A stretch of 34,923 nucleotides of DNA, filler included, from Nitrospinae bacterium RIFCSPLOWO2_12_FULL_45_22 (GCA_001803565.1; 2 parts of 2 records of this genome joined end to end with filler, not necessarily neighbours in it); one strand, 5' to 3'. Counted from the first letter of the whole stretch, positions 1 through 34,923 are shown. Notes: generated by a model not told the origin, from the letters alone. Translations and numbers: made by a program.

Positions 1-25
1 AGCCTTTTTCATCGCAAAACATTAA

Positions 26-142
26 CAAATTATGCGTGAATTGTAGCCGCAACCTTAAGGTTGCGCTATTTATGACAGATGAATTCATTCGCAGGCTAAA
101 GCCTGCGACTACAACAATTTTTATAAATTTACGCATAATTTG
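26..142. repeat. GTAG-type REP doublet (REPIN-like) inside a 17-bp outer inverted repeat
   Basis: GTAGCCGCAACCTTAAGGTTGCG (from 43) faces CGCAGGCTAAAGCCTGCGACTAC (to 112). Outer IR CAAATTATGCGTGAATT 26-42 vs AATTTACGCATAATTTG 126-142 (16/17). Confidence 0.75.
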
Positions 143-483
143 GTATTATAAGGGGCTAAAGTTTTATTGTAATCGTTCACCACAGAGCACGCTGAGAACA
201 CAGAGAAAAGATTACTCTTGAAATTTATGTGCTAACCTTCGAATACCATCATTATAGAGCCTTGACATTGATCATTCGTCATAAAACATTGGGCAATGAA
301 CAATGATATAAAAAATTCATTTCCCACAAGGGGATATTTTTCATCCCCCCTTGATAAGGGTTATATCTCATTTTATATGACATTGCAAGACTTGACCCCA
401 TCTGCCCATATAACTTGCCTTCCGGATTCAATTCTGACAAAATATAGAAAACTTTATAATCAATTGTTAGGGATTAAAACTAT

Positions 484-864
484 ATGACAAGGAAAAATCC
501 GTTTGCCCAATATGAAGAGTGGGGAGAAGAAAAAGTGCGTCACCTTTTGGCTACAGGTAGAATTCAACCTGGAAGTGAGAGTCATAACAAAATGTCCTCA
601 TGGTTAAAATTATTGGATGATAAACGTACCGTAGTGCAGGCAGTACGGGCTGAAACACGGGAAGAAGAAACCCTTTCCATTTCTCGCAAAGCCTTACAAG
701 CTTCCGAAGAGGCTAATTCAATTGCATCAAAAGCGCGATTTGAGGCCCGCCAGGCAAATATTATAGCAATTATCGCTATGATATTAAGTGGGATTATAGC
801 TATCATTGCCACATCAGATAAGCTCATATTATTCCTCCAAGGGCTTGGAATCGTAAGCCTCTAA
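484..864 (+). CDS. Hypothetical membrane-anchored protein, probable integron cassette gene
   Basis: 126-aa ORF with a helical N-part and one hydrophobic C-terminal segment. Core site GTTAGGG (466-472) precedes it and its stop codon lies within the attC R'' box. Confidence 0.7.
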   Translation: MTRKNPFAQYEEWGEEKVRHLLATGRIQPGSESHNKMSSWLKLLDDKRTVVQAVRAETREEETLSISRKALQASEEANSIASKARFEARQANIIAIIAMILSGIIAIIATSDKLILFLQGLGIVSL

Positions 865-907
865 CAAGTCATTGGAGCTGACGGCGAAACGTCGCAGCCC
901 GTTAGGA
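859..907 (+). other. Degenerate attC site (L' side partly deleted)
   Basis: CTCTAAC...GCTG-A-CGGCG AAA CGTCG-CAGC...GTTAGGA. R'', R' and the inner stem are present, but the site is only 49 bp and lacks the complement of CATTGGA. Confidence 0.65.
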
Positions 908-914
908 GGAAATC

Positions 915-1151
915 ATGACAAATGAAGAAATAAAACAGAAACTTGAAGCATCATTTCACCCCTATCGTTGTGTTGCTGAAATATGGGACTACCGTCAAAA
1001 AATACGGTTTCATATCTTTGATCAAAACGATAAACCCATAATTACAGCCCCAGAGATTGTAATACCTAAAATCAACCGTGAATCCTGGTTGTCTTCTCTT
1101 ATCAGACAAACTAAAGATGAAATTAAGAGAAAAAATTATTTTATTGATTAG
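915..1151 (+). CDS. Small hypothetical protein, probable cassette gene
   Basis: 78-aa ORF with AGGAGG RBS overlapping the GTTAGGA core site. Confidence 0.7.
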   Translation: MTNEEIKQKLEASFHPYRCVAEIWDYRQKIRFHIFDQNDKPIITAPEIVIPKINRESWLSSLIRQTKDEIKRKNYFID

Positions 1152-1371
1152 GCGTGTAACAACCGGCAATTATCTTTACTATGCAACCATTACTGGCCTT
1201 AAACCGCACGCATTCACCATCTACCTCAAATGGCGTTCCATCAATTTCTTTGGCGTTATCACGGGCGAGAGCGTCAGCATACTCACGTAGAGCTGTAGGA
1301 ACGGCATGGCAAAAAGCATCCTGCTCTTCTTGCAATCGTTCAACCATAATATTCAAAAGGCGGTAAATCAT
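1141..1371 (-). CDS. Small hypothetical protein, reverse-oriented cassette gene
   Basis: 76-aa ORF with AGGGGGTGA RBS on the minus strand. Lies between the TTAGGCG remnant (~1148) and the attC at 1383. Confidence 0.5.
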   Translation of the reverse strand: MIYRLLNIMVERLQEEQDAFCHAVPTALREYADALARDNAKEIDGTPFEVDGECVRFKASNGCIVKIIAGCYTPNQ

Positions 1372-1382
1372 AATTAATCACC

Positions 1383-1442
1383 CCCTAACCAGCGGCTGGA
1401 CTTGACCGGGGAAGCCCCGGCAAGTCAGCCGTTACGTTAGGC
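1383..1442 (+). other. attC integron recombination site
   Basis: CCCTAAC-CAG-CGGCTG-g-ACTTG-a-CCGGGG-AAG-CCCCGG-CAAGT-CAGCCG-TTAC-GTTAGGC: 60 bp, R''/R' boxes, unpaired spacer and two extrahelical bases. Confidence 0.85.
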
Positions 1443-1491
1443 GTGACGTGAGGGCCTGATGGAACATTTGTCAATGTCTATAGCGGAGGTA

Positions 1492-1636
1492 ATGGCAGGT
1501 TTGGACTGGAGTGCTTGGGTGACCGCTTTGGCCACTCTTGTATTGGCCATCCTCACATTCGTGTACGTCAGGCTTACCAAAAAGATTCTTGATGCTCAAT
1601 CTGACCCCTGCGTTGTTCTTACCGTAGTGCACACGA
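1492..1636 (+). pseudogene. 3'-truncated cassette gene (N-terminal TM helix) interrupted by a small IR element
   Basis: GGAGGT RBS before ATG 1492; reads MAGLDWSAWVTALATLVLAILTFVYVRLTKKILDAQSDPCVV. The frame then runs into the repeat at 1637. Confidence 0.55.
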
Positions 1637-1800
1637 TGTGGCTATTTTCTGTCAGAAATCCATTAATAAGGGTAGCGGCAGAGATTGTCTCTACTTTCAT
1701 CCTCCAATGGCAAAGGCAAGCTTTGCAGCTACATTTGATCGGCATTGTTAACCCCGGATTCAGGGTTATTATATAAGCTTTATGACAAAGAATAGCCACA
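1637..1800. mobile_element. MITE-like element with 18-bp terminal IRs enclosing a degenerate GTAG REP doublet
   Basis: TGTGGCTATTTTCTGTCA vs TGACAAAGAATAGCCACA (16/18). Inner GTAGCGGCAGAG (1672) ... CTTTGCAGCTAC (1732). The right end recurs at 6093-6118. No target duplication seen. Confidence 0.6.
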
Positions 1801-1863
1801 CCCAATTAATTTTAATGAAATGATCTGATATGTTCTGATTATCAGCATCGGGAGGAATAAATT

Positions 1864-2061
1864 ATGGAGGAATATACCACAGTACCCAGGCTTGTGCGGG
1901 TAAGAGCGCGGGGTCAACTCACGATCCCCCAGGAGATGAGGGAGGCATTAGAGCTTGATGAGCATACGGGTCTCAATATCCTTCGGGTTGGCAAGGTATT
2001 GCTTATGACTCCAAAGCGATTGCAACGGGCCTCGCTGGCCGCAGAAGTGGAGCGGGAGTAG
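1864..2061 (+). CDS. AbrB/MazE/SpoVT-family DNA-binding protein (orphan antitoxin-like, possibly truncated)
   Basis: VRVRARGQLTIPQEMREALEL swapped-hairpin motif; GGAGG RBS. Confidence 0.8.
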   Translation: MEEYTTVPRLVRVRARGQLTIPQEMREALELDEHTGLNILRVGKVLLMTPKRLQRASLAAEVERE

Positions 2062-2115
2062 CTTTTTTGGTTCTTTTCTGGTTACACAGCGTGTGCACCG
2101 GATTCAGGAGGTTAG

Positions 2116-2844
2116 TCAATTAATGGGTAGGTCAATGATAAAAGAAGTTCCTTTGCCCACTTGACTTTCAACCTGTATATTACCGGAATGATTTAGTATT
2201 ATGCCATAAGTAGCAGTGAGGCCTAATCCTGTACCTTCGCCCAGGCGTTTAGTAGTAAAAAATGGATCAAATATTTTATCTATGTTTTTTCCTTTAATCC
2301 CTACACCCGTATCCTTAATTATCACCCGGATACTATTATTGTGGGGTTCAGTCTTAATATAAAGCCTTCCCCCGCCAGGCATAGCATCCTTAGCATTATT
2401 AAATAAGTTTAAGAAGGCTTCCATTATCTGGTTGCGGTTGCATTTAATTGCTGGTATCTCTGGATAATATTTTTTTATTATTCTAACATTCTTAAAATGT
2501 TCAAGGGTTTCTACCTGAGAAGCGGTTGCGTCTAGAATAGAATTGATGTTTAGTGATGATTTTTCCTTTCTCTCATCCACCGTACGGACAAAATTCAAAA
2601 AATTATTAACAATCTCTTTGATGCGATTTGCACTATTCATCATGGATTTTAAACACACCAGCATTTCATTATCCAGTTTTTCCTCTGACATTAGCAACAG
2701 TTGGAGATAATTACTGATGCAGCACAAGGGGTTATTGATCTCATGAGCGATACCTGCCCCTAGTTCACCTAAAGCTAGCATCTTTTCTGCGTGAACTAAC
2801 TGCTTGTGGGTCTCCTTATCAACAACGAAATTTTTCTTCTTCAT
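2116..2844 (-). CDS. Sensor-less NtrB-like histidine kinase (HisKA + HATPase)
   Basis: H-box AGIAHEINNPL, N-box LNLFNNAKDA, G1 DTGVGI, F-box FDPFFTTK, G2 GTGLGL. Confidence 0.93.
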   Translation of the reverse strand: MKKKNFVVDKETHKQLVHAEKMLALGELGAGIAHEINNPLCCISNYLQLLLMSEEKLDNEMLVCLKSMMNSANRIKEIVNNFLNFVRTVDERKEKSSLNINSILDATASQVETLEHFKNVRIIKKYYPEIPAIKCNRNQIMEAFLNLFNNAKDAMPGGGRLYIKTEPHNNSIRVIIKDTGVGIKGKNIDKIFDPFFTTKRLGEGTGLGLTATYGIILNHSGNIQVESQVGKGTSFIIDLPIN

Positions 2845-2959
2845 ATCTTTTCTCTACCCGTTTTGGGCCTATCTATTATCCCGACTTTGGTAGTCTAGCT
2901 CATCATGAATTTCGGATAGACTATAGTGTATACCCCCAGTAAATCTTGGATCTCTCCTC

Positions 2960-3364
2960 TTAGTCAAACCTTACATCCCATTTCCCAAATGATGCCCTCT
3001 CATCAAGCATTCTTGGGCCAAAGAAACCTATCTCTTTTCTAAGATTGAAAATTTCCATCTGTTCCAATAATCTGGGGTCCAGATTTATAACGTTGATACT
3101 TCCCTTCTGATTAATCTTTGTCATTTCGTAGTAAGCATCATATAAGAGTTCAAAAATGTTAAAGTTTATCTTGTCAAGAAATGCCCCATTGATAATAATA
3201 TTCTTTTTCCCTTTTCTAATCGGCTCCATCAAGATTTCTTTGAACTCAAATATATTATTGCCATTTATCTCTCCTTCCCAATTGACAAATTCTATGGTGG
3301 AAAGGTCATTCACTAAGAAGGGTCTTATTAGGCACTTTTTATATTCCCGGCCCTCTATTACCAC
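2960..3364 (-). CDS. STAS / anti-sigma-factor-antagonist-like protein (possibly the C-terminal part of the upstream gene via UGA recoding)
   Basis: EGEINGNNIFEFKEIL...KNIIING..LDKIN...INVINLDPRLLEQMEIFNL follows the STAS pattern; the DSSG phospho-Ser motif is absent. Confidence 0.65.
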   Translation of the reverse strand: MVIEGREYKKCLIRPFLVNDLSTIEFVNWEGEINGNNIFEFKEILMEPIRKGKKNIIINGAFLDKINFNIFELLYDAYYEMTKINQKGSINVINLDPRLLEQMEIFNLRKEIGFFGPRMLDERASFGKWDVRFD

Positions 3365-3436
3365 CCAATTTCCTTTATAACCGCATCTGTCTTTCTTTAA
3401 GCAATAATATCCTCCGTGATATACCTGAGCAAAGAG

Positions 3437-4237
3437 TCAGCGCGATACAGATTCTGGTTTGTTCTTAAGATTTTGCCTCTCTTGCTCAACTCTTTCTTTA
3501 CTTTCTTCCAGACATCTTTCAATTACCTGCTCTATTTTATTTGGGCTATCCCCAAAAAGAATGCAGTCATCCGCACCGTAAGCAAAAAGCATGTCTCTAA
3601 TTTGATCAAACTCTGACTCATCAGCAACTATAACAATAGGATATCCCTCTCTACCTTTCTTTTTATTTCTCTCCAATAATTTGGGTGCCAATGGGTTATT
3701 TATTTCGATTAAGATTACATCCGGAGCCTCTTCTGAAATCTTCTTTAGCATTTGGTTTAAATTATCTTCTTTTCCTGAATAGAGACTGATTTGATAGGTT
3801 GATAATTGATCTTTGAGTCTGTTAAAGAGTGTTTGAGAAGCCAACAGTAATTTCTTTTTCTCATCCTCAATTTCTTTATTTTGGGTTAGTCTTTCAATAA
3901 GTAATTTCACATCCCCCGGATTATAAGGTTTTTTAAGGTAGTCTACTGCCCCATATTTTTTTGCATTAAGGAGAGTATCTATGCCTGGATAACCTGTTAC
4001 CATTATAGTCTTAACCTGAGGGGAGCGCTCCCTCAATCTCCGCAAAAAATCAATACCATTCATCTGTGGCATCATAATGTCAGTAATGACTATCTCCGTA
4101 TCCTCAGTTATTTTCTCTAACCCTTCCTGGGCACTGATTGCCGTTACAGTACAAAACCCTTCCTTCTGTAAGTATTCGCTAAGAGAAACCGCTATACTAG
4201 AGTCATCGTCAACTATTAAAATATTCTTATTACCCAA
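3437..4237 (-). CDS. Response regulator: receiver + pseudo-receiver + coiled coil
   Basis: ILIVDDD, ITDIMMPQMNG, MVTG, DYLKKP. Second degenerate REC (PDVILIEI...PIVIV...GADDCI). GAGGGGGG RBS before TTG. Confidence 0.92.
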   Translation of the reverse strand: MGNKNILIVDDDSSIAVSLSEYLQKEGFCTVTAISAQEGLEKITEDTEIVITDIMMPQMNGIDFLRRLRERSPQVKTIMVTGYPGIDTLLNAKKYGAVDYLKKPYNPGDVKLLIERLTQNKEIEDEKKKLLLASQTLFNRLKDQLSTYQISLYSGKEDNLNQMLKKISEEAPDVILIEINNPLAPKLLERNKKKGREGYPIVIVADESEFDQIRDMLFAYGADDCILFGDSPNKIEQVIERCLEESKERVEQERQNLKNKPESVSR

Positions 4238-4394
4238 GGAATATCCCCCCTCTAGGATTTATTTACCCCGATACCATTAAACCCTTATTCTTGAGGTTTT
4301 CTAATGGGTACATTAATTTAATATCTCTTTTAGGGATCATCTTGAAATTTGTAGGTAACTACCAGACACCAAGGAGACAAAAACCCATAATTTA

Positions 4395-4423
4395 TAATCG
4401 GCATTTCTCTCCAATAAATTTAG
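4395..4423 (-). promoter_or_regulatory. Putative sigma28 (FliA/SigD)-type promoter
   Basis: Minus strand CTAAA-N16-GCCGATTA, ~160 nt upstream of the response-regulator start. Confidence 0.55.
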
Positions 4424-4637
4424 GGAAATAATTCCCATTACATTAAAAATCCCCTCAAGGAGTGCCTACCAGTAATTAGGACTAGGCATCGGCGCGGAAA
4501 TCAGTATAATATCTGAGTAAGCCTTCCCGTAGAGACTTGGTTACTGGTCATTGGTTAATAATTAATGACTGATGACTATTTATTCTCGGCGCTTTGTAGC
4601 GCATAATTTATGATAACCTATCAGGTAGGAGGAAGAG

Positions 4638-5978
4638 ATGGCTAGATTAAAAACAACTAGAGTGGTTTTGGGCTTATTTTTGTTACCTTTAACCTTCTTT
4701 TTTAGCGAGGCTTTTGCCGAATATGGCGATCCGACGGCAGAAGAGCAATATATGCTGGAGCTGATAAATAGGGCCCGGGCCAACCCCGCCGAGGAGGGAC
4801 AACGCTTCGCATATACCAATGATACTGACGTACAGAATGCTATAAATTATTTTGCGGTCAATATATCTACCATGATAGCCGAATTTAATTCTTATCCTAC
4901 CCATCCGCCGCTGACCTTTGACAAGAGGTTAATAGATATGGCCCGCTTTCATTCGGACGATATGCTAAAGTATAATTACCAGGGGCATACTGGCTCAGGG
5001 GGTGATACCCTGACTGATCGGCTCAAGCTTTTTGGCTACGATTATTCATCTGCTGCGGAAAACGTTTATGCCTATGCAAAATCTCTCTTTTATGGCCATG
5101 CAGGATTCATGGTAGACTGGGGAGTTCCCGATTTAGGACACAGGAAGAACCTCCTTGAATTTACTAAAACTGGTAGCATACACAAGGAAATCGGCATCGG
5201 TATTGTCCATACAGTTACTTCCTCGACCTTCAAAAATCTTTTAAAATTCCAACCCCCGGGTATTTTTCTCCAGGCAACCGTGGGCCCCATAATTATAACC
5301 GAGAACTTTGCCCTATCTCGCTCGATGACCCAGGGCCCTTCTCTTCTAGGGGTAATATATGACGATAAAAATGGCAATAATTTCTATGATATCGGTGAAG
5401 GTCTAAAGGGTGTCACGGTAGAATCGGATAATGGTCAATCTACCACTACTTCCACTAGCGGTGGGTATTCTATGGAAATAACCTCTCCCGGTAGTTATAT
5501 AGTAAAAGCCACAGGTGGCGGATTATCATATCCCCTTACCAAAACTGTCGAGATAGCCGATAAGAATGTTAAAGTAGATTTTCTAGCTTCAGAATCTCAG
5601 GCTAATACATTACTATCCTTATCCTTATCTAAAAGCGCATATTTGGTCGGTGAAGCTGTAACCCTGTATGTGAGTGTGTATCCCGGGATAGATATTGAGA
5701 GCGCCGATGTATATCTAGTATTGGTCTATCCAGATATAAGCTTTAGGAGCGTGACAGATATTGATGGTTCATTAGGGGAACAGAATAAGGCCGTTGCCCT
5801 GGCTAAATCCTGGCCTGTTACTGCGGTTTCTGCCTATCCCCTGTTCCAGAAGACTTTCCAGCTTACGGATCAGAAGGGGAAATATCAGTTATTCCTTATC
5901 CTGGTTAAACCAGGCGCTGATCCTTTAAATATCTTTAACTGGCTGACCTATAAGGATGTCAGTTTTTCGCTACAATAA
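4638..5978 (+). CDS. Secreted CAP/SCP-domain protein with beta-sandwich C-terminal domains
   Basis: Signal peptide ending AFA; EQYMLELINRARANP, ARFHSDDM, GHTG, AENV, GHRKNLL, EIGIG. GVIYDDKNGNNFYDIGEGL resembles an SdrD-B-like repeat. AGGAGG RBS. Confidence 0.85.
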   Translation: MARLKTTRVVLGLFLLPLTFFFSEAFAEYGDPTAEEQYMLELINRARANPAEEGQRFAYTNDTDVQNAINYFAVNISTMIAEFNSYPTHPPLTFDKRLIDMARFHSDDMLKYNYQGHTGSGGDTLTDRLKLFGYDYSSAAENVYAYAKSLFYGHAGFMVDWGVPDLGHRKNLLEFTKTGSIHKEIGIGIVHTVTSSTFKNLLKFQPPGIFLQATVGPIIITENFALSRSMTQGPSLLGVIYDDKNGNNFYDIGEGLKGVTVESDNGQSTTTSTSGGYSMEITSPGSYIVKATGGGLSYPLTKTVEIADKNVKVDFLASESQANTLLSLSLSKSAYLVGEAVTLYVSVYPGIDIESADVYLVLVYPDISFRSVTDIDGSLGEQNKAVALAKSWPVTAVSAYPLFQKTFQLTDQKGKYQLFLILVKPGADPLNIFNWLTYKDVSFSLQ

Positions 5979-5993
5979 AAATGCTCCTTTTTT

Positions 5994-6022
5994 GTAGTGG
6001 CAGAGCTTGCTCTGCTAGGAAT
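5994..6022 (+). repeat. GTAG-type REP palindrome
   Basis: GTAGTGGCAGAGCTTGCTCTGCTAGGAAT; near copies at 15925-15952 and 26806-26834. Confidence 0.7.
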
Positions 6023-6200
6023 GTTGAGCAGGCCTTCGGGCTGAGGCCATCTAGGCCGAAGCGTGAACATTACAAATTATATTAGCTAGACGTTATGATA
6101 AAGAATAGCCACACCCAAATTATTTGAAGAGAGTCTATTTTTACCCGGATGATTATCCCGGGCCCTATCGCTCCCTTTTAAAGCCTTTAATGGATTGGTA

Positions 6201-7847
6201 ATGCCTCTCACATACCCGGCCAAGCAGCCTCACCTGGCGGTTATCCAACTAGGCCGCCTAGGGGATATGATACAATCCACGTTGGCCCTCAAGGCATTAC
6301 GCCAGCAAAACCCCGCTGCTCACCTCAGCCTGATCGCCTTTAAACCCTTTGTCAAGGTATTGGCCCACTGGCCGGTCATTGATGAGGTTATTACCCTTGA
6401 TCAATCTGAATGGTCTTACCTGACCGAGCCTAATGCCTGGGATAGTGCTACCTATGCCCCGGTAGTCAATGCCTTTGCCAAGAAATTAAATAAATTTGAT
6501 CGGGTCTACAATCTAACTTTTAACGAGCTTGCCTCTTATCTGGCTTACTCCCTCGCTAAGCCTAACCAGGTAACGGGCTTTACCCTGGATGATGTAGGAA
6601 ACTTTGTCTGTGCTAGCGATTGGGGACAATACCTGACAGCAAGTTTGGACTTTCGTTTACTTAATCCCTTTAATCTCGTGGACCTTTTTGTCTTGATGGT
6701 GCAGGGGTACCCCTTCTCTGGTACGCTGCATGTATCTAGCAGTAATATAGACCAAGCATCAACCTTGCTCCCAGCCAATTGCGATGATACTATCATGATC
6801 GCCTTGCAATGTGGCGCCAGTAGAAACCAGCGTTGCTGGCCCCTAGAACAGTTTGCCTCCTTAGCCAATATCCTGACCGATCATCCCAGGGTGCGGCTCG
6901 TATTTGTGGGTACAGAGGACGAAGGACCCCTTGTAGCTCAGATTATCTTATTGATGAAGGACAAACAGCGGGCCATCAATCTGACTGGCCAAACTCAGCT
7001 TAGCCAACTGGCCGATGTCATCAGGCAGGTGCGCCTTGTGGTGGGTAACGATACCGGTACGATGCATCTAGCCGCCGCAGTAGGCACTCCTACAGTGACC
7101 ATCTTTTTGGATTATGCCCATTTCTGGGAGACTGGACCGTATGGTTTTGATCATCTGGTCCTACAGGCCGCTCCACCCCAATATCCTTCCCAGGCAACCA
7201 TTTGGGGTCAATCATCCAGCCAGATTAGTACCACCGCGGTAGCCATCTGCATAAGTCAGTTAGTACCAGAATTGCAATCGCTAACCATAAGTAGCCCAAA
7301 TAATCAGTTGCCCTGTTATCGCTCACGCCACCTCTGGGGGCAATTAGATTATGTCCCTATTGATTCGGGAGCTGGGGCGTTGGATGATGCCTTACGGCTT
7401 ATTTATCGCTGGGTATGGCTTTCGGCCCTTTGCCCGCCAGACCAATTTACTATACCGTTAGATACTTTAATAGAGACTTTACCGCAAAGTTTTATCCTGA
7501 CCGCTGAAATCTTTGCAGGTCTTTGGCAGACCAGGACAAAGGCCCAAAAGGTCTCGCGGGAATTAGAGCGTTTTCAAGAAATAGTGGCTTCTTGTGAGCA
7601 GGGGGGGCAAAATTGGGTATTTACCTCTCTGGGCATATCACTACCTCAACCACTAGGGCCTATCTTGCAGGAATGGGAAAAAGATATCCAGTCAAAAGTA
7701 AGGCCCATCACAAGTTTTTTGCTATGGCAAATGCGAAACCATCTCGCTACCGGCCTTCCTGAAACCATCAGTAGTTATCTTAGTAATATCCAAACCGCCA
7801 GCCGCGCAACCCAGGCATTAATCAAGGCCCTAGATAAAATATTGTAG
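6201..7847 (+). CDS. Glycosyltransferase family 9 (heptosyltransferase-like) with C-terminal extension
   Basis: IQLGRLGDMIQS, GASRNQRCWP, NLTGQT, VGNDTGTMHLAAAVGTP. Start taken at ATG 6201. Confidence 0.9.
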   Translation: MPLTYPAKQPHLAVIQLGRLGDMIQSTLALKALRQQNPAAHLSLIAFKPFVKVLAHWPVIDEVITLDQSEWSYLTEPNAWDSATYAPVVNAFAKKLNKFDRVYNLTFNELASYLAYSLAKPNQVTGFTLDDVGNFVCASDWGQYLTASLDFRLLNPFNLVDLFVLMVQGYPFSGTLHVSSSNIDQASTLLPANCDDTIMIALQCGASRNQRCWPLEQFASLANILTDHPRVRLVFVGTEDEGPLVAQIILLMKDKQRAINLTGQTQLSQLADVIRQVRLVVGNDTGTMHLAAAVGTPTVTIFLDYAHFWETGPYGFDHLVLQAAPPQYPSQATIWGQSSSQISTTAVAICISQLVPELQSLTISSPNNQLPCYRSRHLWGQLDYVPIDSGAGALDDALRLIYRWVWLSALCPPDQFTIPLDTLIETLPQSFILTAEIFAGLWQTRTKAQKVSRELERFQEIVASCEQGGQNWVFTSLGISLPQPLGPILQEWEKDIQSKVRPITSFLLWQMRNHLATGLPETISSYLSNIQTASRATQALIKALDKIL

Positions 7848-7905
7848 ACACGGATTCATCCGTGCCAGGAATAGCAAGAATAGAGTATTGCTCCCCAAAA
7901 ATCTC

Positions 7906-7934
7906 TTGGATTTTACGCTTAATTCAGATAAGAT
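7906..7934 (+). promoter_or_regulatory. Putative sigma70 promoter
   Basis: TTGGAT-N17-TAAGAT upstream of 8049. Confidence 0.35.
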
Positions 7935-7971
7935 TAAAAAAAGAAAAACCGTGCACCACGACACTAAGCAT

Positions 7972-8030
7972 CAGTAAGGAGTAATGAGTTAGCAGTAACG
8001 GCTTACGGCTCACTCCTTACTCCTCACTCA
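7972..8030. repeat. Palindromic array of degenerate 7-mers
   Basis: AGTAAGG AGTAATG AGTTAGC AGTAACG, then inverted GCTTACG GCTCACT CCTTACT CCTCACT. Confidence 0.65.
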
Positions 8031-8048
8031 TAACCCCAGGAGGCAGGG

Positions 8049-9824
8049 ATGGATAAGAGACTAGAGGAGTTGGTTGATAGTACTTTCAAGTTAAAGGATA
8101 TGGAAGGGCCGGATAAAGTGACCAGTCTTTCAGAGGCTATTAGACGCTATATAAAGCCGGGGATGGCGCTCCATATCGGTATTGATGCCAATGCCGCTAT
8201 TTGTGAGCTCATTAGACAATATTGGGGTACTAATCCCGGATTCACCTATATATCTAGCATGATCATAAACCATGGGCTAAATCTTATCCATGCTGGCTTG
8301 GTGAATAAGGTAATCACCTCTAATAGCTCGGATATATACCCTACCCCTAGTCCTAGCCGCATCATCCAACGAGCATATAAAGCTAAGACAATTGAGTTTG
8401 AAAATTGGTCCCTCTACAGTCACCTCCAACGCTTAATGGCAGCGGCCCTGGGTCTTGAGTTCCTACCCACTCGCTCTATTATAGGTAGTAGTATGGCGGA
8501 GGAGAATAAAGATAGCTTTAAGCTGTTAGAGGACCCCTTTGGCAGTGGCAAGAGAGTGGGCATAGTAAAGGCCCTTATGCCTGATGTTTCGATAGTGCAT
8601 GTATTAGCCGCAGATAGATATGGTAATGCCATACCGGTGCCCCCATACCTGGCCGAGACCGCCTGGGGCGTAAAAGCTAGCCGGCATGGGGCGATATTGA
8701 CAACGGAAAAGCTGGTCTCTACCGACTTTATAAGAAAACATTCACTTCTGGTAAAGATCCCTGGTTATATGGTTAATGCAGTAGTTATTACACCCTTTGG
8801 GGCCCATCCTGGCGGTCTGATTAATCGCTGCCTACCCGAGGTAGAGCCCTATGCCGATGATGATGATTTCATTAGCCCGTATCGCAAAGCTACTGAAGCG
8901 CCACATACCCTGGACAAATGGCTAAAAGAGTGGGTCCTGGATTGCCCGACGCACGATGATTATCTTACTAAATTGGGCCATCAGCGGCTTATGTTGCTCA
9001 AAGGAAAAGCCCAAGAAGATACCTGGCAATATCGCTTGAATCTCCTGGCGAAGGATATTTCCCTGGAAGAGAAATATAACCCGGCTGAAATGATGGTAAT
9101 AGCGGCTGCTCGCTTAATGCTGGACAAGATCCTCAAGAATAATTATAAAACTATACTTACAGGCGTAGGGGTATCAGCCCTAGCAGCTTGGTTAGCCAGT
9201 TATCAACTAAAAAAGAGAGGGTATGATATAGAGCTGGTTATTGGATCGGGGGCTTTTGGCCACTCGCCCCGCCCTGGTAACGTTGATCTCAATAATTATT
9301 CTAACATTATGACTTGTAAGATGATCAGTGATACTCTGGATATATATGGGGTCATGGTAGGGGGGGCAAAGAACAACTGTTTAGGGGCCCTGGGAGCGGG
9401 CCAGATTGATAAGTGGGGTAATATCAATTCCACGAGAGTATCAGATGATCTTTTCCTTGTCGGCGCTGGTGGGGGAAACGATGTTGCTAGCGGGGCACGG
9501 GAGATAGTGGTAGCAGCCCACCAATCAGCTAAACGCTTTGTAGAAAAGGTACCTTATATAAGCATGCCTGGTGAGAGGGTAAAGACCCTGGTATCAACCC
9601 TGGGTGTTATGGAAAAATTGGGTGATGATAAAGAATTTACTTTAACGCAATACCTGTCAACACCGGAACCTTTAACCCCAGAGCAAAGGATAAAGAAGAT
9701 AAAAGAGAATTGCGGGTGGGAGCTAAAAATATCTTCTAACACCCACGGAGTTCCAGTCCCTACCGTTGAAGAATTATTAACCCTTAGACTGCTGGACCCC
9801 AAGAAGGAATTTATTGGCCCGTAA
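8049..9824 (+). CDS. Fused alpha+beta family-I CoA-transferase-like protein (GctAB/IpdAB type); canonical beta-Glu absent
   Basis: DKVTSLSEAI, ADRYGNA, PFGAHP, GQIDKWGNINST, GAGGGND; paralogue of 16236-18020. Confidence 0.85.
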   Translation: MDKRLEELVDSTFKLKDMEGPDKVTSLSEAIRRYIKPGMALHIGIDANAAICELIRQYWGTNPGFTYISSMIINHGLNLIHAGLVNKVITSNSSDIYPTPSPSRIIQRAYKAKTIEFENWSLYSHLQRLMAAALGLEFLPTRSIIGSSMAEENKDSFKLLEDPFGSGKRVGIVKALMPDVSIVHVLAADRYGNAIPVPPYLAETAWGVKASRHGAILTTEKLVSTDFIRKHSLLVKIPGYMVNAVVITPFGAHPGGLINRCLPEVEPYADDDDFISPYRKATEAPHTLDKWLKEWVLDCPTHDDYLTKLGHQRLMLLKGKAQEDTWQYRLNLLAKDISLEEKYNPAEMMVIAAARLMLDKILKNNYKTILTGVGVSALAAWLASYQLKKRGYDIELVIGSGAFGHSPRPGNVDLNNYSNIMTCKMISDTLDIYGVMVGGAKNNCLGALGAGQIDKWGNINSTRVSDDLFLVGAGGGNDVASGAREIVVAAHQSAKRFVEKVPYISMPGERVKTLVSTLGVMEKLGDDKEFTLTQYLSTPEPLTPEQRIKKIKENCGWELKISSNTHGVPVPTVEELLTLRLLDPKKEFIGP

Positions 9825-9830
9825 ACCCCA

Positions 9831-9936
9831 GGTCATTAGGTGATTAGGTTATTAGGTTATTGGGTTATTAGGTGACTAAGTGACCAGGTCATTAGGTAAT
9901 TACGTAATGACCCAATAACCTAATAACCCAATGACG
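9831..9936. repeat. Palindromic array of 8-mers (GGTTATTA-like x9, then inverted x4)
   Basis: GGTCATTA GGTGATTA GGTTATTA GGTTATTG GGTTATTA GGTGACTA AGTGACCA GGTCATTA GGTAATTA cg TAATGACC CAATAACC TAATAACC CAATGACG. Confidence 0.8.
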
Positions 9937-9954
9937 CAAATTGAGGAGAAGGTA

Positions 9955-10077
9955 ATGATAGAGGGCAGGGATTTTCTGGAAGCAAGATTTCGCCTTCAGG
10001 AACATGAAGGGCCGGACAAGTCTTCTGCTAAACCCAAATATAATGACCCCTTTCCAGCAAGGCTCGACCATGTATAA
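9955..10077 (+). pseudogene. 5' remnant of a third CoA-transferase gene (40-codon ORF)
   Basis: GAGGAG RBS; MIEGRDFLEARFRLQEHEGPDK matches MTGFRDVLEARFRLQEHEGPDK. 9976-10020 equals 16257-16301 at 42/45 nt. Confidence 0.8.
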
Positions 10078-10816
10078 TCAAAAGATAGGGATTTCAGTGG
10101 TTTTCCCCTCTTTTAATGAGGAAGAAAATATTGAGAGGGCTGTAAGGGCTACAACCGACGTATTGGAGTTAATAGTTAGCGATTATGAAATAATTATCGT
10201 TAATGATGCCAGCACGGATGCCACAGGGGATATCGCCGAGAGTTTAGCAGAAAAGAACGGGAAAATATCCGTAATTCACCACAAAAAAAATAAAAAACTA
10301 GGCGGGGCATTAAAAACAGGTTTCGCAAAGGCAAGTAAGGAGCTGGTCTTATATTCTGATGTTGATCTCCCCTTTGATTTTATGGAGGTATCTAAAGCCC
10401 TAAGGATAATGGAATATACCGGTGCTGATATTGTCTCAGCATACAGGCATGATAGGATCTCAGAAGGGGTCAAGCGGGCGGTATATTCTTATATTTATAA
10501 CGCAATGGTAAGACTCCTTTTCGGGCTAAGGGTCAGAGATATAAACTTTTCTTTTAAGCTCTTTAAACGAAATATCCTGGATAGGATAGAGCTTGTTTCC
10601 AATGGTTCTTTTATAGATGCTGAATTGCTGATTAAGAGTCAAAAAAATGGTTTTCAGATTGTTCAGATGGGCGTGGATTTTTTCCCCAGACTGAGAGGAA
10701 GTTCAACCCTCTCAAGTCCATCGGTCATCTTTAACATCTTAAGCGATATGCTCGCCTTGCTCTTCCAATATAAGTTTAAGAGATTCCTCGGGCCAGAGAA
10801 TAATGAAAGAGGCTGA
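10070..10816 (+). CDS. GT2 glycosyltransferase, polyprenol-phosphate sugar synthase (DPM1-like)
   Basis: SVVFPSFNEEENI, IIVNDASTDAT, DVD, RDINFSFKLF. Start likely ATG 10070. Confidence 0.9.
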   Translation: MYNQKIGISVVFPSFNEEENIERAVRATTDVLELIVSDYEIIIVNDASTDATGDIAESLAEKNGKISVIHHKKNKKLGGALKTGFAKASKELVLYSDVDLPFDFMEVSKALRIMEYTGADIVSAYRHDRISEGVKRAVYSYIYNAMVRLLFGLRVRDINFSFKLFKRNILDRIELVSNGSFIDAELLIKSQKNGFQIVQMGVDFFPRLRGSSTLSSPSVIFNILSDMLALLFQYKFKRFLGPENNERG

Positions 10817-11549
10817 ATATTACCGAAATTTCGAATATGAGGAGAAAAACTGGTGGTTTATTGGGATGAGGAGTATATATCAGGGATTACTAGATCTTTT
10901 TATAAATATAAATATGGAGATGCCCAAAAAATTGTTGGATACTGGCTGTGGAACTGGAGGTATGCTCCGGTATCTTAAGAAATATGGTTTTGTAATCGGG
11001 TCTGATGTTTCTATGACAGCTTTAGAATTCTGTAGAAAAAGGGGGGAGACCCATCTGGTTTTGTCAAATTCCCTCCGATTGCCCTTTCAGAACAATTCTC
11101 TTGACGTTATTACCGCCTTTGGCGTGATAGAACATCTGGATGACGATACCACAATGTTAAAGGAATTGTACCGGGTTTGCAAGCCTGAAGGGAGGTTATT
11201 TATCCTAACCTCTGCGTTCCAATTTCTATGGAGTTATCATGACGATGCTAACGAGCATAAGAGGAGATATACCAGGGGCGGTCTTTCTGACAGAGTTGGG
11301 CAGTCAGGTTTTAGAATAGAAAAGATCTGTTATGTAAATACATTTCTTTTCCCCGTGATACTCCTTATAAGGTTGATTCAAAAGATATTCTATAATAATA
11401 GGAAATTAGATAAAGTTAAGCGGGATATAATAACCCCCCCTTTTGGTATAAACAAACTGTTAACCTATATCCTGCAACTAGAAGCCCGGTTGCTAAGGAG
11501 AAGGGATCTCCCTTTCGGTGTCTCTCTAATCTGCGTTGCCCAGAAATGA
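10803..11549 (+). CDS. Class I SAM-dependent methyltransferase
   Basis: LLDTGCGTG, GVIEHLDDD, WSYHD..NEHKRRY. Confidence 0.9.
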   Translation: MKEAEYYRNFEYEEKNWWFIGMRSIYQGLLDLFININMEMPKKLLDTGCGTGGMLRYLKKYGFVIGSDVSMTALEFCRKRGETHLVLSNSLRLPFQNNSLDVITAFGVIEHLDDDTTMLKELYRVCKPEGRLFILTSAFQFLWSYHDDANEHKRRYTRGGLSDRVGQSGFRIEKICYVNTFLFPVILLIRLIQKIFYNNRKLDKVKRDIITPPFGINKLLTYILQLEARLLRRRDLPFGVSLICVAQK

Positions 11550-12205
11550 TCTCAGGAAAAGAGGCCCTAAGAAAATTATTAAATATCTATGCGAAATGTC
11601 CCTTATTTTCTAAGCTGCATATTTGGGTTAGGTTTAAATCCTGTCCTTTTCTTGAACTGATAAAATATATTCCCGAAGATGGTAAAATATTAGACCTAGG
11701 TTGTGGCTATGGGCTCTTTACCTGCCTCTTACATTTGACCTCACCCGGTCGCAATATAATCGGTATTGATCTCGACAGGAAAAAACTGGGGATCGCTATA
11801 AAAGTAACTACCAACTGTTCAGAGAAAATATCATTTCGTATGGGTGATATATGTGAAATTGGTGAAAACGATCTTGACTGTATCACAATTATTGATGTGT
11901 TATACTTGATTCCCTTCGAGCGCTGGGAGCTGATATTTGAAAACTGTTTTAACAGATTGAAACCTAATGGGCTTCTTTTGATAAAGGAGATGGGTAAGAA
12001 ACCTTCATGGAAATATATTTGGAACTTAATCCAGGAGACCTTATCAGTTAAGATCTTCAATATTACCGAAGGTAATTCTTTTTACTTCAAAACCCCTTTG
12101 GAGCTGGGTGAGGATTTACGCAGAATTGGTTTTAAGGTCACAAGGCTCGATCTTAACAAAAGGTATGCCCACCCCCACTTTCTCTATCTTTGCCGAAAAG
12201 GTTAA
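11546..12205 (+). CDS. Class I SAM-dependent methyltransferase
   Basis: ILDLGCGYG, GID, LKPNGLLLIKE; ATGA overlap with the upstream gene. Confidence 0.88.
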   Translation: MISGKEALRKLLNIYAKCPLFSKLHIWVRFKSCPFLELIKYIPEDGKILDLGCGYGLFTCLLHLTSPGRNIIGIDLDRKKLGIAIKVTTNCSEKISFRMGDICEIGENDLDCITIIDVLYLIPFERWELIFENCFNRLKPNGLLLIKEMGKKPSWKYIWNLIQETLSVKIFNITEGNSFYFKTPLELGEDLRRIGFKVTRLDLNKRYAHPHFLYLCRKG

Positions 12206-12209
12206 GAAG

Positions 12210-13070
12210 ATGCACAAACCATCGGTGAAACGGTTAATAGTCACTGCAGACGACTTTGGACTGACTAAAGGTATAAACCAGGGGATATTCGAAGCCTTTA
12301 GTAAAGGTATAGTAACTAATACCACACTGATAGTAAATGGTCGTGCCTACGATCATGCCCTAGACCTGGCTAAAACGAACCCTGGCCTGCCCCTGGGAAT
12401 ACACTTAACCCTTATGGAGGAAAGAGCGGTTTTAAGTAATAAAGAAATACCTACTTTAGTCCAAAAGGATTCTTTTCTGCCCAGGAACTATCGCCAGCTT
12501 ATATTGAATTTATTCTCAAAAAAAATAAGATTACCTGAGATCGAGGCAGAGTTTAAAGCCCAAATAGATAAGTTTCTGGCTAGTGGGATAAAACCGACTC
12601 ACATTGATAGCCATCAGCATATCCACATGCTACCAAGCATCTTCAATATCGTAGTAAAGCTGGCCAGGGAATATGGAGTAAAAAATATAAGGTTCCCGTA
12701 TGAAAAGAGGGTGGTTCACAAAGGCTATATTCTTAGTACTCACAATCTAAACCGGGCCATTCTGAAGTACATTTGTTCTAAGGCAAAACAAAAGATAAAA
12801 CAAAATGGTATCATTACTACTGACTACTATTATGGTTTTTTAAGGAGTGGAGCCCTTTCGGTTAAGGCATTAAAAGAGATTTTGCTGGCCTTAGACTATG
12901 GAACGACCGAGCTCAACTGTCATCCCGGTTATATTGATCAGGAATGCGTTAAATATTATTCTCACTGGAATTATCATTGGGAAGAGGAATTAAAAGCCCT
13001 GACAAATGATGAGATCAAAGGTTTAATTACAAAGGACAATATTCAATTGATAAGTTATAAAGACCGATGA
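12210..13070 (+). CDS. YdjC/ChbG/HpnK-family carbohydrate deacetylase
   Basis: LIVTADDFG, LGIHLTL, THIDSHQHIH, ELNCHPG. Start likely ATG 12210. Confidence 0.9.
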   Translation: MHKPSVKRLIVTADDFGLTKGINQGIFEAFSKGIVTNTTLIVNGRAYDHALDLAKTNPGLPLGIHLTLMEERAVLSNKEIPTLVQKDSFLPRNYRQLILNLFSKKIRLPEIEAEFKAQIDKFLASGIKPTHIDSHQHIHMLPSIFNIVVKLAREYGVKNIRFPYEKRVVHKGYILSTHNLNRAILKYICSKAKQKIKQNGIITTDYYYGFLRSGALSVKALKEILLALDYGTTELNCHPGYIDQECVKYYSHWNYHWEEELKALTNDEIKGLITKDNIQLISYKDR

Positions 13071-13073
13071 AGT

Positions 13074-15683
13074 TTATTGCCCCTTTAACTCTATATAATC
13101 AAAAACTAGCGCTAAGTCTGGTGGATTACCCACACTGACCATTTGGGATAGCTCTTTGCCGGCACTCTCTAAAGCAGTGCCTGCTGCCGCCCCTTTTACG
13201 CCTATTATTGCATGGCCCCACCAATATTTATTTCTTAAGTCATAACCGGTACCAATCGTTTTTAGGGCATCTACTGCCTTGAGGGTCAGTTTCCTTGATG
13301 CCTCATCCTTAACCGCTACCGCCACTATTTTCCCTTTCGGTATCTTCTCTATAAACTTAGCTAATCTTTCAGATTCTTTTGCATCAAGATAAGTGTCAAA
13401 CCCATCTACCGCTTCGACGCTCCCGGTCTTGGGATTAATTATAGCCAGGTTATAGCCCCGTTTTTGAGGGGAGACATTTTTCCCATTTATCAGAATATGG
13501 CCAAAATATCCGCACAGAAATCCGGCACTGTTAACGATAATGTTCACGGGGGATCTTAATCCTATGTCTCCGATAAAATTGGCATTTGGTGAGGGCTTTG
13601 TATACAGAGCCGAATATCGTAATTTAATCAGATTAAGACCTTCATGGAAAAACCCGGGTGGGATTTTTAAAAGATATTGGTGCCAGCCTTTGTTTATTTT
13701 CCAGCTTGAGAGATATTGATCTTTTATATATAGTTCTAGGGAACCCCATTCTGAGGTAATAGGTTTAATTTTCATGGTCATTGTCATTTCGGATTTAGGC
13801 AGAGGATTCCCCAGGTGGAAAAAGATCTCAGATTTTTGGTAGCCCATGGGCCTATAATATGTTTCACCATTCCATTTTGCGCTATCCAACCAGCCTCTGC
13901 CTAAATAGATATTTGATAAGCTGTCGCCAAAGCTAATAGAGATATTGACGGTATCTCTTTTATCCCGTTGAACAACTTTATAAACTATAAGTTTACTATT
14001 CTGACAAATCTTTTCTAAATCCAGGACTTTTTCTAAATAATCAATTATATAAAAAGCATAAGGTAGATGAACGATAATATAGTGAATATTTAGAGCCGGC
14101 ATGGACTCTTTAAATATTATTCTGTCTCTGGCGATAGTATCAGCCGTAACATTAATCATCCCATCTTCTTTTATAGAGGAGAGCCTTTTTACAAAAGGGA
14201 GATTAGAATAATATTTTAAATTATCCGGATGGCGCCGGGATAAGAGGGTATTGAATATGCGCTTTTCATGGCCTATCTGATCCAGGGAGGCATCAGCCTC
14301 GAGAGAGGTAATCTCCCAGATCTGAAAATCACCGCTTTGTTTAGCTATCTGTTCAAATATCTTGGGCTTATGGTAATGATACAACTCGATGGGCAAATTC
14401 AGATATTCGAAAGATATTAAGCCACCAATTAACAATACAACTACCACCCCCCTTCTTTGACTTTGAAGCCTAAATAATATTTCCTTAATAGAGTAAGCGG
14501 CCAAGATAGCGGCTGATAGCATTACCATTATATTAAAGCGGCTTGCTGCCCTCACCCCATTGATAACTGGGATATATTGCAATAGTAGGTATGGGAGCGG
14601 GATTCTGAATTCCTTCCCATTTATATGCAGGTAAGGCCCTAATGACAGAAGCATAAAAGTTAGGAAGGCAATGGTCCATAATTGAATGCCCTTCTCTTTT
14701 CGAAATCTAATCATACAATAAATAGACAGGAGTAAGACAGCGTAACCAGCAAAGACCACACCTTCGACACCGCTATGCTGGAGAAATTTGCCGTGACTCC
14801 AGGAATATAGATTTAGGGTATCCCGGTATTTCCCGAAAATACCTAAAAAAGGATGCCAGGGGCTGGGAGAAATATATCCTCGTAAGTCTGCTACAAACAA
14901 ATTCTGTCCCCACATCTGATAATAATGAGGACCTTTATCTAGCTCGCTTATTATGGTAACCAATACCGGGGAAAATAGGGCACTGAAGATCAATATTATT
15001 AGGATTAAATTTTTTACTATTACGGAATAATTTACCTTTTTTATAATGACAAGATGAAAAAAATAAATTAATGTAAATATAATTAGATAAATTAAATAAT
15101 AATAATCACATAATGCAGTTAATGCCAGGAATAGTCCTGCCAGAAGAGGATTCATGGCTCGGGGTTTTTCTTCGTTAGATTTAATTAGATAGAGGATATA
15201 GAAGGGCATCCATTCGGTGCTGGTCAGGTTAAAATGTCCTTTTAAATGGGCAAATATGTAGGGACAAAAGGCAAATATTAATCCGGCAATAAAAGCACCG
15301 ATTTTATTTTTAGTAAGATATTCAGCTAATAAATAAGCACCATATGCAGAGAAAACAAAGGAAAAAATGATTATTATATTATTAGCAATGACAATGTTAA
15401 ACAGAAGCTGTAAAGGTATGGAGAGTAATCCATTGAACAAGGTAAGGGCATGAAAAACTAAACTATGGCCTAAGGGATAGAAGATATAATCACAATATAA
15501 AGGATTAGTCCGGATCTCTATCAGTGCTTTCTTTATCCACCATAGATTCCATAGGAATACGAAATTATCACCACCGCTGCCGGGTATATGGGTAGAGAAA
15601 TTTAATGCCAATGGATAGGTAAAGGTCAAGGTCAAGGCTAAGTAAGCCGCCAATAATAAGGGCTTAGTAATTTTTATCTTCAT
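13074..15683 (-). CDS. Polytopic GT-C/YfhO-like membrane protein with C-terminal ILEI (GG/PANDER-like) domain
   Basis: Many hydrophobic segments, GDNFVFLWNLWW first loop, RAASRF. C-terminus RGYNLAIINPKTG...FDTY...IPKGKIVAVAVKDEAS...HAIIGVKG. Confidence 0.78.
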   Translation of the reverse strand: MKIKITKPLLLAAYLALTLTFTYPLALNFSTHIPGSGGDNFVFLWNLWWIKKALIEIRTNPLYCDYIFYPLGHSLVFHALTLFNGLLSIPLQLLFNIVIANNIIIIFSFVFSAYGAYLLAEYLTKNKIGAFIAGLIFAFCPYIFAHLKGHFNLTSTEWMPFYILYLIKSNEEKPRAMNPLLAGLFLALTALCDYYYLIYLIIFTLIYFFHLVIIKKVNYSVIVKNLILIILIFSALFSPVLVTIISELDKGPHYYQMWGQNLFVADLRGYISPSPWHPFLGIFGKYRDTLNLYSWSHGKFLQHSGVEGVVFAGYAVLLLSIYCMIRFRKEKGIQLWTIAFLTFMLLSLGPYLHINGKEFRIPLPYLLLQYIPVINGVRAASRFNIMVMLSAAILAAYSIKEILFRLQSQRRGVVVVLLIGGLISFEYLNLPIELYHYHKPKIFEQIAKQSGDFQIWEITSLEADASLDQIGHEKRIFNTLLSRRHPDNLKYYSNLPFVKRLSSIKEDGMINVTADTIARDRIIFKESMPALNIHYIIVHLPYAFYIIDYLEKVLDLEKICQNSKLIVYKVVQRDKRDTVNISISFGDSLSNIYLGRGWLDSAKWNGETYYRPMGYQKSEIFFHLGNPLPKSEMTMTMKIKPITSEWGSLELYIKDQYLSSWKINKGWHQYLLKIPPGFFHEGLNLIKLRYSALYTKPSPNANFIGDIGLRSPVNIIVNSAGFLCGYFGHILINGKNVSPQKRGYNLAIINPKTGSVEAVDGFDTYLDAKESERLAKFIEKIPKGKIVAVAVKDEASRKLTLKAVDALKTIGTGYDLRNKYWWGHAIIGVKGAAAGTALESAGKELSQMVSVGNPPDLALVFDYIELKGQ

Positions 15684-15723
15684 CTCTGATGCCCATACAG
15701 CGTCGGGAAATATTTCGTCACTG

Positions 15724-15849
15724 TTTAGACAGGATTAACAGGATTTACAATTTTTTATCCTTCCGGGCCAAAAGGCCCGACAGGCTTCCAGTCCGCAGGG
15801 TTAGAGGCTTTTGTCTTTATCCTGTTTCATCCTGTAAATCCTGTCAAAA
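15724..15849. repeat. Inverted-repeat element built from 9-mers (ACAGGATT(A/T))
   Basis: TTTAGACAGGATTAACAGGAT vs ATCCTGTAAATCCTGTCAAAA (19/21). Confidence 0.75.
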
Positions 15850-16031
15850 AAATGAAAATTCCTATACTATCAAGTTAGCTGCATTAAGATTATAGTGATG
15901 AAGACCGGATTTCTATTATAATATCTAGTGGCAAAGATTGCTTTGCAGGAATTTTTTCCGTGGCAACTACTTAGTTTCAATCTGTTTAATCACAAGGGGG
16001 TATTTTGCCTTGACAAAGGGGGTATCTTGGC

Positions 16032-16060
16032 TTGGATAGGCTTAATTTTCATGCTATACT
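16032..16060 (+). promoter_or_regulatory. Putative sigma70 promoter with extended -10
   Basis: TTGGAT-N17-TATACT with TG directly upstream (TGcTATACT). Confidence 0.45.
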
Positions 16061-16235
16061 TTGACTATCCTCTTTAAGGGAAAATTCATAAACTTTCGGT
16101 TCATAAAGTACCATAAAAATTTGTGAGAGAAATCTTTTCCCATCAATTAATAGGATGGACACCCGGCTATACGAGTGGTGTTCCAACCCCGCAAAAATAT
16201 TTTCTTAAAAGACTTTGTTACCCTGGGAGAATAGC

Positions 16236-18020
16236 ATGACAGGATTCAGAGATGTGCTGGAAGCAAGATTTCGCCTCCAGGAACATGAAGGGCCAGATAA
16301 GGTATGTGACTTGAAAGAGGCGATAAAAAGGCATATCGAGCCTGGGATGACTATCCATTTGGGGCAGACCGGTGTGAGGTGGTGCAGTGCAGCGATATAC
16401 CAACTGGCTCGAGAGTTTTGGGGGACAAAACCGGCTTTTACCCTCGTAGGGGTATCTCTAAATCATCCGGTAGCGGTTCTGGTGCATGGTGGTCTGGTCA
16501 AGAAGCTGATTGCCAGCTATTATGGTGACCCTTATTATGCCCCTACACCCAATGCGGTTTACCAGAAGGCCTTTCAGGAAAAGGCGGTCGAGTTTGAGAA
16601 CTGGTCTATCCTTACCCTACCGCTCCGGCTAAAAGCGGCAGCTATGGGGGTCAAGTTTATGCCCACAAAATCCCTTATAGGCAGTAGTATGGCAGAAGAG
16701 AATCGGCACAGCTTCCAGGTAGTAGATGATCCCTTTGAACCGGGTGAAAAGATTGGCCTGGTAAAAGCACTCCAGCCCGATATTACTTTGATCCATGGCT
16801 GGGCAGCGGATCGCTATGGTAATGCCATATTCCTACCCCCTTATTTAGAGAACCTTTACGGGGCTATGGCCAGCCGCAAAGGGACCATATTAACAGTCGA
16901 AAAGATTGTCTCTACTGATTTTATCCGCCAGCATGCCCACCTGGTAAAGTTACCTGGTAGCTATGTGGCCAGTATCTCCGAAGTACCATTTGGTGGCCAT
17001 CCTAGCGGGTTATCTAGCTCCGGACTTAAAGAAATAGAGGTTTATGCCGAAGATTATGAGTTTGTGGACCAGGCCAATAAGGCAGCTAAAGACCCTGATA
17101 AATTGCAGGCCTGGATAGCTAAATGGGTACTGGAATGTAAAGATCATTGGGACTATCTGGAAAAACTAGGCTATGAAAGGATATTACATTTAAAAGGTAG
17201 GAGTCGGGTTGATGCCTGGAAATACAACCTGGAGGCACTACCAGCCGAGATCAATCCGCAAAAATATAACCCCATAGAGATGGCTGTGGTAGCCGCAGGC
17301 CGGAAGATAAAAGAGAAAATTTTAAAAAATAAGTATCAGACTATTTTAGCTGGGGCCGGAATGGCTAACCTGGCAGCCTGGCTAGCCTATCATGCCCTGA
17401 AAGAAGAGGGGTATCAGGTGGAGCTTATGGCCGAGATGGGGCTCTATGGGTATGACCCAAGGCCCTTTGATCCGGCTATCTTTAATCACGCCAATTTCCC
17501 TACCTGCAAAGTTATTAATGATGTACACTTGATTATGGGTATCCTTATGGCCGGTGAAAAGAATAGCTGTTTAGGCTCATTAGGGGCAGCCGAGATAGAC
17601 AAATGGGGCAATATAAATACCACCGTGGTAGGGGGCAAGACTTATATAGTGGGTTCAGGCGGGGCAAATGATGTAGCCAGTGCCAGCCAGGAGATAATAG
17701 TCACCGCGCTCCAAACCCCTAAACGCTTTGTTGAAAAAGCCTCCTACATCACCTCCCCGGGGAAAAAAGTAACTACGTTGGTCTCTAATCTGGGTATCTT
17801 CGAAAAATTAGATAATGAACCGGAACTTACCCTTACCGGTTATTTCTCTCACCCGCCTCTGTCCACTAAAGAAGAAACGGTTCGTTATATAAAAGATCAC
17901 TGCGGCTGGGAGCTTAAAGTTTCTCCTGATCCCCAGAAAATTCCTCCCCCTACCAGGGATGAGTTACTCTTATTGAGGACCTTTGATCCGTATAGATACT
18001 TTATTGGCGACTCCGTATGA
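16236..18020 (+). CDS. Fused alpha+beta family-I CoA-transferase (glutaconate CoA-transferase-like)
   Basis: DKVCDLKEAI, ADRYGNA, PFGGHP, ELMAEMG (catalytic Glu position), AEIDKWGNINTT, GSGGAND. GGAG RBS before ATG 16236. Confidence 0.9.
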   Translation: MTGFRDVLEARFRLQEHEGPDKVCDLKEAIKRHIEPGMTIHLGQTGVRWCSAAIYQLAREFWGTKPAFTLVGVSLNHPVAVLVHGGLVKKLIASYYGDPYYAPTPNAVYQKAFQEKAVEFENWSILTLPLRLKAAAMGVKFMPTKSLIGSSMAEENRHSFQVVDDPFEPGEKIGLVKALQPDITLIHGWAADRYGNAIFLPPYLENLYGAMASRKGTILTVEKIVSTDFIRQHAHLVKLPGSYVASISEVPFGGHPSGLSSSGLKEIEVYAEDYEFVDQANKAAKDPDKLQAWIAKWVLECKDHWDYLEKLGYERILHLKGRSRVDAWKYNLEALPAEINPQKYNPIEMAVVAAGRKIKEKILKNKYQTILAGAGMANLAAWLAYHALKEEGYQVELMAEMGLYGYDPRPFDPAIFNHANFPTCKVINDVHLIMGILMAGEKNSCLGSLGAAEIDKWGNINTTVVGGKTYIVGSGGANDVASASQEIIVTALQTPKRFVEKASYITSPGKKVTTLVSNLGIFEKLDNEPELTLTGYFSHPPLSTKEETVRYIKDHCGWELKVSPDPQKIPPPTRDELLLLRTFDPYRYFIGDSV

Positions 18021-18050
18021 CATATCCATACCCATAAGTTAATCATGAAG

Positions 18051-18250
18051 AACCACAAAGACACAAAGGACACAAAGCGAAGTGATGAATTGAAAGTATT
18101 GAGCCAATCCATGAGGCGTAACTTCTGACATATCTTAAACTTTCTAATTTATGGCTTGGACTCTTAATAAATTTTAATGTTCCTGTGCTAAAGGAAGGTA
18201 TCCGTAGGATTGTAAATTGATTTCTTTGTGATCTTTGTGTCTTTGTGGTT
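18051..18250. mobile_element. 9-mer-based inverted-repeat element carrying a GxxExxY remnant
   Basis: AACCACAAAGACACAAAGGACACAAAG 18051-18077 vs CTTTGTGATCTTTGTGTCTTTGTGGTT 18224-18250 (25/27). Confidence 0.65.
18098..18220 (+). pseudogene. C-terminal fragment of a GxxExxY (PD-(D/E)XK-like) protein
   Basis: Manual translation [42 protein letters not shown] stands where the family has Q (AQLLTYLK...GLLINF). Confidence 0.85.
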
Positions 18251-18284
18251 TTAACCCGGCTTAGGAACTAGTAATCCAGTAATA

Positions 18285-19322
18285 ATGTACTGTTTATACC
18301 CTTATGAACAAGGGCCTATAAGGCCACCGAGTGAGGCCCACAGCCTCCTTATCCGCGTCACCCGTAATTGTCCCTGGAACCAGTGTGCCTTCTGCCCGGT
18401 ATATAAAGACCATAAATTCCAGAGAAGGTCAGTAGAAGAAGTTAAGGGAGATATTGTGCGGGCAGCACAATTTTTTGGGCCCAATATAAACCTCATCAGG
18501 AGCGCCTTTCTGCAAGATGCCGATACCGTTATTATCAAAGCCCAGGAACTAGTAGAAATAATATCTTTTGTTAAGGCAAAGTTCCCTTTCCTGGAAAGGA
18601 TCACGAGCTATGGCCGGGGTAAAACCCTGGCCAAAAAAGAAGTAGCAGACCTAAAACAATTAAAAGAAGCGGGACTCTCCCGCATCCATATGGGCCTGGA
18701 GACCGGCTATGATCCGCTCTTAGCTTATATGAGAAAAGGTGCTACTGCCCACGAGATGATTACCGCAGGGAAGAGGGTAGTAGAATCCGGCATCTCCCTT
18801 TCTCTCTATGTGATCCTGGGCCTGGGAGGGAAAAAATGGTGGCCAGAGCATGCCCGAGAAACTGCCAGGGTAATAAACCAGATAAATCCCCATTTTATCC
18901 GGGTACGGACTCTACGCATACCGGAGGGTACTCCCCTTCAGCAAAAGGCACAAACAGGAGAGTTTATCCCGTTAACCGATCAAGAAGTGGCGCTAGAAGA
19001 ACGCTTATTAATAGAGAGCCTGACGGATATAAATAGCTATTTTGCCAGTGACCATATCCTCAATCTGCTGGAAGAAATAGAGGGGCAACTGCCAGGGGCA
19101 AAACCCTGGATGCTGAACGTTATTGACCGGTTCTTGCAACTTCCTGAAGAAGAAAAACTCAATTTTATTATGGGCCGCCGGGGTGGTGCTTATAGGAGTC
19201 TGGATGATCTAGATAACGAGTTATTACATCAGCGGATAGCCGGGGCGATAGACCGGCTCCGCCAGGAAGGCCCTGACCGTATAGAAGAAGCCCTACAATT
19301 ATTAATGGAGCGGATGCTTTAA
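18285..19322 (+). CDS. Radical SAM protein
   Basis: RPPSEAHSLLIRVTRNCPWNQCAFC (CX4CX2C variant), RIHMGLETG. Confidence 0.9.
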   Translation: MYCLYPYEQGPIRPPSEAHSLLIRVTRNCPWNQCAFCPVYKDHKFQRRSVEEVKGDIVRAAQFFGPNINLIRSAFLQDADTVIIKAQELVEIISFVKAKFPFLERITSYGRGKTLAKKEVADLKQLKEAGLSRIHMGLETGYDPLLAYMRKGATAHEMITAGKRVVESGISLSLYVILGLGGKKWWPEHARETARVINQINPHFIRVRTLRIPEGTPLQQKAQTGEFIPLTDQEVALEERLLIESLTDINSYFASDHILNLLEEIEGQLPGAKPWMLNVIDRFLQLPEEEKLNFIMGRRGGAYRSLDDLDNELLHQRIAGAIDRLRQEGPDRIEEALQLLMERML

Positions 19323-19324
19323 TG

Positions 19325-19403
19325 GTAAGCGTTCAGGTATCAGCCTTCAGTATAAATAATTGTGAGGCGTAAGGAGTGAGAGAGCTGACGGCTGAGCGAT
19401 TAT
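19325..19403. mobile_element. Degenerate IS66-end-like MITE
   Basis: GTAAGCGTTCAGG ... GGCTGAGCGATTAT; flanks CTTTAATG / CTTAACTG (6/8). Confidence 0.45.
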
Positions 19404-19420
19404 CTTAACTGAGGTTAATT

Positions 19421-20458
19421 ATGATAATACCAGAAATCCGACATAACCTGATTACCCGCGACTGGGTCATTATTTCTTCCGCGCGGAGTAAGCGACCCGA
19501 CGAATTTCATAAGAAATTAGAGGGACCCGAAGAAAGCGCCCCTGACTATAAGCCAGATTGCCCTTTCTGCCGGGGTAATGAAGACAAAACACCCCCGGAA
19601 CTATTCCGGATTGGAGCTGGCGATAGGGGCTGGCAGATACGGGTTATCCCGAATAAATTTGCTGCCCTGTCCCGGGAGGGAGAATTACACAGAAAAGTAG
19701 AGGGTGTTAAGAGGGCAGTTAGCGGTGTCGGGATTCATGAGGTAATAATAGAACATCCACTGCATAATGTTACTACTGCCCTGCTGGATAATGATGGGGT
19801 GAGAAAGATTCTGCTGGCTTACAAGACCCGTTATCTAGAGATTTATAAAGACCCTCGGATACAACTGGTAATTATCTTTAAGAATCATGGTGAAGGGGCT
19901 GGCACCTCTCTGGAGCACCCCCATTCTCAAATCATTGGCACACCTGTTATGCCCCCCCATGTACGCCACCGTATGGAAGAAGCTATGCGCTACTATGACG
20001 ACACCGGCGAATGTGTCGTCTGTAAGGTCATGGAAACTGAGCTAGCTGACCAAGAACGAGTAGTGGTAGATGGGGTACATTTCCTCTCCTTTGTCCCTTA
20101 TGCGGCCCTCTCTTCTTTCCATATCTGGATATTTCCCAAGAGACACACACCTTCCTTTGGCGAGATCCAGCCAGACGAATTGGAAGACCTGGCAGGGGTA
20201 TTAAGGACAACCCTGGCCCAGCTCTATCATGGGTTGAACAACCCGGATTTTAATTATGTCATTCACTCTATCCCCGAGGTAGGTCGGGGTACGGAATATT
20301 TCCATTGGTACATAAGCATTGTCCCCCGGCTAGCTAAGATAGCCGGCTTTGAACTGGGTTCTGGTATGTTTATTAACCCATCGCTGCCAGAAGATAATGC
20401 CCAATTCCTCAGGGAAACCACTGTCGATAATCCCTTAACCCCTATTCCAGAAAATTAA
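19421..20458 (+). CDS. galT: Galactose-1-phosphate uridylyltransferase
   Basis: RSKRP, CPFC, PNKF, FKNHGEGAGTSLEHPHSQ, AGFELGSG. Confidence 0.93.
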   Translation: MIIPEIRHNLITRDWVIISSARSKRPDEFHKKLEGPEESAPDYKPDCPFCRGNEDKTPPELFRIGAGDRGWQIRVIPNKFAALSREGELHRKVEGVKRAVSGVGIHEVIIEHPLHNVTTALLDNDGVRKILLAYKTRYLEIYKDPRIQLVIIFKNHGEGAGTSLEHPHSQIIGTPVMPPHVRHRMEEAMRYYDDTGECVVCKVMETELADQERVVVDGVHFLSFVPYAALSSFHIWIFPKRHTPSFGEIQPDELEDLAGVLRTTLAQLYHGLNNPDFNYVIHSIPEVGRGTEYFHWYISIVPRLAKIAGFELGSGMFINPSLPEDNAQFLRETTVDNPLTPIPEN

Positions 20459-20479
20459 AGGCAATTCCCTAATAAAATC

Positions 20480-20652
20480 GTAACCGTTCGGCCACCAAGG
20501 CCCTGAGTCACTAAGGAGCTCAAAGCTTAAAATGCAAAGTGTAAAATTAAGGTAATTATTTCTCAGCTTTGCACTTTTAGCTTTGCGTTTTACGTTTCAT
20601 TGGTGTCTTCGTGCCTTAGTGGCAGATAAAGCTTATCTAGGTGAACGCTTAT
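20480..20652. mobile_element. Degenerate IS66-end-like MITE with nested palindromic repeats
   Basis: GTAACCGTTCGGCC ... GGTGAACGCTTAT. Inner GCCACCAAGG/CCTTAGTGGC IR; the 7-mer tract at ~20562-20601 recurs inverted at ~24166-24206. No clear target duplication. Confidence 0.5.
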
Positions 20653-20680
20653 AGAATAAAAAATGATAGGGAGGTAGATA

Positions 20681-21256
20681 ATGGTAAAGGTGGAAGAGAT
20701 AATGGAAGAAGTGCAGGAAGAAATACGTACCAGGAAAGAAATGTATCCTTATACTCTCCGGGTCCTTAATGAGAAATATAATCCCTTAGCAGCCGAGGAG
20801 GGCCATCTGGAGCATTTAAAGAACGTCAATGAAAACTATGGCATGGTAGCGCATGATGATCCCGACTATCCTGAGCTCAGACAGATAAATGAACTCTGGG
20901 ATACCTTGCCTGAATTTCAACCCATCTCCCATAAGCCGATAATTGGAGCATTAATAAATTTGCTCCATAGAATGGCCTTTCGGGTGGCAATGAGATACCT
21001 GAACCTGGTATTTAAAAAACAGCGGGAGTTTAATGCCCACCTGGTCAGATTACAGAACCAGTACCGGATAAGGGCTGACCATCAGATACGGTTTTATGCC
21101 GAACTGGTTCGACACCAGAACCGGAACCGCAAAGTCTTTGAACGCCAAGAAGAATTTAACAGCTATCTGGTTGAGTACAGCAACGAAGTAGAGGCCAGAC
21201 TAAACCTCTTAGAAAGCAGACTAAAGCATCTCGAACTGAAAGTAAATACTCGATAA
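20681..21256 (+). CDS. Hypothetical coiled-coil protein with three 21-aa repeats
   Basis: GGGAGGT RBS; QREFNAHLV / QIRFYAELV / QEEFNSYLV spaced exactly 21 aa apart. Confidence 0.8.
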   Translation: MVKVEEIMEEVQEEIRTRKEMYPYTLRVLNEKYNPLAAEEGHLEHLKNVNENYGMVAHDDPDYPELRQINELWDTLPEFQPISHKPIIGALINLLHRMAFRVAMRYLNLVFKKQREFNAHLVRLQNQYRIRADHQIRFYAELVRHQNRNRKVFERQEEFNSYLVEYSNEVEARLNLLESRLKHLELKVNTR

Positions 21257-21280
21257 TCTGACACCCTATTTCAACAAGTT

Positions 21281-21494
21281 GTAATAGTTTAGCCACAAAA
21301 AAGCACAAGAAAATTCGGGTTAAGTTTATAACCACAAAGACACCAAGGACACAAAGAATTTAATTGACCATCATCGAGATGCTACCCTTCTTTTTCTTAG
21401 TGTTCTTTGTGGCTTTGTGGTTCATATTGTTTTTGTTCTTTTTGCGCATTTTTGCGGCTTATTTTTAGAAGACTTTAGTCGGCTAAACATTTAC
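21281..21494. mobile_element. IS66-type MITE (214 bp) with 8-bp target site duplication
   Basis: TIRs GTAATAGTTTAGCC / GGCTAAACATTTAC (12/14); AACAAGTT duplicated at 21273-21280 and 21495-21502. Confidence 0.75.
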
Positions 21495-21590
21495 AACAAG
21501 TTACATGAAAAACATAGTGATTCGGATAGTTGTCAAAGACCAGGGTTTCTGCCACCGGTTCCTAACCCCTGGCCAAACATCCGATAAAAG

Positions 21591-22280
21591 TTAGTAAACT
21601 ACTCGACGGGAACGGAAAACACCGGCGGGGAGGGCGGAAGGGACCGTGCGGATCCTAAGCTTGCCAGAAACCCAGCTAACGGCAGGCACACCGCCACCAG
21701 AGTAGCGCGAACCCGTACAAATAGTAATATTTTCCATGTCTAAATGTTCCCCGGTCTCTCTAAAATATTTTAATTCATGTAGCAAACGCTCTTCTAAAGT
21801 CTCAGTAGTTATGTTTTTTGCTTTTATTTTGTCTGCCGAGAGGCTTCTAAATTCCTCGTCTGCCTCCACGTAGTCACGAACCCAAATAGCATAAGCATCA
21901 TTTTTGCTGGTTCTCTCTGAATAAGTGACAAGATTGTCGAGGGTAACACCAGCAAATTTCCAGCAAGGAAATAATTCTCCACATTTATCATAAAGCCGCT
22001 GAGGTGTCATTCCTCCGGCCATAATGATAAGCCGGTTAAAACCGGACTCTTTTTCCGGAATCTGCAGATTTGAAAAATCTGCTCTAATCCCGAAAATATC
22101 CTGGTAAAAACCTTTCCATTCAGTAATCAATTCCTCGATGCTTCTCTCCTCTAAAGGAATTCTGTGTTCCACAAAAGCTTTTGCAGGTCTTAACGCACTC
22201 TCTTCTTTATTCCGACGGAACAAATCTTTGAGTCCGCCGAGCCATTCCGACATGCTTCCGATTACTTTCCTCTTACTCAT
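21591..22280 (-). CDS. Hypothetical protein with a DGR-target-like (CLec-type) C-terminus
   Basis: AGGAG RBS; TLEERLLHELKYFRETGEHLD...GSRYSGGGVPAVSW...FRSRRVV; adenine-depleted 3' end. Confidence 0.75.
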   Translation of the reverse strand: MSKRKVIGSMSEWLGGLKDLFRRNKEESALRPAKAFVEHRIPLEERSIEELITEWKGFYQDIFGIRADFSNLQIPEKESGFNRLIIMAGGMTPQRLYDKCGELFPCWKFAGVTLDNLVTYSERTSKNDAYAIWVRDYVEADEEFRSLSADKIKAKNITTETLEERLLHELKYFRETGEHLDMENITICTGSRYSGGGVPAVSWVSGKLRIRTVPSALPAGVFRSRRVVY

Positions 22281-22480
22281 AGCCAGTCTCCTCCCTTCCT
22301 GCTAAGGGTTTGGTATCCTCCCCTATCTCTGCGGTGAGTGGTTAAAAAATAATGATGCCCGTTTTATAACGTCAGAAAATCTTGCCGGGGAATATCAATA
22401 GTATTGTTTCCTCATGCCAGTTTTATTCGCAGATCCTGGCTGGGGCAACAAATAGGGCTTGTTATGGACAATGAAGGTAT

Positions 22481-22810
22481 TTATCGAGGAGGTCTATCTA
22501 GGGATTGGCTATATCCCGATGGGAGCAATTGGAGTATCCCTACGGTTAGAAACCAGATAAGGACCATTTGAAATAAAGGCGTCTCTACGCGGAAGAAGGT
22601 ATAGGGCTGGCAGCTATATACCACTACCTTCCAAGCTGCCCAGAGGCAAGGCCCTGGGCCGGCATCGCAAAGCTGGCGATTGGAATAATTAGCCCTAAGA
22701 ATGCATAACGTAGAAGATAATATGAGGGCAATGAGGAAGACTATAAATATTTTTCTTGCCACAAGAGACCCTTCCGCTATCTTCATAACATGGGTGACAT
22801 AATAGTCCAA
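22481..22810 (-). CDS. Small hypothetical membrane protein (start may be ATG 22786)
   Basis: 109-aa ORF with two hydrophobic segments, ending DRPPR. Confidence 0.45.
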   Translation of the reverse strand: MDYYVTHVMKIAEGSLVARKIFIVFLIALILSSTLCILRANYSNRQLCDAGPGPCLWAAWKVVVYSCQPYTFFRVETPLFQMVLIWFLTVGILQLLPSGYSQSLDRPPR

Positions 22811-22894
22811 ATAAAAAAATAAGTCAACTCTTCGTTGGAAAATATCACCAATAGATTGTTATGCGCCAGGCTGATCAAGGATAAGAAGTGTTGC

Positions 22895-24067
22895 TTATGT
22901 CTTACAGTAGATATGGGCGATCTCGACAAATAAGGCTGCGCCTACCTTGAGGGCATCCTCCCCAAAATCAAACCTGGGGCTATGGTTTGGGATAAAAGGA
23001 GTGCCTTTTTCCCGGGTACCAATCCGTATGAAACAGCCAGGGACTTTTTGTAAATAATAGGCAAAGTCCTCTCCACCTAAGCTGATATAAGGTCTTTTTA
23101 CTCGGGCCTGGTCACCCAATATATTCCGAATAGCCCGATTGGCCAGCATAGTCTCTTTAGGAGAATTTATTACCGCCGGGTATCCCCCTTCAAATACTAG
23201 TTCAGCTTTGGCCTTATGCATAGATGCTGTCCGTTGCGCGATACGGTTCATGGCAGCCCTGATCTCTTTTCTTACCCTGGGATCAGTAGTCCTGATAGTA
23301 CCTTTTAGGACAGCGGTATCGGCTATAGCATTGAAGGTTGTCCCTCCTTCTATCCGGCCGATAGATACTACAGCCGGCATAGTAGGGTCTATCTGCCGAG
23401 AGACAACGGTCTGCAAAGCCAATACCATAGAGCTGGCTACTACTATGGCATCAACGGCCTCATGGGGTCGGGCGGCATGGCCTCCTCGACCTTTAATTTC
23501 TATAGTAAATCTTTCGGTAAAGGCGGTAACCGGGCCCGGACGGAGAGATACTTCTCCTAGCCAAAAATGTGGGTCCAGATGACAGGCAAAGATAGCATCT
23601 ACCCCATCTAAGATACCGGCTTCTACCATATACTTTGCCCCACCACCACCCTCTTCGCCTGGCTGAAAGATAAAGACCAAATTTGCTGGTAATAACTCCT
23701 TCTTGAGCAATGCCACCGCACCTAACAATATGGCTATGTGCCCATCGTGCCCGCAGGCATGCATAAAACCCGGTTTTTGGGAAGCAAAGGGTAAGCCGGT
23801 CTCTTCGGTTATTGGTAAGGCATCCATATCGGCCCTAAAAGCTATAGTGGGACCTGCATTTGAATTATTCAGATAAGCTATAACACCAGTTTGAGCAATA
23901 CCGGTCTGGATCTCTAATCCCAGGGCCTGGAGTTCTTTAGTGATCAAAGCAGCGGTACGATGCTCCTGGAAAGCGGTCTCGGGATATTGATGGATAGCAC
24001 GGCGTATCTCTACCATCCAATGAAAGATCTCTTCTGGTACAAGATCATCAACCTTATTAGCCATCAT
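22895..24067 (-). CDS. M20D-family amidohydrolase
   Basis: HQYPE, RADMDALP, MHACGHDGH, FQPGEEG, GGHAARPH, GGEDF, NHSPRF. ATG 24067 preferred because GTG 24109 falls in a repeat end. Confidence 0.93.
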   Translation of the reverse strand: MMANKVDDLVPEEIFHWMVEIRRAIHQYPETAFQEHRTAALITKELQALGLEIQTGIAQTGVIAYLNNSNAGPTIAFRADMDALPITEETGLPFASQKPGFMHACGHDGHIAILLGAVALLKKELLPANLVFIFQPGEEGGGGAKYMVEAGILDGVDAIFACHLDPHFWLGEVSLRPGPVTAFTERFTIEIKGRGGHAARPHEAVDAIVVASSMVLALQTVVSRQIDPTMPAVVSIGRIEGGTTFNAIADTAVLKGTIRTTDPRVRKEIRAAMNRIAQRTASMHKAKAELVFEGGYPAVINSPKETMLANRAIRNILGDQARVKRPYISLGGEDFAYYLQKVPGCFIRIGTREKGTPFIPNHSPRFDFGEDALKVGAALFVEIAHIYCKT

Positions 24068-24267
24068 ACAAGTTGGGTTATTAAACCTGTTATATTGGTT
24101 AATCGTCACCGTTCACCGGGGTCAGGGATCAGTTATCAGGCAGGTCTTTCCTCAAAGGCAGCAATAATGAAAGCGTAAAACTCAAAGCTAAAAGTGCAAA
24201 GCTAAGTGCTTCATTTCATAAATACAGTTACGTATTATGCCTATTTTTTGCCGTCTTTTTTATTAGG

Positions 24268-24347
24268 AAACCAAGAGGCCAGGAAATTAACCCCGCCTAA
24301 GCGGGGTTAACATCCCCTATTTTTAACCTCTCCTGTATTCCTGGTTT
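24268..24347. repeat. Nested inverted repeat at the contig end
   Basis: AAACCAAGAGGCCAGGA / TCCTGTATTCCTGGTTT around the perfect hairpin TTAACCCCGC-CTAA-GCGGGGTTAA (24287-24310). Confidence 0.6.
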
Positions 24348-24447
24348 NNNNNNNNNNNNNNNNNNNNNNNNNNNNNNNNNNNNNNNNNNNNTTAATTAAT
24401 TAANNNNNNNNNNNNNNNNNNNNNNNNNNNNNNNNNNNNNNNNNNNN
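24348..24447. other. Artificial gap / contig linker
   Basis: 44 N + TTAATTAATTAA (stops in all six frames) + 44 N = 100 bp. Confidence 0.95.
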
Positions 24448-24448
24448 T

Positions 24449-25168
24449 GGAGGAAAAACAACGCAGTGGCGGTGGCAAGTGGATGATTTAGCCAGAGATT
24501 TCCGGGTAATCGTTTTTGATAATCGGGGTGCGGGGAAGACGGATAAGCCTGATATAGAATATACCATGAAGATGTTTGCCGATGATACCGCTGGGCTGCT
24601 TCAGGCCCTAAATATTAACCAAGCAAGCGTTTTTGGCATCTCTATGGGGGGGATGATAGCCTTAGAGCTTGTCTGTCAACACCCGGAGTTAGTAAAAAAG
24701 CTTATCCTGGGATGTACTACGCCCGGTGGAAGGAACTCGGTTGTTCTGGGTAAGGATGCCCAGGAGGCCATGACATCTAACCGCAAACTCGGCCTGGAAC
24801 AATTTTATCATAAGATGATACCCTGGGTCTTCAGCGTTGATTTTTTGGCCCATAATCCTCATATGGGTGAGCAATGGTTGGCGTTGCAGTTAGAGAATCC
24901 AACTCCTGACTATAGCTATCAGCGGCAGTGGGAAGCCACTATGCACCACAATACTTTTCGGAGATTACCCCAGATCAGTGTTCCCACTCTAGTCATTACA
25001 GGCAGTGAGGATAAGCTCATACCCCCGCAGAACTCAGAGCTTATGGCCCGGGAGATACCCGGGGCGAAATTAGTCATGATGGAAGGGGCTGGGCACTGCT
25101 TCTTTGTCGAGAGGGCGGAGGAAACGAACAAAATTATCCGCGATTTTATAAAGAACAAAACAGATTAA
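24449..25168 (+). CDS. Alpha/beta-fold hydrolase (5'-partial)
   Basis: Frame open from the gap (GGKTTQWRWQVDDL); FDNRGAG, GISMGG nucleophile elbow, GSEDKLIP, GAGH. Confidence 0.9.
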   Translation, partial: GGKTTQWRWQVDDLARDFRVIVFDNRGAGKTDKPDIEYTMKMFADDTAGLLQALNINQASVFGISMGGMIALELVCQHPELVKKLILGCTTPGGRNSVVLGKDAQEAMTSNRKLGLEQFYHKMIPWVFSVDFLAHNPHMGEQWLALQLENPTPDYSYQRQWEATMHHNTFRRLPQISVPTLVITGSEDKLIPPQNSELMAREIPGAKLVMMEGAGHCFFVERAEETNKIIRDFIKNKTD

Positions 25169-25250
25169 ATCAGATTTACCCGGAATCCAAAGCAAATGCT
25201 CATGCCCCAAGGGACGCCACCAAGCATGAAAATGGGTTTATAGCAAAGAA

Positions 25251-25301
25251 GTAGCGGTGCCATTCATGGCATATTTATGGTCGCATAAATGCGACCGCTA
25301 C
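25251..25301. repeat. GTAG-type REP doublet
   Basis: GTAGCGGTGCCATTCATGGCA ... GGTCGCATAAATGCGACCGCTAC. Confidence 0.7.
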
Positions 25302-25386
25302 AAATTTTATGTTACTTTCTCATCAAATCGTGCCCTACATTTCGTTCTGGATTCAGGTTTACCCAATTTTTGCGGGGGATCGCACA

Positions 25387-26751
25387 ATGATAGTAGATAA
25401 GATAATAAAGAATGGCCAAATAGTCACCTCCCAAAATATCTTTGAAGCAGGTATAGCTATTCAAGGCAAAAAGATTGCGATGGTGGCAAAGGAGGCTATA
25501 TTGCCCGAAGCCAAAGAAATTATCGACGCTCAAGGGAATTATATCCTTCCCGGCTGTATTGAGTGTCATAGCCATTTGGGATTATTTAACCCCTGGGAGA
25601 AGGAACTGGAAAGCGAAACTCGCTCTGCGGCAATAGGAGGTATTACGACGGTAATGAGCACCCTTTTGGAGAAGGACCCCCTACCGGATAGATTCCCCTA
25701 TTATCAGGATTTAGTGAAAAAATATGCCTATACCGATATAGTTTTTTACGGTATGGTGATGACAGAAAAGCACTTGGAGGAACTGGAAGAGTCCGTGAAG
25801 CTAGGGATAACTTCCTTTAAATTTCTGATGGCGTATAAAGGTGAGGAGGGGAGGGCATTAGGGGTAGAGGGCTCAGATTTAGGGTTCTTATATCGCGGGT
25901 TGGAAAAACTGAAAAAATTAAAAGGACTTCCTATGGTACATGCCGAAAATATAGATATTATCTATGCCCTCAATTCCCGCTATAAGCAAAGAAATGACTT
26001 AGCATTATGGTCTGATACCCGACCCCACCTTTGCGAAGAGATAGATATTTATACTGCCTGCCGCATGGCTGAAGAAATAAGTTCTCCTTTATATATTGTT
26101 CATACCAGCGTGGGTAGAGCTATTGACATAGTGGCAGAATTCAGAAACCGGGGGAATAAGGTATACCTGGAGACCTGTCCTCATTATTTAATATTGGATT
26201 ATACCGGTGAGAGATTGAAAGAGCCATTAATGGCCAAAGTCAATCCTCCGCTGCGCACAAAGAAAGACCAGGACTTGCTCTGGCAGGGGATACAGAGAGA
26301 TCTCGTCAACTGCGTGGGGACAGATCATTGCAGCCCTTCTTATGAAGCTAAAAGAGTTGATGGAAATATATGGAATATGCTTCCGGGCTTTCCCGGCATG
26401 GCAACCATGCTTCCTTTAATGTTAAGCGAGGGAGTGAATAAGAATAGGATAACGCTCGAGAAAGTCGCAGAGCTATGTAGTTATAATACGGCAAGAATCC
26501 ACGGATTATATCCACGAAAGGGGGCCATAATTCCCGGTGCCGATGCAGACCTGGTTATTGTGGATCTAGACAAAAAGATGACGGTTACCCCTGAAATACT
26601 TCAATCTGGAGCTAATTTTTCCCTTTATGATGGGTGGGAGTTGAAAGGCTGGCCGGTGCTCACTATGGTAAGGGGTAATGTAGTCATGAAAGAAGGGAAG
26701 ATCGTGAGTGATTCTCCTCAGGGGTGCCATATCCCTACCAGAAGAGTCTAA
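25387..26751 (+). CDS. Cyclic amidohydrolase (hydantoinase/allantoinase/dihydroorotase family)
   Basis: PGCIECHSH, SFKFLM, VHAEN, IVHTS, ETCPHYL, KVNPPLR, GTDH. Start at ATG 25387; the upstream extension is repeat DNA. Confidence 0.9.
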   Translation: MIVDKIIKNGQIVTSQNIFEAGIAIQGKKIAMVAKEAILPEAKEIIDAQGNYILPGCIECHSHLGLFNPWEKELESETRSAAIGGITTVMSTLLEKDPLPDRFPYYQDLVKKYAYTDIVFYGMVMTEKHLEELEESVKLGITSFKFLMAYKGEEGRALGVEGSDLGFLYRGLEKLKKLKGLPMVHAENIDIIYALNSRYKQRNDLALWSDTRPHLCEEIDIYTACRMAEEISSPLYIVHTSVGRAIDIVAEFRNRGNKVYLETCPHYLILDYTGERLKEPLMAKVNPPLRTKKDQDLLWQGIQRDLVNCVGTDHCSPSYEAKRVDGNIWNMLPGFPGMATMLPLMLSEGVNKNRITLEKVAELCSYNTARIHGLYPRKGAIIPGADADLVIVDLDKKMTVTPEILQSGANFSLYDGWELKGWPVLTMVRGNVVMKEGKIVSDSPQGCHIPTRRV

Positions 26752-26862
26752 TTTTGTAACTATTTAGCCAAATTAATCAAATTAAAGAGATAGAAATGCA
26801 GAAATGCAGTGGCAGAGCTTGCTCTGCGAGGAATAAATCACCTTTTTTAGGAGGAAAGAGCG

Positions 26863-27276
26863 ATGGTAATGGATGAGATTTGGAAAAAGAATCAACAGGC
26901 CCTAGGTTTAACCGATGAACAGATCGAGGTTATGAAACAGGATCCCAAGCGCCGGAAGTTTATTGAGGCCAGTCCCCAGTTGGTAAGGAAAAAGGTTATA
27001 GCAGAAGTTATCAGTGCAAAAAATTGCGCCGCTGGGCATAAAGTGGGCGATCGCTATGTGATCCGTGCCGCCGGATATTTGGTTCCCGAAGAATCACCAA
27101 AAAACCTGTGCTTATCAGCATTGGTTCCGCTGCAGCCCTTCGTCTCAGTAGCCGGTGAGCGCATAGCGGAAGGGATAGATCCCAACGGCATGATTACGGA
27201 TCATGCCGGGTGTTTGGATGTCGGTTTTGAATGTGGCGGTTTTGGTCGGGTAGTCATGAAAATCCGGGTTGAATAA
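26863..27276 (+). CDS. TIGR04076-like Cys-motif protein
   Basis: EVISAKNCAAGHKVGD, LCLSAL, CLD...GRVVMKI; AGGAGG RBS. Confidence 0.7.
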   Translation: MVMDEIWKKNQQALGLTDEQIEVMKQDPKRRKFIEASPQLVRKKVIAEVISAKNCAAGHKVGDRYVIRAAGYLVPEESPKNLCLSALVPLQPFVSVAGERIAEGIDPNGMITDHAGCLDVGFECGGFGRVVMKIRVE

Positions 27277-27345
27277 ATGATGCTTGCGGGCAAATTATTT
27301 CAAGATAGGCAAGCAGGGGAAGGGTTCAATGGAGGAGGAAATGCT

Positions 27346-29115
27346 ATGAATGGGAAAAAGGGCCAGGGGAGTATGCCCACATATAAAGTCAAGGTTGAGA
27401 AGAACCTCTGGGCAACTATGCGCGATGGCGTCAGGTTATCAGCCGATATATACCGCCCGGACAGCGATTGCAAATTTCCAGTATTAGTCTTAAGAACACC
27501 CTATAATAAAATGGGTGAATTACCCCTTACCGAGACAGAATTTTTCCCTCCCAGAGGATATGTGGTCGTTCTACAGGACACCCGGGGGCGTTTTGGCTCT
27601 GAAGGGGAGTTCTATCCGCTTATCTACGAAGGACAAGATGGTTATGATACCATTGAGTGGGCTGCCGAACTACCCTGGTCTAACGGCATAGTAGGGACGG
27701 TGGGCCAGTCTTATCTGGGTTTGGTTCAGTACGCAGTTGCGTCCACCAGACCCCCTCACCTCAAGGCCCAATGTCCGGTGTCAGGTCCAGTAACATTATA
27801 TGCCGATTTCATATATCATACCGGTGGTGCCCTTGAGCTGGGATGGATTCTCCCCTATTTTATATTTATGGCCTTCAATACGGCGGAACGTAAAGCCCTG
27901 GGAGCAGATTTCCTGTCCCGTTTGAAGGATTTTGTGATAATCACACCTAAGACGATAATCCCTGGCCTGAAAGATTTCTGGTATCATCATCTGCCAGTCA
28001 TGGACTGGGGAAGACTTCTAGGCGAGGCATCTCCCTTCTTTGAAGATTTCCTGAAACATCCGACCCAAGGCCCTTATTGGTGGTTTAGTGAACTTGGGAG
28101 GCAATACCAGAACACGAATACACCCATGCTCCATGTCGGCTCCTGGTATGACTCTTTCCAGTATGATACCCTTACGCAATTCTGTGGGATCCAGCAGCAT
28201 GCCATGACTCCTGAAACACGCTCTTCCCAGAAGCTTCTCATGGGTCCCTGGGCCCACTTATTACCTTACTCAGTGCCTACCACCAGGGGGACCGGGGATA
28301 TAGACTTCGGTCCTGAATCCCGGATAGAATTGCATGAAATTCAGGTGAGGTGGTTTGACTATTGGCTAAAAGGGATAAAGAATGGCATCATGGAAGAACC
28401 GCCGATTAGAATTTTTGTTATGGGTAATAATGTGTGGCGGGACGAGTATGAATGGCCCCTGGCCCGGACGCAGTATACCCCCTATTACTTCCGCAGCAAA
28501 GGTAAAGCAAATTCTGATAAGGGCGATGGAATTTTGAGTCCAGAGCCTCCAGCGGATGAGCCGGCAGATCATTATATATATGATCCTTACCAACCTGTCC
28601 CTACCCTGGGTGGCAATACCCTAGGGATAGCGATGGGGGTATTTGATCAACGTCCGGTAGAATCAATGCCTAATGTCCTGGTCTATACAAGTCCTCCTCT
28701 AGAGAAGGACTTAGAGGTAACCGGTCCGATTAGGGTAGAGCTTTTTGCATCTTCTTCTGCACCTGATACAGATTTTACCGCAAAGCTGGTCGATGTTAGG
28801 CCTGATGGCTATGGGCAAAACATTGCCGACGGGATAATAAGGGCCCGCTATCGGAACTCATTAACCTACCCCTCTCTTCTTCGTCCCGGTGAGATATACG
28901 AATTCACGATAGATCTCTGGGCGACGAGTCATGTATTCAAGACAGGCCATCGTATCAGAGTGGATATCTCCAGCAGTAATTTCCCGCGCTTTGATAGGAA
29001 TCCTAACACCGGCAACCGGATCAATACCGATAGAGAGCTGAGATCGGCTGAGCAAAGGATATTTCATGATTCCAAATACCCGTCCCACATCCTCCTGCCC
29101 GTTATTCCAGGTTGA
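27346..29115 (+). CDS. CocE/NonD-family serine hydrolase
   Basis: MRDGVRLSADIYRP, RTPY, GQSYLG, GSWYD, GPWAH, SSSNFPRFDRNPNTG. GGAGGAGG RBS before ATG 27346. Confidence 0.93.
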   Translation: MNGKKGQGSMPTYKVKVEKNLWATMRDGVRLSADIYRPDSDCKFPVLVLRTPYNKMGELPLTETEFFPPRGYVVVLQDTRGRFGSEGEFYPLIYEGQDGYDTIEWAAELPWSNGIVGTVGQSYLGLVQYAVASTRPPHLKAQCPVSGPVTLYADFIYHTGGALELGWILPYFIFMAFNTAERKALGADFLSRLKDFVIITPKTIIPGLKDFWYHHLPVMDWGRLLGEASPFFEDFLKHPTQGPYWWFSELGRQYQNTNTPMLHVGSWYDSFQYDTLTQFCGIQQHAMTPETRSSQKLLMGPWAHLLPYSVPTTRGTGDIDFGPESRIELHEIQVRWFDYWLKGIKNGIMEEPPIRIFVMGNNVWRDEYEWPLARTQYTPYYFRSKGKANSDKGDGILSPEPPADEPADHYIYDPYQPVPTLGGNTLGIAMGVFDQRPVESMPNVLVYTSPPLEKDLEVTGPIRVELFASSSAPDTDFTAKLVDVRPDGYGQNIADGIIRARYRNSLTYPSLLRPGEIYEFTIDLWATSHVFKTGHRIRVDISSSNFPRFDRNPNTGNRINTDRELRSAEQRIFHDSKYPSHILLPVIPG

Positions 29116-29256
29116 TCGATAGTGAGCATAGATTAATTTGTTATTTTTTTAGTTGACTTAAGAAGATTAACCAGGATATATTGGAGAAAAATAGGGTAAA
29201 TAGGTATATATTCGGTATGGCGAAACCCCGGTTAAATATATCAGAAGGGAAGGATC

Positions 29257-29916
29257 GTGAAAGAAAAAGAGGGGAATAAGAAGGGGAAACAATTATCATC
29301 CGTCTCCCGCAGAGAATTTATTAAGGGACTGGGTGCAGGAGCCTTAGGTACCGCTGCCTTGTCCGGGGGAATTATCGCCTTGAAAGAAGCGGAGGCACAC
29401 CCGGCAGAGGAATCTTTAGAAGAGGGAATAAAGATACCCCTTAGGTTAAAGATTAATGGCATCAGGTATAAGGTCGAGGTAGAACCGCGATATACTCTGG
29501 TAGATGTGATCCGCGACCAGCTCCAACTTACCGGAACCAAGAAGGCTTGTGACCGGGGAGAATGTGGTGCCTGCACAGTTTTACTCGATGGGAAACCGGT
29601 ATATTCCTGCATGACTCTTGCTATTACCGCGGCAGGAAGAGATATCATGACTATTGAGGGGCTAGCCTCTGGTGAAGAACTCCATCCTATCCAGCAGGCC
29701 TTTCTGGAAAACGATGCTTTTCAATGCGGTTTCTGCACGTCAGGACAGATCATGGCCGTCAATGGTTTACTAAAGCAGAATTTGAATCCATCCCGAGAAG
29801 AAGCAAGGAATGCCCTCGCGGGAAATATCTGCCGCTGCGGGACCTACACCAGAATTCTGGAAGCAACCCTGGATGCTTCCCAACGCCTCAGGAAAGGTGG
29901 TGGTAACCGTGGGTAG
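29257..29916 (+). CDS. [2Fe-2S] subunit of a xanthine-oxidase-family molybdoenzyme with Tat signal (PaoA/YagT-like)
   Basis: SRREFIK...AEA; GTKKACDRGECGACTV, QCGFC, NICRC. Confidence 0.92.
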   Translation: MKEKEGNKKGKQLSSVSRREFIKGLGAGALGTAALSGGIIALKEAEAHPAEESLEEGIKIPLRLKINGIRYKVEVEPRYTLVDVIRDQLQLTGTKKACDRGECGACTVLLDGKPVYSCMTLAITAAGRDIMTIEGLASGEELHPIQQAFLENDAFQCGFCTSGQIMAVNGLLKQNLNPSREEARNALAGNICRCGTYTRILEATLDASQRLRKGGGNRG

Positions 29917-32218
29917 AAGGGTTAAAACCCGGGTTGAGGAAGAAGGAAAAATAGAAGAGATAAATGTAGAGCTACCTCATGAGGATTTGCCCCCATGGGA
30001 GGAAAAAAACTTAGTATGGGTAGGCAAAGGAATCCCCAGGGTTGATGGTTTTGAAAAATGCACAGGAAAGGCAAAGTATACCTACGACATTCACCTTCCG
30101 GGTATGCTCTATGGCAAGATTCTCAGATGTCCCCACCCACATGCCCGCTTGATTAGATTGGATACCAGTAAAGCACAACGCCTTTCCGGGGTAAAGGCAA
30201 TTCTATCGCAGGAAAATGCTCCCCCCATCCCTTGGTATAACGATAGTTTTCTCTTTGACCGGACGCTCCGGTGTGTGGGAGAAGAGGTAGCCGCCGTAGC
30301 CGCCGTGGATGAATATATAGCCCGCGATGCCCTGGATATGATAGAAGCAGAGTATGAATCTTTGCCCTTTGTGGTTGACCCAGAAGAAGCCCTGAGACCG
30401 GGGGCACCCCCAGTCCGCCCCGGGGGAAACCTGTTAGATGGGAAACCTATCATATATTCCCGGGGGGAGATTGAACAGGGCTTTGACGAGGCGGATTTAA
30501 TAATAGAAGAGAACTTCTCTACCCAGGTCCAGGCACATGCCTGTATGGAGACGCACGGGAGCGTAGTCAATTGGGAAGGAGATCATCTAACTATATGGGA
30601 ATCTACCCAGGGGGTATCGGATGTACGGGAAGGTATGGCTAAGGCTTTGGGTATTCCCATCAGCAAGGTCAGGGTCATCAAGGATTTTATGGGGGGTGGA
30701 TTCGGGAGCAAAACCAGGGAAGGGAAATATACTGTTATTGCAGCCCTCTTAGCTAAGATGACAGGCCGGCCAGTAAAGCTTATGCTGGATCGAAAAGAAG
30801 AGTTTTATGCGACCGGCCATCGTCCGTCTTCTTTGCAATATGTAAAAGCAGGGGTCAAAAAAGATGGTTCTTTGACTGCTATTTATCTCAGAAGTATCGG
30901 GGCCTGTGGGGCTTATGAAACGCCACTCTTTCCCAGTAAGTTCAGCATGATCGATGCGCTTGCCAGGCCCTACCGGGAGCTTTATCACTGTCCTAATGTG
31001 AAGACTGAGGTTTATCCTGTCTATAATAATATACCCGTTCATACAGCGCAACGGGCACCCGGTCATGTAGAGGGAACATTTGCCCTGGAACAGGTCATGG
31101 ACCAGGCAGCACATCAATTGGGTATGGACCCCATCGCCCTACGGATGAAGAACTACGCTTTGAAAGATCAAGTAGAAGATTTTCCCTATACCCGAAAGGC
31201 TTTGGACCAATGCTACCAGAAAGGGGCAGAAAAGATTCAGTGGGAAAAACGGAATAAAAAACCAGGAGAAAAAAAGGCGCTTATCTGTGAAGGAATAGGG
31301 ATGGCCGGCCAGATCTGGGGTGGAGGCGGCGGTCCGCCAGCATATGCGATAATCAAGATTAATCAAGATGGTACGGCTAACCTTCTTACTGGAACTCAGG
31401 ATATCGGCACCGGATCAAAAACAGTCTTTGTCCAGATAGCTTCCGAAGAATTAGGTATCTCTCCCAAAGATATTACCATTACTTTAGGAGATACAGAAAC
31501 GACTCCTTATGCTCCCCGCAGTTCTGGTAGCCGGACAGTACCAAGCGTAGGTCCTGCAGTCAGATCTGCGGCTGCTGATGCGAAAAGACAGCTCTTGGAC
31601 CTGGCAGGATCTATACTCGATTCAAAAGCAGAAGACCTGGCCATAAGAGAAGGGCAAATCTATCTGAAGAATAATCCTACCCGAAAAATTCCTCTAAAAG
31701 AGATAACGCAAAAAATGGGGAATAATATGATCATGGGTGTGGGATCTCGTGGACCTAATCCACCCCAAGCTGCTATAAATGTATTCGGGGCACAATTTGC
31801 TCACGTTGCAGTCAATACTGCAACGGGAGAAGTAAGAGTATTAAAAGTGGTATCCATACATGATGCGGGCCGGGTGATAAATTCAATGACATTGAATAAC
31901 CAGATTGAGGGAGGTATTGTACAGGGAATGGGTTATGGGCTGATGGAAGAAGTCATTTGGGATAAAGGAACAGGGATTATGCTCACCCCAAACCTACATG
32001 CTTATAAGCTGCCTACTATGCTTGATATACCTGAAGTCGTGCCCGGGGTAGCAGAAGGATCAGACCCGGCTAATAATATTGGGGCTAAGGGAATAGGAGA
32101 ACCACCCAAGATTCCTACTGCCCCGGCTATCGCCAATGCTATCTATAATGCGATTGGAGTGCGTTTGAAGGAATTGCCTATTACGCCGGATAAGGTTTTA
32201 AGGGCACTCAAGATATGA
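29909..32218 (+). CDS. Molybdopterin-binding large subunit (PaoC/YagR-like)
   Basis: GGGFGSK, QRAPG, DIGTG, QIEGG, AKGIGE. Start likely GTG 29909, overlapping the upstream stop. Confidence 0.92.
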   Translation: MGRRVKTRVEEEGKIEEINVELPHEDLPPWEEKNLVWVGKGIPRVDGFEKCTGKAKYTYDIHLPGMLYGKILRCPHPHARLIRLDTSKAQRLSGVKAILSQENAPPIPWYNDSFLFDRTLRCVGEEVAAVAAVDEYIARDALDMIEAEYESLPFVVDPEEALRPGAPPVRPGGNLLDGKPIIYSRGEIEQGFDEADLIIEENFSTQVQAHACMETHGSVVNWEGDHLTIWESTQGVSDVREGMAKALGIPISKVRVIKDFMGGGFGSKTREGKYTVIAALLAKMTGRPVKLMLDRKEEFYATGHRPSSLQYVKAGVKKDGSLTAIYLRSIGACGAYETPLFPSKFSMIDALARPYRELYHCPNVKTEVYPVYNNIPVHTAQRAPGHVEGTFALEQVMDQAAHQLGMDPIALRMKNYALKDQVEDFPYTRKALDQCYQKGAEKIQWEKRNKKPGEKKALICEGIGMAGQIWGGGGGPPAYAIIKINQDGTANLLTGTQDIGTGSKTVFVQIASEELGISPKDITITLGDTETTPYAPRSSGSRTVPSVGPAVRSAAADAKRQLLDLAGSILDSKAEDLAIREGQIYLKNNPTRKIPLKEITQKMGNNMIMGVGSRGPNPPQAAINVFGAQFAHVAVNTATGEVRVLKVVSIHDAGRVINSMTLNNQIEGGIVQGMGYGLMEEVIWDKGTGIMLTPNLHAYKLPTMLDIPEVVPGVAEGSDPANNIGAKGIGEPPKIPTAPAIANAIYNAIGVRLKELPITPDKVLRALKI

Positions 32219-32282
32219 AACTGATCAGAAACTACTTACAATTTCTTCTTTTTCTTTATGGGAAAAGGTTAGGGGGAGAAGC

Positions 32283-33260
32283 ATGAAAGGCTTTACCTTT
32301 CATAAACCAAGATCGCTGAAAGAAGCCTTGGCTATGCTTAAGGAGGCCGATGGTAAAGCTAAAATCATGGCCGGCGGTACAGATCTATTAGGGGCAATGA
32401 AAGATGGAATCATGCAGCCTGAACGGTTGATCAACCTGCAAGAAATACCTGATTTAGCAAATATTCGCCCGGATAATGATAGGCTTCATCTGGGAGCATT
32501 AGTTTCGTTGCACGAGATAACAGTTCATCCCTCAATCCAGAAGAGATTCGGAATTTTGGCCCAGGCGGCCCAAGAAGTAGGTAGCCCTCAACTCAGAAAC
32601 ATGGGAACCTTAGGGGGCAATCTTTGTCAGAGGCCCCGTTGCTGGTATTATCGGGGAGATTTTGTTTGTCTCAAAAGGGGAGGGGATCAATGCTTCGCTG
32701 TTACGGGTCAAAACAAATACCACGCTGTTATAGAGGGTGGTCCTTGCTTTATAGTTCATCCTTCGGATACCGCACCAGCTTTGCTGGCAATGGACGCAAG
32801 CGTGAGGATAGCTGGTCCTGATGGAGAGAAGATTGCAGCCCTGGAAAAGTTCTTTATGACACCCCGGGACAATGTAACTCGGGAAAATATCTTAGAACCT
32901 GACCAGATATTAACTGAAATAATGGTTCCTCTCCCCAGGGAAGGAAGCCGGGGTATTTATTTGAAGGCAAGAGAGAGAAGATGTTGGGACTTTGCTCTGG
33001 CCAGTGTTGCTCTCTTGCTGAATATTGATGATGGCATTTGTCAGGAAATAAGGCTGGTCCTGGGTGGTATAGCTCCTATTCCTTTCCGGGCTTCTAAGGC
33101 TGAAGAGGTGCTTAAGGGTAAGCCAATAGAAATCGAGTTGATTGACCAAGCTTGCCGGATGGCACTAAGCGGTGCTAGGCCCCTAGCTTCCAATGCTTAT
33201 AAACTTGAGTTAACCCAGGCTCTGATAAAACAAGCGCTTCTCACCCTTTCAAATAAATAA
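32283..33260 (+). CDS. FAD-binding subunit with [4Fe-4S] insert (PaoB/YagS-like)
   Basis: AGGTDL, SPQLRNMGTLGGNLCQRPRCWYYR..C......C...C..HPSD. Confidence 0.92.
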   Translation: MKGFTFHKPRSLKEALAMLKEADGKAKIMAGGTDLLGAMKDGIMQPERLINLQEIPDLANIRPDNDRLHLGALVSLHEITVHPSIQKRFGILAQAAQEVGSPQLRNMGTLGGNLCQRPRCWYYRGDFVCLKRGGDQCFAVTGQNKYHAVIEGGPCFIVHPSDTAPALLAMDASVRIAGPDGEKIAALEKFFMTPRDNVTRENILEPDQILTEIMVPLPREGSRGIYLKARERRCWDFALASVALLLNIDDGICQEIRLVLGGIAPIPFRASKAEEVLKGKPIEIELIDQACRMALSGARPLASNAYKLELTQALIKQALLTLSNK

Positions 33261-33286
33261 TTATAGAATCACAGGGGGGGGATCAT

Positions 33287-34693
33287 ATGGACAGAGAAAA
33301 AATAGGAAAAGGACATTTTTTCCCTAAAGAAATCAATAGGAGGGAATTTGTAAGGCTCTCGGGCTTAGCTACAGGCTTGCTATTAACTATCGGGAGAGGA
33401 ACCTTTTTCCCTTTTGACACCAAAGCCGCAGAAAATAATCATATTGCGCTTCCTATTTTTGAGCATTATGGAGACCAACAAATCCGACTGGATTTTCCTG
33501 GGGAATGGAAAATTCAAGAAGCCAGGATGAAGGCCCACGACTTTCCTCCTTTAACACCGCAGCAAATCAAAGAAGCTTTCAATAATCCTATAGGGATAAA
33601 ACCTTTGCAGGAATTGGCTCAAGGGAAAAAAAGGGTTGTTATAACCGTGGACGATTTAGAGAGACCCACACCGGCATATGCTATCCTACCTCTGTTATTG
33701 GAAGAGTTAAATCAGGCAGGTATTAAGAATGAGCAAATAAGCTGTATTGGGTCTTTTGGTAATCATGACCCCATGACCCAGGATCAGGTCATTCGAAAAA
33801 TTGGGATAGAAACCGCCAGAAAGATCCCTTTTTTCAATCACAATTGTTGGGATAATTTTGTGGAGCTAGGAAAAACATCTCAAGGTACCCCATTAAAAAT
33901 CAATAAGGAGTTTATGGCTGCTGATTTAAAGATTTCTATCCAGGGGTTCAGGTGGCATGAGATTGCCGGATTTGGTGGTGGAGGAAAGGCGGTATTACCA
34001 GGCGTAGCTTCTATAGAATCAACGGAACATAATCACCTTGAGATCGGTTTTCCCAATAGGAAACCAAATCCTGCGGCGGGTCCATGCAAAGTTAAAAATA
34101 ATCCAATAAGGAAAGATATGGATGAAGCGGCTAAATTGGCCGGTTTAGATATGTGTTTGGTTGTTTTTCCTAATGGTCGTCGAGAGGTTATCGGCTTAAT
34201 AGCCTGCGATCCAGTGACCGGATGGCGGGAGGCTTGCAAAAAAGGATATGCTCTGCATCTCACTCAAGAGATTAAAAGTGCCGATATAGTCGTAGCCAAT
34301 ACCTATCCCCAATGTGCCCAGCCGCAAAGCTCTTTTCCCTTATTGAATCAATCGGTCCGGGAAGGAGGGACAGCCGTTCTGGTCATGCAGCATCCTGATG
34401 GAATGCGACAGATCCATTACCTAGCCAGACAATGGGGAAAAGACTATGGTGGACATCTCTGGATGCCTCCCAATCCTGAAAGGGCTTTGGTCCCCGCAGC
34501 AAGCCGTCTGATCATTTTCACCAATTTAGGAACCAAAAACGACCAGCTTAATTTTCCTCATAAGCAAGTAGAATTTATGTATGCCTGGCCGGATGTCCTT
34601 GCCAGGCTAAAGAAATATCATAAAGAAGCATCGGTAGCCGTCTATCCTTATGCCCCCTTGCAGATTCCTACCAGCCTGACCTTGGATATTTAA
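33287..34693 (+). CDS. LarA-superfamily (nickel-pincer nucleotide) racemase/epimerase homologue with Tat signal
   Basis: NRREFVR + hydrophobic stretch; DDLERPTP, GNH, HEIAGFGGGGKAVLPG, HNH. Confidence 0.85.
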   Translation: MDREKIGKGHFFPKEINRREFVRLSGLATGLLLTIGRGTFFPFDTKAAENNHIALPIFEHYGDQQIRLDFPGEWKIQEARMKAHDFPPLTPQQIKEAFNNPIGIKPLQELAQGKKRVVITVDDLERPTPAYAILPLLLEELNQAGIKNEQISCIGSFGNHDPMTQDQVIRKIGIETARKIPFFNHNCWDNFVELGKTSQGTPLKINKEFMAADLKISIQGFRWHEIAGFGGGGKAVLPGVASIESTEHNHLEIGFPNRKPNPAAGPCKVKNNPIRKDMDEAAKLAGLDMCLVVFPNGRREVIGLIACDPVTGWREACKKGYALHLTQEIKSADIVVANTYPQCAQPQSSFPLLNQSVREGGTAVLVMQHPDGMRQIHYLARQWGKDYGGHLWMPPNPERALVPAASRLIIFTNLGTKNDQLNFPHKQVEFMYAWPDVLARLKKYHKEASVAVYPYAPLQIPTSLTLDI

Positions 34694-34793
34694 AGGAAGG
34701 GGACGGATTTCTAATCTGTCCCCATGCCATTGAACCTGTTCCCTTCTTGTCCTTTTTGTCCCTTTCTGCAGAGAACCCAAAGAGAGATAACTA

Positions 34794-34822
34794 TTGACAA
34801 AGGTTATAAGGCTTGGTAAAAG
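34794..34822 (+). promoter_or_regulatory. Putative sigma70 promoter for the next gene
   Basis: TTGACA-N17-TAAAAG with TG extension. Confidence 0.45.
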
Positions 34823-34923
34823 GAATCTATATACTCAAAAACGACGGGTAATCTTTCTTCAGGCCTTGTAGGCCAACGGATGGCCCTGTTTATCAAGATT
34901 AGTTAGATGAAAGGAATTTAAAT

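Follow-up and report, generated by a model that had tools for sequence, protein, structure and literature searches.

Two groups of described signalling proteins resemble parts of the protein considered here. In PleD-type tandem receivers, as here, an active N-terminal receiver (REC) domain is followed by a degenerate one, whereas the output is GGDEF rather than a four-Cys module and STAS domain (Cys4-STAS), and sequence identity is 17–20 %. RsbV, RsbS and SpoIIAA have the STAS fold in common with the C-terminal stretch of about 120 residues; here, however, that fold is fused behind REC and pseudo-REC parts, follows a four-Cys beta-hairpin module, and scores below the Pfam STAS cut-off.

Two further comparisons concern selenocysteine (Sec). 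[NiFeSe] hydrogenases carry Sec in place of a metal-ligand Cys, as described in the portion consulted of PMC13582414, and so provide a precedent for the replacement of one Cys of a four-Cys metal site, although their fold and function are unrelated to those of the present protein and their Sec is conserved across lineages and accompanied by SECIS elements. Pairs of homologues with Sec or Cys at one position (DsbA-like proteins, HdrA and SelD in the same genome) likewise show a TGA on a conserved Cys, conservation on both sides of it and a Sec-competent host. Unlike such pairs, the gene described below has neither a consensus nor a genome-type SECIS element, and its TGA occurs within one population (at least 99 % identity) beside TGC. 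It also encodes a signalling protein rather than a redox enzyme.

The locus lies in a window of 34,923 nucleotides, filler included, from Nitrospinae bacterium RIFCSPLOWO2_12_FULL_45_22 (GCA_001803565.1). Its features are as follows.

4237-3440, minus strand: receiver ORF with a TTG start, 266 codons, stop TGA at 3439-3437
3437..3439, minus strand: codon 267, aligned with an invariant Cys; the window has TGA, and further natural copies have TGC (Cys)
3365..3436, minus strand: 72-nt ‘spacer’, codons 268-291, coding in relatives, with invariant A270, G276, C279 and C285
3362..3364, minus strand: GTG, possible translation restart, with AAGGA (3375-3371) 6 nt upstream and a 134-aa product
3364-2963, minus strand: STAS-like ORF from the GTG, stop TAA at 2962-2960
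3332..3334, minus strand: codon of C302, which completes the four invariant Cys of the motif, placed by the read-through translation and the alignments
2116..2844, minus strand: small histidine kinase gene with HisKA and HATPase_c (Pfam) and no sensor domain, 115 nt downstream

The 72 nt after the TGA (3436-3365) are free of stops and in frame with the GTG ORF, which gives a read-through frame of 425 codons. Its translation across the stop is ...PESVSR-U-LFAQVYHGGYYCLKKDRCGYKGNWVVIEGREYKKC..., with the motif U267-x11-C279-x5-C285-x16-C302, and the junction peptide predicted upon read-through is SR-U-LFAQVYHGGYYCLK. Both C279 (3403-3401) and C285 (3385-3383) are inside the ‘spacer’, and the 134-aa product starting at GTG 3364 is without C267, C279 and C285. 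The hexamer coding score of the spacer is −0.03 in frame, for a length too short to be informative. An initial annotation of this DNA had given the ORF coordinates, the TGA, the open 72 nt and the spacing of the Cys residues, and each was confirmed on the minus strand. The AAGGA that it placed 7 nt before GTG 3364 is indeed there, at a spacing of 6 nt.

Relatives of the protein were sought with C-terminal queries, which were adopted because the whole 425-aa query and the P0018 contig search gave matches to REC domains alone. With the 158-aa C-terminal part as query, HMMER found 17 matches among 1.84 billion representatives. Seven are full-length (404–439 aa) and run from REC through the junction to the STAS end, and five shorter ones also span the junction. 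Thirteen of the 17 were aligned, leaving out the 134-aa ORF of the window itself (P0017), a weak match of 1887 aa (P0030) and two fragments of 81–86 aa that stop short of the motif (P0031 and P0032). Cys267 was present, with no stop at the junction, in 12 of the 13, and A270, G276, C279, C285 and C302 were invariant. A pattern search of GTDB genomes added seven loci, all open across the junction (...TNKC[ML]FAKAYRNGYYC...), among them four from Methylomirabilota/NC10 metagenome-assembled genomes (MAGs) and one from a Candidatus Baltobacteraceae MAG (L190). A further locus, L049, was considered as a junction-spanning relative and rejected, as it consists of two adjacent REC genes. A word-index search with residues 240-425 found only the protein cluster to which the window belongs.

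When the first alignment, less an odd protein of 109 aa (P0029), is combined with the seven GTDB loci, all 19 relatives, which are 21–35 % identical, share Cys267, A270, G276, C279, C285 and C302 without exception. The expectation that homologues would be continuous across the junction with Cys at 267 is thus borne out. The opposite expectation, of two separate genes with an unconserved spacer, finds nothing to support it: a two-gene organization at the junction was not found in any relative, and four residues of the spacer (A270, G276, C279 and C285) are invariant. The two ORFs are a single ancestral gene of about 425 codons. No TGA was found at column 267 in the 12 database relatives that reach it or in the seven GTDB loci, in searches that may miss split forms cut by gene callers at a TGA. 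The other pattern that had been envisaged, a TGA conserved among homologues, was therefore not seen in these sequences outside the population that is 99 % identical to the window.

The predicted protein is made up of the following parts.

3905..4222, minus strand: receiver (REC) domain, residues 6-111 (Pfam PF00072, E 1.1e-29, 103.3 bits; Foldseek matches to CheY-like receivers at TM about 0.85–0.9)
3464..3853, minus strand: degenerate second receiver (pseudo-REC, about residues 129-227) and long helix 232-258 (AlphaFold2, Foldseek)
2963..3325, minus strand: STAS-fold domain, about residues 305-425 (Foldseek, PDB profile search)

The REC sequence carries DDD10-12, D53, T81 and K103, which we take to be the acidic-pocket and phospho-acceptor residues of a receiver. 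Together with the HisKA and HATPase_c gene 115 nt downstream, a REC domain with an acidic pocket and Asp marks the product as a response regulator, and the adjacent histidine kinase is likely to be its partner. The Pfam REC model gives no match over the second receiver-like part. AlphaFold2, given 20 sequences, yields a model with a mean pLDDT of 86.6 in which residues 129-227 form alternating strands and helices, and the best whole-model Foldseek matches are to the tandem REC-REC′ of PleD. The Cys residues lie on beta-hairpins (strands 270-273, 276-279, 288-294 and 297-302), after which an alpha/beta domain begins.

The fold of this last domain is identified by structure. Compared with the PDB by Foldseek, the C-terminal model matched RsbV best (6m36_H, E 6.2e-5, TMt 0.74, rmsd 2.0), followed by RsbS and SpoIIAA. 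A PDB profile search agreed weakly (RsbS and SpoIIAA at E 0.02–0.05), and the STAS leads in the ESM Atlas were weak, at 0.80 or lower. Against Pfam STAS (PF01740), the C-terminal 158 residues scored 13.1 bits (E 0.085), under the cut-off of 22.6. An AlphaFold model of the C-terminal part alone has a pLDDT of 84–94 over the STAS core and a poor 54–56 over the Cys module. NCBIfam holds no model that matched the whole architecture, giving generic REC-domain matches alone, all under their cut-offs. The locus thus encodes one two-component response regulator of an uncharacterized family, with the order REC, pseudo-REC, helix, Cys4 and STAS. The four-Cys module (C-x11-C-x5-C-x16-19-C) is probably a metal or Fe-S/redox site. 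At the two loci of relatives whose surroundings were scanned, both of Methylomirabilota/NC10 type, the gene is preceded by that of a GAF-GAF histidine kinase and followed by MotA/MotB.

Codon 267 is polymorphic in the natural population, being either TGC or TGA. Among the 15 listed members of a 90 %-identity protein cluster of 23, all 99–100 % identical to the window, the 266-aa form accounts for six (17 contigs) and the 425-aa form with Cys267 for nine (12 contigs). About 20 sequencing runs from 15 studies contain the locus, and Logan contigs of four runs, of four studies, were compared with the window over 2900-4300; as called from these contigs rather than from raw reads, the allele is TGC in runs X4 and X13 and TGA in X8 and X20. 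In both X4 and X13 the change at plus-strand position 3437 (T>G) is the sole difference from the window in 1401 nt. Both JGI contigs, that of the window and an independent one (L027), have TGA, so that the TGA noted in the initial annotation is real. All TGA copies are 99–100 % identical to the window.

The two alleles share neighbouring variants (R/C71, E/K122, V/L264 and D/N355), which suggests an old polymorphism with recombination, recurrent mutation, or chimeric metagenome consensus sequences. Downstream of the TGA, 18 contigs carry seven variants of the 134-aa ORF, none of them broken or out of frame; with a divergence of 1 % or less, little decay of the downstream ORF would be expected anyway. 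Between L027 and the window there are four differences in the gene, all nonsynonymous (R71C, A352G, L354F and D355N), and none in the kinase gene or in the 760 nt upstream. Across the four runs, A205S is the only other SNP seen. Disruption is apparent in two of the seven genomic relatives, L191 being frameshifted after the first REC and L187 lacking the N-terminal half of that domain, though assembly errors in these MAGs are possible. Taken together, the nonsynonymous differences and the disrupted relatives are signs of what may be relaxed constraint on the gene.

The genome is equipped to insert Sec. The initial annotation had named selA, selB, selC and selD as genes to look for, and selA (588 bits, cut-off 268), selB (372.3 bits, cut-off 242), selD (401.5 bits) and a tRNA-SeC(tca) on contig C247 are all present; selD itself has one in-frame TGA, i.e. 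it is Sec-containing. When the genome was scanned for in-frame TGAs flanked on either side by coding potential, 3419 raw candidates emerged; filtering left 157, and the best 60 were ranked. Fifty-eight of these were submitted to Pfam, the candidate of the window and one on contig C264 being omitted. A Pfam domain spans the TGA in six of the 58: one HdrA-like, three of the HGD-D family and two DsbA-like. With selD, recognized by the NCBIfam selD model, the genome has at least seven real Sec sites. The other 52 candidates were rejected, having no Pfam domain across the TGA; those in which domains flanked the TGA were adjacent genes in the same frame, and 19 matched no family.

The nearest candidate for a SECIS element at codon 267 is the following.

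3394..3435, minus strand: interrupted stem-loop, candidate SECIS, with the apical loop ACGGAG at 3417-3412; judged not SECIS-like

A hairpin had been reported after the UGA and does exist, as a 5-bp stem (AUAUC/GAUAU) with the loop ACGGAG starting about 19–20 nt past the UGA, enclosed in the longer interrupted stem. As read from the sequence, the stem is built from two conserved Tyr codons (UAU...UAU). In a shuffle test its z-score was −1.07, and 31 of 200 shuffles folded at least equally well. Folding the 50 nt after the codon gives a minimum free energy (MFE) of −8.8 kcal/mol, which ranks at the 49th percentile among 1500 sites following Cys codons in long ORFs of the genome. Against the same null, five of the seven real Sec sites fall between the 1.3rd and 14th percentiles, HdrA at the 23rd and the HGD-D site on contig C231 at the 65th, a fold energy weaker than that of the candidate. 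The HdrA element has the loop GGUC. A GU-containing loop on a stem of 6 bp or more, 16–37 nt downstream, is present at six of the seven real sites and 8.6 % of 3000 null sites, and is absent from the candidate.

The criteria for new selenoproteins given in the part consulted of PMC1088965 are TGA/Cys pairs together with a SECIS-like stem-loop that has a G in a small apical loop. The bSECIS model, in the sections consulted of PMC13188914, has a loop of 3–9 nt whose first two positions include a G, a stem no shorter than 4 bp, a spacing of 16–37 nt and an MFE of −7.5 or lower; the same sections state that some real bacterial SECIS elements depart from it. In the MFE fold, these constraints hold for four of the seven real sites and for 11.8 % of 2000 null sites. 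The candidate complies in loop (6 nt), stem (5 bp), spacing (19 nt) and MFE (−8.8) and breaks the rule on G in the first two loop positions. A scan of 3250-3550 against Rfam, at E up to 10, found no family and two chance matches (bxd_4 and sR24). The hairpin is no better than chance, and a convincing SECIS is absent. The proposal that it serves as one is thus not supported, in view of its chance-level fold, the loop G, its unlikeness to six of the seven Sec sites of the genome and the empty Rfam scan. Furthermore, since the flanks of the TGC allele in X4 and X13 are identical to those in the window, nothing downstream sets a ‘Sec’ allele apart from the Cys allele.

Several explanations of the TGA can be weighed on these results. 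Because the hairpin is not SECIS-like, no diverged relative has a TGA and the flanks of the two alleles are identical, a Cys-to-stop mutation, which the initial annotation had listed as an alternative, becomes the more likely reading. A truncating allele, TGC to TGA, segregating in this uncharacterized REC, pseudo-REC, Cys4 and STAS regulator, is accordingly the explanation we lean towards, at somewhat better than even chances. The change would be a C-to-A nonsense substitution, presumably derived. The ribosome would mostly halt at codon 267 and release a 266-aa REC and pseudo-REC protein; with the stop there and the Cys4-STAS output lost, the allele would be loss-of-function or hypomorphic. 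Some downstream product could still arise, either by leaky read-through in a weak UGA-C context or by a restart at GTG 3364, which would yield a STAS piece minus three of the four Cys. UGA followed by C is leaky in E. coli, and TGA-C is the rarest context among the real TGA stops of the genome (51 of 399). The allele would be tolerated or favoured, in a gene that may be under relaxed or diversifying selection. Some observations count against truncation. The stop falls on one of four invariant Cys codons, where Sec would be expected, and by a rough estimate, not a computed one, a few per cent of single-base nonsense changes would land so. The TGA allele is common, not rare, occurs with neighbouring variants that the Cys allele has as well and keeps its downstream ORF intact, and UGA is decoded as Sec elsewhere in the genome.

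Decoding of the TGA as Sec, which would make the gene a natural Sec/Cys polymorphism at the first Cys4 ligand and its product a 425-aa selenoprotein response regulator, is possible, if unlikely. SelB would have to recognize either the weak hairpin with its ACGGAG loop or some non-canonical element, and the 266-aa form would be made when selenium is scarce. Such decoding would account for a TGA on a Cys that all 19 relatives keep, within sequence conserved to either side, and it has in its favour complete machinery, the at least seven genes with a domain or model spanning an in-frame TGA, the persistence of both alleles in several studies with the downstream frame always intact, and the metal-ligand precedent of the [NiFeSe] hydrogenases (PMC13582414, in the portion consulted). 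The hairpin, too, keeps to the limits on loop, stem, spacing and MFE (counted as three of four published constraints), and one real Sec site of the genome folds more weakly. Against it stand the chance-median fold, the missing loop G, the want of the GU loop and 6-bp or longer stem common to six of the seven real sites, the lack of an Rfam family and of any diverged relative with TGA, and the identical flanks of the TGC allele. Moreover, all outgroups have Cys, so that the ancestral state was probably Cys and a functional SECIS would have had to be there already by luck. Thus, of the Sec-containing signalling protein first proposed, the single gene, the invariant Cys and the Sec machinery have stood, and the SECIS and the conserved TGA have not. 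Its fullest form, a first selenoprotein response regulator in which selenium is among the ligands of a metal or redox sensor with four Cys before STAS and is inserted through an off-consensus SECIS, must be considered doubtful. A functional split into the 266-aa REC and pseudo-REC protein and a 134-aa STAS protein from GTG 3364 appears improbable. Its GTG has AAGGA 6 nt upstream, gene callers report the intact 134-aa ORF in its seven variants, and stand-alone STAS proteins such as RsbV and SpoIIAA are common; however, the product would lack three Cys that are invariant in 19 relatives, would lose strands 270-273 and 276-279 of the AlphaFold2 model and start inside the third (288-294), and no relative is built as two genes here. 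As AAGGA and GTG lie within coding sequence of the Cys allele, they may be fortuitous. A sequencing or assembly error, with TGC the true codon everywhere, is scarcely credible: the Cys form is one base away, but the TGA recurs in the window, in the independent JGI contig and in the X8 and X20 contigs of two further studies, and the 266-aa proteins in the database, six different ones of several origins, imply it.

The literature searched contained no description of a response regulator or STAS protein with Sec; ‘selenocysteine’ and ‘STAS domain’ occurred together there only in papers on plant sulfate transporters. The terms ‘response regulator’ and ‘two-component’ are absent from the parts consulted of a 2026 review (PMC13188914) and of the deep-Sep paper (PMC12013277), whose supplements might list such a family. 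The gene is either a broken copy or the first selenium-containing response regulator. If the TGA is a Sec codon, selenium use would reach beyond redox enzymes into two-component signalling, and the two alleles would be an example of the birth of a Sec codon as well as a natural isogenic Sec/Cys pair for probing what Sec contributes at a metal or redox site. Should the TGA be a nonsense allele, the locus would be an unambiguous instance of a truncating polymorphism that is common in an uncultivated wild population, and a warning that finding a TGA at an invariant Cys, in a genome that uses Sec, does not suffice to predict a selenoprotein. Whichever reading holds, a previously unannotated family of regulators is defined, with REC, pseudo-REC, Cys4 and STAS in that order.

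At least seven genes in the genome of the window carry an in-frame TGA that is spanned by a Pfam domain or NCBIfam model. These comprise one HdrA-like gene, three paralogues of the 2-hydroxyglutaryl-CoA dehydratase D-component (HGD-D) family, two DsbA-like genes and SelD. In six of the seven, the TGA is followed by a stem of 6 bp or more whose loop contains GU. The loci are as follows.

L200: contig C95, in-frame TGA at 4215
L215: contig C231, in-frame TGA at 5490
L222: contig C148, in-frame TGA at 4010
L223: contig C53, in-frame TGA at 6918
L220: contig C282, in-frame TGA at 18085
L247: contig C222, in-frame TGA at 14429
L231: contig C19, selD, in-frame TGA

A second, partial selB-like match is located close to the end of another contig of the same genome (C215:213-752); it scores 233 bits, slightly below the cut-off, and covers model positions 1-180.

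All differences seen at the DNA level in the regulator gene are nonsynonymous. Comparison of the window with L027, an independent contig bearing the TGA allele, places three of them (A352G, L354F and D355N) in a span of just four STAS-domain codons.

3175-3183, minus strand: codons 352-355 of the regulator, STAS domain, cluster of nonsynonymous changes (L027 versus window)

L354F and D355N are seen repeatedly, in TGA alleles and in Cys alleles of codon 267 alike, and L354 is close to invariant in the regulator family.

Window positions 1856-2025 (170 nt) hold 25 of the 30 differences from L027, a contig of 99 % identity. This variable stretch overlaps a small ORF of 65 aa (1864-2061, plus strand), for which no Pfam match was found at E 1e-4. 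Because the alignment with L027 ends at 1852, the stretch possibly marks the border of a region that varies among strains. The divergent neighbour of the regulator gene (4638-5978, plus strand) has a 446-aa product in which a CAP (cysteine-rich secretory protein) domain is combined with one that is SdrD B-like; its N-terminal start, judged by eye, resembles a signal peptide. Further along the window, positions 24348-24447 include two N runs totalling 88 bases; contig C320 of the genome accounts for 1-24347 only, so the remaining part of the window has another origin.

Two of the seven genomic homologues of the regulator look disrupted. The frame changes between REC1 and the linker in L191 (about 640-1140), and in L187 (about 2400-2540) the regulator starts inside REC1, directly after the stop of the upstream kinase. 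At both relatives' loci scanned for neighbours, the homologue is flanked by a GAF-GAF-HisKA-HATPase kinase gene and MotA/MotB stator genes.

L188, 151-5259: labelled NC10, regulator between GAF-GAF-HisKA-HATPase kinase and MotA/MotB
L189, 282-4694: unclassified bacterium, same arrangement

The position between kinase and MotA/MotB hints at a connection with motility or with a proton channel resembling a stator.
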